From Promethearchaeota archaeon (GTDB lineage: Archaea > Asgardarchaeota > Lokiarchaeia > Sigyniarchaeales > SOKP01): a DNA stretch of 64,000 nt. A program made the translations under genes and the position numbers. The stretch is taken from contig RDOA01000002.1 in assembly GCA_011364925.1 (NCBI GenBank), positions 96,001 to 160,000 on the forward strand, given 5' to 3'. This document shows positions 1-64,000 of the stretch, one piece after another. The notes under the pieces are model-generated. The model was not told the origin of the DNA. It ran no database searches and saw only the letters and a program-made list of their open reading frames with translations. Numbering within the stretch: position 1 is the first letter of the stretch; the number at the start of each line of letters is the position of its first letter.

Positions 1-250
1 TATAAATCAAAAAACATCAATATAGTATTTAAATAACAAAGTAAAAAAGTCAGCACTAAATACTAAACCAATTTTAGGATCGGTTTTTTTCCATTGCAAA
101 ATACACTCGCTAAAATTATTACTAATGATTGCAAGTTTGTATTATGATCACGCTTTTTCTTAATAAGAATTCAGTTTAAATAGTAAGAAATCAATTTTAT
201 ACATAAGTATCAAAAAAGGAGATTAGGGTTAAGCGAGGTAATCATTCGTT

Positions 251-538
251 ATGATGGCAGAATGCGACTTCTACATGAACCTTTACGACGATTTTATCAA
301 GACAGGAAACAACGAGCACGATAAAATTTTATGGAAAACATATAAAATTCTTGAATTGATGAAATTAACTAATGGTAAAGATACAAATGGTCTGGTGGAA
401 AATGGCCTGAGAATGATAATGCTTCTCTTTAACAATTTTAATTTTAATATATGTGATCTCAATAGTATTGATCTCAATGAGACTCCTCCTAATATAAAAG
501 AAGAATTACAACATATATTAAAAACAGAATTCATTTAA
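251..538 (+). CDS. Hypothetical protein (95 aa)
   Basis: ORF with ATG start that overlaps the convergent PUA gene by 8 nt; no recognisable motif. Confidence 0.55.
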   Translation: MMAECDFYMNLYDDFIKTGNNEHDKILWKTYKILELMKLTNGKDTNGLVENGLRMIMLLFNNFNFNICDLNSIDLNETPPNIKEELQHILKTEFI

Positions 539-1037
539 ACTCTTTTTCAAACTTCCACACATTATCTTGTATAGTGTGCAAGTTTTTTACAACCTTCCCC
601 GCTTTTTTTGCTTCCATTTCTTTAGCATTAAACAAGGCTTTTCCTATAGCTAACGCTCTGTCGTGATTTTCGTCCACTATTACCACGATCTCTCCCTTTT
701 TTATCGATGGATCAATTTGAGTAATCCCTGGCCTCATGACATCCGCTGCATTTGTAACAAATCTGATCGCTCCTTGATCGACAACAATCTTCTTTAGGTT
801 TACTTGTTTATTTAAAAGTAAAGTCAATACGGGAATGTAGCCTTCTTTTGATTTCCAGAGTTTTAGAACATTGTTCACTGCATATAAAGTATCTCCTTCA
901 TCAGTCTCGATCAATTCGATCCGAGCTTTTTTAGGAAAGATTTGAGATACGATGGTTTCATCGTATTGCAATAACACATCGTCTTGTAATTCTCTAATCT
1001 GAGATTTTTGTATGAAGTGCCTATGTTTAATATTCAT
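531..1037 (-). CDS. PUA-domain RNA-binding protein (pre-PUA + PUA; archaeal MCT-1/Tma20-like)
   Basis: VVDQGAIRFVTNAADVMRPGI...GEIVVIVDE...ALAIG...GKVVKNLHTIQD.VW is the typical PUA signature. Confidence 0.9.
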   Translation of the reverse strand: MNIKHRHFIQKSQIRELQDDVLLQYDETIVSQIFPKKARIELIETDEGDTLYAVNNVLKLWKSKEGYIPVLTLLLNKQVNLKKIVVDQGAIRFVTNAADVMRPGITQIDPSIKKGEIVVIVDENHDRALAIGKALFNAKEMEAKKAGKVVKNLHTIQDNVWKFEKEFK

Positions 1038-1108
1038 AATTCATAGTGTAAATAAAAATCATCAAATAAAAACCTTTTATATCCCTAATTTTATATTAGA
1101 ATTGAAGT

Positions 1109-1648
1109 ATGTCAAAAGTATATACAACGGCTGTAGTGATTATTCCTCCTGAGAAGATTTGGGAGACAATTCAAAAGATTCGAAGGACATACGATAGACA
1201 ATTTCATAGATGGATGCCGCACATAACTTTACTTTATCCATTTAAACCTCAATCTGATTTCCAAGAGCTCGATTCTCTCTTTTCATTTGCATGTAGACAA
1301 ATAGGATCGTTTCAAATTAGTTTCCACAAGTTTAAGTTTTTTAATCACGGAAAGCAGAGATATACGCTTTGGTTGAATCCTGAACCAGTGGATCCGATTA
1401 AAGTCCTTCAGAATACACTGATGGAAATCGTTCCCGATTGTAACGATGTAAATTTATATAAAAATGGATTTACGCCTCATTTAAGTGTTGGACAAATAGC
1501 AGGTAAAAACAATTTGATCAGCGTTATGGATAAACTTCAAACTAATTGGAATTCTTTAGAATTCAAAGTTTCGTCTACTTATTTTATCGCAAGGGAGAAT
1601 CAGAAGTCATCTGAATTTGAAATCAAAAAAGAATTTTATTTAAAATAA
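1109..1648 (+). CDS. 2H phosphoesterase (2'-5' RNA ligase-like; LENG9/AKAP7-type)
   Basis: Two Hx[T/S] motifs: PHITLLYPF and PHLSVGQ. Confidence 0.85.
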   Translation: MSKVYTTAVVIIPPEKIWETIQKIRRTYDRQFHRWMPHITLLYPFKPQSDFQELDSLFSFACRQIGSFQISFHKFKFFNHGKQRYTLWLNPEPVDPIKVLQNTLMEIVPDCNDVNLYKNGFTPHLSVGQIAGKNNLISVMDKLQTNWNSLEFKVSSTYFIARENQKSSEFEIKKEFYLK

Positions 1649-1681
1649 GAGAGCACTAAAAAAAGGTTTGAGATTTATATT

Positions 1682-2251
1682 CTATTTTCCTTTAGAATTA
1701 TATACTAGTTCTGCGATTTTCTGAAATACAATTTTTACATTCTCACCAGTAAGTGCGGAAGTTTCGAAATATGGTGCGTTAAGTTTATCGCTTAAGTGTT
1801 CTGCCATTGGCAAAATTATCTTCCGTTCCTCTTTTAAATCTATTTTGTTCCCGATTAAAACTCTTGGCACTCCACTAAGACCATACTTAACCGCAGTATT
1901 ATACCAGTTGTTAACGTTACTAAATGTGCTTGAACGCGTAGTATCGAATACTAAGAGTATTCCGTCTGCTCCATTGAAGTATGGGCGATGTAGCATATAA
2001 AATTGAGGTTGTCCAGCGATATCCCAAAACATTAGATTTACTGTGGCGTCCTTTTCCTTTAATTCGATTGTTTCTTTTAATATTGAGACTCCAACGGTTG
2101 GTAAATACTTATGCTCGAATTGATTTGTTGCGAAATTTGTAAGAAGGCTTGTTTTTCCGACTGCAGGGTCTCCGATTACGATAACTTTATAAATCGCCTC
2201 AGTTTTTCCTTTAAAAACAATGCTTCCTTCTTTCTTCTCGTTATCGCTCAT
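1682..2251 (-). CDS. Rab-like small GTPase with canonical motifs
   Basis: G1 GDPAVGKTS, G2 PTVG, G3 WDIAGQ, G4 NKID, G5 ETSAL; no C-terminal prenylation cysteines. Confidence 0.95.
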   Translation of the reverse strand: MSDNEKKEGSIVFKGKTEAIYKVIVIGDPAVGKTSLLTNFATNQFEHKYLPTVGVSILKETIELKEKDATVNLMFWDIAGQPQFYMLHRPYFNGADGILLVFDTTRSSTFSNVNNWYNTAVKYGLSGVPRVLIGNKIDLKEERKIILPMAEHLSDKLNAPYFETSALTGENVKIVFQKIAELVYNSKGK

Positions 2252-2392
2252 GTGACTTTCAATCGATTATGATTTTAATTTATTTTTGTTATAATAAATA
2301 TGAACTTCTTATTTATATTTCTTAACAATTTATTTTACATTTTAGGCTTTAAGAACAAAAAAACTATGTTTTTGTATGTAACCACCTAAAGC

Positions 2393-3031
2393 TCAATTTT
2401 TTACATCTAATTTTTTAACCCAAAAATCAATTTTCTCCCCTAAGTGAACCTCTAAACTCTTTGAAGATTGTTCGTTATTATCGATTATATCTTGTAGCGA
2501 ATTAGCAGAATCCAACTGAGTTAAGATTTGTGAAATCTCATACAGCATTTTATGACCACCAGTAAATTCGTAGATATCTTCTTTAATTTGCTCTAAAATT
2601 GCTTTTACCGCTTGAGGTTCGCTAAAGCTACTTAGATTAGTTTTTAGGGCGCTTAACTGATTCAATATCAAATTTTTTTTGCTTGTTGCTGATTCATCTC
2701 TTTCAATTGCATTCTCGACTTCTTGTTTTTTTAACGGGAGAGACTTTAGATTCATTATCAGCGATTTGATCAAATTTAATTCATCTTCCACCTGCTTCTG
2801 ATTTTTAATTACATTCGTCAATTGCGGGGTTAATCCCTTAATTTCAATAGTAGATTTGTGCAATTCTTCAACCATATCAGTTAACTGTGTGATCTTCAGA
2901 TTAGTTTGTCCCATTTTAGTAATAATATCTAAACCAAATTTCTCTAATATTAAGGAGAAAGAAGTCATCTTCTTCTCTAACTCATTTAGAGATTTCTCCA
3001 AATCTTCTCCATTTGAACTCATTGATTTCAC
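2393..3031 (-). CDS. Hypothetical coiled-coil protein with a C-terminal helical domain (..KIDFWVKKL)
   Basis: Heptad-rich N-terminal half; C-terminal ~95 aa align by eye with the C-terminus of 58108..60288. Confidence 0.75.
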   Translation of the reverse strand: MKSMSSNGEDLEKSLNELEKKMTSFSLILEKFGLDIITKMGQTNLKITQLTDMVEELHKSTIEIKGLTPQLTNVIKNQKQVEDELNLIKSLIMNLKSLPLKKQEVENAIERDESATSKKNLILNQLSALKTNLSSFSEPQAVKAILEQIKEDIYEFTGGHKMLYEISQILTQLDSANSLQDIIDNNEQSSKSLEVHLGEKIDFWVKKLDVKN

Positions 3032-3204
3032 TCTTAGGTTTTACAAATTGAAATATTCTCAACCAAAAAAGTAAGATTGTTACCAATCTAAGGGAGAATA
3101 TTATATAAAGATCAATTTATTATTCTTTTTATAAGTAAATAATTAATGCATAAAAATATAAATTCAAGTTTTTTGAATCAAATTATTTCGCATTTCAAAA
3201 TTTT

Positions 3205-4098
3205 GTGATTACCTTGATTCAGTATATTAATATCCTCACTCGTGACGGTAAATCATTATTATTTAGGAATTATGGTAGTTCAGATGTCGATAGAGATTTG
3301 TTAGCAGGATTTCTGAGCGCGTTCTCGGGTTTCATGAAAGAGATTAGCCAAAGCGATATTAAATCCACAGCTACTGACGAATTCAAATATTTTTACACGA
3401 TTATAGAGGAGATTTTAATTGTGGTGTGTGCAGATCTAACTGATGAAGATGCAGCTATAAACACGAAAATTACTACTATTAAAGTAAAATTTGTCGAAGA
3501 ATATGGTAAAGTTATAAAAAGTGGGGAATGGTCAGGGAATCGCACAATATTTGAGGGGTTTGGACGTGAACTTGATGATGTTATTCTCGGAGAGATTAAG
3601 GTGTCAATACTTGGCCTGGGCGGTGTTGGCAAAACGACCCTTCTACGATTAATTTGTGGGGAAAAGATAAACTTAGAATATCAGCCTACCATAAATGTAG
3701 ACATTACTAATTATGATGGGGCAGAGATTGGAGTAAATCGTTCTATTATGCTATGGGATTTTGCTGGTCAATCTAATTATCGAGCCCTCTGGCCAAGTCT
3801 ACTCGATAGTACTGACATAGTTCTATTAGTGCTTGATTCTAGTTACGAATCTTTAAATCCCACTAAAGAGATTCTACGAGATATTTTGGAAAAACATTAC
3901 AAAGATACACTAGTTATTGGAATTGCAAATAAGCAAGATTTACCCAATAGACTTACGCCTAAATTCTGCGAGAGAATTCTTTCCGAGGTTAGAAAAGATC
4001 CTCCAATTCAAGTTTATGATATGGTGGCAATTGATCCAAATTATCGAGAAAAAATTCGCGCAATTCTAAGAGACGCGATAAGTAAAGTGTACCAATAG
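3205..4098 (+). CDS. Longin-domain + Arf-like small GTPase fusion
   Basis: N-terminal longin pattern (IQYINILTRDGKSLLFRNY..DLLAGFLSAFSGF), then GLGGVGKTT, PTI, WDFAGQ, ANKQDL; GTG start. Confidence 0.9.
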   Translation: MITLIQYINILTRDGKSLLFRNYGSSDVDRDLLAGFLSAFSGFMKEISQSDIKSTATDEFKYFYTIIEEILIVVCADLTDEDAAINTKITTIKVKFVEEYGKVIKSGEWSGNRTIFEGFGRELDDVILGEIKVSILGLGGVGKTTLLRLICGEKINLEYQPTINVDITNYDGAEIGVNRSIMLWDFAGQSNYRALWPSLLDSTDIVLLVLDSSYESLNPTKEILRDILEKHYKDTLVIGIANKQDLPNRLTPKFCERILSEVRKDPPIQVYDMVAIDPNYREKIRAILRDAISKVYQ

Positions 4099-4125
4099 CT
4101 AAAATGTTCTAAGAAAGAAGAATTT

Positions 4126-4659
4126 CTATTGCTCTTTAAACTCGTATACTAATTCCGCGATCTTTTCAAAGACTTCTTTAACATTTTCTCCAGTAACTTC
4201 TGATGTTTCGTAATACAGAGCATTTATTTTTTCGCTTAAATGTTCAGCCATAGGAAGAATAATCTTCCTTTCTTCTGTTAAATGGCTCTTGTTTCCGACT
4301 AAGATTTTTGGTATATCTCTTAATCCATATTTCACAGCTGAACTATACCAGTTGTTAATATTACTGAACGAGCTTGAACGCGTGAGATCGAATATTAAAA
4401 GCATACCATCAGCTCCGCTGAAATACGGACGATGTATCATATAAAATTGTGGTTGTCCAGCGATGTCCCAAAACATCAGGTGAACTCGGGTGTTGTATTT
4501 CCTAAGCTCGACTGATGTTTTTAAAATTGAAACGCCTACGGACGGTAAATGCTTTTCCTCAAACTCCTTTTCGGTAAATTTAGTGATAAGTTCCGACTTA
4601 CCAACTTGTGGGTCTCCTAAAACTATAATTTTAAAAAGTGCTTCACTTTTAGCTGACAT
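4126..4659 (-). CDS. Rab-like small GTPase with variant G4/G5
   Basis: GDPQVGKSE, PSVG, WDIAGQ, NKSH, ETSEV; paralogue of 1682..2251. Confidence 0.92.
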   Translation of the reverse strand: MSAKSEALFKIIVLGDPQVGKSELITKFTEKEFEEKHLPSVGVSILKTSVELRKYNTRVHLMFWDIAGQPQFYMIHRPYFSGADGMLLIFDLTRSSSFSNINNWYSSAVKYGLRDIPKILVGNKSHLTEERKIILPMAEHLSEKINALYYETSEVTGENVKEVFEKIAELVYEFKEQ

Positions 4660-4757
4660 ACTAAGTATTTTGGTAGTTCGTAATTTTTGAATATTATTCT
4701 ATTGGAGAATTAAATAATTTTATAAACATGTTTATTATCCTTCTCACTTAATCGAAT

Positions 4758-4964
4758 TTATCGGGATTGTTTGATATTCTCAATTGATTGCGACATCAGA
4801 GTTAATTTTCCCATGATATGGCTAAAAAAGTTTGAGATTATGTCTTCAATTTGGCTAGTTCTCATTAGAATTGCCACTGCTTCGCTGTAGGTTTTACAGC
4901 CATTAACTTCTTTTATTTTTTTAAGATCGTTTTTTATTTTTTCATTCAAATCGATTGTAGGCAT
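4758..4964 (-). CDS. Small ribbon-helix-helix-like DNA-binding protein
   Basis: MPTIDLNEKIKNDLKKIK...KTYSEAVAILM resembles archaeal RHH/VapB-type proteins. Confidence 0.6.
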   Translation of the reverse strand: MPTIDLNEKIKNDLKKIKEVNGCKTYSEAVAILMRTSQIEDIISNFFSHIMGKLTLMSQSIENIKQSR

Positions 4965-4994
4965 AATTTAATATAGGTTTTTTATATATATAAA

Positions 4995-5031
4995 TTTTGT
5001 CATTAGAATGTTAATTGACAACATTACAAAA
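4995..5031. promoter_or_regulatory. Overlapping inverted repeats in the divergent RHH / coiled-coil promoter region
   Basis: TTGTCA(4997)..TGACAA(5016) and AATGTT(5007)..AACATT(5020). Confidence 0.25.
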
Positions 5032-5111
5032 ATATTTATATACTAATAATAATATAAAAATAATATTACATTCATTATTGAAATCAAAATTACAAGAAAT
5101 AAAGCTAAATT

Positions 5112-5999
5112 ATGACAATTGATTGGAGTTTTATTGAACAAAATTATAAAAAACCTGTAAAAGTTAAAGTTGAGGCTCGTGATCTAATGGATTTACGTGC
5201 TAAAGTTAACGATTTAGAAAAGCAACTGACGGATACAAGGAAGGAATTAAATAGAACACAGAATACTCTTAAATCTACGAGCACTAGCCTTGAAAATACA
5301 ACAAACGAATTAAAAAACACAAAAACAAGCCTAGATAAAATTAAAGCAGAACTTAGTGTTACTAAATCTAAATTAGTTCAAACTTCCGCTGATCTCGATA
5401 GCTCAAACTCTAAAGTAAGCGAACTTAAAGAGTTAATCCCTAAACTCGATATCGCAAACTCTAAAATAAGCGAGCTTGAAGGAAAGATCGAGGGACTTGG
5501 TGGTACGATTTCAGATCTCTCTTCTGAATTAGAATATTCTAAATCAGAAATACAAGGCTTAGAAGGAGCTGCTTCAGAGAGTAAAGAACAACACGATGAA
5601 TTGGCTGCCGAAAATCAAGAATTAAATAGCAAACTAATCATTACTCAAGACGAAAATACCTCCCTAAAAAATCAATTAACGGACCTAAATAACGAATTAC
5701 TTCAAAAAGACACAAAACTTAGAGAATTCACCGATTTGATCCACGATAAAGAAAAACTAATCAACGATCAGGCTGCTCACTTAAAAGAAGTTGAAGACGA
5801 GTTAAAAGAACTAAAACAAAGTAATGAACCTAATTTGGGACACCCCTTTGAAACACGGATTATTTGCCCTAGGTGTCAAGCTGTGGGAAAAGATATTAGA
5901 GAAGTCGAGGACAGAAAAAAGGTTCTTCGTCCTGGTCCTATTCCAATGTATGCTAAAAAATATGTCTGTAAAAAATGTGGATATGATTGGAATAAGTAA
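5112..5999 (+). CDS. Long coiled-coil protein with a C-terminal zinc ribbon
   Basis: About 210 aa of heptads, then CPRC...YAKKYVCKKCGYDW. Confidence 0.85.
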   Translation: MTIDWSFIEQNYKKPVKVKVEARDLMDLRAKVNDLEKQLTDTRKELNRTQNTLKSTSTSLENTTNELKNTKTSLDKIKAELSVTKSKLVQTSADLDSSNSKVSELKELIPKLDIANSKISELEGKIEGLGGTISDLSSELEYSKSEIQGLEGAASESKEQHDELAAENQELNSKLIITQDENTSLKNQLTDLNNELLQKDTKLREFTDLIHDKEKLINDQAAHLKEVEDELKELKQSNEPNLGHPFETRIICPRCQAVGKDIREVEDRKKVLRPGPIPMYAKKYVCKKCGYDWNK

Positions 6000-6039
6000 A
6001 TTAACTCCGTACTAGAAGGATTATTTTCCAATTTAAAGG

Positions 6040-6900
6040 TTGTTTAACTTGATTAGATATATAAATTTTCTGACTCAAGCTGGTAAATCAGTATTATTCC
6101 GAAATTATGGATCCTCGGACATTGATAAAGGCTTAACGAAAGAAATTTTAAATATTTTTAAAGTTGCAAGCCAGAATGAAAGTGAAATTACAATTAATAT
6201 TACAGATGAATTCAAATATTTTTCTGCCACGATTGGTGAATACATAATTATAGTTTGCACCGATCTCGAGGACGAAAATGCTATTATCAAGTCCAAAATT
6301 CACGCCCTTAAGACAAAATTTAACAAAATAATAAGTAAGAATTATGAATTAATTCATGAATTTGAGCAAAATCTTGATGATATTATTCTTCCACCAATAA
6401 AAGTTGCGATTGTTGGTTTAGGGGGGACCGGTAAAGAAGAATTAATTCAATTAATCTGTGGAGAACAAGTGAACTTAGAATATCAACCGACTATAAACGT
6501 GGATCTTTCGAATTTTGATGGAACAGAGATCGGAGTAAATCGGACTATTATGCTATGGGATTTTCCTGGTCAATCTAATTACAGAGCTCTCTGGGCAAGC
6601 TTACTCGATAGGACTGATATAGTCCTATTAGTACTCGATTCCAGCTATGAATCTTTAAATCCTACTAAAGACATACTTCGCGATATTTTAGAAAAAAATT
6701 TCAAAGATAAACTAATTATCGGTATCGCAAACAAGCAAGACTTACCCCATCGACTCACGCCTAAATTCTGTGAGAGAATGCTTTCAGAGGTAAGAAAAGG
6801 CCCTCCAATTCCAGTTTATGGTATGGTTTCAAGTGATCCAGCCTATCGAGAAAAGATCCACGCAATTCTAAGAGACGCGATAAGGAAACTTTACCCATAG
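6040..6900 (+). CDS. Longin + small GTPase fusion with a degenerate P-loop
   Basis: Close paralogue of 3205..4098; G1 GLGGTGKEE, G3 WDFPGQ, G4 NKQD; TTG start. Confidence 0.88.
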   Translation: MFNLIRYINFLTQAGKSVLFRNYGSSDIDKGLTKEILNIFKVASQNESEITINITDEFKYFSATIGEYIIIVCTDLEDENAIIKSKIHALKTKFNKIISKNYELIHEFEQNLDDIILPPIKVAIVGLGGTGKEELIQLICGEQVNLEYQPTINVDLSNFDGTEIGVNRTIMLWDFPGQSNYRALWASLLDRTDIVLLVLDSSYESLNPTKDILRDILEKNFKDKLIIGIANKQDLPHRLTPKFCERMLSEVRKGPPIPVYGMVSSDPAYREKIHAILRDAIRKLYP

Positions 6901-6927
6901 CGGATAATTTTCAAAAAATAAATATTT

Positions 6928-7497
6928 CTAATGCTCCTTAAACTCATATACTAATTCTGCGATCTTTTTAAAAACTTCTTTAACATTTTCTCCAGTAACT
7001 TCGGATGTTTCATAATATTGCGCATTCAATTTTTTGCCTAGATGTTCAGCCATCGGATGTATAATTTTCCTTTCTTCTGTTAAATGAGTCTTGTTTCCTA
7101 TTAAAATTCTTGGAATTCCACTTAAACCATATTTCACAGCTGTATTAAACCAATTATTAATGTTACTGAATGTACTAAAGCGTGTAAGATCGAACACTAA
7201 AAGCATACCGTCTGCTCCGTTGAAGTAAAGGCGGTGAAGCATGCAGAACTGAGGTTGACCGGCGATGTCCCAAAACATTAGATTTACTGTAACATCCATA
7301 TCTTCTAATTCAATAGTATCTTTTAAAATTGAGACTCCAACCGTTTGTAAATACTTTTCCTTGAACTGATAAGTAGCAAAATTCGAAAGAAGGCTTGTCT
7401 TTCCAACTGCGGGGTCACCGATTACAATAATTTTATAAATTGCTTCAGTTTTCCCTCTAAAAACGATGCTTCCTTCTATTTGCTCGTAATCACTCAA
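6928..7497 (-). CDS. Rab-like small GTPase with variant G4/G5 (mosaic of the other two copies)
   Basis: GDPAVGKTS, WDIAGQ, NKTH, ETSEV. Confidence 0.92.
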   Translation of the reverse strand: MSDYEQIEGSIVFRGKTEAIYKIIVIGDPAVGKTSLLSNFATYQFKEKYLQTVGVSILKDTIELEDMDVTVNLMFWDIAGQPQFCMLHRLYFNGADGMLLVFDLTRFSTFSNINNWFNTAVKYGLSGIPRILIGNKTHLTEERKIIHPMAEHLGKKLNAQYYETSEVTGENVKEVFKKIAELVYEFKEH

Positions 7498-7673
7498 AAA
7501 TTATCAATGAAAAATAATGATTTGTTCCAATAAAAAATTAAGCAATTTTAACAAATGGGATTTAACTCTCTCTAATTAATATCTTTCATGAAAACATAAA
7601 AAATTTAAGAATTTCATAATTATAGCCTATTAATTGATAACTTGTTATCGTGATGTAACTGATTAATTTTGAA

Positions 7674-9413
7674 TTGGAAGGTATTTCCTTTATAGACCAT
7701 GGTACTCATAAAATCTTAAAACTACCAAAATTGTCTGACGACGAGAAATTCATAATTGATCCGATTATTGCTCCGACTTCCGGATTAAGAATTCAAATTT
7801 TAGACCAATCTGAGAAGAGAGGTAAGGAAAAATTCTTATTGACTAATAGTAAACTTTACCTGTTCCTTAGAGTGTTTAAAGCTATTAGTCAACAATACAA
7901 AGAAATGAAAAATGGTAAAAACCTTAAGATATTAATCGTCACAGATAATAGACCAACAAGAAGTATTTTGTTAAACTATTGTTCTCAGATATTTGCCTAT
8001 GATGGATATAGCATTTATCATCAAGTGGATGATTTTGGAGAATCTCAAATATCTTCTCCTTACGGAGCGGCATCAGTCGCTCTCCTAAAAGAAGAAGAAA
8101 TAAACTTAATAATAGTTTTAACTGCTTCTCATAATGACTTAACTTGGAATGGGGTTAAATTTTACATCGATTATCCGATGCCAATGTCGGGAGATTTGTT
8201 TAAAGAAATTTCGAAAAAGGCAATGAAACTCAAAGAGATAAATTTTGATCCATCATTCAAAGCTATTCCTATTGATGCTGAAAAAAAGAATAACGATTAT
8301 GTAATCAATCTTGTATCAGGTGTACTGGAAATCGAAAGCATCAAGAATAAAAAAATTATTATTTGGCCATATTTGGGTAAAGCTAGAGGGATAGTCTCAT
8401 TATTCAAACGATTAGGTGCTGAAGTCGTTCTAATTGAAGAAGAAATCAATCCTCCGAATCCTATTAAAGAACTCAGAGAAGATAAATTGAAGCAGGTTAT
8501 GGATTCAGAAGGTTCAGATATAGCGATACTTTTAGATGCCGATAGAGATAGAATCGCGTTATATGTCAAACAAAACGGCAAGTTTAACTATTACATTCCT
8601 AACGAGATTTATTCAGCTCTACATAATATTTTAGCGAAGGAATATAACAAAAAAATTATAAACGTAAGAACCATACCAAGTGATTTAAGAGGAGATAAGA
8701 CTAGTTTTATAAATATTTTAACAGGAGTAGGATATAAGCATATAGGTGTGATTTTGTACTTTCTTTTAGATATTGAAGTCGATAAATCAAAAGTAGATCA
8801 AGCCATCCTTTATTTTGAAGATGAGCATCGAGACCTGCAAAAAATTGACAATCCAAAGCCTTTAATGCACACATTGTATGATTTGATTCGCAAACACAAT
8901 TGCTTTCAAGAAGAATTTATAATTGTAATGTGGGAAGAATCTGGAGGGCACACCCTTAATGTCCTTAAACCAGTTGGAACAGAGAGTCTAGAAGGATTCC
9001 GATTTAATTCCAAATTTCCAATCATTGCCGATAAATACCCTGTTCCGGCGTTAGTACTCATTACAGAACTTCTCGCTCGAGGTCACATAATATCAAAATC
9101 GATCGACTGGTCAATTAAAGGAATAAATAGGACTATTCCTGCAGTTGACAAAGAGAAAGTTAAAATCATGAAGAACTTTGCGAAAAATGATAACGCGACC
9201 ATTACAATTAATAATAAAGAATATAGAGTGAGCGCGCTTTCCGATAATGCAAATGATATCGATATATTTCAATTAAAAAGTAGTAATTCGACATTATATT
9301 TTAGACCGAGTGGAACGGGCCCAGAAGTTCGCTTTTATATATTTGGTGACCGTGAAACTCATTCTGAAGAATTAAAGACAGTTCAAGATTTCATAAAATC
9401 GAACTATGCGTAG
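7674..9413 (+). CDS. Alpha-D-phosphohexomutase (phosphomannomutase/phosphoglucomutase family)
   Basis: TASHN phosphoserine loop, DADRDR metal loop, EESGG sugar loop, RPSGTGP.VRFY phosphate loop. Confidence 0.88.
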   Translation: MEGISFIDHGTHKILKLPKLSDDEKFIIDPIIAPTSGLRIQILDQSEKRGKEKFLLTNSKLYLFLRVFKAISQQYKEMKNGKNLKILIVTDNRPTRSILLNYCSQIFAYDGYSIYHQVDDFGESQISSPYGAASVALLKEEEINLIIVLTASHNDLTWNGVKFYIDYPMPMSGDLFKEISKKAMKLKEINFDPSFKAIPIDAEKKNNDYVINLVSGVLEIESIKNKKIIIWPYLGKARGIVSLFKRLGAEVVLIEEEINPPNPIKELREDKLKQVMDSEGSDIAILLDADRDRIALYVKQNGKFNYYIPNEIYSALHNILAKEYNKKIINVRTIPSDLRGDKTSFINILTGVGYKHIGVILYFLLDIEVDKSKVDQAILYFEDEHRDLQKIDNPKPLMHTLYDLIRKHNCFQEEFIIVMWEESGGHTLNVLKPVGTESLEGFRFNSKFPIIADKYPVPALVLITELLARGHIISKSIDWSIKGINRTIPAVDKEKVKIMKNFAKNDNATITINNKEYRVSALSDNANDIDIFQLKSSNSTLYFRPSGTGPEVRFYIFGDRETHSEELKTVQDFIKSNYA

Positions 9414-9427
9414 CATCTAGAATAATC

Positions 9428-11455
9428 ATGAACAAACCTTTATTACCATTAGCTATAAAACCTCTAAAGCTTGGCGAAGTTAAACCAGCCGGTTGGTTAA
9501 AAAACCAACTAATTACACAGGCTAATGGATTATCGGGACATTTAGACGAATTTTGGCCCGATGTAATGGATAGTGGGTGGATTGGAGGGGTCGCCGAGGG
9601 TTGGGAGCGCTTTCCTTATTGGCTTGATGGAGTTGTCCCTCTCGCTTATTTATTAGAATCCCAAGAACTAATACGAAAAGTAGAAAAATACATATCTTAC
9701 ATTCTAGATCATCAGCAGAAAGATGGATGGTTTGGTCCAACTAAATGGGGCAAAGAACCTTCGTACGATCCATGGCCAATTATGGTACTTTGTAAAGCAC
9801 TCATTCAATATTATGAAATCAGCAAGAATGAAAAAGTTATTAGAGCTTTAGTAAAATATTATCATAAATTAGACCAAATTCTTACCAGACTCACTCTCGG
9901 TGATAGTTGGGCATACATGAGGTGGATGGATGGCGTGTGGGGGATTCATTGGCTTATTGATAATATCACTGAGGATAGTTTTGAAATTGCTTTTTTAATG
10001 ACACTTGCGGAGAAACTTATGAACCAAGGATATGACTGGAAAACGCATTTTACTGATTTCTACTATACTCACATGAGAAAAGATCCCTTTTCAATGGCAA
10101 TATATGGAAAAAATGGAAATTTTGATGAGAACAAAACTCGAATTCACGATCTTCGAAGTCATGTAGTCAACAACGCAATGGGCATTAAAGCATCAACAAT
10201 ATGGTCAAGACAGAGTGGTTCTGATTATGATAAGCAGATGATCTTAACCGGAATCCGAATTTTGGATAAATATCATGGGCAAGCAACAGGCATGTTCTCG
10301 GGAGACGAGCATTTGGCAGGAAAGAATCCTTCGCAAGGCACAGAATTATGCGCTGTTGTGGAGTATTTATTTTCACTTGAAACTGCTCCTTTAATAATTG
10401 GCTGTAATTCTGATACTGTGACCTTAATTGATCGAATGGAAAAAGTATGTTTCAATGCCCTTCCTGCTACATTCTTGTCTGATATGTGGTCTCATCAATA
10501 CGATCAACAAGTAAACCAAATACAGGCAAATCGAGTAAAAAAACCAATTTATACTACCAATGGTAAAGATTCAAATATTTATGGATTAGAACCTAATTTT
10601 GGGTGTTGTACTGCCAATATGCATCAAGGATGGCCAAAATTTGTTGAATACGGATTTTGGGGTAAAGACGATGAAGGGCTAGTATGCTTAGCTTACGCTC
10701 CTAATAAGATAACTACGATTATTTCTACTAAAACTGGGGAAATACCCATAGAAATTGACGAAATAACGGACTATCCTTTCAAAAATGCCATTAATTTTAA
10801 AATTCATCTAGGAGATTCTACCGAATTTTCGTTAAAATTCCGAATTCCCGAATGGTCTTCACATTCCATAATTAGGATAAATCAAGAGCCTTCAATTCTA
10901 TGTGAGACAGGTGAATTCATTAACCTCTCAAGAACTTGGAACAATGGAGATGAAATAACCCTAACCTTATCTATGGATATTATCCTCGAGCGTAGATATA
11001 ACGACTCTTTAAGTGTGATGCGAGGACCTTTACTGTTTGCTCACAATCCCAAAGAAGAGCATAGAGAATTAAAACGATGGAGCAAAGTAGCAGCATTAAG
11101 GAAGGATGAAATCAGTATCCCTCCACAGGTGAAAGATTGGGAAGTGTTTCCAATTTCTCCTTGGGAGTATGCTCTTTTGGAACCTATTGAATTTAAAGTC
11201 TTCGAAATAAAAGAAAATATTGAAATCTTTCAATCCTTTAATAATGTTCATCCTCCAATTAAAATAAAATTAAAAGCGGTAAGGCTTGAAAACTGGCTTG
11301 TTGAATTTGAAGCAGCTGCACCGCCACCAACCAGTCCCGTAAGAAAATCGGGTAAGATCGAAGAAATTGAATTAATACCGTATGGATGCACAAACATACG
11401 AATCGCAGAATTTCCCACCCTTAAATCGGAAAACTCTAATTCGTATAAGGATTAG
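9428..11455 (+). CDS. GH127-family glycoside hydrolase (beta-L-arabinofuranosidase-like)
   Basis: GEVKPAGWL, GWERFPYWLDG, HVVN, GDEHL..GTELCAVVE, FGCCTANMHQGWPK, T.YPF, RIPEW, RGPL, LIPYG; no signal peptide. Confidence 0.88.
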   Translation: MNKPLLPLAIKPLKLGEVKPAGWLKNQLITQANGLSGHLDEFWPDVMDSGWIGGVAEGWERFPYWLDGVVPLAYLLESQELIRKVEKYISYILDHQQKDGWFGPTKWGKEPSYDPWPIMVLCKALIQYYEISKNEKVIRALVKYYHKLDQILTRLTLGDSWAYMRWMDGVWGIHWLIDNITEDSFEIAFLMTLAEKLMNQGYDWKTHFTDFYYTHMRKDPFSMAIYGKNGNFDENKTRIHDLRSHVVNNAMGIKASTIWSRQSGSDYDKQMILTGIRILDKYHGQATGMFSGDEHLAGKNPSQGTELCAVVEYLFSLETAPLIIGCNSDTVTLIDRMEKVCFNALPATFLSDMWSHQYDQQVNQIQANRVKKPIYTTNGKDSNIYGLEPNFGCCTANMHQGWPKFVEYGFWGKDDEGLVCLAYAPNKITTIISTKTGEIPIEIDEITDYPFKNAINFKIHLGDSTEFSLKFRIPEWSSHSIIRINQEPSILCETGEFINLSRTWNNGDEITLTLSMDIILERRYNDSLSVMRGPLLFAHNPKEEHRELKRWSKVAALRKDEISIPPQVKDWEVFPISPWEYALLEPIEFKVFEIKENIEIFQSFNNVHPPIKIKLKAVRLENWLVEFEAAAPPPTSPVRKSGKIEEIELIPYGCTNIRIAEFPTLKSENSNSYKD

Positions 11456-11541
11456 TAGTAGATTCTTTCTTAAGAAAAGCAAAATTTAATAGAAAATGGA
11501 TTGTAATTCAATTATTATACAAAATTCATAATAGTAAAAAA

Positions 11542-13536
11542 GTGGTAATTATTTCAGAGCGAAAAAAATTATGGGAACCTTCTGAAGAATGGATAAGAAA
11601 CGCGAACATAACTAAGTTCATTGAACTTGTTAATAGGGATTACGGACAGAATATTAGTGGGGGAAAAGATTTATATAAATTTTCAGTAAACAATATTGAA
11701 GATTTCTGGGACGCCATGTGGAAATTTTCCACTATAATCGCTTCCAAACCTTACGAAAAAGTAGTGGAAGATTTGAGTGTGTTTCCAGGAACAAAATGGT
11801 TTCCAGGTGCTCGCTTGAACTTCGCAGAAAACTTGTTAAAATTCAAAGATGACCAATTAGCATTTATCTTCCAAGGTGAGACAAAAGTAAGTAAACAAAT
11901 GACTTATAAAGAGTTGAACAAAACTGTTGCTCGTTTAGCTAAATCTCTTAGAGAATTAGGAGTAAGAAAGGGTGATCGCGTCGTATCCTACATTCCAAAC
12001 TTAATTGAAACACCAATCGCCATGCTAGCGGCAACTGCAATCGGAGCTGTTTGGGCTTCTTGTGGTGCGGAATTACAACCGAGTGCTGTTATAGATAGAT
12101 TTGGACAAATCGAACCAAAAGTGCTGTTCACCGTAGATGGGTACTTTTACCGGGACCAAGAATTCAATATCATCTCAAACGCTAAAACCGTAGTTGACGC
12201 CATTCCATCGATTGAAAAAGTAATTGTGGTGAATTATATTTCAGATAATAAGCCAGATATTAGTAGTATTCCTAATAGTATCCACTGGGACGATTTTATT
12301 TCTAAAGACATGGCTCCTCCCCTTGAATTTGAACAATCACCTTTTGACCATCCTGTATATATTATGTTCTCCTCTGGAACAACTGGAGCGCCAAAATGTC
12401 TTGTTCAGAGTGCAGGTGGTGTGTTAATTAATCATTTAAAGGAACTTGTCCTTTTAACAGACTGTAAAAGAAGCGATGTATTCAATTACATTACTGCACC
12501 TTCTTGGATGATGTGGAATTGGCTTATTAGCGGCCTAGCAGTGGGATGTACAATATTTTTATATGACGGCAATCCACTTTTCCCCGATCCATTGAGATTT
12601 TTTGAATTAATTGAAATGCATAAAATATCTATTTTCGGAACTAGTGCTTCTTATATCCATTATTTAATGGGTTTAAAGGTTAAACCTGCTGAAAAATACG
12701 ATCTTAGCGCATTAAGAGAAATCTCGCAGACCGCATCAACGCTTTCACCAGAAGGATTTGAGTATGTGTATAGAGAAATAAAAAAGGACCTCTTTTTTAA
12801 TTCAATTAGTGGAGGAACGGACATTAACGGATGTTTTGCAGGGGCTATGCCAATTCTCCCGGTCTACTCTGGAGAATTACAAGGGCGAGGTTTAGCGATG
12901 AAAGTAGAAGCATATTCTGATAATGCTGAGCCGATTGAAGATGAGCAAGCTGAATTAGTCTGCGAGGCACCATCCCCGTCCATGCCAATATATTTCTGGG
13001 GTGACGACGAGAACATGACAAAGTACAAAGCTGCGTATTTCGATCATTTTAAAGATGTAGGTAAAAATGTCTGGAGGCACGGCGATTATATAGTAATTCA
13101 TAGCGACACCGGAGGTATAACTTTTTGGGGTCGATCAGATGCAGTTCTAAAACCAAGTGGAGTGAGAATCGGAACAGCAGAGATTTACAACGTAGTTGAA
13201 CAACTTCCAGAAGTCGCAGATTCATTAGTGATCGGGCAAAAATATGAAGGAGATATAAGAATTATAATGTTTGTCTTATTAAATGAAGGATATGAACTCA
13301 ATGATGAATTAAAAGTTAAAATTAGACAAACACTCCGTGAAAAAACATCTCCAAGACACGTACCAAAACTTATTTATGCAACTCCTCCAGATGGCATCCC
13401 TTATACTTTTAGTAATAAGAAAGTTGAAATTGCTGTGACAAAAATTATCCATGGAATGGCAGTTGCAAATCGCGGGGCTCTTAGAAACCCAGAATCTTTA
13501 GATTTTTATATTGAAATGAAAGATAAGCTTAAATAA
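11542..13536 (+). CDS. Acetoacetate--CoA ligase (acetoacetyl-CoA synthetase)
   Basis: WFPGARLNFAENLL, YIMFSSGTTGAPK, SWMMWNWL, SISGGTDINGCF, WRHGD, GRSDAVLKPSGVRIGTAEIY. Confidence 0.92.
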   Translation: MVIISERKKLWEPSEEWIRNANITKFIELVNRDYGQNISGGKDLYKFSVNNIEDFWDAMWKFSTIIASKPYEKVVEDLSVFPGTKWFPGARLNFAENLLKFKDDQLAFIFQGETKVSKQMTYKELNKTVARLAKSLRELGVRKGDRVVSYIPNLIETPIAMLAATAIGAVWASCGAELQPSAVIDRFGQIEPKVLFTVDGYFYRDQEFNIISNAKTVVDAIPSIEKVIVVNYISDNKPDISSIPNSIHWDDFISKDMAPPLEFEQSPFDHPVYIMFSSGTTGAPKCLVQSAGGVLINHLKELVLLTDCKRSDVFNYITAPSWMMWNWLISGLAVGCTIFLYDGNPLFPDPLRFFELIEMHKISIFGTSASYIHYLMGLKVKPAEKYDLSALREISQTASTLSPEGFEYVYREIKKDLFFNSISGGTDINGCFAGAMPILPVYSGELQGRGLAMKVEAYSDNAEPIEDEQAELVCEAPSPSMPIYFWGDDENMTKYKAAYFDHFKDVGKNVWRHGDYIVIHSDTGGITFWGRSDAVLKPSGVRIGTAEIYNVVEQLPEVADSLVIGQKYEGDIRIIMFVLLNEGYELNDELKVKIRQTLREKTSPRHVPKLIYATPPDGIPYTFSNKKVEIAVTKIIHGMAVANRGALRNPESLDFYIEMKDKLK

Positions 13537-13583
13537 ACCAAATATCTCAATTTTTTTTTAAATAATGTCCTTATTATATTTCT

Positions 13584-14141
13584 TTACCTATTTCCCTTAT
13601 TCTCTTCATATAATGCAGGTAAAAAATTGGCAAATTCCCCAATTTCCTCTATGTTATGCTTACGTAGAGCCTCAATAAACGATTTTGGAGACTTAGCAGG
13701 TAATCGGAAAGTTGTTCGTAATTTTGTTCCATTATCGATTTGTTCGTATTCATGTAAAATCCAAGTCATAGGTTTGTCTTCATTATCGAGAGTACTCCCT
13801 ACAAGAGCATGGCTATATTCAATTGGTATAGGTGATGAGCTCGGATCTTCCCAACGAATTCGCAGCATAGTAGGGAGTCCAATATTTTCAATAATACGTT
13901 GAATGGCTCCAACATGACCTTGCTTTGGTGAAACTTCCCACTCGAAGGATTTATGATCGTCTGGGTGCCATAATTTATACCGATCGCTCGAATCAATATT
14001 ATCCCACCACCAATCAATCATTTCTGGTATAACTCCTGGAAGTTCGTGATCAACCACTAGATCTACAGTTTTACCCTTTGATCTTTTAATAATTTCCTCC
14101 ATTATTTTATCTGATTCAAACTCTTTATCGCTATTAGACAT
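13584..14141 (-). CDS. PhlG/DAPG-hydrolase-like protein (Bet v1/START fold)
   Basis: PEMIDWWW...RYKLWHPDDH and HNIEE...FLPALY match the PhlG Zn-binding pattern. Confidence 0.72.
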   Translation of the reverse strand: MSNSDKEFESDKIMEEIIKRSKGKTVDLVVDHELPGVIPEMIDWWWDNIDSSDRYKLWHPDDHKSFEWEVSPKQGHVGAIQRIIENIGLPTMLRIRWEDPSSSPIPIEYSHALVGSTLDNEDKPMTWILHEYEQIDNGTKLRTTFRLPAKSPKSFIEALRKHNIEEIGEFANFLPALYEENKGNR

Positions 14142-14327
14142 GTTCTTAAAACCTTCCTTTTATTCTTTCATCATTATAAAACTGTGTTTATTATTCATGG
14201 ATTTTTTTAAAAGTTTTCTTCTTTCTCTTATTTTTTTTTCTTTTTAAAAAATGATAAACTTCTTATTTTGTAAAATTGATTTGATAGTCGAATATTCAGC
14301 AAATGTAAAAATTGTAAAAGGCGTAAC

Positions 14328-14774
14328 ATGTTAATGGATCTATTTGATTGGATTTTTATAATATCAGGAATTGTTTTTTTCTCGTCGATAATTTGTGTAT
14401 TTATCTTAACCGCTAATGATAAAGAAGATAAGGTGAAAATATTCGGAATAATTCTATTTATTATGATTTTTCCACTTATCTCAGTGCTGATTAAGTATAG
14501 TATTGTTGGAGATTTAAGGTTTATAATCTTTCTTATTTTAATTCTTAGTTATTTAGTAATTGAATTTTTACTTGATCAGGTTTTCAAGATTGACTTTCGA
14601 TCGAAATTAAGCCGTCACATTCCTTATATTATTGTAGAGTGGACTGCTTGTTTTTCTTTCTTGTTTGGAGCCCTCAGACTTGACTATACTTGGGGCTGGA
14701 TTGTATCTTTCTTCTTCTTTGCATTTATAATTGCTTTGATTTACAATATAGCTAAACTTAAAAGAAAGAAATAG
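14328..14774 (+). CDS. Multi-pass membrane protein of unknown function
   Basis: About 5 hydrophobic segments and a basic C-terminus. Confidence 0.75.
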   Translation: MLMDLFDWIFIISGIVFFSSIICVFILTANDKEDKVKIFGIILFIMIFPLISVLIKYSIVGDLRFIIFLILILSYLVIEFLLDQVFKIDFRSKLSRHIPYIIVEWTACFSFLFGALRLDYTWGWIVSFFFFAFIIALIYNIAKLKRKK

Positions 14775-14862
14775 AATATTACGATTCTAGCTTCAATCTC
14801 AACTGTATTTTAATCAATTTAATTGAGACTGTGGCAATGAATAATAATTGATAATCAAAAGA

Positions 14863-15288
14863 CTAAGTCTTAAATTTTAATTCACAAGCGCAATTTTTTG
14901 AATTAATTATATCATTTCCACTAGGACATTTTTTTGGATGCCCGTATTTTTCGCATATCTTATTAATCGTATCACATGATAATAATAGATTAAGTTTTGA
15001 ACTTTCGGTATGAGCTTCTTCCGCTGTCATTCCTAATTCATTATAGAAAAGTAATTCAAGCAATTGTTCGTGTCTTATCAATTCTTTTGCCACTTCTTTT
15101 CCTAAATTGGTTAAAGATACTTCGAAAAAAGGTTCATAATTGACATGTCCATTCGCTTTTAACCTTTTTACGCAACTGCCTAACGTAGAATGTATTATAT
15201 TTAGCTTTCGTGCAATTTGACTTACTTTTATCGGTTTTTTGTTCTTGTACAAAAACTTTAATACTGTATAATCTAACTCTCTCATCAA
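14863..15288 (-). CDS. DtxR/MntR-family metal-dependent regulator
   Basis: wHTH, LT..GK..A..LIRHEQLLE, GHPKKCPSG; downstream of metal ABC genes. Confidence 0.85.
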   Translation of the reverse strand: MMRELDYTVLKFLYKNKKPIKVSQIARKLNIIHSTLGSCVKRLKANGHVNYEPFFEVSLTNLGKEVAKELIRHEQLLELLFYNELGMTAEEAHTESSKLNLLLSCDTINKICEKYGHPKKCPSGNDIINSKNCACELKFKT

Positions 15289-15313
15289 TTCATAACCAAC
15301 ATTTACATTTATT

Positions 15314-16027
15314 TTAAAAACTAAAAATTTGTTTAATAATTTGTTCTACTTCAGGATTATATGGCTCTCCATCATATATTATGGTTCCATCCATAAGAAG
15401 GAGTCTAGAGCAATATGGTTGCAACAAATCAAGGTGATGATTAATTGCAATAATAGTGATATTCAGGTTATTATTTAATTCTACCAATAAGGTCATCAAA
15501 TCTTTCACCATCATAAAATCTAGGGCACTAGTTGGTTCATCGAGGAGTAAAATATAAGGTTTTGAGGCGAGTGCTCTAGCTACCATTACTTTCTGAAGTT
15601 CTCCTCCCGACAAATGTCCAATTGGACGATTCTTATACGCTTCTAGATGAACTGTATGAAGTGCTTCTTCAGCTTGCTTTTTATCTTTGGTTTTTAAGGG
15701 TTTCATAAATCCGATTTTGCCGAATAAACCCATTTCTACTACATCTAATACTGTTGCCGGAAAAGTTTTTTTAACTGAAATATTTTGAGGGACATACCCA
15801 ACATTTGATCGTACTTTTTTAATGTTTTGAGAACCGAGAACTGTTACCGTTCCGGTAAAAGGTTCGATAAGACCTAAAATAGTCTTTAGAAAAGTAGTTT
15901 TACCCGAACCATTTGGACCGAAAATACCAATATATTCCCCTTGATTAATGTTTACATTAACATTCTGTAATGCAATTATATTCTGGTTTTTCACGCTAAC
16001 GTTTTCAAAACTTATGACTGGTTCCAT
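15314..16027 (-). CDS. znuC: Zn/Mn ABC transporter ATPase (ZnuC-like)
   Basis: GPNGSGKTT, VGYVPQ, FPATVLDVV.MG, LSGGE, LLLDEPT. Confidence 0.88.
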   Translation of the reverse strand: MEPVISFENVSVKNQNIIALQNVNVNINQGEYIGIFGPNGSGKTTFLKTILGLIEPFTGTVTVLGSQNIKKVRSNVGYVPQNISVKKTFPATVLDVVEMGLFGKIGFMKPLKTKDKKQAEEALHTVHLEAYKNRPIGHLSGGELQKVMVARALASKPYILLLDEPTSALDFMMVKDLMTLLVELNNNLNITIIAINHHLDLLQPYCSRLLLMDGTIIYDGEPYNPEVEQIIKQIFSF

Positions 16028-16069
16028 ATTCTAGCCTCCTTCATTCTTTATTGTAATTCCAATTCAATT

Positions 16070-17137
16070 TTATTTTCTCGTTCTTATGTAAATAAAAATA
16101 ATTAAAAGTGCACTTATAATTATACTAAAAGTGATGATAATCCCTAGTAAATCAAGTAAACTTGGCGGATTGATTGGATTACCCAGTGCCCATAAATCAT
16201 ATTCAATCATCTGCGTATAATTTGAAATTAATACACGCTCTCCATTCCAATTAACTTCTACATTTAAAAGGGGAGTAAGTATAGCAATTTTTGATTCCGT
16301 TTCCCTAGCTATTTCATAAACACTCTCAGTTTTATGTTGAGGATCTGTAACAATTAGATGACATCCTTCTTCCTTCATTATTTTTATAATATCTGTAATC
16401 TCTATAGCAGAAGGTTCTTGATCTTCCCCCTTTTCAATGGATGCTAATCGAGTTACATTTAAAAGCTTTTCTTGGAATAAATAAAAATAAGCAGGATGAT
16501 TGACAACGACCTTCGTTCCATTATAAGTGGATTTTGCATTCTGAATGGTATCTAATAAGTTATCAAGAACTGTTAAATAATTCAAAGTGTTATTTGAATA
16601 AATCCACTTATTAGATATTAAAGGTTCCATTATCCAAAGGGTTTGATTGATCTTTTGTGTAAAATTTTTCATATTATTAGGGTCCATCCAGACATGGGGA
16701 TTGACAAATCCAAGTAACGGGTCAATTTTAAGCATATTTGGATCAATTAGTTCAACAACATAAGCGTCTTCCCATTCAGTTCGCCACCATGGCTCTAAAT
16801 CCTCAATTCCCATCCGAAATATGATATCAGCATTTTCAAGGGCTAAAATTTTATCAGAAGTTGGTTCGTAGGAATGAGGATCAGCCGATCCAGGTACTAT
16901 AATAGTGACATCTTGTCCTATAACATGCTCAACGACATCTTCTACTATCGTGATTGTCGCCACAATATTCAAAGAAGTATTCGCTACTTCAAATGAATTT
17001 AATGGATGCGAAACTTTTTTATTTATTTGACCTAAATTTAATCCAGAATTTGCTGATAATAAAAAGAAAATTAAGAAAATAGACGCTATCGTTCTAAATT
17101 TTTTCAAAACTTTCATTATAGAAAGTATTTTTAACAT
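16070..17137 (-). CDS. znuA: Zn/Mn ABC substrate-binding protein (ZnuA/TroA-like) with a C-terminal membrane anchor
   Basis: DPHSYEP, NPHVWMDP, HPAYFY, EPSA; N-terminal signal and C-terminal TM; true start may be the second Met (MKVLKK). Confidence 0.88.
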   Translation of the reverse strand: MLKILSIMKVLKKFRTIASIFLIFFLLSANSGLNLGQINKKVSHPLNSFEVANTSLNIVATITIVEDVVEHVIGQDVTIIVPGSADPHSYEPTSDKILALENADIIFRMGIEDLEPWWRTEWEDAYVVELIDPNMLKIDPLLGFVNPHVWMDPNNMKNFTQKINQTLWIMEPLISNKWIYSNNTLNYLTVLDNLLDTIQNAKSTYNGTKVVVNHPAYFYLFQEKLLNVTRLASIEKGEDQEPSAIEITDIIKIMKEEGCHLIVTDPQHKTESVYEIARETESKIAILTPLLNVEVNWNGERVLISNYTQMIEYDLWALGNPINPPSLLDLLGIIITFSIIISALLIIFIYIRTRK

Positions 17138-17150
17138 TCTGATTTTTCCT

Positions 17151-17170
17151 ATTTACGATCGTTCGTATAT
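17151..17170. promoter_or_regulatory. Candidate operator between divergent znuA and znuB
   Basis: Imperfect palindrome ATtTACGA-tcgt-TCGTAtAT. Confidence 0.3.
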
Positions 17171-17272
17171 AATTTAATTTAAACTTTGTGAAAAGAATTA
17201 GATGAAAAGAAATTTAAAGGAGCGTTCCATAATTTTACTCAAAATAGTATTAGAAAAAAGATTAAACCTATC

Positions 17273-18208
17273 ATGTTATATGAGAATTTTTTTGAAGCAT
17301 TATTAAAATATGCATTTCTTCAACGCGCGTTGTTCACATCTATAATTGTAGGTGTAATTTGTGGTCTTGTAGGTGTGTTTATAATATTACGAGGTTTAAT
17401 TTTTATGGGAGCTGGGATTGCGCATTCTTCTTTCGCAGGAGGTGCGTTAGGGATACTCTTAGGAATAAATCCATTTGTTACAATATTCTTTTTTAGTACT
17501 GGTGCAGCGTTGACAATTGGTTTCATTAATGAGAAGGGTTACGTAGAAGATAATAATGTTGCAGTAGGGATTATTTTTTCCCTTACAATGGCTCTTGCTA
17601 TATTATTTATAAGTTTAATAAGAACGTATAATGCTGCTGTTACTAATATTCTATTTGGAAATGTTTTGGTTGTCACAACCGAAGATATGATTTTACTGAT
17701 TTTTATTAGTATCATAATCATGATGATCGTTTTCTTTATGAAAAAGGAACTATTTTTCATAACTTTTGATGATGAAATGGCAAGTGCAACGGGAATACCA
17801 GTAAGGTTTATTTCTTACATATTTCTTATGTTAATTTCGTTTGCAATTGTAGTCTCTTTGAAAGCAATAGGTGCAATATTGGTTTTTGCGATGATTACAA
17901 CACCAGCAGCATCAGCATACCAATGGAGTTATAAATTAAATCGAATTTTATTACTTTCAATACTATTCGGAGCTATTTCATCATCTGTCGGACTCTATTT
18001 ATCTTATATTCTTAATTTGCCTTCTGGTTCCATGATCACTATGACAATAAGCGTTATTTTCATAATTTCAATCATTTTTTCACCAAAAAGAAAAGCGGGC
18101 AAGGATATTGGGTATAAGCACACATGTAAGGTCTGTGATAAAGTGAGCGTTGAAGAATGCGAGTTTTGTTTAGCAGAAGAACAGAAGAACCATCAAGAAA
18201 TAAAATAA
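17273..18208 (+). CDS. znuB: Zn/Mn ABC permease (ZnuB-like) with a Cys-rich tail
   Basis: FLQRAL, GIAHSSFAG, LFGNVL, FDDEMA..G, IGAILV.AM..TPAASA; tail HTCKVC..ECEFC. Confidence 0.88.
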   Translation: MLYENFFEALLKYAFLQRALFTSIIVGVICGLVGVFIILRGLIFMGAGIAHSSFAGGALGILLGINPFVTIFFFSTGAALTIGFINEKGYVEDNNVAVGIIFSLTMALAILFISLIRTYNAAVTNILFGNVLVVTTEDMILLIFISIIIMMIVFFMKKELFFITFDDEMASATGIPVRFISYIFLMLISFAIVVSLKAIGAILVFAMITTPAASAYQWSYKLNRILLLSILFGAISSSVGLYLSYILNLPSGSMITMTISVIFIISIIFSPKRKAGKDIGYKHTCKVCDKVSVEECEFCLAEEQKNHQEIK

Positions 18209-18239
18209 TTTGAATTTTAGCTAAAAAACATACACATAC

Positions 18240-18773
18240 CTAAGATTGTTTCAAATAAGATTGCTGCTTATTCTCAACATTTTGTTTCAGGTTTTGAGCA
18301 AACTTTTCTGCATGTTTGAGGTCATCAGCATTCGGTCTTCCCTTATTGATACCCCCAAAAAGTTTAAGAAATTTATTAGTGTTAAAGCCTCCACAATTAA
18401 ATTCGTCAACAATCTTATAACCCTTAGATTGCAGCTTTTCCCGAAGTTTTGAGTGATTATGGGACAATATCTCTTTCTCATATAAGGGATCATATTTGAT
18501 TAATCCTCGCGGAGCTCCATCTGTCGAAAATATGAATACTTTCTGGTTTTTACCCTGTGGAAGTTTATCAGCAAGATTTAGCAGAAATTCGTGGTGTTTT
18601 CCACCATATATTCCCGATCCAAAACCTATAAGACTATAATCTTGGATATCACCAAGATCTACTTCTTCTGGTGTTTTTAATTGAGCGTCAAGAACTTCTG
18701 CGAATACATTAGCAATTTTTTCAGTATTTTTATGATGTATTGATTTAACAACCACTAGAATCATCTTTTTCAT
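18240..18773 (-). CDS. Flavodoxin-family protein
   Basis: SIHHKNTEKIA, LIGFGSGIY.GKHH, VFIFST, F.C.GF.T...GGINKGRPN..DL..A..FA. Confidence 0.88.
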   Translation of the reverse strand: MKKMILVVVKSIHHKNTEKIANVFAEVLDAQLKTPEEVDLGDIQDYSLIGFGSGIYGGKHHEFLLNLADKLPQGKNQKVFIFSTDGAPRGLIKYDPLYEKEILSHNHSKLREKLQSKGYKIVDEFNCGGFNTNKFLKLFGGINKGRPNADDLKHAEKFAQNLKQNVENKQQSYLKQS

Positions 18774-18783
18774 CCCTGACTGA

Positions 18784-18822
18784 TTAATTTATAGTAATCA
18801 CAACACGACCCTTAAAATGCCC
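18784..18822 (-). pseudogene. Scar: extreme C-terminus of an MDR-family NAD(P) oxidoreductase
   Basis: Minus strand reads GHFKGRVVITIN*, preceded by FEE in another frame; matches the GHxxGKVV MDR terminus. Confidence 0.45.
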
Positions 18823-18927
18823 CATTCCTCAAAATCCTCTTTCTTTTTATATTTTGTATATTAATTTAACAACTTATTTTAAAAACTTTTTTTATAACTT
18901 ATTTACAAGTTTATTTGATTTAATTTC

Positions 18928-18940
18928 AAAAAAAAAAAAA
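18928..18940 (-). terminator. Oligo-T terminator candidate
   Basis: A13 on + (T13 on -), 10 nt after the stop of 18951..19541. Confidence 0.5.
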
Positions 18941-18950
18941 TTTAAAAATT

Positions 18951-19541
18951 TCATTTTAATTTGTGCACTAAGTAGATAGTTCCTCCGATTAGAGCCGGAA
19001 TTCCGAAAATGATTGCAACCCATAAAATTGCCCAGAGATAGGTAACTACGAAATACTGCAAATTCAAATATTCAAAAGTAGTATTCCAATTGCCATTAAC
19101 AGCAACAATAATCAAAAATGTTATGGTTACTAATGCACTACATCCACTAAATCCATTGGATGTTCTTTTTCCTTTACGATGTTTTTTCTTCTCTCCCTCA
19201 TGTTGTTTATTCATTGCCTTTAATTCTTCACGCTTTTCGAGAGATAGGGTAAACCACATTATGCTAAAAATTATCCCTAAAACAGCAAGTGTGGGTAGCC
19301 CTACTAATAATAATTCTCTAAGAGCCAACATTAAGATATAGACAAAGATTAAACCCATAGACCAGTCATTAAAGGTATAGCTCCAAAAACTCCCTGTCCC
19401 AATTCCAATTTCGTTATGCCAAAGAAATACATATATCCCTGAAATGAAAGCAGCGATAATCACCAGAACAAACGGAACGAGTCTAAACCAATGCTTCTTC
19501 ATTAGAAATTCCCAATACGGCCAAATTTCTTCTTCACTCAT
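18951..19541 (-). CDS. Four-TM membrane protein with a basic cytoplasmic loop
   Basis: Four hydrophobic segments; the two halves share a W.x.F motif. Confidence 0.78.
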   Translation of the reverse strand: MSEEEIWPYWEFLMKKHWFRLVPFVLVIIAAFISGIYVFLWHNEIGIGTGSFWSYTFNDWSMGLIFVYILMLALRELLLVGLPTLAVLGIIFSIMWFTLSLEKREELKAMNKQHEGEKKKHRKGKRTSNGFSGCSALVTITFLIIVAVNGNWNTTFEYLNLQYFVVTYLWAILWVAIIFGIPALIGGTIYLVHKLK

Positions 19542-19587
19542 TTTTATTTATCACCTTTTTGTTTTATTTCAGATTTTTTATTTTTGT

Positions 19588-19760
19588 TTAAATTATACTT
19601 ATTACTACATTTCACTTTTTATGCCCATTATCAACATACCTGAGTGCTTCAGCTATGTTTTCTAATGTATATCGTTTATCAATGATTAAGGTTAGAGTTC
19701 CTGCCTCTAGAAGTATTCTGAGAAAATCCATGTATTCCACTTTCTCAGTGGCACCCCCAT
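19588..19760 (-). pseudogene. Remnant 3' end of an MDR-family (RTN4IP1/QOR-like) oxidoreductase with a nonsense codon
   Basis: FLRILLEAGTLTLIIDKRYTLENIAEALRYVDNGHKK*NVVISII*; TGA stands where the family has Gly; the N-terminal portion is absent. Confidence 0.8.
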
Positions 19761-19838
19761 TTTTAAGTTCCTTTTTACTTACAGGATATAAATTCTCTAA
19801 TTTTGGGAAAAATTGCATAGATTGTTCTGATTCTAAAA

Positions 19839-20843
19839 TTATTTATCACCTACATTATTTGTTTTATCTCTATATTTTTCGAGTGCTATCGCCTTATATG
19901 CTTTGGAAATTCCTCCTATGACAACCATTGCTATAACAAATCCAAAAAATCCCCTTATCAAGAAATCTTCAAATGGAACAAATGGTACTAACCCAGGATT
20001 TTCCATTAGAATCACTAAAAGAGGTATATTTAAAACTGAAATGAATATATTTACGCCAATGATGATTTGATGTTTGGTAATTTGCTGATTTCCAATAATT
20101 CCACGAATTAAGTGTAAACCTCCCTCGCAAATTATGAACACTCCAAAAATCCGCAGTATAATTAGAAACTGTGGGTCGATAAGATGAGTAAAGCCTGTTT
20201 CAGGTTGCAATACAAAGATTAATCCAATAGCCATCTGAATTATTCCTCCAACGATTTGACCTTTAGGTTCTAAAAATGGTTTTTCTTCTACAGATGAGAG
20301 TGGTAAGCCCTTTTTCGCTGCCAACTTGACCCTTCTTTTTTCTATCTCGCGTTCCTGTTGCGTTTTTAGATTCTCAGGGAGATACCCCTCCATAGATAGT
20401 GCCACAAATATAAGGGTAACTATCGTAAATACTCCGGTAAGGCCAAAAAGTATCCCAATGATATCAAATTGGAATCTTCCTAAGAAAAGATTAATAATCA
20501 TAAAAACAAAATATACCACTACAACGACAAGAGATAGTATCCCTAAAACTCTCGTATAAAGTGGCCATAAATCTTCTGTTATATAGACTTTAGGCACGCC
20601 TCGGCGTTTATATTCTCTTGCTATACTTTGGGGTGTTCCCATTTGGACAAGAACTTGTTTAATCGCTGATTCCATGGAACTCCCATTATTTGAAAGTTCC
20701 TCAGCCCTATCCCATATATGTTCTTCAATTTCATCCAGGATATCTCCAAGCTCCTGTTTATCCTCTTTTAACCATTCTGGCAATTTTTCTTTAATTTTAT
20801 TAATATATTCTTTGACAGTTTCATTCAAATCATTTTGTTCCAT
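19839..20843 (-). CDS. HAAS-domain membrane protein (PadR partner)
   Basis: EYINKIKEKLP...DILDEIEEHI.DRAEE...VL.QMGTPQSIAREY, then about 6 TM; overlaps padR. Confidence 0.82.
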   Translation of the reverse strand: MEQNDLNETVKEYINKIKEKLPEWLKEDKQELGDILDEIEEHIWDRAEELSNNGSSMESAIKQVLVQMGTPQSIAREYKRRGVPKVYITEDLWPLYTRVLGILSLVVVVVYFVFMIINLFLGRFQFDIIGILFGLTGVFTIVTLIFVALSMEGYLPENLKTQQEREIEKRRVKLAAKKGLPLSSVEEKPFLEPKGQIVGGIIQMAIGLIFVLQPETGFTHLIDPQFLIILRIFGVFIICEGGLHLIRGIIGNQQITKHQIIIGVNIFISVLNIPLLVILMENPGLVPFVPFEDFLIRGFFGFVIAMVVIGGISKAYKAIALEKYRDKTNNVGDK

Positions 20844-21378
20844 CTTTATTTAACCTCCTTTCCCTTAGTTCTTGTATATTTAATCCACACATATCGCAAT
20901 AAACATTTTCTTGATCTTCTAAATCAATTTTGTTTGCGCAGTTAGGACAATATAAATAACGATCATTCAAGGCAACACTAATACCAAGCAATGGAGAAAT
21001 AGCCTCTGTTAACTTACCATAAAATCCTAACATATGATTGTATACTTTGTTTCCTATTTTTGTTATCGAATACACTTTCCTCATTCTATTATCGACGATT
21101 TTTTTTTCTGATTTAAGAATTCCATTTTCTTCAAGCTTTCTTAATAAAGGGTATAGAGTACCTTCTTCTATTATTAGCATTTCATTCGTCTCTTTTTCAA
21201 GATTTTTCAACAATCCATAACCATGAATTTCTCTATTTTCAGCTTCATTAATTATTGCTAAGATGCACAATGTACTGATTCCCCGATTAATTTCAGATTC
21301 AAATTTTTCTAGATAGTCTCTGATTTCTTGCGAAGCGATTAATGCTTCTTCTCCTAATTTTTTAACTCCTTTTATCAT
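20830..21378 (-). CDS. PadR-family regulator with a C-terminal zinc ribbon
   Basis: HGYGL, EGTLYPLLRKLE..G, RKVYSITKIG; CPNC...CDMCG. Confidence 0.9.
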   Translation of the reverse strand: MIKGVKKLGEEALIASQEIRDYLEKFESEINRGISTLCILAIINEAENREIHGYGLLKNLEKETNEMLIIEEGTLYPLLRKLEENGILKSEKKIVDNRMRKVYSITKIGNKVYNHMLGFYGKLTEAISPLLGISVALNDRYLYCPNCANKIDLEDQENVYCDMCGLNIQELRERRLNKDGTK

Positions 21379-21409
21379 ATGCTCTCAGCTTTTTTAATTA
21401 ACTTTTTTT

Positions 21410-21451
21410 ATTAGTTTAGTATTTTTTTCATAGTAAACTAATTATACTAAA
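21410..21451. promoter_or_regulatory. Interleaved inverted repeats upstream of padR (candidate autoregulatory operator)
   Basis: ATTAGTTTA(21410)/TAAACTAAT(21434) and TTTAGTAT(21415)/ATACTAAA(21444). Confidence 0.35.
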
Positions 21452-21544
21452 TCACTCACAGTATATAAATCTTTCGGTAGGGATCTCCTAATCACAACTT
21501 ACGAAAATTAAGCTTTTAAGAGTTTAAAATATATAATCATTCAA

Positions 21545-21631
21545 ATGGATGAAATTGATCTAGCCATATTAAAGAAATTAATTATTAACTCACGAATTCC
21601 TTATCGGGAATTAGCAGAAGATATTGGATAA
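21545..21631 (+). pseudogene. Truncated Lrp/AsnC regulator (first 28 aa only)
   Basis: MDEIDLAILKKLIINSRIPYRELAEDIG*: the Lrp N-terminus, cut before the recognition helix. Confidence 0.8.
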
Positions 21632-21686
21632 AGAGAAAAGAGTTTATTTCAAAATTATCTTTAATTCTTCGATAATGCTTCATTAG

Positions 21687-22979
21687 TTAACTTAACTTGT
21701 TCTTTGCCTCTCCTAAACGGTCTAAGATTCTATTTTTTGAATTTACAGCCACAGAGTTCATCCTTTGAGCATTGTGTCTAGATTCAAGATAATGAAAATT
21801 GAAATACATTTTTCCTCTCATTGTATAAACTAAGACAGTGATTGCTCCCAACGCAAAGGATATTGCTCCATAAAATGATTCTATCGAAAATTTTTTGGAA
21901 TCTAAATCAATGCCCAATCGATCTAGAGATCCTAAATTTGTAATTGCAAAAGCTTCTTTAGGAACTACTACTTCGAAAAATAAAGGAGTTAAATCTTTGA
22001 GAACATTTATTGGAACTCCTGTATGAACCATTTTGAAGAGTTTGTACACATTTTTATCTCGTAAGGATATATACAATTTCTTTTGATACCTCTTAACGTT
22101 TTCCCAGAAATCATATTTATCTTTGTATTTCATATCTACTATGGCCGCACCAGCATATAATCCAAAAGCTTCGCCAATTGGATAATTTAATCTCCCTCTT
22201 AGATTTACTGGGTTATTAATAATAGAGATATCCGGCAAGAACGCAGTACAAATCGCACTATGAACTGAAACTCGTCTCGTTTTACATAGGTGAATAAATA
22301 GATCAGTCTCCTCTTTAGATAAGTTCCATGAAATTAATCTCAGATCGTCCTCTTTATAGTCAGAAGCATAATGTAGGTATTCTTTTCTTGTACCATGTCT
22401 GAGAAAGTAATAAGCTTTTAACAAAGATACGAAAAATTTAGCGCGAAAAGCAGATTTTGGGATTTTCTTTCTGATTTTTGTGGGAAATATATCTTCTTTA
22501 TTCATAGGCGAATTAATTGGAGATATTTCAATATTAGGATCATTCAAAAAGTCGACGAGATCTCTCATTAAAAAAGCCATTGACAAACCATCAGTAATTG
22601 TATGCTGAGAACAAAGTATCAGATCACTTCGTTCTAAAGAATGAAGAAGAGTGACTCGAAATAGAGGTTTTACAGGATCGGTCATGTCGAATGGCGTTTC
22701 GAGATTTTTAAGAAATAATTTAGTAGTTTTTGACTCATTTTCAAATTTTAATGCTTCGATAGGGATTTCCTCAACATCTTTTGAGGTAAACCAGTAAAAA
22801 TCTTCACTATTGCCTTCAATTCGGACTTTTAGTAATGGATGTTTCTCTTGAGCTTTCTTTAAAGCCAACTTTAGTTCATCTTCGAAGATTGAACCCCTAA
22901 TCGATAATACAACGACTAAATTGTAAGGTTGTCCAAGAGAGAAATTAAAATATTCTAAATCATTAAGTCTTCTTTCCAT
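21687..22979 (-). CDS. Condensation-domain / CoA-dependent acyltransferase (PapA5, alcohol acetyltransferase-like)
   Basis: KHPLLKVRI, PLFRVTLL, QHTITDGLS (HxxxD), PVNLR, ITNLG. Confidence 0.8.
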   Translation of the reverse strand: MERRLNDLEYFNFSLGQPYNLVVVLSIRGSIFEDELKLALKKAQEKHPLLKVRIEGNSEDFYWFTSKDVEEIPIEALKFENESKTTKLFLKNLETPFDMTDPVKPLFRVTLLHSLERSDLILCSQHTITDGLSMAFLMRDLVDFLNDPNIEISPINSPMNKEDIFPTKIRKKIPKSAFRAKFFVSLLKAYYFLRHGTRKEYLHYASDYKEDDLRLISWNLSKEETDLFIHLCKTRRVSVHSAICTAFLPDISIINNPVNLRGRLNYPIGEAFGLYAGAAIVDMKYKDKYDFWENVKRYQKKLYISLRDKNVYKLFKMVHTGVPINVLKDLTPLFFEVVVPKEAFAITNLGSLDRLGIDLDSKKFSIESFYGAISFALGAITVLVYTMRGKMYFNFHYLESRHNAQRMNSVAVNSKNRILDRLGEAKNKLS

Positions 22980-23251
22980 CAGAATCTAACTCATTTATTG
23001 AGGAGCCATTTCAATGAAATTACGCTATTCAAAGATATTTATAGTATAAGTATTTATTCATTTGTTTTAATTTTAACTCTTACTCTATCTCCTTTAAAAC
23101 TTCTTTGAGAGAAAATAAAAAAGATAAATCAATACTCTGTCTAATTTTGGAAAAAGATTTAAAATTTAATTACAAGATTGGTGAAATACTTCTACTGGAC
23201 TTTTGTTAAAGGAAATAAAAATGGTTCTTAGAAGAATAGAATAAAAAAAAA

Positions 23252-24445
23252 TTATTTTAACTGTACTTTTGGCGCTTCTTTTAAGTAAGCTGCTTTCCCG
23301 TCTAACGACTCCCAAAAATAATTCGCTACTTCTTGAAACTTTTCTGATGAAAAATCAGGATATACAACTTTTTGCATTAATTCGATATCAATATTCCCGT
23401 CTTTTACGATTTGTTCACCAGCTTTTTTACAAGCATCTTGAATCACATTTCTCCGAATGGAACCAACTGGTTGAAATAGTGTCTCAGAAGCCGTCATATA
23501 GAATTCCCCAACTATAGACATACTATGGTTATGTAAATCCCACATTTTAAACATTCCTCTTAACCCGTCAAAATTATTTTCTAAATCTGGAAAACCGGAA
23601 GCACTAAAAACGACAAATCCCTGTTTCCCTAATTCAGGGTATCTATCGGGATGGGTTATAAAGCCTTGTTTATCACGTATCATATAAGGTTTTAGAAGTG
23701 GGCATAATCTCTCCAAAAATCTTTTTAGAAATGCAGTAACATTAAAAATAAAAAGTGGCGATGCAAAAACAACTAAATCGGCTTCACGATACTTTTTTCT
23801 TAGTATTGTCATATCATCCTTATAGATACATTCTCCTGGCGTTTTTGTCCAGCAGGTATAACATCCGGAACAATCGTGAATATTATAATCTTTTAATTTA
23901 AAATATTCCACATTAGCACCTGCTTCTTTAGCTCCTTCAATAAAGTTGTTTACCATAAAGCTTGTCTTACTTAATTTACTATCCCGCGCTCCACCATCAA
24001 AAACTACTATTTTTCTAATTTTTCCTGGTCCAAAATCTTTATAACTAATTTCAATTTTCTTAAGCTTTGGTTTATCCATCTCTTTCTTAGGTTTTTCTTT
24101 TTCCTTCTTAGTAGGAGAAAATAGATCGTGAAGTTTCATTAATATAGTCATATCACCTTCTACTACATATTCTTTATTGACATATGCCTTAGCGGCTGAT
24201 ATTTCATTATTTGAAATTCCCAGCCATATTTTTGAATCTGCTTTTACTGTAGTATTAGGATTTGGATGTATTCCATATTCAAATAGACACTTTGAATCTT
24301 TGATTGTTAAATATCCATCTAACGGATCCTCACCTGTCAGACAATATTGAATTACAACATCAACCCCTTTTGCTAATTCTTTATTTAAACCATAAGGCAT
24401 CGATTCAAATAAATCCTTTACTGTTTCGAAGTGTCGTTTTTTCAT
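23252..24445 (-). CDS. SCP2 lipid-binding domain fused to an iron-sulfur-flavoprotein-like domain
   Basis: SCP2 pattern (IQYCLTGE..GYLTIKD..P.TTV..D..W......Y.VEGD..L), Lys-rich linker, CSGCYTCW.KTPGEC..KDDM, VFASPL. Confidence 0.82.
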   Translation of the reverse strand: MKKRHFETVKDLFESMPYGLNKELAKGVDVVIQYCLTGEDPLDGYLTIKDSKCLFEYGIHPNPNTTVKADSKIWLGISNNEISAAKAYVNKEYVVEGDMTILMKLHDLFSPTKKEKEKPKKEMDKPKLKKIEISYKDFGPGKIRKIVVFDGGARDSKLSKTSFMVNNFIEGAKEAGANVEYFKLKDYNIHDCSGCYTCWTKTPGECIYKDDMTILRKKYREADLVVFASPLFIFNVTAFLKRFLERLCPLLKPYMIRDKQGFITHPDRYPELGKQGFVVFSASGFPDLENNFDGLRGMFKMWDLHNHSMSIVGEFYMTASETLFQPVGSIRRNVIQDACKKAGEQIVKDGNIDIELMQKVVYPDFSSEKFQEVANYFWESLDGKAAYLKEAPKVQLK

Positions 24446-24812
24446 TTTGAATTCCTCCTTTATATTATAATTATTATTATAACTTTTAATTATTTTTAAC
24501 TTTAATAAGTTGGGGGGCTCAAATAAGAGTATGTTCGATAATTAGGGAAAAAAAAGCTTTAGAATCTCACAACCCTCAAATAAAAAGAAAGAAATTTTAG
24601 TGCAATAAGTTAATTAAAAATTTCGATAAAATCCACATTTCTTCCCTCGAATTAATATAATTTAGAACTAAAAATACCATAATATATTTCAATTAGTTGA
24701 AATTTGGGAAAGTATTATTAAAACTTCTAATAAACGAACGAAATCATATAAATTTCAAAATTATTTGACTTATCCTTAATTCTTATTAAATAAATAAAAA
24801 GAAAATGAAAAA

Positions 24813-25562
24813 TTATACTTTGCTGTACTTTTTAAACAATAAGATTCCTATGCTAATAATTACAAGGCTAAAGATTATAAGTATAAACATATCACCCCAA
24901 ATTCTTAAATCATTTAGCGGTACGCCGTTTGAGAGGAGCGTTAAAGCATCAGACACATAATGTAAAGGCATGAACATACTAACTGCCTTAGCTTCAGATG
25001 GCAAGGGATATAACCCAGAGGCAAGCATTTGCTGAGGGAGCACGAAAATTTGAATTATCCCTCCAGCTGCTTTTGCGCTTTTTGCGATAGTTGCCGTTAT
25101 TAATCCAAAACCAATAGTAGACATGGAAAAGATAACCATTAAGACAAACGCAAAGACGGTTCCCTCGACTGATCCACGATATCCCATTAGAAAAGTAAGA
25201 ACGGCAATAATTGCTACTTGAATGATAGACATGGTTACATTTGATAATAAGTGACTTCCTATGAACTCTGTAGCAGTCGTTGGAGTCGTGTTAATTCTTT
25301 TTAACAAACCTTGTTCTCGGTCTTCTGAAAATGATAATGCAACTGGTATTGCCATAAAAAGCGCACTAAAGGCATATAAACCAGGAACAAGTACTTCAAA
25401 TACGCTCTTTCCCAAATCTTCTATGATCACCGATCCAAACATCAGACTAAATATCAATGTTAATACTATTGGGAGTATAAGTATTATAGATAGTGGGGCT
25501 GGTGACCTTATAAGATTTTTATATTGTAGTTTTAGAATAGCGAAAATTCTTTTACTTTTCAT
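24813..25562 (-). CDS. ABC-2 type exporter permease
   Basis: Six TM; LVPG, DREQGLLKRI.TTP, SG.YP, P..Y.DA. Confidence 0.88.
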   Translation of the reverse strand: MKSKRIFAILKLQYKNLIRSPAPLSIILILPIVLTLIFSLMFGSVIIEDLGKSVFEVLVPGLYAFSALFMAIPVALSFSEDREQGLLKRINTTPTTATEFIGSHLLSNVTMSIIQVAIIAVLTFLMGYRGSVEGTVFAFVLMVIFSMSTIGFGLITATIAKSAKAAGGIIQIFVLPQQMLASGLYPLPSEAKAVSMFMPLHYVSDALTLLSNGVPLNDLRIWGDMFILIIFSLVIISIGILLFKKYSKV

Positions 25563-25564
25563 TT

Positions 25565-26383
25565 TTAAACACCCTCCATAATTCTTCTTCCTGTAATTTT
25601 TAAAAATACTTCTTCCAAGTCTTTTGCACGATGTTCCCTGATCAGATCTTTTGGTGATCCTATCGCAATTAATTTACCATAATCAATTATAGCAACTCTA
25701 TCACAAAGTTCTTCCGCTTCTTCTATATAATGCGTTGTTAAAACTACTGTTTTATTCGATTCCTTTAAAGAGCTAATGAATTTCCAGGTTCTTCGCCTGA
25801 CTCGTGGATCCATTCCAACTGTTGGTTCGTCGAGAAACAAAATGGGAGGGTCACTTATTAGAGCTATAATAAGATTTAATTGTCTCAACATTCCCCCACT
25901 ATATTTTTTTGCTTTTTTATCGCTTGCATCTGATAAACCTAAGAGTTCTAGGAATTCTTTTGACCTATCCTTTATTTCTTGATCATCCATGAGATGTAAC
26001 TTACCGAAAAATTCGATATTTTCCTTAGCACTTAGATATTGATAGACCGCTGCTTGTTGTGGGCAAACACCAATTAATTCTTTGATTTTTCTAAGATTCT
26101 TCTTGACATCATAGCCTCCTATAAAAGCATCTCCTTCAGTTTGATTTACCAAGCCACACAAAATATTTATTATGGTGGTTTTTCCCGCCCCATTTGGTCC
26201 TAATAGCCCAAAAATCTCACCATTCTTTATCGAAAACGAAATTCCATCAACAGCTTTTACTTCTTCTATTACTTTCTTACCTGTGTATATTTTTCTCAAA
26301 TTCTTGATTTCGATAGTATTTTGATTATAAGAAACAAATACTTTTTCACTGCCAAGTAAATCCAAATTTTTAGAATTCAACAT
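25565..26383 (-). CDS. ABC exporter ATPase (DrrA-like)
   Basis: GPNGAGKTT, YSGGM, LFLDEPT, LTTHY.EEA. Confidence 0.92.
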   Translation of the reverse strand: MLNSKNLDLLGSEKVFVSYNQNTIEIKNLRKIYTGKKVIEEVKAVDGISFSIKNGEIFGLLGPNGAGKTTIINILCGLVNQTEGDAFIGGYDVKKNLRKIKELIGVCPQQAAVYQYLSAKENIEFFGKLHLMDDQEIKDRSKEFLELLGLSDASDKKAKKYSGGMLRQLNLIIALISDPPILFLDEPTVGMDPRVRRRTWKFISSLKESNKTVVLTTHYIEEAEELCDRVAIIDYGKLIAIGSPKDLIREHRAKDLEEVFLKITGRRIMEGV

Positions 26384-26701
26384 TTATTAACACCTTAATT
26401 TTATTTAATTTTAGCTAAATTTGCTTAAATTAAATGAAAATTCCCGTATATTTAATCTAACGAGTGAAGAACCGTTTAGTAAAGGGAGATTAACTAAAAA
26501 AAAGTAGTAAAGAACTCTTTACTATCCCAAATTTCTTTCAAACAAAAAGTTAATCTAGCGTCCAAAGGACTGTAAATAGAGAGAAAATTTTTTTATTTTC
26601 AAAAATCAAATTACTCTCTCTATCATAAAATTAAAAAAAATAAATAGGATTAATCCGAAATAGAATTATAGTAAGATTAAAATTGATTAAAATTTAATTA
26701 G

Positions 26702-27196
26702 ATGGTCAGTATGAGTTTTAATAAAAAAAGCCCAGAAGAAATCCCTACTTCTGAGGAAGATGAAATTTTCAAGCTGTTAACACACCCAACTCGCCGTAAT
26801 ATCATAAAAGTCTTGGGAGAACGAGACCTCACTTTTTCACAAATTCAAAAGAATTTAGAAATTGACAGTCCAACTCTTTCCTATCATCTCAAAAGCATGA
26901 ATCCATTTGTAATTCAAAAAAAAAATAAATATTCTTTTTCAGAAATTGGAAGAGCTGCTTTATTTCTCCTTACAAAAACAGACCAATCAATAAAAATGTC
27001 TCGTTATAAGAGAAATTTCATTTATGCTTATGTGATAACTCTATTATGTTGGGCAACGGCAGAAATTTTAACCCCTCTTGCCTTTTGGTTTGTTTCACCT
27101 AAAGATCTTTCTAATATAATAATACAAATAACAATAAATGTAATTTGTGCAATTAATTTAATTGTGCTTGGGCTCTTAAGAAATCGATATACTTAG
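26702..27196 (+). CDS. Membrane-tethered winged-HTH regulator (ArsR-like + 2 TM), copy 1
   Basis: IFKLLTHPTRRNII..L...TFSQI...LSYHLK, then two TM helices. Confidence 0.85.
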   Translation: MVSMSFNKKSPEEIPTSEEDEIFKLLTHPTRRNIIKVLGERDLTFSQIQKNLEIDSPTLSYHLKSMNPFVIQKKNKYSFSEIGRAALFLLTKTDQSIKMSRYKRNFIYAYVITLLCWATAEILTPLAFWFVSPKDLSNIIIQITINVICAINLIVLGLLRNRYT

Positions 27197-27321
27197 CTAT
27201 CAAACAGAAAAAGCTTTTATGAACTAGTTTTAAATTGTCCCCCTTATTTTAAGTGTACCCTTTCTTTAAAAACTTGTACTCATATAATTTATTTAATATT
27301 CGAAATTTGTTATTGAGTATA

Positions 27322-27804
27322 ATGATAAGAAATCAGCCCAAACCCGAAGAAATTCCTACTTCCAAGGAAGATGAAATTTTTAAGTTATTAACACATCCAA
27401 CACGCCGTAATATCATAAAAGCGTTAGGAGAGCGTGATCTTACCTTTTCAGAAATTCAAAAGAATCTAGAAATTGATAGTCCAACTCTTTCCTATCATCT
27501 TAAAAGTATGAACGCATTTGTAATTCAAAAAAAATCTAAATATTCCTTTTCAGAGATTGGAAGAGCTGCATTGTTTCTCCTTACAAAGACAGATCAATCG
27601 ATAAAGATGTCCAGATACAGAAGATATTTTTTGTACGTATACATCGTGAGTTATGCTTGTTGGGTAATTACTGGGGTTATTACTCCTATTATAATGTTAT
27701 TCTACTCAATCGGTCTTTCAATATTTATTTTTGAGATTGCTCTAAATGTTATAGCTGTGGTTAACATGTCTGTGATCGGATTCTTAAAAAGTCGGTATAT
27801 TTGA
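27322..27804 (+). CDS. Membrane-tethered winged-HTH regulator, copy 2
   Basis: Near-identical HTH to copy 1; alignment favours ATG 27322 over the GTG at 27253. Confidence 0.85.
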   Translation: MIRNQPKPEEIPTSKEDEIFKLLTHPTRRNIIKALGERDLTFSEIQKNLEIDSPTLSYHLKSMNAFVIQKKSKYSFSEIGRAALFLLTKTDQSIKMSRYRRYFLYVYIVSYACWVITGVITPIIMLFYSIGLSIFIFEIALNVIAVVNMSVIGFLKSRYI

Positions 27805-27883
27805 AATATACTTCAACTCGAACTATTTGAAAAAATAAAAAAAATATAAAACTTGAATTTTATTAATTTATTAAAAACCTAAG

Positions 27884-30103
<2,220 letters not shown>

Positions 30104-30174
30104 TTAACAAAATAAATTTGTTGCATTATCAATACAAGAATGTCGAGTATATATTTGATTACATAATGATTTAT

Positions 30175-30197
30175 TATACAAGAATCATTCTTATATA
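30175..30197. promoter_or_regulatory. Fur/PerR-box-like palindrome between katG and the Fur-family gene
   Basis: TATAcAAGAAT-C-ATTCTTaTATA; odd-centred AT-rich inverted repeat of the 7-1-7 type. Confidence 0.6.
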
Positions 30198-30299
30198 GTA
30201 ACTACTATCAAATTGTAACCATTATTAATATAACTTTTGATTTAAGTTCATAAATTTTAAAATTGTATGCTTACGCAATATAACTACTTGGTGGTTTAA

Positions 30300-30713
30300 T
30301 TGGATACTCAATATTTGATAGAATTCCTTAGAGAAAAGGGGCTAAAGGTAACTTCTCAACGATTAGCTATATTTAACTTTATCCTATCTCGAAAAGATCA
30401 TCCTACTGCTGAGCAAATATATCAAAAAATTCGAGGTGAATATCCAACGATAAGTTTGGGAACGGTATACAAAAATCTCCATCTATTAAAAGAAATAGGA
30501 TTAATTCAAGAGCTTGGTTTCGACGAGGGAAGTGTTAGGTACGATCCCGATATGGATCTCCATGTAAACATGGTATGTACTAATTGCGGAAAAATAACTG
30601 ATTATAAGACTGATAAAGTTGAGAAATTATGGAATGCTTTAATATCTGACATTGGAATTAAACCCAAAGGACATCGTATAGATTTATACTACGAATGTGA
30701 TGATTGTAAATAA
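30300..30713 (+). CDS. Fur/PerR-family regulator
   Basis: GLKVTSQR, HPTAEQIY, ISLGTVYKNL, RYD, CTNC and CDDC; divergent from katG. Confidence 0.93.
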   Translation: MDTQYLIEFLREKGLKVTSQRLAIFNFILSRKDHPTAEQIYQKIRGEYPTISLGTVYKNLHLLKEIGLIQELGFDEGSVRYDPDMDLHVNMVCTNCGKITDYKTDKVEKLWNALISDIGIKPKGHRIDLYYECDDCK

Positions 30714-30816
30714 TATAAATCTGAACAAAATCTTCGACCCTTTTTCAAAATTTTAATTAGAATCAAAGATTCTCCTTATTAAATTTTCATTTAATTACCA
30801 TCAAAAGAGATTTGAA

Positions 30817-32073
30817 ATGCAAGAAAAAATAATTAAAGACGAAATTCTGGAAAAGATCACATTGGAGAATGTTTTTAAGATTTTTAACGACAATGTTTTC
30901 CCAATGTTAAACGACGAAGAAATAGCATTTTGTGACGAACTCCAAAAATTTTGTTTGGATTTACACCCAAAAATCGACAAATCGAAAGATGTTTACGAAC
31001 TGTTTCCCGAGCTAGGGAAACACGGTTATTTACAAAGAATCAATAAATGGAAGGATTTTACTCCATATGGTATGAAAAAAGAAATCCTAATGGGGACACA
31101 CCTCTCTTTACTTGATCCCCAATTAGAACTAGCAAGGTTGGCAAGTGGAATTCTATGCGGAAATCCAACGTTCCATTACTACGAGCATGGAGGAACAAGC
31201 GATACAATCCTAAAGGTTCAAGATGAATTAATGTCGGGTCAGAAAATTGGATGTATTGGAATTACCGAACCTGAAAGAGGTTCTGATGCGGTTAATCTAA
31301 CAACTGTAGCAACAAAAGATGGAGATAATGTGATATATAATGGGGAAAAGGTTTACACTACGAACGGTCCAAAAGCAGACTATTTCTGTGCTTACGGGGT
31401 ATACGATACAAATAATCCACGCGATACGATGGTACAAGCAATGATTAAACGCGAATTCGGCGTAAGAACTGAAAGGTTAAAAATCAATTCAGTCCCGCGA
31501 GTACACATTGCCCACACCATTTTTGAAAACACAAAAATTCCTAAAAGTTATATTTTAGCCGACGACGGGCTAGGTTATAAGCGATTGTTTGAGGGATTAG
31601 TACCGGAGCGTCTAGGAATAATGGGATCTGGTATTGGTATCTGTTGGTCTGGATTGATATATGGGATTCTTTACACTAATCTCAGAAAACAATTTGGCAA
31701 ACCAGTAATTAGATATCAAGGAGTTGGTTATGGATTAGCAGATTTACTTACAAAATCTACCGCTGCAACAAGCTTAGCTCTTCAAGCTGCGACAATTTAC
31801 GATGATAAAATCCTTTTTGCCGAGACACCTTCGAAAGAGGCTGAAAAGTGGTGTGCCGGTATCTCATCACAAGGAAAATATTATACTGCTAAACTTACAC
31901 ACGAGATCTGTTATGAGGTTCAACAGCATATGGGTGGAGTTAGTGTAACAGATAATACTCCGGTAGATGAGCTAACTGATGTAAGCAAGATCGAAGAAGT
32001 TATTGGTGGGGCACGAAATATTCAACTCCTTCTTATTCAATCTCAAATTCAGAGATTTATGGGACTTATTTAA
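30817..32073 (+). CDS. Acyl-CoA dehydrogenase
   Basis: GITEPERGSD, NGEKVYTTNG, ERL, RKQFGKPV..YQ, QHMGG. Confidence 0.92.
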   Translation: MQEKIIKDEILEKITLENVFKIFNDNVFPMLNDEEIAFCDELQKFCLDLHPKIDKSKDVYELFPELGKHGYLQRINKWKDFTPYGMKKEILMGTHLSLLDPQLELARLASGILCGNPTFHYYEHGGTSDTILKVQDELMSGQKIGCIGITEPERGSDAVNLTTVATKDGDNVIYNGEKVYTTNGPKADYFCAYGVYDTNNPRDTMVQAMIKREFGVRTERLKINSVPRVHIAHTIFENTKIPKSYILADDGLGYKRLFEGLVPERLGIMGSGIGICWSGLIYGILYTNLRKQFGKPVIRYQGVGYGLADLLTKSTAATSLALQAATIYDDKILFAETPSKEAEKWCAGISSQGKYYTAKLTHEICYEVQQHMGGVSVTDNTPVDELTDVSKIEEVIGGARNIQLLLIQSQIQRFMGLI

Positions 32074-32077
32074 CTAC

Positions 32078-32110
32078 TTTTTTTTTCCTTTCACTAAAAA
32101 AAAAAAAAAA
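32078..32110. terminator. Bidirectional oligo-T terminator between convergent genes
   Basis: T9 on + after the acyl-CoA dehydrogenase stop and A15 (T15 on -) after the membrane-protein stop. Confidence 0.6.
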
Positions 32111-32117
32111 TAAAGAA

Positions 32118-32564
32118 TTATTTTTTTAAAATTTCCTTAGCTGGGAATATTAATCCAAGAACGAGTAAAGCAGCACCTATGACGAAAGTGATCATACTAC
32201 CTCCGTAATACATAATCAGTATTTTATAACCAATGAATGTCCCCCACACTAAGCATCCAGCAAGCAACAATGCGTACCACGCCCATTTTTCGCCTTTTCG
32301 ATAACCCATTCTAACGATAAAAAGTACGAGTGCTCCAATTCCACTTACCATAAAACCCATGACTTTTTTCTGTAAGATAAAAATTTCTGCAAACAATTGG
32401 TCGCTTGCTAAGTATTGTGCGTATGTTGTACCAGTATATTCGAAAAAGTCGCTAATAAACATGATTTCTGTTACAAATATCATGAGTACGCCCATTCCAA
32501 CCATATAGAAGCCCATAAAATTCATGAAGAATGTTCCAAGTTTTAGATTATTCATTTTCCTCAC
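32118..32564 (-). CDS. Four-TM membrane protein
   Basis: Hydrophobic segments with the motif YRKGEKWAWY. Confidence 0.8.
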   Translation of the reverse strand: MRKMNNLKLGTFFMNFMGFYMVGMGVLMIFVTEIMFISDFFEYTGTTYAQYLASDQLFAEIFILQKKVMGFMVSGIGALVLFIVRMGYRKGEKWAWYALLLAGCLVWGTFIGYKILIMYYGGSMITFVIGAALLVLGLIFPAKEILKK

Positions 32565-32641
32565 TTTAATTTGTCAAAAATGTCAGTATAGTATAGTCAT
32601 TCAAGTTCGTTAAAAAAGTTAATTATCAACGATCATGAGCT

Positions 32642-33406
32642 TTAATACAGTATTAAGCTTAAAGTAGAGATTATTATTAACCTTAAACCAATTATTACGA
32701 GAAAGCAAAAAACTATTACTTGAAATGCTTTGATTGGTATTTTAGGAGTAAGACGATGACCAAACTTAATTCCAAGAAAGATAATTGGGAAACCTAATAG
32801 AAAAAGAATTATTAACTCGTAAGGGAAAATATTTGTGATGAAATAGAAAGGTGATCGCGCAATAGAAAGAAAGAAACCAATTGCAGCGAAATTTTCTATA
32901 AAGCTTTCTTTATAATGTCCTGTTTTTTCAAGCATTGCCACATTAATAGGTCCTACTGCGCTAATTAACGCTGTTAATAATCCATAACTAAATCCACCAG
33001 CTATTACTAAAGGGGAAGTAGTATTCATCTGATGTTCGAACTGGATTTCTTCTTTTTTTCTAAAATAGTAATATAATTTCAAACACGAATATCCAAAAAT
33101 GAAGATCCCTAAGATTAGTTCTATCCATTCTAATCCAATTTCAATGAGTAAGTAAGTACCAAAAACTGTTGCTGGAATACCTAACGACAAGAATCGTATA
33201 AAGTAGCCTTTATCTAAAAATTTCCGGTATTTTATGAAATTAAGTAAAGCGGTTAGAATTCCCCATAGATTTACTAAAATTACCGCGTTTTTAATTCCAA
33301 TAATTGGAGTAATTATAGGAATCAAGATAAGAGCGTCGCCAAATCCAATTATCCCATAAACCGTGCTTGAGAAAAAGATCGCAATAAGTGATAGGTATTC
33401 AATCAT
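32642..33406 (-). CDS. TauE/SafE-family (sulfite exporter-like) membrane protein
   Basis: G.IGFG.ALI..P, GIP...GT.LL; two repeats of 4 TM. Confidence 0.85.
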   Translation of the reverse strand: MIEYLSLIAIFFSSTVYGIIGFGDALILIPIITPIIGIKNAVILVNLWGILTALLNFIKYRKFLDKGYFIRFLSLGIPATVFGTYLLIEIGLEWIELILGIFIFGYSCLKLYYYFRKKEEIQFEHQMNTTSPLVIAGGFSYGLLTALISAVGPINVAMLEKTGHYKESFIENFAAIGFFLSIARSPFYFITNIFPYELIILFLLGFPIIFLGIKFGHRLTPKIPIKAFQVIVFCFLVIIGLRLIIISTLSLILY

Positions 33407-33478
33407 TGGAATAAATAATTCCTAATTTAGATACATTAGAGAAAGAAGTCTTCTTTTTACTTTTTTCTATACCAATTC

Positions 33479-34222
33479 TCAAATCTCATCTATCTTTTTC
33501 TGAATCGGTCCCTTTGGTTTGGTCTTACCAAACAACATTTCTTTGTTTTTTTCCACGAATTTCCAACTAATACCAGGGATTTCTTTTAAAGGACCATCGA
33601 TTCCTTTTGGATTACCCGTTTTTGTAAATGTAATTTCTGTGTGCTTAATAGCTTTGAACACTTGGTAAGGAGTTTCGTACTTTTCGATTAACGATTTAGC
33701 CTTTTTTGGACCAATATCTATAAATCCTTCTACTATGAAACTTCTTCTTTCTTCAACACTCATGCTTTTAGGTGCCTTTCTGGAAAGAACAGTTGCGCCA
33801 TCTTTTACCTGTTCACGATAGGCTATTCTTTCAATCACGATAGCAGTATCTTCTAAATTCCTCGTTGGTATTATCGCAAATCCGAGTTTATAAGCAATTT
33901 TAGCTAGTGCTCCATATATAGATGCGATTTTCATTCCTGTATTTTCGAACACATCGTCATTCAATCCTTCTAAAATCAAGATAGGGGTAGTGTAGGTTTC
34001 TTTCAGACGAAGGCATTGCTCAAATAAGCGATTATCGATTATAGAGGACACAAAATCAAAGCCTTCTTTTCTTTCAATCGCTATATCCTCAGTGATAACA
34101 ATATCAGCAATATCCAATTGCTTTACTTCAATTTCTATGTTCGGGAACTTTTTTTCTATTAAATTTATTAATTTACCTTCTCGATTATCAATAATAACTT
34201 TTAAGGACTTTGATTGACTCAT
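33479..34222 (-). CDS. xpf: Short-form XPF/ERCC4 structure-specific endonuclease
   Basis: IIDNRE, LDIADIV, IERKEGFDF.SSI.D.RLFEQ, LILEG, HhH-like motifs; no helicase domain. Confidence 0.9.
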   Translation of the reverse strand: MSQSKSLKVIIDNREGKLINLIEKKFPNIEIEVKQLDIADIVITEDIAIERKEGFDFVSSIIDNRLFEQCLRLKETYTTPILILEGLNDDVFENTGMKIASIYGALAKIAYKLGFAIIPTRNLEDTAIVIERIAYREQVKDGATVLSRKAPKSMSVEERRSFIVEGFIDIGPKKAKSLIEKYETPYQVFKAIKHTEITFTKTGNPKGIDGPLKEIPGISWKFVEKNKEMLFGKTKPKGPIQKKIDEI

Positions 34223-34333
34223 TTCCTTTTCAAACTGATAAAATAATATTATTAGTTGTCAGATGTTATGTTAGTAAAATATGTAAAATATAAAAACAAA
34301 AAATTATAGTATCTTTATTTAATATAAATAGAG

Positions 34334-34600
34334 TTACTCCTTCGATTTAATTTTTTTACGGATCAGAAGAATTAAATAGGTTATCCCCATTACAGCCAAT
34401 ACTCCGATAAGGGGTAAAGTTAAAATACCAAACCAAGCCGTAATCGGATCTGTACCCGATTCAATAGCATCTGTTGAAATAGCGTTTTCTAGGATAAACT
34501 GAATTAAATCTTGAAAAAATATGAACCAAATTGCGTAAACGGCAACCACCACAATTATTAAGTAAATTAGAAAGGGAGAGACTCTTCTTTTTTTTGACAT
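34334..34600 (-). CDS. Small two-TM membrane protein
   Basis: Basic N-terminus, two TM, basic C-terminus. Confidence 0.7.
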   Translation of the reverse strand: MSKKRRVSPFLIYLIIVVVAVYAIWFIFFQDLIQFILENAISTDAIESGTDPITAWFGILTLPLIGVLAVMGITYLILLIRKKIKSKE

Positions 34601-34639
34601 AATATACCCTTTTGTTAATTGTTTTGTGTGTAATTATGC

Positions 34640-34742
34640 TTTATCTTCATAGATAATTAATTCTTGTGATTGAATCCTCGAAAAGCTATATATTTTATCT
34701 TCATAGATAATTAACACCAGTTTCTGAATACTCGAAAAGCTA
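34640..34742. repeat. Two-copy 54-bp-period direct repeat with a palindromic arm and a variable core
   Basis: TTTATCTTCATAGATAATTAA-[10 nt differing]-TGAAT(c/a)CTCGAAAAGCTA at 34640 and 34694. Confidence 0.9.
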
Positions 34743-34901
34743 GTTTAATATCCATACAAATCAAGAAAAATCTTAATTATGTCTGGTAAAAGAAATAGAA
34801 TTATTATAATAATTAAAAATTCTATTGTAATCTTAATAGCTCGCTTGATCAGATAAGGATACGATATTAAATTGTTTTCAGACATTTTCTTGAATTAACT
34901 C

Positions 34902-35696
34902 TCAGTATTCTCTTAATACTTCCTCAACGGTGTAATTGTCATGAACGATTTTAGCGAGTCCCTGAACGACTTTGGTTGGATCCTCTGCTTGGAAGACATT
35001 TCTACCAATGGCTGCTCCTGCGCCTCCAGCTTGAATAGAGTCATAAACCAACTGGAATAATTCTGGAATTGTATCCATTTTAGGTCCACCAGCTATTATT
35101 ACTGGAATATTCACTCCTTTTACAATATATTTAAAAGAATCAATATCGCCAGTATAATTAGTTTTGACGATATCTGCTCCTAATTCAGCACCAACTCTTA
35201 CAGCAATGTTAACTACATCAGGAGCGTTTTCATCTGTAATTTTCTCTCCACGTGGGTACATCATAGCCAATACAGGTACACCCCATTCTCTTGATGCTTC
35301 AATTACAGTATGAGCATCTTGAAGCATCTCTGGTTCTTCATTGGCTCCTATATTAATATGAATTGATACACCGTCCGCACCCATCTTTAAAGCTCGTTCT
35401 ACAGAACAGACTAAAACTTTTTTATCAGGATCTGGCGCTAGATTAGTTGCTCCTGAAAGATGAACGATTAATCCTACGTCTCTCCCATATTGTCTATGCC
35501 CCGCTCCGACCATGCCAGAATGCTCTAATACCGCATTAGCTCCGCCTTTCGCAACTTTATCAACCATTTCAACCAAATTTTCGAGACCTTTGATTGTGCC
35601 AAGCGTTAATCCATGATCCATAGGGATAATTATTGTTCTTTTACTTTTCCGATCGAACAGTCGTTCAAGTCTTATATTCTTTCCAAGATTCGTCAT
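34902..35696 (-). CDS. aroA': 2-amino-3,7-dideoxy-D-threo-hept-6-ulosonate synthase (DhnA-type aldolase; archaeal shikimate entry)
   Basis: IIPMDHG, GHRQYGRDVGLIVHLSG, AMMYPRG, ELGADIVKTNYTGD, IAGGPK, GRNVFQ. Confidence 0.85.
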   Translation of the reverse strand: MTNLGKNIRLERLFDRKSKRTIIIPMDHGLTLGTIKGLENLVEMVDKVAKGGANAVLEHSGMVGAGHRQYGRDVGLIVHLSGATNLAPDPDKKVLVCSVERALKMGADGVSIHINIGANEEPEMLQDAHTVIEASREWGVPVLAMMYPRGEKITDENAPDVVNIAVRVGAELGADIVKTNYTGDIDSFKYIVKGVNIPVIIAGGPKMDTIPELFQLVYDSIQAGGAGAAIGRNVFQAEDPTKVVQGLAKIVHDNYTVEEVLREY

Positions 35697-35780
35697 AATT
35701 TTTTGAAAAACTGGTTTGACTTAAATTATTCTAAATAAATGACAGTACAAATTTAAAATTATACCCTTAAAAAAAGTAAA

Positions 35781-37352
35781 TTACCAAGGTCTTCGCAATG
35801 TGGTTGGTCGACTCATAGTTGATTTCTCAGGATAGTCAATATTATAATGAATACCGCGACTTTCCTTTCGAGAAATAGCGCTAACTATAATAAGTTTTGC
35901 TACTGTCGCTAAATTTCTTAATTCAATTAAATTTTTTTCTATCTGGAAATCCCAGTAATATTGATCGATTTCATCTAACAATAAATTAATACGCTTCTTA
36001 GCTCTTTGAAGGCGTAAATCTGTTCTTACAATTCCGACATAATTCCACATAAATCTACGAATCTCATCCCAATTCTGCGTTATAATTACCGCTTCAGTAG
36101 AGGGTACTGCATTCCCGTGCTCCCATTCTTCAAACTGAATTACTTTCAATGTATTTAGTCTATCATTTATAACGTTAGCGCATTCATGTGCGCAAACAAG
36201 ACCTTCTAATAGTGAATTACTTGCTAATCGATTCGCTCCATGTAAACCTGTACAAGAGGATTCTCCAATAACATAAAGGCTTTTTACTTTAGTTGAGCCA
36301 TCAATTTTAGTAAGTACTCCTCCAGTGCAATAATGGGCTGCTGGGACTACAGGAATAGGTTCTTTGGTTATATCGATATTAAATTTTAAGCATGTATCAT
36401 ATACTCCAGGAAAGTGATGTTTAATAAAATCAGCCTTACGATATGAGGCGATATCGAGATATACATGATCATCACCTGTTCTTTTAAGTTCAGCATCAAT
36501 TGCTCGAGATGCGATATCACGAGGTGCTAAATCCTTTAAAGGGTGATACTTTTGCATGAACTCATTTCCCCGGATGTCTTTAAGAACGGCACCTTCACCA
36601 CGCATTGCTTCCGTGATTAAGAGTGATTTAGCATAAGGATGATAAAGACAAGTGGGATGGAATTGATAGAATTCCATATTAGCAATAATTGCTCCTGCGC
36701 GATATGCCATAGCGATGCCATCTCCAGATGCAACATCTGGATTAGTAGTATAGAGATATATTTTCCCTGCTCCGCCTGTAGCTAATATAGTTGATTTAGC
36801 TGCGACATTATGAATCTCTCCTGATTTCTGATCTAAAATATACGCACCATAACATTCAAAATTCTTGGAATATAGATTAATTGCACACCAATATTCTTTT
36901 ATCTCAATGTTATTTAGCTTTTTGACCATTGTAATTAATTTCTGCTGAACACTCTGCCCTGTTAAATCATTTACATGTAGAATCCTCCTGTGAGAATGCC
37001 CTCCTTCTTTTCCAAGATCGTATTCTCCACTACTATTTCTCGTAAATTCTACGCCCCAGTCTATTAACTCTTTTACGCGTTCTGGAGCTTTACTAATGAT
37101 TTTGCGTACAATAGATTCATCACATAAGCCATCGCCAGCTATCAATGTATCTTGTATATGTTTTTCTAGAGTGTCATCTTCATTCCAAACACAGGCGATC
37201 CCTCCTTGCGCATAATAGGTGTTACATTCTGTTAAATTTTCCTTGGTGACTAAGAGGATTTGTGTATTAGGAGCAAGTTTGGTTAGCTTAAGGGCTAATG
37301 ATAATCCGGAGACTCCTCCTCCAATGATTAAAATGTCGGTTTTGATTTTCAA
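35781..37352 (-). CDS. nadB: L-aspartate oxidase
   Basis: GGGVSGL, AQGGIA, EGGHSHRRILH, QFHPT, LITEAMRGEG, PAAHY, GLHGANRLASNSLLE, ESRG.HY. Confidence 0.96.
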   Translation of the reverse strand: MKIKTDILIIGGGVSGLSLALKLTKLAPNTQILLVTKENLTECNTYYAQGGIACVWNEDDTLEKHIQDTLIAGDGLCDESIVRKIISKAPERVKELIDWGVEFTRNSSGEYDLGKEGGHSHRRILHVNDLTGQSVQQKLITMVKKLNNIEIKEYWCAINLYSKNFECYGAYILDQKSGEIHNVAAKSTILATGGAGKIYLYTTNPDVASGDGIAMAYRAGAIIANMEFYQFHPTCLYHPYAKSLLITEAMRGEGAVLKDIRGNEFMQKYHPLKDLAPRDIASRAIDAELKRTGDDHVYLDIASYRKADFIKHHFPGVYDTCLKFNIDITKEPIPVVPAAHYCTGGVLTKIDGSTKVKSLYVIGESSCTGLHGANRLASNSLLEGLVCAHECANVINDRLNTLKVIQFEEWEHGNAVPSTEAVIITQNWDEIRRFMWNYVGIVRTDLRLQRAKKRINLLLDEIDQYYWDFQIEKNLIELRNLATVAKLIIVSAISRKESRGIHYNIDYPEKSTMSRPTTLRRPW

Positions 37353-37546
37353 TTATAAGATCATTAAAAACCAATGATTAAAGTACATTTCTAAATTTAT
37401 TTGGAATATTTTTTAAAAACAAATTTAATTTACTATTATATAGTTCTAAATCCTAATTTTTTTTAAGAATTAACATTTTTACACCCATATAAGCTTGTTT
37501 AGGATGTAAATTGTAAATAAAATAAAGACTGATTTCTCTCTATTTT

Positions 37547-38044
37547 ATGTCAAAAATAAAGAATGTACTCTACATCTGTAGTGGAAATACTTGTAGATCC
37601 CCTTTCGCCGAAGCTTTTTCGAAATGGCTTCAGAAAACAATATATGTTAATGAGATTCAGGAACTAAATTTTGATTCTGCTGGAATTTACCATTATTATG
37701 AACAACCTCAGGAAGGTACGTTAAAATATCTTAAAGCTAAAGGAATTGAGATGGATGACTTTGTAGCTAAAGATGTTGATGAAGAATTGCTAAACAATCA
37801 AGATTTAATTTTAGTATTCGAAGAGAAATACCATATTCGTAAACTAAAAAGAAAATTCAGAAATCTTAAGAATTTAAACGAAAAGCTGTTTTTGTTATTA
37901 GATTTTGCTGGAGAAACAGAGGATTTAGAAATAATGGATCCTTTCTATTTAGATGAAATTGAGTATAATAAAACGCTCAAAAGAATTGAATCGGGGATCG
38001 TTAAATCAATAGAAAAGATTATCGAAATAAATAAATCTGCATAA
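37547..38044 (+). CDS. Low-molecular-weight phosphatase (LMW-PTP/ArsC fold), copy 1
   Basis: CSGNTCRS, DSAG, DPF. Confidence 0.9.
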   Translation: MSKIKNVLYICSGNTCRSPFAEAFSKWLQKTIYVNEIQELNFDSAGIYHYYEQPQEGTLKYLKAKGIEMDDFVAKDVDEELLNNQDLILVFEEKYHIRKLKRKFRNLKNLNEKLFLLLDFAGETEDLEIMDPFYLDEIEYNKTLKRIESGIVKSIEKIIEINKSA

Positions 38045-38054
38045 GTGATAAACT

Positions 38055-38540
38055 TTGAATAAGATATCTAATGTTCTAATAATTTGTTTAGGAAATACAG
38101 CAAGATCTCCAGTAGCTGAATACTTAGCACGATTTTATGCTAAGGAAAATGGCCTTGATATGACCATAGAAAGCGCAGGGTTTATGAACGCTTTTACTTA
38201 TATGCAACCAGAATCTCAAGAATATTTGAATGAAAAGGGGATAGACCACTCTGACTTTCGACCTCAGTTAGTCAGCTATAGATTACTTGAAAAGCAAGAT
38301 TTAATCATTACTATGGAAGAGTCCCATGCATTAGAAATCAAAAAGAATTATTCTGAGATTGTCGATATCGATAAAAAAACATTCACTTTAAAGGAATATA
38401 ACGGAAATACAAGCGATTTAGATATAATCGATCCATATTACACAAGTTCTCATACTTATAGGAAGGTTCTCAACCTTATTGACGAAAATATAAAAAAAAT
38501 GATAAGTAAAATAACACAAATTAATACATTAAATACTTAA
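38055..38540 (+). CDS. Low-molecular-weight phosphatase, copy 2
   Basis: CLGNTARS, ESAG, DLIITMEESH, DPYY. Confidence 0.9.
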   Translation: MNKISNVLIICLGNTARSPVAEYLARFYAKENGLDMTIESAGFMNAFTYMQPESQEYLNEKGIDHSDFRPQLVSYRLLEKQDLIITMEESHALEIKKNYSEIVDIDKKTFTLKEYNGNTSDLDIIDPYYTSSHTYRKVLNLIDENIKKMISKITQINTLNT

Positions 38541-38564
38541 TTACATAAAAAGCGTATTTATTCT

Positions 38565-39050
38565 ATGATAAAAAGAGTTTTGTTCATTTGTTACGCTAAT
38601 ACCTGCCGAACTCCAGCAGCATTTGAACTTGCGAAACTTTATGCTGAAAAAATTGACTTAAAGGGTGTTATGTTCGATTCTGCTGGTTTTCACATTGCGT
38701 TCGATCACGCGCAACCTGAAACTATCGAATACCTTAAAGTAAAAGGAATTGAGATGAACGATTTTAAACCAAAACCTATAACTAAAGAGTTAATTAAAGA
38801 ACAAGATCTCATTATAGGAATGGAAAGATACCAATTGACAAAATTAAAAAATAAATTCAAAGATCTAAAGGAGGATCTGAAAGGTAGGTTATTTACGTTG
38901 AAACAATTCAACGGAGCAGACAAAAAGAACTTAAATATTCCTGATCCATATAAAAAAGAGAAAATGAAATACTTTGAAATACTAGAAATCGTTGAAAAGA
39001 ATGTTGAAATGCTAGTTAATAGAATCAAACAAATAAACAAACCAAGCTAA
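38565..39050 (+). CDS. Low-molecular-weight phosphatase, copy 3
   Basis: CYANTCRT, DSAG, DLIIGME, IPDPY. Confidence 0.9.
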   Translation: MIKRVLFICYANTCRTPAAFELAKLYAEKIDLKGVMFDSAGFHIAFDHAQPETIEYLKVKGIEMNDFKPKPITKELIKEQDLIIGMERYQLTKLKNKFKDLKEDLKGRLFTLKQFNGADKKNLNIPDPYKKEKMKYFEILEIVEKNVEMLVNRIKQINKPS

Positions 39051-39082
39051 AAATAAGTGATCACTCCTATAATATTATTGAT

Positions 39083-40084
39083 TTAATTAAATCCTTTTTT
39101 TATTGTCGTTTTATGGAGTTTATCATAGCTTAATGTACTAAAAGGACATACTTTTACACAAATAGTACAACCATAGTTCTGAACAAAATATGGAAAGCAT
39201 ATCTCACCATCAATATGTGTGATTAAACCATTTTTCTGTTGAATTGCCTGCTCTTTTATAGCTAAAGGTGGGCATTTTTTAATGCAAATTCCGCACGTTG
39301 CGCAATAATCCTTAATCCAACTATGGGAGTTTTTAGAATGATAAGGTAGATTTGCTATATTAGTAAATACAGCAGCTAATCTTACTCTTGGTCCAAATTC
39401 AGGTGTAATCAATAATCCGTGCCTGCCAAACCAACCTAACCCAGCATCTTTCGCTAATGGAGGGTATAATACAATTCCCCCTAAAGGATGGGAGGCTTGA
39501 GCGGCGTATCCATTTTTTCGCAAATATGCAGCAATTTTATTTGCTGCTATTCCAAGTTTGTTGTAGGTTTGCATTATCATTTTCACTGTCTTTCTATGAG
39601 GTGCTAAAGCAATTCTATCTTTATCCATCTCCATAACCAATACGATAGCATTTTCAAAAAGGACTGCTTTATTCTTGAATATCAGATGTCGAGGTAATTT
39701 AGAAAATCCAATAGAAGCTAAACCTTGGTCCATACAAAATTCTTTCAGGTTCTCCAGAAAAACATCATCAATCTCAACTTTTTTTCTATTTTCGTTTTTT
39801 TTTAAACTATCAATTGATTTATTTATATTCCTAACATTGGAAAGCATAGGGAGTATAGTTGAACGATTCATTAGATTGTTTTTATTACCCCTCTCTGCAA
39901 AATCGATAATATGCAAGGGAATGTCAAATCGAACTGGAGATAAATTATTTGCTGTGATTACCCCAGCTTTTTCAGTTAATGCTTCCTCTTTTCGATAGAT
40001 TTTCTCTATAGAGGGCTTCATGAATCTTCTATAGAATATCTTTTTAATTCTTACTCCTAGCTTCATAGAACATAACCCTATCAA
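39083..40084 (-). CDS. Cobalamin/2x[4Fe-4S] protein of the reductive dehalogenase / QueG superfamily
   Basis: AKDAGLGWFGRHGLLITPEFGPRVRL..V.T, CATCGICIKKCP, C..CTICVKVCP; start position uncertain. Confidence 0.85.
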   Translation of the reverse strand: MIGLCSMKLGVRIKKIFYRRFMKPSIEKIYRKEEALTEKAGVITANNLSPVRFDIPLHIIDFAERGNKNNLMNRSTILPMLSNVRNINKSIDSLKKNENRKKVEIDDVFLENLKEFCMDQGLASIGFSKLPRHLIFKNKAVLFENAIVLVMEMDKDRIALAPHRKTVKMIMQTYNKLGIAANKIAAYLRKNGYAAQASHPLGGIVLYPPLAKDAGLGWFGRHGLLITPEFGPRVRLAAVFTNIANLPYHSKNSHSWIKDYCATCGICIKKCPPLAIKEQAIQQKNGLITHIDGEICFPYFVQNYGCTICVKVCPFSTLSYDKLHKTTIKKGFN

Positions 40085-40318
40085 GATATTAATTGTAAAA
40101 GGTAAATTACTTTTATTTATCTTGTGATATCTTAAAATTTATTTAACAAATTATAAGATTAATTATACTCTCATATTTAGGGAAAAGGGAGAGAAAATAA
40201 AAAGTACTCCCTTCCTTCATAATCTTCTTAATATTGGCACAATTTTCGAAATCTGTAACTTTAAAAAACCATACTCTATTTTATATGTAAGATTTTTAGT
40301 TCTTACACATTCACTACG

Positions 40319-40342
40319 AATTTTGACACGATTGTCGAAATT
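40319..40342. promoter_or_regulatory. Inverted repeat upstream of the V4R-like gene
   Basis: AATTTtGACA-cgat-TGTCgAAATT (9 of 10 pairs). Confidence 0.45.
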
Positions 40343-40385
40343 AAATTACTAATATAACAAACTATTAGGATAAGGGGATTCCTTT

Positions 40386-40946
40386 TTGGAGAATGATGAT
40401 ATAGATGAGAAATTTTTAAATGATTTAAATCGAAGTATTCAGAACGATCTTTCTAATGTTAACTCGTTAAGGGGATTTGAGATAATCTCTGAATCCTTAG
40501 TCTATAAAATCTTAGATCTTTTTGGAAGGAACACTCTGCTTTCTATGTTGTATCAAACCGGCTCTGCACCTGGAGAAAAGATTACAGAAATTATTCGTCG
40601 AAAATATGACAAAAACGATTTTACTATTTTTGAGGCAATAAGTTTTCTAATGAATGAATTAAAAGAATTTTATTCAATACAAATAAGGGAAGTCGAGGAA
40701 TATCAGGATCACCTTAGAATCATTATAGAAAACTTTTGCTTTTTAAGAAATCCCTATAGTCACCGAGAAAAATTACAGCCGGGTAAAGCTTTTTGTCGGA
40801 TCAATAAAGGGTATTTCGAAACAGCTTTCAGAAAATTATTAGGAGACAAGTTGAAAAAAGTAGAAATCAATTTTCTCTACGATGATCGAGAAAAAAATGT
40901 GTGCGTAGAGGAGATTGTTTTTTATCCTAATCATGAAACACTGTAA
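40386..40946 (+). CDS. V4R / Bet3(TRAPP)-fold-like protein
   Basis: LYQTG..PGE helix, then ENFCF...AFCRINKGYFE.A...C three-Cys V4R pattern. Confidence 0.6.
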   Translation: MENDDIDEKFLNDLNRSIQNDLSNVNSLRGFEIISESLVYKILDLFGRNTLLSMLYQTGSAPGEKITEIIRRKYDKNDFTIFEAISFLMNELKEFYSIQIREVEEYQDHLRIIIENFCFLRNPYSHREKLQPGKAFCRINKGYFETAFRKLLGDKLKKVEINFLYDDREKNVCVEEIVFYPNHETL

Positions 40947-40952
40947 ATTGCG

Positions 40953-41285
40953 TTAGAGAATATCTTTAAATTGAATGTGTAACAATTTCGCTAATTTTTG
41001 TTTCTTTTTCTCCATTAAGGGACCCGCAGCAGCTGTAGCGGGACCAATAGAGCCCATACCAAGGTTGTTATGGATTTCCCAGTAGTATTTTCTATAAATT
41101 CTTACCTTATTCGTTTGATCCTTTCTCACTTCTTCTAAAGCAGATTCAATAATTTTATCTGCAACAGCATCGAGCTCTTTCAATCTTTGATTAATATATT
41201 CCCCGGTTATGTCCTTCCCTGTAGAAGGATCTATAACATGTTGAGTTAAATTTTCATCTCGAGTTTGTCTATTTTTCTCATTCAT
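40953..41285 (-). CDS. Hypothetical protein
   Basis: 110-aa ORF with the motif GMGSIGPATAAAGP. Confidence 0.7.
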   Translation of the reverse strand: MNEKNRQTRDENLTQHVIDPSTGKDITGEYINQRLKELDAVADKIIESALEEVRKDQTNKVRIYRKYYWEIHNNLGMGSIGPATAAAGPLMEKKKQKLAKLLHIQFKDIL

Positions 41286-41320
41286 AAGATAGATAAAAAG
41301 TACTTGAATTAAACCTTAGC

Positions 41321-41338
41321 TACCTTTTTAAAAAGGTA
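41321..41338. promoter_or_regulatory. Perfect 18-bp palindrome in a divergent promoter region
   Basis: TACCTTTTTAAAAAGGTA. Confidence 0.45.
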
Positions 41339-41543
41339 CTTCTCCAATAGAACCAAAAACGGAGTCAATATTGGTTTCTTTTACTACAACAAAATGAGAA
41401 ATTAATTATAATCAAATAGATCATTCATTTTTACTTTTTTAGAAACGAAATGTCAAAGATTAAAAAAAAATTTGAATTAGATTACATACAACAATCTGAT
41501 TTTAAAAAACTTAAAAAGAAAATGTTAAAGTTGGTAGACAAAA

Positions 41544-42719
41544 ATGGTTGAAATTAAAAACATCGTATTGATTGGTGCTGGGTTAATGGGACACAATGCA
41601 GCCCAGATCTGTTTAATGGCGGGTTATAACGTCACTTTAGTCGATATTAGTGATGAATTTGTTAATGCTGGCGCTGCGAAGATTGATGAGGGTCTAAAAA
41701 AGCTTGAAGCAAAAGGATCTTTAGGTGAAGGTATTTCAGCTGCCAGCCTAATGGGAAATCTGAAAAAAACAACTGATCTGGCAAGTGCGGTAAAAGACGC
41801 TGATTTCGTTATTGAAGCCGTGGTCGAAAAAATGGATGTTAAAAAACAAGTATTTAAAACGTGTGACGAGAACGCTCCGCCTCATTGCATCTTAGCCACA
41901 AATACTTCAACGATGAGTATAACAGAAATAGGTAGCGTAACAAATAGGCAAGATAAAGTAATAGGGATGCACTTTTTTAATCCACCTATTTTAATGCGAT
42001 TAATAGAAATTATCGCTGGTGAAAAGAGTTCGGAAGAATCTATGAATACTGGTGTTGAATTAGGAGAGAAGCTGCCTTGCTTAAAAGGAAAGAGATTTGT
42101 TCCAAAAGTCTTAAAAGATCGTCCAGGATTTATTGTGAACCGCATGAATGCTCCAGTTCAAATTTATCTTAATTGGGTGTTTGATCAAGCGGCTGAAAAA
42201 GGAATCCCTTGGAATCAAATTGACGCTGACGCAGCTGGTTTAATGCCAATGGGACCTTGCGAGCTTGCAGATTATGTTGGTATTGATACAATGTTTCATG
42301 TCGGGAACTATTACACACAAACATTATCCCCAGATTTTAAACCAGGGAAAGTGATTACGAAAATGGTTGAAGAGAACAAACTTGGACGAAAATCTCCCCA
42401 AGGCTTTTTTGATTGGTCCGCAGGTAGACCTAAAATAGATAAATCTGTAAAAGCTGGATTGTTTAACGTTGAAAGTTCCATGGCAATCATGCTGAACGAA
42501 GGTTGCCGTCTATTAGAAGAGGGAGTCGTCACAGGATTTAAAGTAATCGATGAAGCGAACATGGCTGGGATGAACACGCCCGGACCTTTTGGAGCGGGAA
42601 AGAAAAATTTCGAAAAATGGTCACAACTTTTAGAAGATTTAGCAGATAAAACTGGTAAAGATTATCTCAGACCTTGTGAGCTTATGAAAACTGGTGGATT
42701 TGTGGACATGAGAAAATAA
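41544..42719 (+). CDS. 3-hydroxyacyl-CoA dehydrogenase
   Basis: IGAGLMG, VIEAVVEK..VK, ATNTST, GMHFFNP, PGFIVNR, PMGP.EL.D.VG.D. Confidence 0.95.
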   Translation: MVEIKNIVLIGAGLMGHNAAQICLMAGYNVTLVDISDEFVNAGAAKIDEGLKKLEAKGSLGEGISAASLMGNLKKTTDLASAVKDADFVIEAVVEKMDVKKQVFKTCDENAPPHCILATNTSTMSITEIGSVTNRQDKVIGMHFFNPPILMRLIEIIAGEKSSEESMNTGVELGEKLPCLKGKRFVPKVLKDRPGFIVNRMNAPVQIYLNWVFDQAAEKGIPWNQIDADAAGLMPMGPCELADYVGIDTMFHVGNYYTQTLSPDFKPGKVITKMVEENKLGRKSPQGFFDWSAGRPKIDKSVKAGLFNVESSMAIMLNEGCRLLEEGVVTGFKVIDEANMAGMNTPGPFGAGKKNFEKWSQLLEDLADKTGKDYLRPCELMKTGGFVDMRK

Positions 42720-42922
42720 GCAAAATTATTAACTTTATTTCACCTTATATTTCTCTTTTTTTTTCTATTCTGGTTTCACTACTTAACTAAACGAAATGGT
42801 TATAGTTTGCCCAAATCAAGTAATTGAAAAATTTGAAAGTTTTTAATTACTAAAGGATTACTACTTAATATTCACGAATCAAATTTTTTATAAATTAAAG
42901 AAACAAAAAGAGGTTAAAGAAA

Positions 42923-43867
42923 ATGACAGAATTTGAACATATTTTTATTGAATGGCCAACCAAAGTTGATGATCAAGGGAATATCATAAGAGAGGGAACA
43001 ATTGATGGCAATTACGCTGTAATTTCGATTAATCGACCCGATCGATTGAATGCGTTAACAGAGCAAACTGTTTCTGAAATTTCTAGAGCGTTAAGAATGA
43101 TGGAAATTGATAGTAGCGTTCGAGCAGTTGTTCTTCGAGGCACTAAGGAGTTTACAAAGAAACCAGCATTTTCCGCGGGAGCAGATTTAGCCGCTGCTTT
43201 TAGTCCTGGTCTAAGACCAAATATAACGTGGCACATGGCATTAGCGATGAGAATTAGGCATCGCGATTACGATGAGATCGAACAATTCTCGAAACCATTA
43301 ATTGCTGCTGTTGATGGATTTGCATACGGTGGTGGATGTGAACTAGTATTATGTTGTGATCTCGTAATTGTATCTGATAGAGCGAGTTTAGGACTCCCTG
43401 AGATCAATCGAGGTATTTTTCCTGCAAATGGAGGAGTGACTCGTATGGCAGAGAGAGTGGGAACTAATAGAGCTTTACAAATGGCGATGACGGGAGAACC
43501 AATCAGCGGTCAAATTGCACTTGAATGGGGTTTGGCTAATTGGATCGCTCCAGCGGGAGAAGAGTTTGAAAAACTCGTTCACGAGAAAGCTAAATGGTTT
43601 GGGAACGCTCCTACTACTGCGTTATTTGTGATAAAGAAGTGTGTGAAGTTTGGAACAAGGAACGTCCAGTTAGGATTAATAATGGAACAGATGGGTTTTG
43701 GAATCAATCAAGTCTCATTTGACGCGAAAGAGGGAATAATGGCTTTTAATAGGAAAATAAAGTGTCCTAAATGTGGTGGCAAAGGCAAATTTGAAGATGG
43801 TACTACTTGCGATGTCTGTAAAGGAAATAGAAAAGTAAAGGATACCCCTCATTTTAAAGGGGAATAA
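42923..43867 (+). CDS. Enoyl-CoA hydratase/crotonase with a DnaJ-type Zn-finger insert
   Basis: NRPDRLNAL, FSAGADL, KPLIAAVDG.A.GGGCE, LPEI..GIFP; CPKCGGKG..CDVCKG near the C-terminus. Confidence 0.92.
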   Translation: MTEFEHIFIEWPTKVDDQGNIIREGTIDGNYAVISINRPDRLNALTEQTVSEISRALRMMEIDSSVRAVVLRGTKEFTKKPAFSAGADLAAAFSPGLRPNITWHMALAMRIRHRDYDEIEQFSKPLIAAVDGFAYGGGCELVLCCDLVIVSDRASLGLPEINRGIFPANGGVTRMAERVGTNRALQMAMTGEPISGQIALEWGLANWIAPAGEEFEKLVHEKAKWFGNAPTTALFVIKKCVKFGTRNVQLGLIMEQMGFGINQVSFDAKEGIMAFNRKIKCPKCGGKGKFEDGTTCDVCKGNRKVKDTPHFKGE

Positions 43868-43938
43868 TCCATACCCATATTTTTTTTATACAATTTTTTC
43901 TTAAATTTTATTTCTTAGTATAAATTATTAATAAAATA

Positions 43939-44487
43939 ATGGAAAATATTGAATTAATCGAAGAAATCAGTGATGGAAACCTTTTCCTACGAAAAATTAC
44001 TCGAAACGACGCTTCTTTTTTTTATCTGAGTCTCAAAGAAAAGGAAATGACTAATTATCTCTCGTTAGGACCGTTAAATTCTTTCGAACATTCAAAAAGA
44101 TTGATAAAGAGCTATTTAAGATCTTGGGATAAGTATCTCCAATTTAATTATGTGATTGAATTAAGAGAATATGGTTCCATCAAACCAATTGGTTCAGTAA
44201 GTTTATGGGCAATAAACTGGTTCCATTCACGTTCCGAAATAGGGATTTGGATTGTTCCTAAATATTGGGAACAAGGCTTAGGCACAAAATCTATTATATT
44301 AATAAAAAACATCGCGTTTAACCACTTAAATTTGAATAGACTTGAGGCTCATATTGCCGTTCAAAATGAGAGATCTATTAGAATGTTTAAAAAATGTAGC
44401 TTTTTAGAAGAAGGCAAATTACATATGTATTTAAAGTTAAACGGAGAATTTCAGGATGCAATTATTTTATCCTGTCTAAACTCTTAA
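43939..44487 (+). CDS. RimJ/RimL-type GNAT acetyltransferase
   Basis: L.LRKI...D, EIGIWI..YWEQGLG, LNLNRLEA...N.RS..F.K..F..EG. Confidence 0.9.
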   Translation: MENIELIEEISDGNLFLRKITRNDASFFYLSLKEKEMTNYLSLGPLNSFEHSKRLIKSYLRSWDKYLQFNYVIELREYGSIKPIGSVSLWAINWFHSRSEIGIWIVPKYWEQGLGTKSIILIKNIAFNHLNLNRLEAHIAVQNERSIRMFKKCSFLEEGKLHMYLKLNGEFQDAIILSCLNS

Positions 44488-44930
44488 ATTAGATCCGGAC
44501 TTAGTTCGTAACTTTTTAAGACATTTTTAGCTTTCACAATATCATCTATTTCCGAAGAAAATGTCTTAAATTGAGAAAAATTCCCATTAAAATCGACCAA
44601 TTCTTTTTTATACTTAGTTAAAAACTTTTCAAAAACTTCCATAGCAATAGTGTCAATTATTTTTCTCTTCTGCTTCTTATTATCCACTTTACTATCGCAT
44701 TTAAAGATGAGGTGAAGATGAGAGTTCGGCTCAGTATAAAAATAAAAAACGCTTTTATTCATTTTTAAAGTATTTAAACTCTCGTTAAAACCGTATTTCG
44801 TAAAGCGACAAATTTGATCGAAATAGCTCGCAATCACCTGATAGTTCCGTTCAGTTATGGAATTACCTCGGAAATTGTGAAAGAATATTGGTACACCCTT
44901 GTTATTAAGAATAATAATCTCTTGGATCAA
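44484..44930 (-). CDS. Stand-alone longin-domain protein
   Basis: MIQEIIILNNKGVPIFFHNF...F..KY...F.GN...F..F..EID; same pattern as the longin part of 3205..4098. Confidence 0.78.
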   Translation of the reverse strand: MIQEIIILNNKGVPIFFHNFRGNSITERNYQVIASYFDQICRFTKYGFNESLNTLKMNKSVFYFYTEPNSHLHLIFKCDSKVDNKKQKRKIIDTIAMEVFEKFLTKYKKELVDFNGNFSQFKTFSSEIDDIVKAKNVLKSYELSPDLI

Positions 44931-45076
44931 TTTGTATCCAAAAATTATATTTACTTGTGGCTATATAAATCTTCGCTATAACAATATTGAAGAGTTTGAA
45001 TTAATTAACATACCTATTAATAGGGTAATAATTGACGAATTTACTAATGAATAAGTATAGTGTATGAATACATTCA

Positions 45077-46210
45077 CTAATTTTGATTTAAAGTTTTAAT
45101 TATACCCACAATTTTTTTAAATATTTTTAGAGATTCATCAAAGTTTTCTTTTTTTAAGGCTTCTATACCTTGAATGTTATAGTTCCGAATTAAGTTGCTC
45201 GTTTCGGCGATTTCAGAAATCTTATTTATTTTTTTCTCCAGAATTTCTATGTAACCCGAGTACTCGTCCAATTGATCTGCTTTTCCTATGAACCTTGAGA
45301 TTTTAATGATTTGATTAATGTTATTAATAGCTTCTCTAAATTGGTTTTGGGAAATATTTAAATTAATTCTTCCTTCTAATTCTTTTATATCCTCCACTAA
45401 CTTAAGATATTTACTCTCAGCATCAACAACATGCTTTAATTTAGCTTTCAATTTTTGGATGTAATCCGAAAAATCAGATTTTTGTAGCAGTTCTATTTTG
45501 GACTCTAAAATATTTCTTGCTTCATCAAATTCGTAATTATCAGTTAATTTTGAAACTCTTTTGATATTCAATTCTATATCTTCATTAAGATCGTATTTCT
45601 TCTTTAATTCTAAATATGTTGCTTCATATGTTTCCCATTTTTTAAGATTTTTTGAATCATTGAGCACATTTAACAAGTTTCTAGCTTTCTTCAATGCTTC
45701 TCCAGCTAAAAGAAGGTTATTTGTATTGATATAGCTATTGAATTGAATTTCTAGAGGATCAAGTTGCTTAATTAAATTTTTTTGGTTTTTTTGAAATGTA
45801 ATCCAGCGCTTTTCATCTTCAATAAATAAATCTCTTACTCGTTCAAAAGAATTAAGTTTCAAATCTCTTTCGTAGTATTGTTTAAAGTTTTGTATTAGGT
45901 CATGAGCTTCCACAACCTTTCCTTGAGTTACCAACTTTTCGTAATCTTCAATTAACTTTTCGAAGTCGCCTCTTACAGCAATGAAATCTTGATCACTCTT
46001 AGCTTGCGTGTAAAGCGTGGCGATAAGTTCATTTTCTTCTTCCACAACAGAATATAACTTAGCTTGTTTTGCAATATCCACAATTATTTTAGCAGTTTTT
46101 ATTGCCTCATCGTAATTTCCCATTAAGTAGTGGTTATTTGCGATAACCTTTAATTCATCGATTTTCGAGAGGACTTCAATCTTATTCTTGCTATCAATAT
46201 GTTCTTTTAT
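45077..46210 (-). CDS. Helical-repeat (TPR-like) protein paralogous to the C-terminal part of the gelsolin-domain protein; true start upstream of ATG 46123
   Basis: Frame stays open and homologous upstream of 46123; AGGAGG lies 5 nt before an in-frame ATA at 46210. Confidence 0.75.
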   Translation of the reverse strand: MKEHIDSKNKIEVLSKIDELKVIANNHYLMGNYDEAIKTAKIIVDIAKQAKLYSVVEEENELIATLYTQAKSDQDFIAVRGDFEKLIEDYEKLVTQGKVVEAHDLIQNFKQYYERDLKLNSFERVRDLFIEDEKRWITFQKNQKNLIKQLDPLEIQFNSYINTNNLLLAGEALKKARNLLNVLNDSKNLKKWETYEATYLELKKKYDLNEDIELNIKRVSKLTDNYEFDEARNILESKIELLQKSDFSDYIQKLKAKLKHVVDAESKYLKLVEDIKELEGRINLNISQNQFREAINNINQIIKISRFIGKADQLDEYSGYIEILEKKINKISEIAETSNLIRNYNIQGIEALKKENFDESLKIFKKIVGIIKTLNQN

Positions 46211-46227
46211 TTTTTCCTCCTCTCCAT

Positions 46228-47286
46228 TTATACTTTTTTCCTTGTTTCAGTAAACTCTAACTTTCGCACTATTGTTTCAAATATATCTATTGCTCGCGAT
46301 AGCTCCCCGCGTTCCATATTTTTAATTGCTACACCACTTAATTGTGAAACCTCACTAAGTAAATCACTTTTTATCTCATTATATCGGTTTTTTATTTGCT
46401 CTAATTTAATTGGTATTTTTCTGTCTACGAATCTTTGATGCATATTTTCTATACGAGCTAGGAACTCTTTTATTTCCCGCAAATTGTACTTGTTAGCACT
46501 TGGTTCAGATAATTTGGAAAAGATCTCAATTTCCTTTAAAAGTGAATCTTGCTCGATTTTTAATCGGTATACCAAATTTTCATCTTTTAATATGAGTTGC
46601 TGAGCTATTGGAAGTTTAAGTAGGTTGTATTTACTTTCGTATTTCTGCCTTAAATCTTCAACAAGTTTGTGAGCGTCGCGAAATTGTTCTTTATTTACCA
46701 ATTCTTCAAATTCTTTTATGGCTTGTTTGTATTGGAACTTAATCTCCTGAACCACTTCACTTGCGATTGCTCTTGATTTAGCTTCATCAATAAAGTTATT
46801 TTGATCTTGTTCAAGAGAATCGTCATTGATGCTTTTAGCTAATTTCATTATATCCTGAGCAACACTAATAGCACCAACATAGTCGTCTGAGATAAATAAC
46901 TTATCTGCTTTGCTTTTTAGTTTGCTTATCTCGGAGAGAATTGGTAAAAGTTTCGTTTCAAGAGCTTTAATACTAAAGCTCAATACATTCTCTTCAATAC
47001 CAACAACCTCTAGGAACTCTGGTGGTTCTAATCCCGATTCAACAGTAATATTCCTGATAATTTGCAATTCTGGATACTCTTGTGTAATATTCGTTCGGAT
47101 TTGGGGAATTTGGCTTTTTAAACTCTGGGATACTTTTTTTCCTATCCAGATATATAATCTTTTCAGATTCGGAACGTAAAAAGTTAAAATATTAAACAGT
47201 GTTAAGTTTCTTAGCAATTCCTCTGGAAGGATTTCATCAATGCCACCAGAGTAATTTAGCTTAAAAATTCTAATCTCAGAACTCAT
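46228..47286 (-). CDS. Gelsolin-like domain + helical-repeat protein
   Basis: RLYIWIGKKVS...TVESGLEPPEFLEVVG is the gelsolin/villin repeat signature (W.G..S; E.G.E...F). Confidence 0.78.
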   Translation of the reverse strand: MSSEIRIFKLNYSGGIDEILPEELLRNLTLFNILTFYVPNLKRLYIWIGKKVSQSLKSQIPQIRTNITQEYPELQIIRNITVESGLEPPEFLEVVGIEENVLSFSIKALETKLLPILSEISKLKSKADKLFISDDYVGAISVAQDIMKLAKSINDDSLEQDQNNFIDEAKSRAIASEVVQEIKFQYKQAIKEFEELVNKEQFRDAHKLVEDLRQKYESKYNLLKLPIAQQLILKDENLVYRLKIEQDSLLKEIEIFSKLSEPSANKYNLREIKEFLARIENMHQRFVDRKIPIKLEQIKNRYNEIKSDLLSEVSQLSGVAIKNMERGELSRAIDIFETIVRKLEFTETRKKV

Positions 47287-47409
47287 CTATGCAATTATTT
47301 AAGATTCAATACTATTTCAATTTTCTTCAGTAAGAATCTTAATTATAAACAAAATACAGAGAATAAAAAAAATAAAGATTAAAAAAAATATTTTGATATA
47401 TTTTGCCAG

Positions 47410-50400
47410 CTATTTCTTAATTTCTCCCATAAAATCTTTCGTTATTTGTGGCGGTTTAGAAATTTCCTCAGCAGGTTTCCCTTTCAATAATTTGGATGTT
47501 CTAGTAATTTCATTTTGGTATTCAACACTAAAAGCTTTTTTCCTCTCAGTTACATCAATTTTTGGACTCTTGGTTTTCTTCAGTGTTTTAGAGAATTTTC
47601 TAACCTTTCTAACAGATTTAGGATACTTGAATATTTTATGGTAAAGATACAAGTAAGTAACCAAGGCAACTGCTACTAATCCCCCGATTGCAGATAATAA
47701 TTGGAATAATAGTAATTCTCCTGACGGGATAATAACATTTACATGGATTTCATAAGGCGTAAAATCGTATTCATTACCTTTATATGCATTTATTGTGATA
47801 GTGACTGACTGTTGAATTCCCGTTATTGTCGCGGTATATACTCCATTATTGTCAGTTAAGAATCCAATGCCACCAGCCCATCTATATGTCACTTCAGCAC
47901 CTTTCACGAGACCACTAAAGTTTAAATTATGGATTTCAATTTCAAGATAAACTTCTTCGCCAGGTCTTATAGTTATAGTTGATTCTCCGGAAGTCGTTGT
48001 AATATTTGTCTGTATTCTTTCTACATTTACGTACAATTGTTGTATGAAAAACGACTCGAAATTTGCTTTCTCAGCAATTATTGTGAAGAGTTTTAATCCT
48101 ACTCCCAAAACAGATGTATTAATTGTTAATGAATACTGTTCTAAAGTTATATTTTCAATTAACAAATCTGCTAAATCTCCATTTAACTGAATAGTAGCAC
48201 CTGAGATATGATTTCCAGTTCTTACATCGCGATATTTGATTGTAAAAGTGAGAAGCGAACTTACAGTAAGTTCCATATAAGGATCTGTGGTCTTGGATAA
48301 TCCATTAATAAATAGCTCTCCAGTGGTCCCTCTTTCAATGATTTGGATGAAAAATTCGAATAGGGCAGTTTGGTAATTCTCAACTTGAGCGCGGATGACA
48401 ATTCTGTTCAAAGTGCTATTCAAATCGATTATTTCTAGCGTCAAATTGTAATATTCTAAAACTGCATTTTCTGTAAAGTATTCTTTATTAATTATATCAA
48501 CAGCAGCACCACCGAGAAACTCTTTCGTAATGTTATCCAGATATTTAACAGTTATATTTAATGTATCAGTAACTTCCAATTGGATGGTATCTCCATAATA
48601 ATATTGAGTTCCATTTAGAAAAAGGAGTACTTGAGTTTTCTTTTCATTTACAATAAGAGTTATAACTTCTGAGCTCAATGTGTAATTATCTGTTTTTGCG
48701 CTTATGGTTAAAAATTTAACTCCTACTCCTAAATCATCAGAAATTATTGTGATGTTATATTGATTAAATGTTAAATTCTCAGTGAAATTTTGTGGAATCC
48801 CAGATTCAATCAATCGTACATTCGCATTACTGATAAAAGAGTCTGTGCTTAAATCTTTATAAAACACAGTGATATTTAGACTCTCTCCAATTGAAATGTT
48901 ATAAAATTCAAAATTAGTTGACAGAAAACCATTTAAATAAACATCAACTTTACTGCCTCTCTCGGTAACTGAAACGGAAATGATTCTTGAAGAGAGAGTA
49001 TAATTCTCTTTATTGGCTGAAATCGTAAGGAAATTAATACCCAGAGCTAATATCGCTGTGTTAATATTCAGATTATAATCTAATGGCGAATTTTCTGTGA
49101 AATTCTCTGAAACACCTGTACCTGATAGTTGTACTGATGCTCCGCTTATAAAAGAATCAGTAAAACTGTCGTTAAAAGACACTGAAATGCTTAAAATTTC
49201 ACTCCAAGGAACTACGATAGATGTTGTCTCAATCCCGTTTAATATTATATTGTCTAAATATGAATTTCTCTCTTTTACTTCAATCTTGAAACGAATTGAT
49301 TGAGTAGTATAATTTTCTTTATACGCATTAACAGTAAGGAAACTGTTCCCTAAACCGAGATCTGTTGTGTCAATATTTATGAAATATTGATGATAAGAAG
49401 GAATTTCAGTGAAATTTTGTGGATTTCCTATTCCAACTAATTCAACAGTTGCTCCATCGATGTGTGTGTACGGAACTTGCTCAGTATCTCTGTACATTAT
49501 TGTAATATTACCACTATTTCCATATATCATTTCTACAGCCTTATCGAGAGTTTTATCAACACCATCAAGAAAAAGTAATAATTCTGTGTTTCTTTCAATT
49601 ACTTTTATATTTATTAACTCCGATATTGACTCATAGTATTTCTTACTTGCTTCAATCGAAAAGAAATTATTTCCAATAGATAATTCAGTTGAACTGAATA
49701 TTAAACTGTATTGATTAAAAATCAAACTTTCATTGAGAATCCTAGGTCCACCATCTCCTAATAGCCTTACTGTCGCATTAGGAATAAATGCATCTAAGCT
49801 ATCTTTATAGATTCCAGTGACATTTACATCATCGCCCATCGTAACTTCTATTGACTTTTCTAAAGTTTTATCCTGTGAATTTAAAAAAATCCCCAAACTG
49901 GTTGTGTCTTCTATGGTGTTCTTTGTATAATGAATCAAAAGCGATGCATTATCGATAGAGATAACATATTTCTGATCTAAAGAAAATTTATCTGCAAGAT
50001 AGACTTTAATTGAGAGCGTGATATTCACATCTTTTAAGATTAAGTTTGTGACATCAAAACCTCCAACTTTAGCCTCTTGAAATGTTGAAGTTGCCATACT
50101 TAATTTAATAGTTTCTGCATACTGGTTATTATTAATATATACTCTTAATTCTGAGTTTGGAGAATCTTCAGTCCAAGTTTTATCAATTTTATATTTAAAG
50201 TTTAGCGTAGCGTTGTTAATATCAATATTAGAACCACTAATCTTATTTCCAATTTGATTCCAGGAAAGCGAAGTAAATTGGTCAATATTTTTTTCATATG
50301 CAAAGGTTAAATTTACTGACTTTATGAGTAATAATCTCCAATTATCAGCATCTTGACCAAAATTGTCCTCGCACCAAATTCTCATTCCTATAGAGATTCT

Positions 50401-58107: not shown

Positions 58108-60288
58108 ATGTATTTATTTAAAGATAAGGATGAGGTAGAAATTACTTACACCTGTAAGTTATGTCTACGAGAAGTTCCATTCAAGGTAACCAAAGAAGAA
58201 TATCAAGCAGTAAATAAGTTTCCTATTACTAAACAATTAACCCACGGAGATCCTCCCCACAAACTTATAGTCCATTTTAATCAATACTTAGAAGTTGAGA
58301 ATTTCGAAGTAGAAGAAATACTCAAAAAAGAAGAAATATCTTATTCTAAAGAGCTTACCAGGCAAGTGCTAAGTGAAATAGACCTTACTGATCAAGAAAT
58401 TGAATTATATTTTAGGGTAACTGGTCGCGAAGCTGTTAGTATTGGTGAAATGGCTATTTTAACCGGAAATTCTAAAGCTCAATGTCAAGAAATTGCAGAT
58501 AAATTCGTTGAAAAGGGGTTATTCAAAGAGATTGTTGGAGCTCGACCTCATTACACTGCCTTACCTCCGTATGCGGCGCTTGTTAGTCAATTACAAAAAT
58601 TTCATAAGTATATTTCCGATATTAAATCTCATATCCCAGTTCAATTAAGTAAAACGTTTGCGAAACTAGAATCCGAATCGGGAAAAGTCGAAGTCCAACC
58701 GCAACCTGTTCCTACAGAATTAATGAAAGAATTGAAAGACAATATGCTTACACAAATTCGTTCTCAAAAGAAAGAATTTGATGAAACACTTGCAGTGATG
58801 GATCAAATAAGGGGGATTACGGATGATATTTCTAATCTGGAAGGGTATACTGATTCAATTATGGGCACCCAAATGGGAGATCTCAAAAAACAATTCGAAG
58901 ATATTAACGATAAAACTTCTCAGATTATCAAAGGGCAAATTACCGATTTAAAAAGCGAATTTGACAATATTAAATCGACTGTGTCTCAGAACTTACAAAA
59001 ATTGCGCCTTGGAGTAATTCAGCAATCAGTAGATCAAGTAATCGATAAAGTAATAAATGCCAAGTTGAAGGAAATATCCGATAATATAAATGTCCAATTA
59101 AGCGTGAGCCAGGTTGCATTTTCTGACGAGTTGAAAAAAGTAACTCAAGGTGTTGACCAAGAACTCATTTCAAAACTAAAAGAATCTCTGAAGAGTACAA
59201 TTAAAAATATTGATGGTTTAAGTACGAAAGCACAAGAAGATAAAGAACAGATTTATTCAGAGATAACAGAAAACTTTAATAGAGCCGTACAAATGGCTGA
59301 AGAAAAAATTGAAGGTATCTCTGGCACAACTTTTGAATCCTTAGGCACTCTAAAAAATGTCTTTTCTAACCAAATAGTTGCGACATTAGACAACACGCTC
59401 GATGACATCTTAAAGAAACTCGAAACATCAGAACAAGTCACGAGTGAATTCTGGGAACAGGCTAAAACCGGTAGATCAATTACTATGAAAGATATTTGGT
59501 TCATCAGGTCCCCTGAAGCTGCTAAAGCTCATATTAACGACGAGATCTCAAAAGCGAAAATGAGAGTTTTACTGGTAGCACCTCAAATAAGTGATATTGA
59601 TATCGATGCATTAATGGATCGCCCCTCAAGAATTAATTTTAGAATAGCAGCTAGTATAGATTTTTCAAATCCCCGACACGCGGAAATTGTTGACCAATTA
59701 GATAAAATGGATAATGTAGATTATAGACATCGCTCCTTACAAAATTTATGGGGCGTTAATAGAGATTACGAGGAAGTGATTGTGTGTGTTTTGTCAAAAG
59801 CTGAAGTACGCGGTGAAAGTATTACTGAAATTGCGGGTATAGGTAGTATTATAGAAGAACACATCAAAATTTTCGTCCCAATTCTTGAAGAAGCGTGGAT
59901 GGGTTCGAGAAAAGAAGTTGTTCACACGGTTAAATCGTCAATTGCAAAAGAAACTCCAGAAGAACCTGTTAAGTTAAAACCCGTAGTGGAAATACCAAAA
60001 ACAGCTCCTCCCACCGAACAAGTAACCCCTGCTGAAGAAGAAACATTGCTTACTAAACAATTTAATCTAATCCTTGATAATGTAGACTCACTTATGGGAG
60101 TAGAACTCTCTTCTGCTCTAGAAAAATTCCAGAGTGAATACATAAAAGAACAAGGCTATAACAGTGTTTTAAAAAACATGCATAATACGAGCACAATGTT
60201 AAAAAGCAAAACCTACGTTCTCAGTCAGTCAGAGAAAGAAGACCTTAAAATGAAAATGAATTTCTGGAAACAAAAACTTAATCTTTAA
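58108..60288 (+). CDS. TrmB-like protein: Zn-ribbon, wHTH, long helical/coiled-coil insert, PLD-like effector domain, C-terminal helical domain
   Basis: CKLC...HGDPPH; LTDQEIELY...KGLF..GARPHYTALPP; IWFIRS.EA..HI...ISKAKMRVLLVAP...RD.EEV. Confidence 0.75.
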   Translation: MYLFKDKDEVEITYTCKLCLREVPFKVTKEEYQAVNKFPITKQLTHGDPPHKLIVHFNQYLEVENFEVEEILKKEEISYSKELTRQVLSEIDLTDQEIELYFRVTGREAVSIGEMAILTGNSKAQCQEIADKFVEKGLFKEIVGARPHYTALPPYAALVSQLQKFHKYISDIKSHIPVQLSKTFAKLESESGKVEVQPQPVPTELMKELKDNMLTQIRSQKKEFDETLAVMDQIRGITDDISNLEGYTDSIMGTQMGDLKKQFEDINDKTSQIIKGQITDLKSEFDNIKSTVSQNLQKLRLGVIQQSVDQVIDKVINAKLKEISDNINVQLSVSQVAFSDELKKVTQGVDQELISKLKESLKSTIKNIDGLSTKAQEDKEQIYSEITENFNRAVQMAEEKIEGISGTTFESLGTLKNVFSNQIVATLDNTLDDILKKLETSEQVTSEFWEQAKTGRSITMKDIWFIRSPEAAKAHINDEISKAKMRVLLVAPQISDIDIDALMDRPSRINFRIAASIDFSNPRHAEIVDQLDKMDNVDYRHRSLQNLWGVNRDYEEVIVCVLSKAEVRGESITEIAGIGSIIEEHIKIFVPILEEAWMGSRKEVVHTVKSSIAKETPEEPVKLKPVVEIPKTAPPTEQVTPAEEETLLTKQFNLILDNVDSLMGVELSSALEKFQSEYIKEQGYNSVLKNMHNTSTMLKSKTYVLSQSEKEDLKMKMNFWKQKLNL

Positions 60289-60393
60289 TTAATTTTTTTA
60301 AATTTCTTTAGGATTTTCTATTTCTTTCCCCATTATTTTACAACTTTTTCTCTAAGTAACATACTTATTATTCGATTTTTTATTCTCTTAATC

Positions 60394-61389
60394 ATGGTAG
60401 AAGACTTCATTACTATTGAAACTAAACAACTCAACGATTATTTATATCACATAGATGTTCGAGCCTATGGGGCACCTCGAATGCTCTCTATTTTCGTTGC
60501 TAAGTTTGATAAATCTTCGGTATTAATCGATTGTGGTACTTCATTAGATACTAAGAAGCTGTTGAGATTCTTGAAGAAATTAAACATCAAGTTAACCTCG
60601 TTCAAGTACCTTACTACCACACACCATCATTTTGACCATAACGGAGGACTTTGGCAGCTTTACGAGCTGATAAAGAAACATAATCCTCAAGTTAAAATTT
60701 TAACAAATGAAAAGACTAAAGAGTTGCTTAATAATTACGAGGAACATTTAGCTCGTGGGAAGCGTACGTATGGAAATTTAACTGGGATCATGAAACCTAT
60801 TGAAGAGAATGCTTTTAAAATTATCTCTCCAAGTACCAACTTCAGTAATACTCCCTCCCAACTAGATTATGTTGATACATTTTCAATCAACGGTTCAGAA
60901 ATCAAGCTTGGAATCTTAAAGACTCCGGGACACACTCCAGATCATCAATGTCCTATATTCTTCAAAGACGATAACCTCGACTTTATCCAACTTGGAGAAA
61001 GCGTCGGAACCATATATCATTCTTCAGAATTAGTAACTATGCCTACATCAATGCCCACTTATTATAATCACGAGCAATACATGGCCACGTTACAAAACCT
61101 TAAAAAACTTTTTCCTTCTAAATCTGGTTTTGGTCACTTTGGAGTTGTTAACGGTAAGCAAAATTTCCAAACTCTGCTTTTAGAACACGAATCTTTCATG
61201 AAAGAGTTTAGAGAAGCAGTTATCAAGTTTTATAGTGAAAAACCAGAAACTAGATATGTGTTCGAGCACATCATGCCAATGTTAATTCCCAGAACCGATT
61301 TATCATTTGGGAATGATTCAATTTTCAACGGAATTGCTTTAGCGATCGTATATGGTATGATGATGGACTTAGGTTATCGCAAAGATTGA
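60394..61389 (+). CDS. Metallo-beta-lactamase-fold hydrolase
   Basis: LIDCG, THHHFDHNGG, TPGHTPDH, GFGHFG. Confidence 0.9.
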   Translation: MVEDFITIETKQLNDYLYHIDVRAYGAPRMLSIFVAKFDKSSVLIDCGTSLDTKKLLRFLKKLNIKLTSFKYLTTTHHHFDHNGGLWQLYELIKKHNPQVKILTNEKTKELLNNYEEHLARGKRTYGNLTGIMKPIEENAFKIISPSTNFSNTPSQLDYVDTFSINGSEIKLGILKTPGHTPDHQCPIFFKDDNLDFIQLGESVGTIYHSSELVTMPTSMPTYYNHEQYMATLQNLKKLFPSKSGFGHFGVVNGKQNFQTLLLEHESFMKEFREAVIKFYSEKPETRYVFEHIMPMLIPRTDLSFGNDSIFNGIALAIVYGMMMDLGYRKD

Positions 61390-61394
61390 TCTTA

Positions 61395-62324
61395 CTAGTT
61401 CATTACTTTAATGGCGAAAGTCTCAATCGGATCCTTTATTAATTTAGCTCGCACTGGTTTATTTATATCCCAGAGTATCATCTTATCTATGCCCAATTCT
61501 TCAAGATTGTCCATCTCTTCCTTCACATCATCTGGAAACCCTATGTATTGACTTCCAAAGACATTATATTTTACCATTAATTTATCCATTTCTTGTGGGT
61601 TGTCTAATAGAGTTATAGTACTACAATAGGAAATTTCAAACTCAGATATGTCTCTATTGTATTTTTTTAAATTTGATTTAACTTTATTGATATATTCAGG
61701 GAGTTGATCAGGTTTTACATCGTTAAAATTAATCCCATCAGCTTCTCGACATGCTATATCCATCATTCTTTTTCCTGATGTTCCAAGCACTAATTGCGGA
61801 TAAGGCTTTTGAACAGACTTAGGAAAATTACGATTTTTTTCTAATTTCCAAAATTTACCGTCAAAATCCGATTTTCTTTCTGTAAAAAGTTTCTTGTATA
61901 TTGTTAAAGATTCTTCGAGTTCATCAACCCTCTGTTTGGCAGGAGGGAATGGATACCCAAATCCTTTATACTCCGCTTCATGCCATCCTGCTCCAAGCCA
62001 AAATAGGGCTCTTCCATTTGAAATATTATCTAAAGTACACATCATTTTAGCTAAATAAGCGGGATTTCTCAAGGAGTTACATAATACTAAATGCCCTAAT
62101 TTTATTTTCGAAGTTTCTGCTGCTAATGCTGAAGTTAACATCATTGATTCTAAGTAATTATCAAGAAGATGATCATTTACATGGGCAGACTCAAAACCTA
62201 ATCGTTCTACTTTTAATGTCAGATCTCTTATTTCTGGGTAACTTGAAACTGACCTAACATGATAACCATATTTCATATTCCTAATTAGATCATTTTCTTT
62301 ATTAATCCTTTCTGAAATATCCAA
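61395..62324 (-). CDS. LLM-class (probably F420-dependent) oxidoreductase
   Basis: E.LGFES..V.DH, RNPAYLAK...LDNISNGR...LGAGW...EY, PK.VQKP.P; probable start at MKYG (62276). Confidence 0.9.
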   Translation of the reverse strand: MDISERINKENDLIRNMKYGYHVRSVSSYPEIRDLTLKVERLGFESAHVNDHLLDNYLESMMLTSALAAETSKIKLGHLVLCNSLRNPAYLAKMMCTLDNISNGRALFWLGAGWHEAEYKGFGYPFPPAKQRVDELEESLTIYKKLFTERKSDFDGKFWKLEKNRNFPKSVQKPYPQLVLGTSGKRMMDIACREADGINFNDVKPDQLPEYINKVKSNLKKYNRDISEFEISYCSTITLLDNPQEMDKLMVKYNVFGSQYIGFPDDVKEEMDNLEELGIDKMILWDINKPVRAKLIKDPIETFAIKVMN

Positions 62325-62358
62325 ACTTCTAAATATTTATTCAATTTATTCTTTACTA

Positions 62359-63561
62359 ATGAGCCTTGGTTCTGAATATTTTGATGTGTGCATTGTTGGT
62401 GCTAGTATTGCGGGCAATTATTTAGCGTTTTTATTATCTAACTCAAATCTAAAAATTGCGGTTCTCGAAGACCATTCAGAAATTGGTTTACCCTTTCAAT
62501 GTGCTGGAATCATTTCCCAAAAATTAACCCAATTAATTGAAGTACCAAAAGATATTATACTTAATCAGGTCAAAACCGCGAAAATCGTTAGCTCAGCTGG
62601 TAAATCTATCAAACTTTCAGGGGACGAACACCCTTATATCATCGATAGAATTGCTCTCGATCGTCTATACTACCATAAGGTCAAAAATAATAGAAATATC
62701 ACTTATTATCTCGGTGAAAAGTACAAATCGTTTGAATATCGCAGCGATAACGATAAAAAATATGTTTTTGTTGAAACATCCAAGCGAAACATCCAAACTA
62801 AGATGCTCATTGGCTGTGACGGTCCCCTATCCTCAGTAGGTAAGCAATTGAATGTGAAAAACAAAGTAATCTACGCTTCCCAAATTAGAATTAAGGCAGA
62901 TTTTGACGAAAGTGAAGCAGCTATGTACTTTGATCAACGATGGAAGCAGTTGTTTGGATGGATCGTGCCAGAAGGTAATCACATCTTTCGAATTGGTATC
63001 GCTGCTGCTAAAAATGTGAATTATTGTTTCAAGCGCTACTTAGAAAAATTAGATATTGATTTCGGTAACAAAATAGACCAACAAGGTGGGATAATTCCTT
63101 ATGGAATTATGAATAAAATCTCGTTTGATAATATTATGTTATTAGGAGACTCAGCTGGGCAAGTAAAAGCTACAACAGGAGGAGGTATTGTTATGTTGTT
63201 AACTGCAGCGAAGTATGCTTCCAAATGTGTGAGACTCTGCTTTGCGAATAGGAATTTTTCAAAGAAATTTATTCGAAGACATTACGAAAAACCTTGTTCG
63301 CAAACAATTGGTCGAGAATTAAAGCTTCATTTCATCATAAGGCTCATATTAGAAAACTTTAGTGCCAAAGATTTTGATTCATTCTTTAAAATAATCAAAG
63401 AGAATAAAATAGAGCATTTAATCTATTTCTATGGAGATATGGATTTTCCAAGGGCATTGGTTGTTAAATTACTGCGTAACCAGACTGTTATAAGATTCAT
63501 TTTCAACTTTCTTGTTAAAAATCCAGTAATAATCTTTAAAATCTTAAAATTACTTTTCTAA
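62359..63561 (+). CDS. Geranylgeranyl reductase-family FAD oxidoreductase
   Basis: DVCIVGASIAG, IGLPFQCAG, IGCDG..S, FGWIVP, GDSAGQVKATTGGGI. Confidence 0.9.
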   Translation: MSLGSEYFDVCIVGASIAGNYLAFLLSNSNLKIAVLEDHSEIGLPFQCAGIISQKLTQLIEVPKDIILNQVKTAKIVSSAGKSIKLSGDEHPYIIDRIALDRLYYHKVKNNRNITYYLGEKYKSFEYRSDNDKKYVFVETSKRNIQTKMLIGCDGPLSSVGKQLNVKNKVIYASQIRIKADFDESEAAMYFDQRWKQLFGWIVPEGNHIFRIGIAAAKNVNYCFKRYLEKLDIDFGNKIDQQGGIIPYGIMNKISFDNIMLLGDSAGQVKATTGGGIVMLLTAAKYASKCVRLCFANRNFSKKFIRRHYEKPCSQTIGRELKLHFIIRLILENFSAKDFDSFFKIIKENKIEHLIYFYGDMDFPRALVVKLLRNQTVIRFIFNFLVKNPVIIFKILKLLF

Positions 63562-63609
63562 ACCTAATAATTAAACTTCATATAATTTAGTAAAGAGTGT
63601 GAGATTGAA

Positions 63610-64000
63610 TTGGAGTGTAGAGAGCGAGTTTTAACTGCATTAAATTTAGAAACACCAGATAGAGTTCCTTGTCACACGATTTTTATCGATGCTAACAATG
63701 TCGATATAATATTAGGAAAACCTCAAATTTCTGATTTTGACACCGTCGAACAATTGCAAAAAGACAATCCAGAAGGGTGGAGAGACGATTTAAGTAACCT
63801 AATTGAGGCTGTTGAGACCTCAGTCTTTTCACGATGTGTCGAAGCTGCTATTGCTATTGGATTGGATACTATGCAAGTTGGATTTATCCCACTACAGGTT
63901 GTAGATATTCCTGGTGAAGAAAGACTATTAGCAAAAGATATCTTTGGTCGGGTCTGGGAGTTCAAGAATAACGAAGGGAATTTTAATCCTTATTATTTAT
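63610..64000 (+). CDS. Uroporphyrinogen decarboxylase / MtaA-CmuA family protein (5' part; runs off the window)
   Basis: Not in the ORF track; TTG start, (M)ECRERVLTALNLETPDRVP...KDIFGRVW; frame open to the window end. Confidence 0.82.
   Translation, partial: MECRERVLTALNLETPDRVPCHTIFIDANNVDIILGKPQISDFDTVEQLQKDNPEGWRDDLSNLIEAVETSVFSRCVEAAIAIGLDTMQVGFIPLQVVDIPGEERLLAKDIFGRVWEFKNNEGNFNPYYL

Follow-up and report, generated by a model that had tools for sequence, protein, structure and literature searches.

The first 7.5 kb of the 64-kb window, by which we mean the whole stretch of DNA analysed here, contain five small-GTPase genes, and the products of all five match Pfam Ras/Arf/Roc models (Table 1). 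RabA is the orthologue of a single copy that is held in conserved synteny across the genus, in which the gene order is PUA, LigT-like, Rab (of the NKxD type), CC1, RbGTP and a phosphoglucomutase-like gene (PGM). In the window an extra block, RabB-s68-CCZn-RbGTP2-RabC, lies between RbGTP1 and the mutase gene. The N-terminal region of RbGTP1 is longin/roadblock-like and has no Pfam assignment, and s68 is also without a Pfam match.

Two pairs of genes at the locus are convergent, RbGTP1/RabB and RbGTP2/RabC, each with a 27-nt spacer, and because the two spacers have exactly the same length they suggest that the RbGTP/NKxH Rab pair was duplicated as a unit. RbGTP2 is likely to be a pseudo-GTPase, since its P-loop is without Ser/Thr (GKEE) and it carries DFPGQ, and both GTPases of the extra module, the NKxH Rab and RbGTP2, are thus non-canonical. 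In about 20 relatives the P-loop Ser/Thr is likewise missing, the residue next to GK being E, N, R, D, Q or G.

Table 1. Genes at the small-GTPase locus and the codons of interest within them, with positions in the window.
Feature	Position	Strand	Description
RabA	1682-2251	-	Canonical Rab-like paralogue, NKID / ETSAL (GNKIDL / ETSALTG)
CC1	2393-3031	-	212 aa coiled-coil protein; conserved, belongs to the ancestral module of Rab, coiled-coil protein and RbGTP
RbGTP1	3205-4098	+	Longin/roadblock-like N-terminal region fused to an Arf/Rag-like GTPase (GKTT, DFAGQ, NKQD)
RabB	4126-4659	-	177 aa Rab-like protein of the NKxH type (GNKSHL / ETSEVTG)
RabB Glu154	4198-4200		Codon GAA
RabB His126	4282-4284		Codon CAT
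s68	4758-4964	-	68 aa ORF inside the extra module
CCZn	5112-5999	+	295 aa coiled-coil protein with a CxxC...CxxC zinc-ribbon-like end; inside the extra module
RbGTP2	6040-6900	+	Duplicate of RbGTP1, 64% identity; P-loop GLGGTGKEE, DFPGQ
RabC	6928-7497	-	189 aa Rab-like protein (GNKTHL / ETSEVTG)
RabC Glu166	7000-7002		Codon GAA
RabC His138	7084-7086		Codon CAT

Sequence, family and fold of RabB and RabC

By both profile and fold, RabB and RabC belong to the Ras superfamily and are of the Asgard Rab-like kind. RabA, RabB and RabC match Pfam Ras (PF00071) with E values of 1e-41 to 1e-46, and RabB and RabC score 140.9 and 143.5 bits respectively against a cut-off of 21.6. The best match in the PDB (phmmer) is the Thorarchaeota Rab 7ezb, with an E value of 3e-32. 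An AF2 model of RabB (pLDDT 80.5, pTM 0.81) has the Rab topology, its strands and helices following one another in canonical order, and its top Foldseek matches are Ypt32, Rab27, Rab11, Rab1 and Thor Rab, at a TM score of about 0.8 and E values of about 1e-15.

All three Rab-like proteins contain G1 GDPxVGK[ST] (GDPQVGKS in RabB and GDPAVGKT in RabC), G3 WDIAGQ and the catalytic Gln, and the phosphate and Mg ligands (P-loop Lys and Ser/Thr) are thus retained in RabB and RabC. The departures lie elsewhere. Where the G4 motif is defined as NKxD, RabB has NKSH and RabC has NKTH, and where G5 is defined as SA[K/L], both have SEV; in the alignment to 7ezb, the His is opposite the Asp of NKVD and the Glu is opposite the Ala of SSAL. 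RabA has GAT and GCA at these two places, so that each change takes a single transversion, to CAT for His and to GAA for Glu. RabB contains further changes, in that Ser40 replaces the switch-I Thr, which RabC retains, and Glu23 stands directly after the P-loop Ser. An earlier note on this DNA had read the motifs as NKID/ETSAL in RabA, NKSH/ETSEV in RabB and NKTH/ETSEV in RabC, which a check of the open reading frames and the alignment to 7ezb bear out, and it had described G1 Lys-Ser/Thr and G3 DIAGQ as intact, as they are, together with the catalytic Gln. A C-terminal prenylatable Cys is absent from RabB and RabC, which end in ...VYEFKEQ and ...VYEFKEH respectively, and also from RabA and other Asgard Rab-like proteins.

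Thor Rab (7ezb/7ezd/7eze; PMC10933270) is the best match of solved structure by sequence and among the top fold matches. It resembles RabB and RabC in size, in G1 to G3 and in the absent prenylation Cys, but its NKVD and SSAL are canonical, in contrast to the NKxH and SEV of RabB and RabC and to the further Glu that follows the P-loop in RabB. Thor Rab occurs in genomes with roadblock/longin-GTPase fusions, and pocket variants of the NKxH type are not mentioned in that study (Tran et al. 2024, PMC10933270).

Distribution of NKxH proteins

The source genome (3.9 Mb in 112 contigs) contains approximately 65 small-GTPase ORFs, among which a rough regex scan finds NKxH in RabB and RabC only. To place these in a wider context, we assembled a family set of 187 distinct members from two protein searches (metagenomes and MAGs) and the genomes of the genus. 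The G4 residue is Asp in 141 of the members and His in 44, and one natural relative (P0043) has NKAN/STL at G4/G5. The 44 distinct His-type proteins have a mean identity of about 70%, and His is retained in 30 of the 32 members of the main tree-defined group, which suggests a positive role for His and not mere loss of Asp. Within the genus the family is present in 35 of 42 species genomes and NKxH genes in four of the 42 (G000, G014, G008 and G044). A close RabB orthologue is absent from these 42 genomes, the best match having 73% identity, and the RabB relatives P0002 and P0003, at 82-84% identity, are in other assemblies. The nearest relative of RabC, P0008, is likewise in another assembly and has 73% identity to the RabB query. 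More broadly, His at G4 is rare: a set of 150 cluster representatives with 198 G domains contains about 13 examples, most of them in the NKxH family with a few distant cases. Our literature search found no paper describing NKxH GTPases, and on these counts the proteins form a conserved and recurrent subfamily of the Lokiarchaeia type that appears to be previously undescribed.

Covariation around the base pocket

The residues found at G5 differ markedly between the two G4 types. All 141 proteins with Asp at G4 have Ala at G5. Those with His (n=44) have Thr in 21 cases, Ala in eight, Glu in five, Pro in four, Asn and Ile in two each, and Asp and Ser in one each, so that 36 of the 44 are non-Ala and G5 is the most variable of the G-motif positions among the His proteins. 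When the signature columns are left out of the tree, at least 15 changes at G5 are counted among 43 His rows and none among 55 dereplicated Asp rows, at similar summed terminal branch lengths (6.1 against 7.4). From this disparity we conclude that Ala is constrained only in the presence of Asp and is free to change where Asp has been lost.

The Glu of RabB and RabC has to be seen in this light. The earlier note had taken the joint change to His and Glu, with its charge swap, as a sign of a remodelled pocket. The idea of a co-adapted His/Glu pair fails on the variability of G5 beside His and on the confinement of G5 Glu to the RabB/RabC lineage (five sequences); Glu is one of many residues tolerated at G5 beside His. 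NKxH is recurrent (44 of 187 members), and SE accompanies it in 5 of the 44. The residue that follows the P-loop is Glu or Asp in 36 of 44 His-type proteins, and the His-type proteins without this acid are largely mosaics; in the Asp type the residue is Ser in 132 proteins of 141. The post-P-loop acid, which is not among the changes listed in the earlier note, is thus a more consistent partner of His than the G5 residue is.

The association between G4 and G5 has to be interpreted with regard to descent. The two positions are physically linked, being 28 codons apart, and shared ancestry together with this linkage accounts for much of the association of His with non-Ala residues. In an IQ-TREE phylogeny with an unresolved backbone there is only one phylogenetically independent G4-G5 contrast on well-supported branches; the association is statistically inseparable from shared ancestry and linkage, and a single origin of His is possible. 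We also note that the tree is further blurred by recombination between His- and Asp-type paralogues.

Outside the base pocket the His-type proteins are conservative. All 44 keep the catalytic Gln, 34 have the P-loop Ser/Thr and 10 have lost it, and the switch-I Thr and G3 Asp are retained in the majority; the G4 Asn-Lys, the stacking Phe seven residues before the switch-I Thr/Ser, and the G5 Ser are invariant or nearly so. One reading of this pattern is that RabB and RabC are near-normal GTPases, selective for GTP and dependent on a GEF, in which His would accept from guanine N1-H/N2-H and the G5 backbone NH would read O6. The backbone contact at G5 is independent of the side chain, and the near-invariance of Asn-Lys, Phe and Ser, together with the high overall conservation of the subfamily, speaks for this reading. 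We nonetheless think it unlikely, as essentially every substitution tested at these positions in Ras and Rho speeds nucleotide release, and the release beside His of an Ala that is absolutely invariant beside Asp shows that the constraints on the pocket have changed.

Origin of RabC and selection on the NKxH genes

RabC is not related uniformly to its two neighbours. In alignment columns 1-75 its DNA identity is 82-83% to RabA and 58-69% to RabB. The relation is reversed in the columns from 121 to the end, where RabB is the closer of the two (82-86%, with 69-73% for RabA), and the third-codon positions agree with this split. RabC is thus a mosaic, with its N-terminal two thirds RabA-like and its end, from approximately G4 onward, derived from a RabB-like gene. 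RabB and RabC therefore owe their common His and Glu to gene conversion and do not carry them independently. A log-odds scan reveals further mosaics of the RabC kind (P0008, P0018 and P0035), and one that is reciprocal (P0007), with a His-type front and an Asp/Ala back.

A plausible fate for divergent duplicates is decay, and the patchy presence of NKxH genes in the genus (four of the 42 genomes) could be taken to indicate that RabB and RabC are becoming pseudogenes, as could the faster evolution of the His-type copies, for which dN to other copies is 0.15-0.24 as compared with 0.07-0.10 among canonical orthologues. However, the reading frames are intact, and for the stretch of 60 C-terminal codons common by descent to RabB and RabC, dN/dS is 0.10 (dN 0.069, with an unsaturated dS of 0.71). 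The remaining pairs have dN/dS values of 0.04-0.13 with saturated dS, and as there is no close RabB orthologue in the genus genomes all of these values are computed on pairs of paralogues. There are, moreover, orthologues in other assemblies and 44 distinct His-type proteins with approximately 70% mean identity, whose per-site entropy is near that of the canonical type (0.63 bits against 0.55 bits for the Asp type, which is indicative only, the groups being defined by His itself). We regard decay as very improbable indeed and reject it on the strength of the purifying selection. The variant is therefore neither peculiar to this genome nor under relaxed selection, the two features that had been named in advance as speaking against a remodelled pocket, and the earlier contention that the base pocket is altered and not decaying is upheld, with phosphate, Mg and catalytic residues kept.

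Discussion

The nature of the changes in RabB and RabC suggests that there are several plausible models to consider. We favor one in which the subfamily would have given up guanine-specific reading of the base while retaining the phosphate, Mg2+ and catalytic machinery. The signature of the subfamily has three elements: G4 Asp is replaced by His, the otherwise invariant Ala of G5 is released (Thr, Pro, Glu, Asn or another residue taking its place) and, in most members, the Ser after the P-loop has become Glu or Asp; RabB carries all three changes and RabC the C-terminal two. Because G1, G3, the catalytic Gln and G4 Asn-Lys are kept, we infer that RabB and RabC still bind and hydrolyse an NTP, with the base held weakly, and since His can be either a donor or an acceptor of hydrogen bonds, discrimination between bases is probably loosened as well. 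To our knowledge, the substitution of the G4 Asp by His has not itself been characterised.

Each of the three positions is known from fast-cycling GTPases. In Rac1, Cys18 directly follows the P-loop, and its change to Asp (C18D) speeds GDP release about 200-fold and makes the protein insensitive to GEF, while hydrolysis and the response to GAP are unimpaired (PMC13236570); in Ras, replacing Asp119 or Ala146 raises intrinsic nucleotide release and destabilises the pocket (PMC8916776); and RHOA A161P/V and KRAS A146T are fast-cycling, with the base pocket opened or altered (PMC11339415). Together, Rac1 C18D, Ras D119X, KRAS A146T/P/V, RHOA A161P/V and RAC1 A159V fall at the same three pocket positions as the changes in the NKxH proteins. 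The fast-cycling cases are eukaryotic point mutants, or the natural RhoU and RhoV with a change at another residue (Phe28 to Tyr), whereas the NKxH proteins are a natural archaeal lineage that has the changes fixed and conserved, with His as the G4 residue. By this analogy the signature changes would weaken the grip on the nucleotide base, and exchange would be rapid in the absence of a GEF, leaving the proteins mostly triphosphate-bound and subject to control through hydrolysis or a GAP, through expression and abundance, or through partner binding. The kinetics are extrapolated from Ras and Rho point mutants, and a long-evolved pocket may have compensated. Nonetheless, of the outcomes that the earlier note had listed for the pocket, namely use of ATP, XTP or ITP, or constitutive fast exchange, the comparison with these mutants favors the last, and we would give about an even chance that RabB and RabC are low-affinity, GEF-independent and possibly base-promiscuous switches within a duplicated Rab / coiled-coil / longin-or-roadblock-GTPase module.

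A second model proposes a true switch of base, such that the pocket prefers ATP (or XTP/ITP). In its ATP version, adenine N1 would receive a hydrogen bond from His, and the N6 amino group would give one to acidic or polar side chains, located at G5 and behind the P-loop. The engineered xanthine-specific mutants Ras D119N, EF-Tu D138N and Rab5 D136N resemble the NKxH proteins in having a possible hydrogen-bond donor in place of the G4 Asp, but they have Asn and not His and their G5 is unchanged. A natural parallel is SpoIVA, an Era-derived GTPase relative of the TRAFAC class that has become an ATPase. Its preference for ATP is set by the absence of the G4 Asp (NSxR) together with an acid in the G5 loop (SxE), and the same two changes made Era ATP-preferring (PMC7952092). 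As in RabB and RabC, the G4 Asp of SpoIVA is altered, the G5 loop has an acid and G1 to G3 are retained (PMC7952092), but SpoIVA has lost the Lys as well (NSxR), its Glu lies one position later (SxE) and it is a polymerising cytoskeletal ATPase and no switch of the Ras superfamily; nor is the G5 residue of the NKxH subfamily fixed. What ATP-binding proteins chiefly recognise is N1 and N6, and N1, a donor in guanine, is an acceptor in adenine (PMC11594714), which fits the role proposed for His. The strong retention of His in the subfamily is also consistent with a base switch, and the P-loop, switch and catalytic residues that are kept imply that some NTP is probably bound and hydrolysed.

The details of the pocket are, however, awkward for a dedicated recognition of ATP. 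The G5 residue beside His is often a non-acceptor (Ala in eight, Pro in four and Ile in two of 44), which argues against a fixed recognition residue, and the Glu occupies the Ala position and not that of the SpoIVA SxE. RabC is without the post-P-loop acid and yet has a close relative, P0008, in another assembly, and relatives progressively lose more of the pocket residues. A preference for ATP, XTP or ITP is in our view improbable, and there is a similarly small chance that the NKxH clade as a whole moved from guanine to adenine or to indifference towards the base through three concerted changes, with mosaics such as RabC as natural pocket swaps.

The losses in diverged relatives are also relevant to a third model, in which RabB and RabC are nucleotide-free pseudo-GTPases that serve the RabA partners as constitutive scaffolds or as decoys. 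A subgroup with GKV / WNIAGQ / NKSH, which includes P0061, P0093, P0138 and locus L011 of G008, is without the P-loop Ser/Thr and the G3 Asp, and phosphate and Mg ligands are also lost in P0054 and P0055. Diverged cluster representatives have NNxH, Arg, Gly or Lys in the P-loop, or Lys or His at Gln61, or have lost Lys117 or Thr35, and some relatives lack G4 altogether. From these losses of phosphate and Mg ligands, some members of the subfamily seem to be on the way to independence from nucleotide, and RabB and RabC may already be poor nucleotide binders; the GKEE P-loop of the partner RbGTP2 is in keeping with the same trend. Pseudo-GTPases combine divergent G motifs with an intact G-domain fold, a description that fits the GKV / WNIAGQ relatives. 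RabB and RabC differ in that they keep all phosphate, Mg and catalytic residues, including G1 Lys and Ser/Thr, G3 Asp, the catalytic Gln and G4 Asn-Lys, and the P-loop Ser/Thr persists in the large majority of His-type proteins, a conservation of catalytic residues that is unexpected if nucleotide is not bound. It is thus doubtful that RabB and RabC are themselves nucleotide-free, and the combination of three changes of the fast-exchange type with relatives that lose still more nucleotide-binding residues points to binding that is loosened rather than redirected.

Eukaryotes have many atypical and pseudo-GTPases, GTPase paralogues abound in Asgard genomes, and the expansion of the Asgard Ras superfamily is the presumed source of the eukaryotic trafficking GTPases. 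A loosened switch in this setting would bear on how switches were regulated before there were dedicated GEFs and GAPs, as a natural and conserved subfamily combines three changes that, as point mutations, free human Ras and Rho from their GEFs. RabB and RabC thus offer a concrete, testable candidate for a GEF-independent (or base-promiscuous) archaeal switch encoded beside longin/roadblock-GTPase fusions, and a single locus provides matched paralogues, with RabA canonical, RabB having three changes and RabC the C-terminal two. Should the ATP reading prove true, this would be the first natural Ras-like ATP switch, and it would be in the closest archaeal relatives of eukaryotes.

The arrangement of the locus suggests how a loosened pair of Rabs could have arisen. 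Duplication of a Rab / coiled-coil / longin-or-roadblock-GTPase module would have been accompanied by loss of the P-loop Ser/Thr from RbGTP2, and a later gene conversion would have given RabC the front that resembles RabA. Candidate regulators of the Rabs are the longin/roadblock-GTPase fusions next to them. RbGTP2 has an orthologue, P0144, with 93% identity, and P0002, P0008 and P0144 are all reported with 23,296 bp as the longest contig, which suggests that the extra module may be present in a second organism, with P0144 perhaps co-located with the RabB and RabC orthologues. A metagenome scan returned loci of the RbGTP1 type only, at 55-59% identity, and neither the 23.3-kb contig nor the 123-kb contig reported for P0146 and P0147 was among them. 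In other genomes the NKxH Rabs lie in unrelated neighbourhoods that have no neighbours in common with the module of the window. CCZn has no significant similarity to the tails that are fused to long NKxH Rabs, the best BLASTP match having an E value of 0.008 over 94 residues, and a Rosetta-stone link between the two was dropped for this reason. The tails themselves are a frequent feature of NKxH Rabs elsewhere, and consist either of Lys-rich stretches ending in a zinc ribbon or of hydrophobic segments that are probably membrane-spanning.

A mosaic Rab-like gene and the layout of the extra module

RabC is a recombinant gene. Its front, to approximately residue 87, resembles RabA, the canonical Rab-like paralogue, and from about G4 onward it resembles RabB, the neighbouring paralogue of the NKxH type. 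Similar mosaics are found among metagenome proteins (P0008, P0018, and P0035), and a further one (P0007) has the reciprocal arrangement, so that canonical and NKxH paralogues have evidently undergone gene conversion repeatedly. In each of the two convergent RbGTP/Rab pairs, a spacer of exactly 27 A/T-rich bases lies between the genes, and the equal spacing fits the idea that the pair was duplicated as a single unit. The extra module also encodes a coiled-coil protein and a small candidate protein that, judged by eye, looks like a ribbon-helix-helix protein.

Coordinates and properties of the features described
Feature	Location	Strand	Remarks
Spacer, first RbGTP/Rab pair	window 4099-4125
68-aa ORF, extra module	window 4758-4964	-	without Pfam match
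295-aa coiled-coil protein, extra module	window 5112-5999	+	zinc-ribbon-like CxxC...CxxC at end
RbGTP2	window 6040-6900	+	longin/roadblock-like region fused to Arf/Rag-like GTPase
Spacer, second RbGTP/Rab pair	window 6901-6927
RabC	window 6928-7497	-	mosaic
Tandem Rab-like copy, G3 Glu	L003:2207-2776
Tandem Rab-like copy, G3 Glu	L005:2316-2885
Tandem Rab-like copy, G3 Glu	L006:737-1306
Tandem Rab-like copy, G3 Glu	L043:740-1309
Tandem Rab-like copy, G3 Glu	L052:1000-1569
Long NKxH form	L031:5340-6653		G014
Long NKxH form	L034:5167-6045
GPP34 homologue	L031:8440-9048		G014 contig C233

Other GTPases with altered nucleotide sites

RbGTP2 is a probable pseudo-GTPase, since its P-loop reads GLGGTGKEE and is accompanied by DFPGQ. 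About 20 relatives similarly have a P-loop without Ser/Thr, in which GK is followed by E, N, R, D, Q, or G, and these include orthologues at 93%, 75%, and 72% identity.

G4 is wholly lost (GIKKE/GINND) in relatives at two loci, L064 (G054 contig C112) and L066 (G044 contig C116), which have EVSL at G5 and retain GDPxxGKTE, the switch-I Thr, and WD.xGQ; the base site is gone and the phosphate site retained. In several genomes of the genus the canonical Rab-like gene is present twice in tandem, one copy having Glu for Asp at G3 and retaining NKVD/SAL, and these variant copies are a further recurrent paralogue class with a changed Mg-site residue. Two Rab-like G domains occur in tandem within P0121, P0122, P0123, P0128, and the L065 protein (G045 contig C54), one domain of each being strongly degenerate, with G4 as NxxN or lost, SL or SI at G5, and replaced switch residues.

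Long NKxH proteins

Long forms are common among the NKxH Rab-like proteins, and include P0142, P0126, P0127, P0047, and P0051. The G domain is followed by a short conserved motif, K-L-I-I-K-P-Y-x-G-E, then a Lys-rich low-complexity stretch. Two kinds of tail end are seen, a CxxC...CxxC zinc ribbon and hydrophobic segments. The latter are probably membrane-spanning and could provide a candidate prenylation-independent membrane anchor. We also note a homologue of GPP34 (Golgi phosphoprotein 3, PF05719, E 2e-11) approximately 2 kb from the gene for a 437-residue NKAH Rab-like protein.
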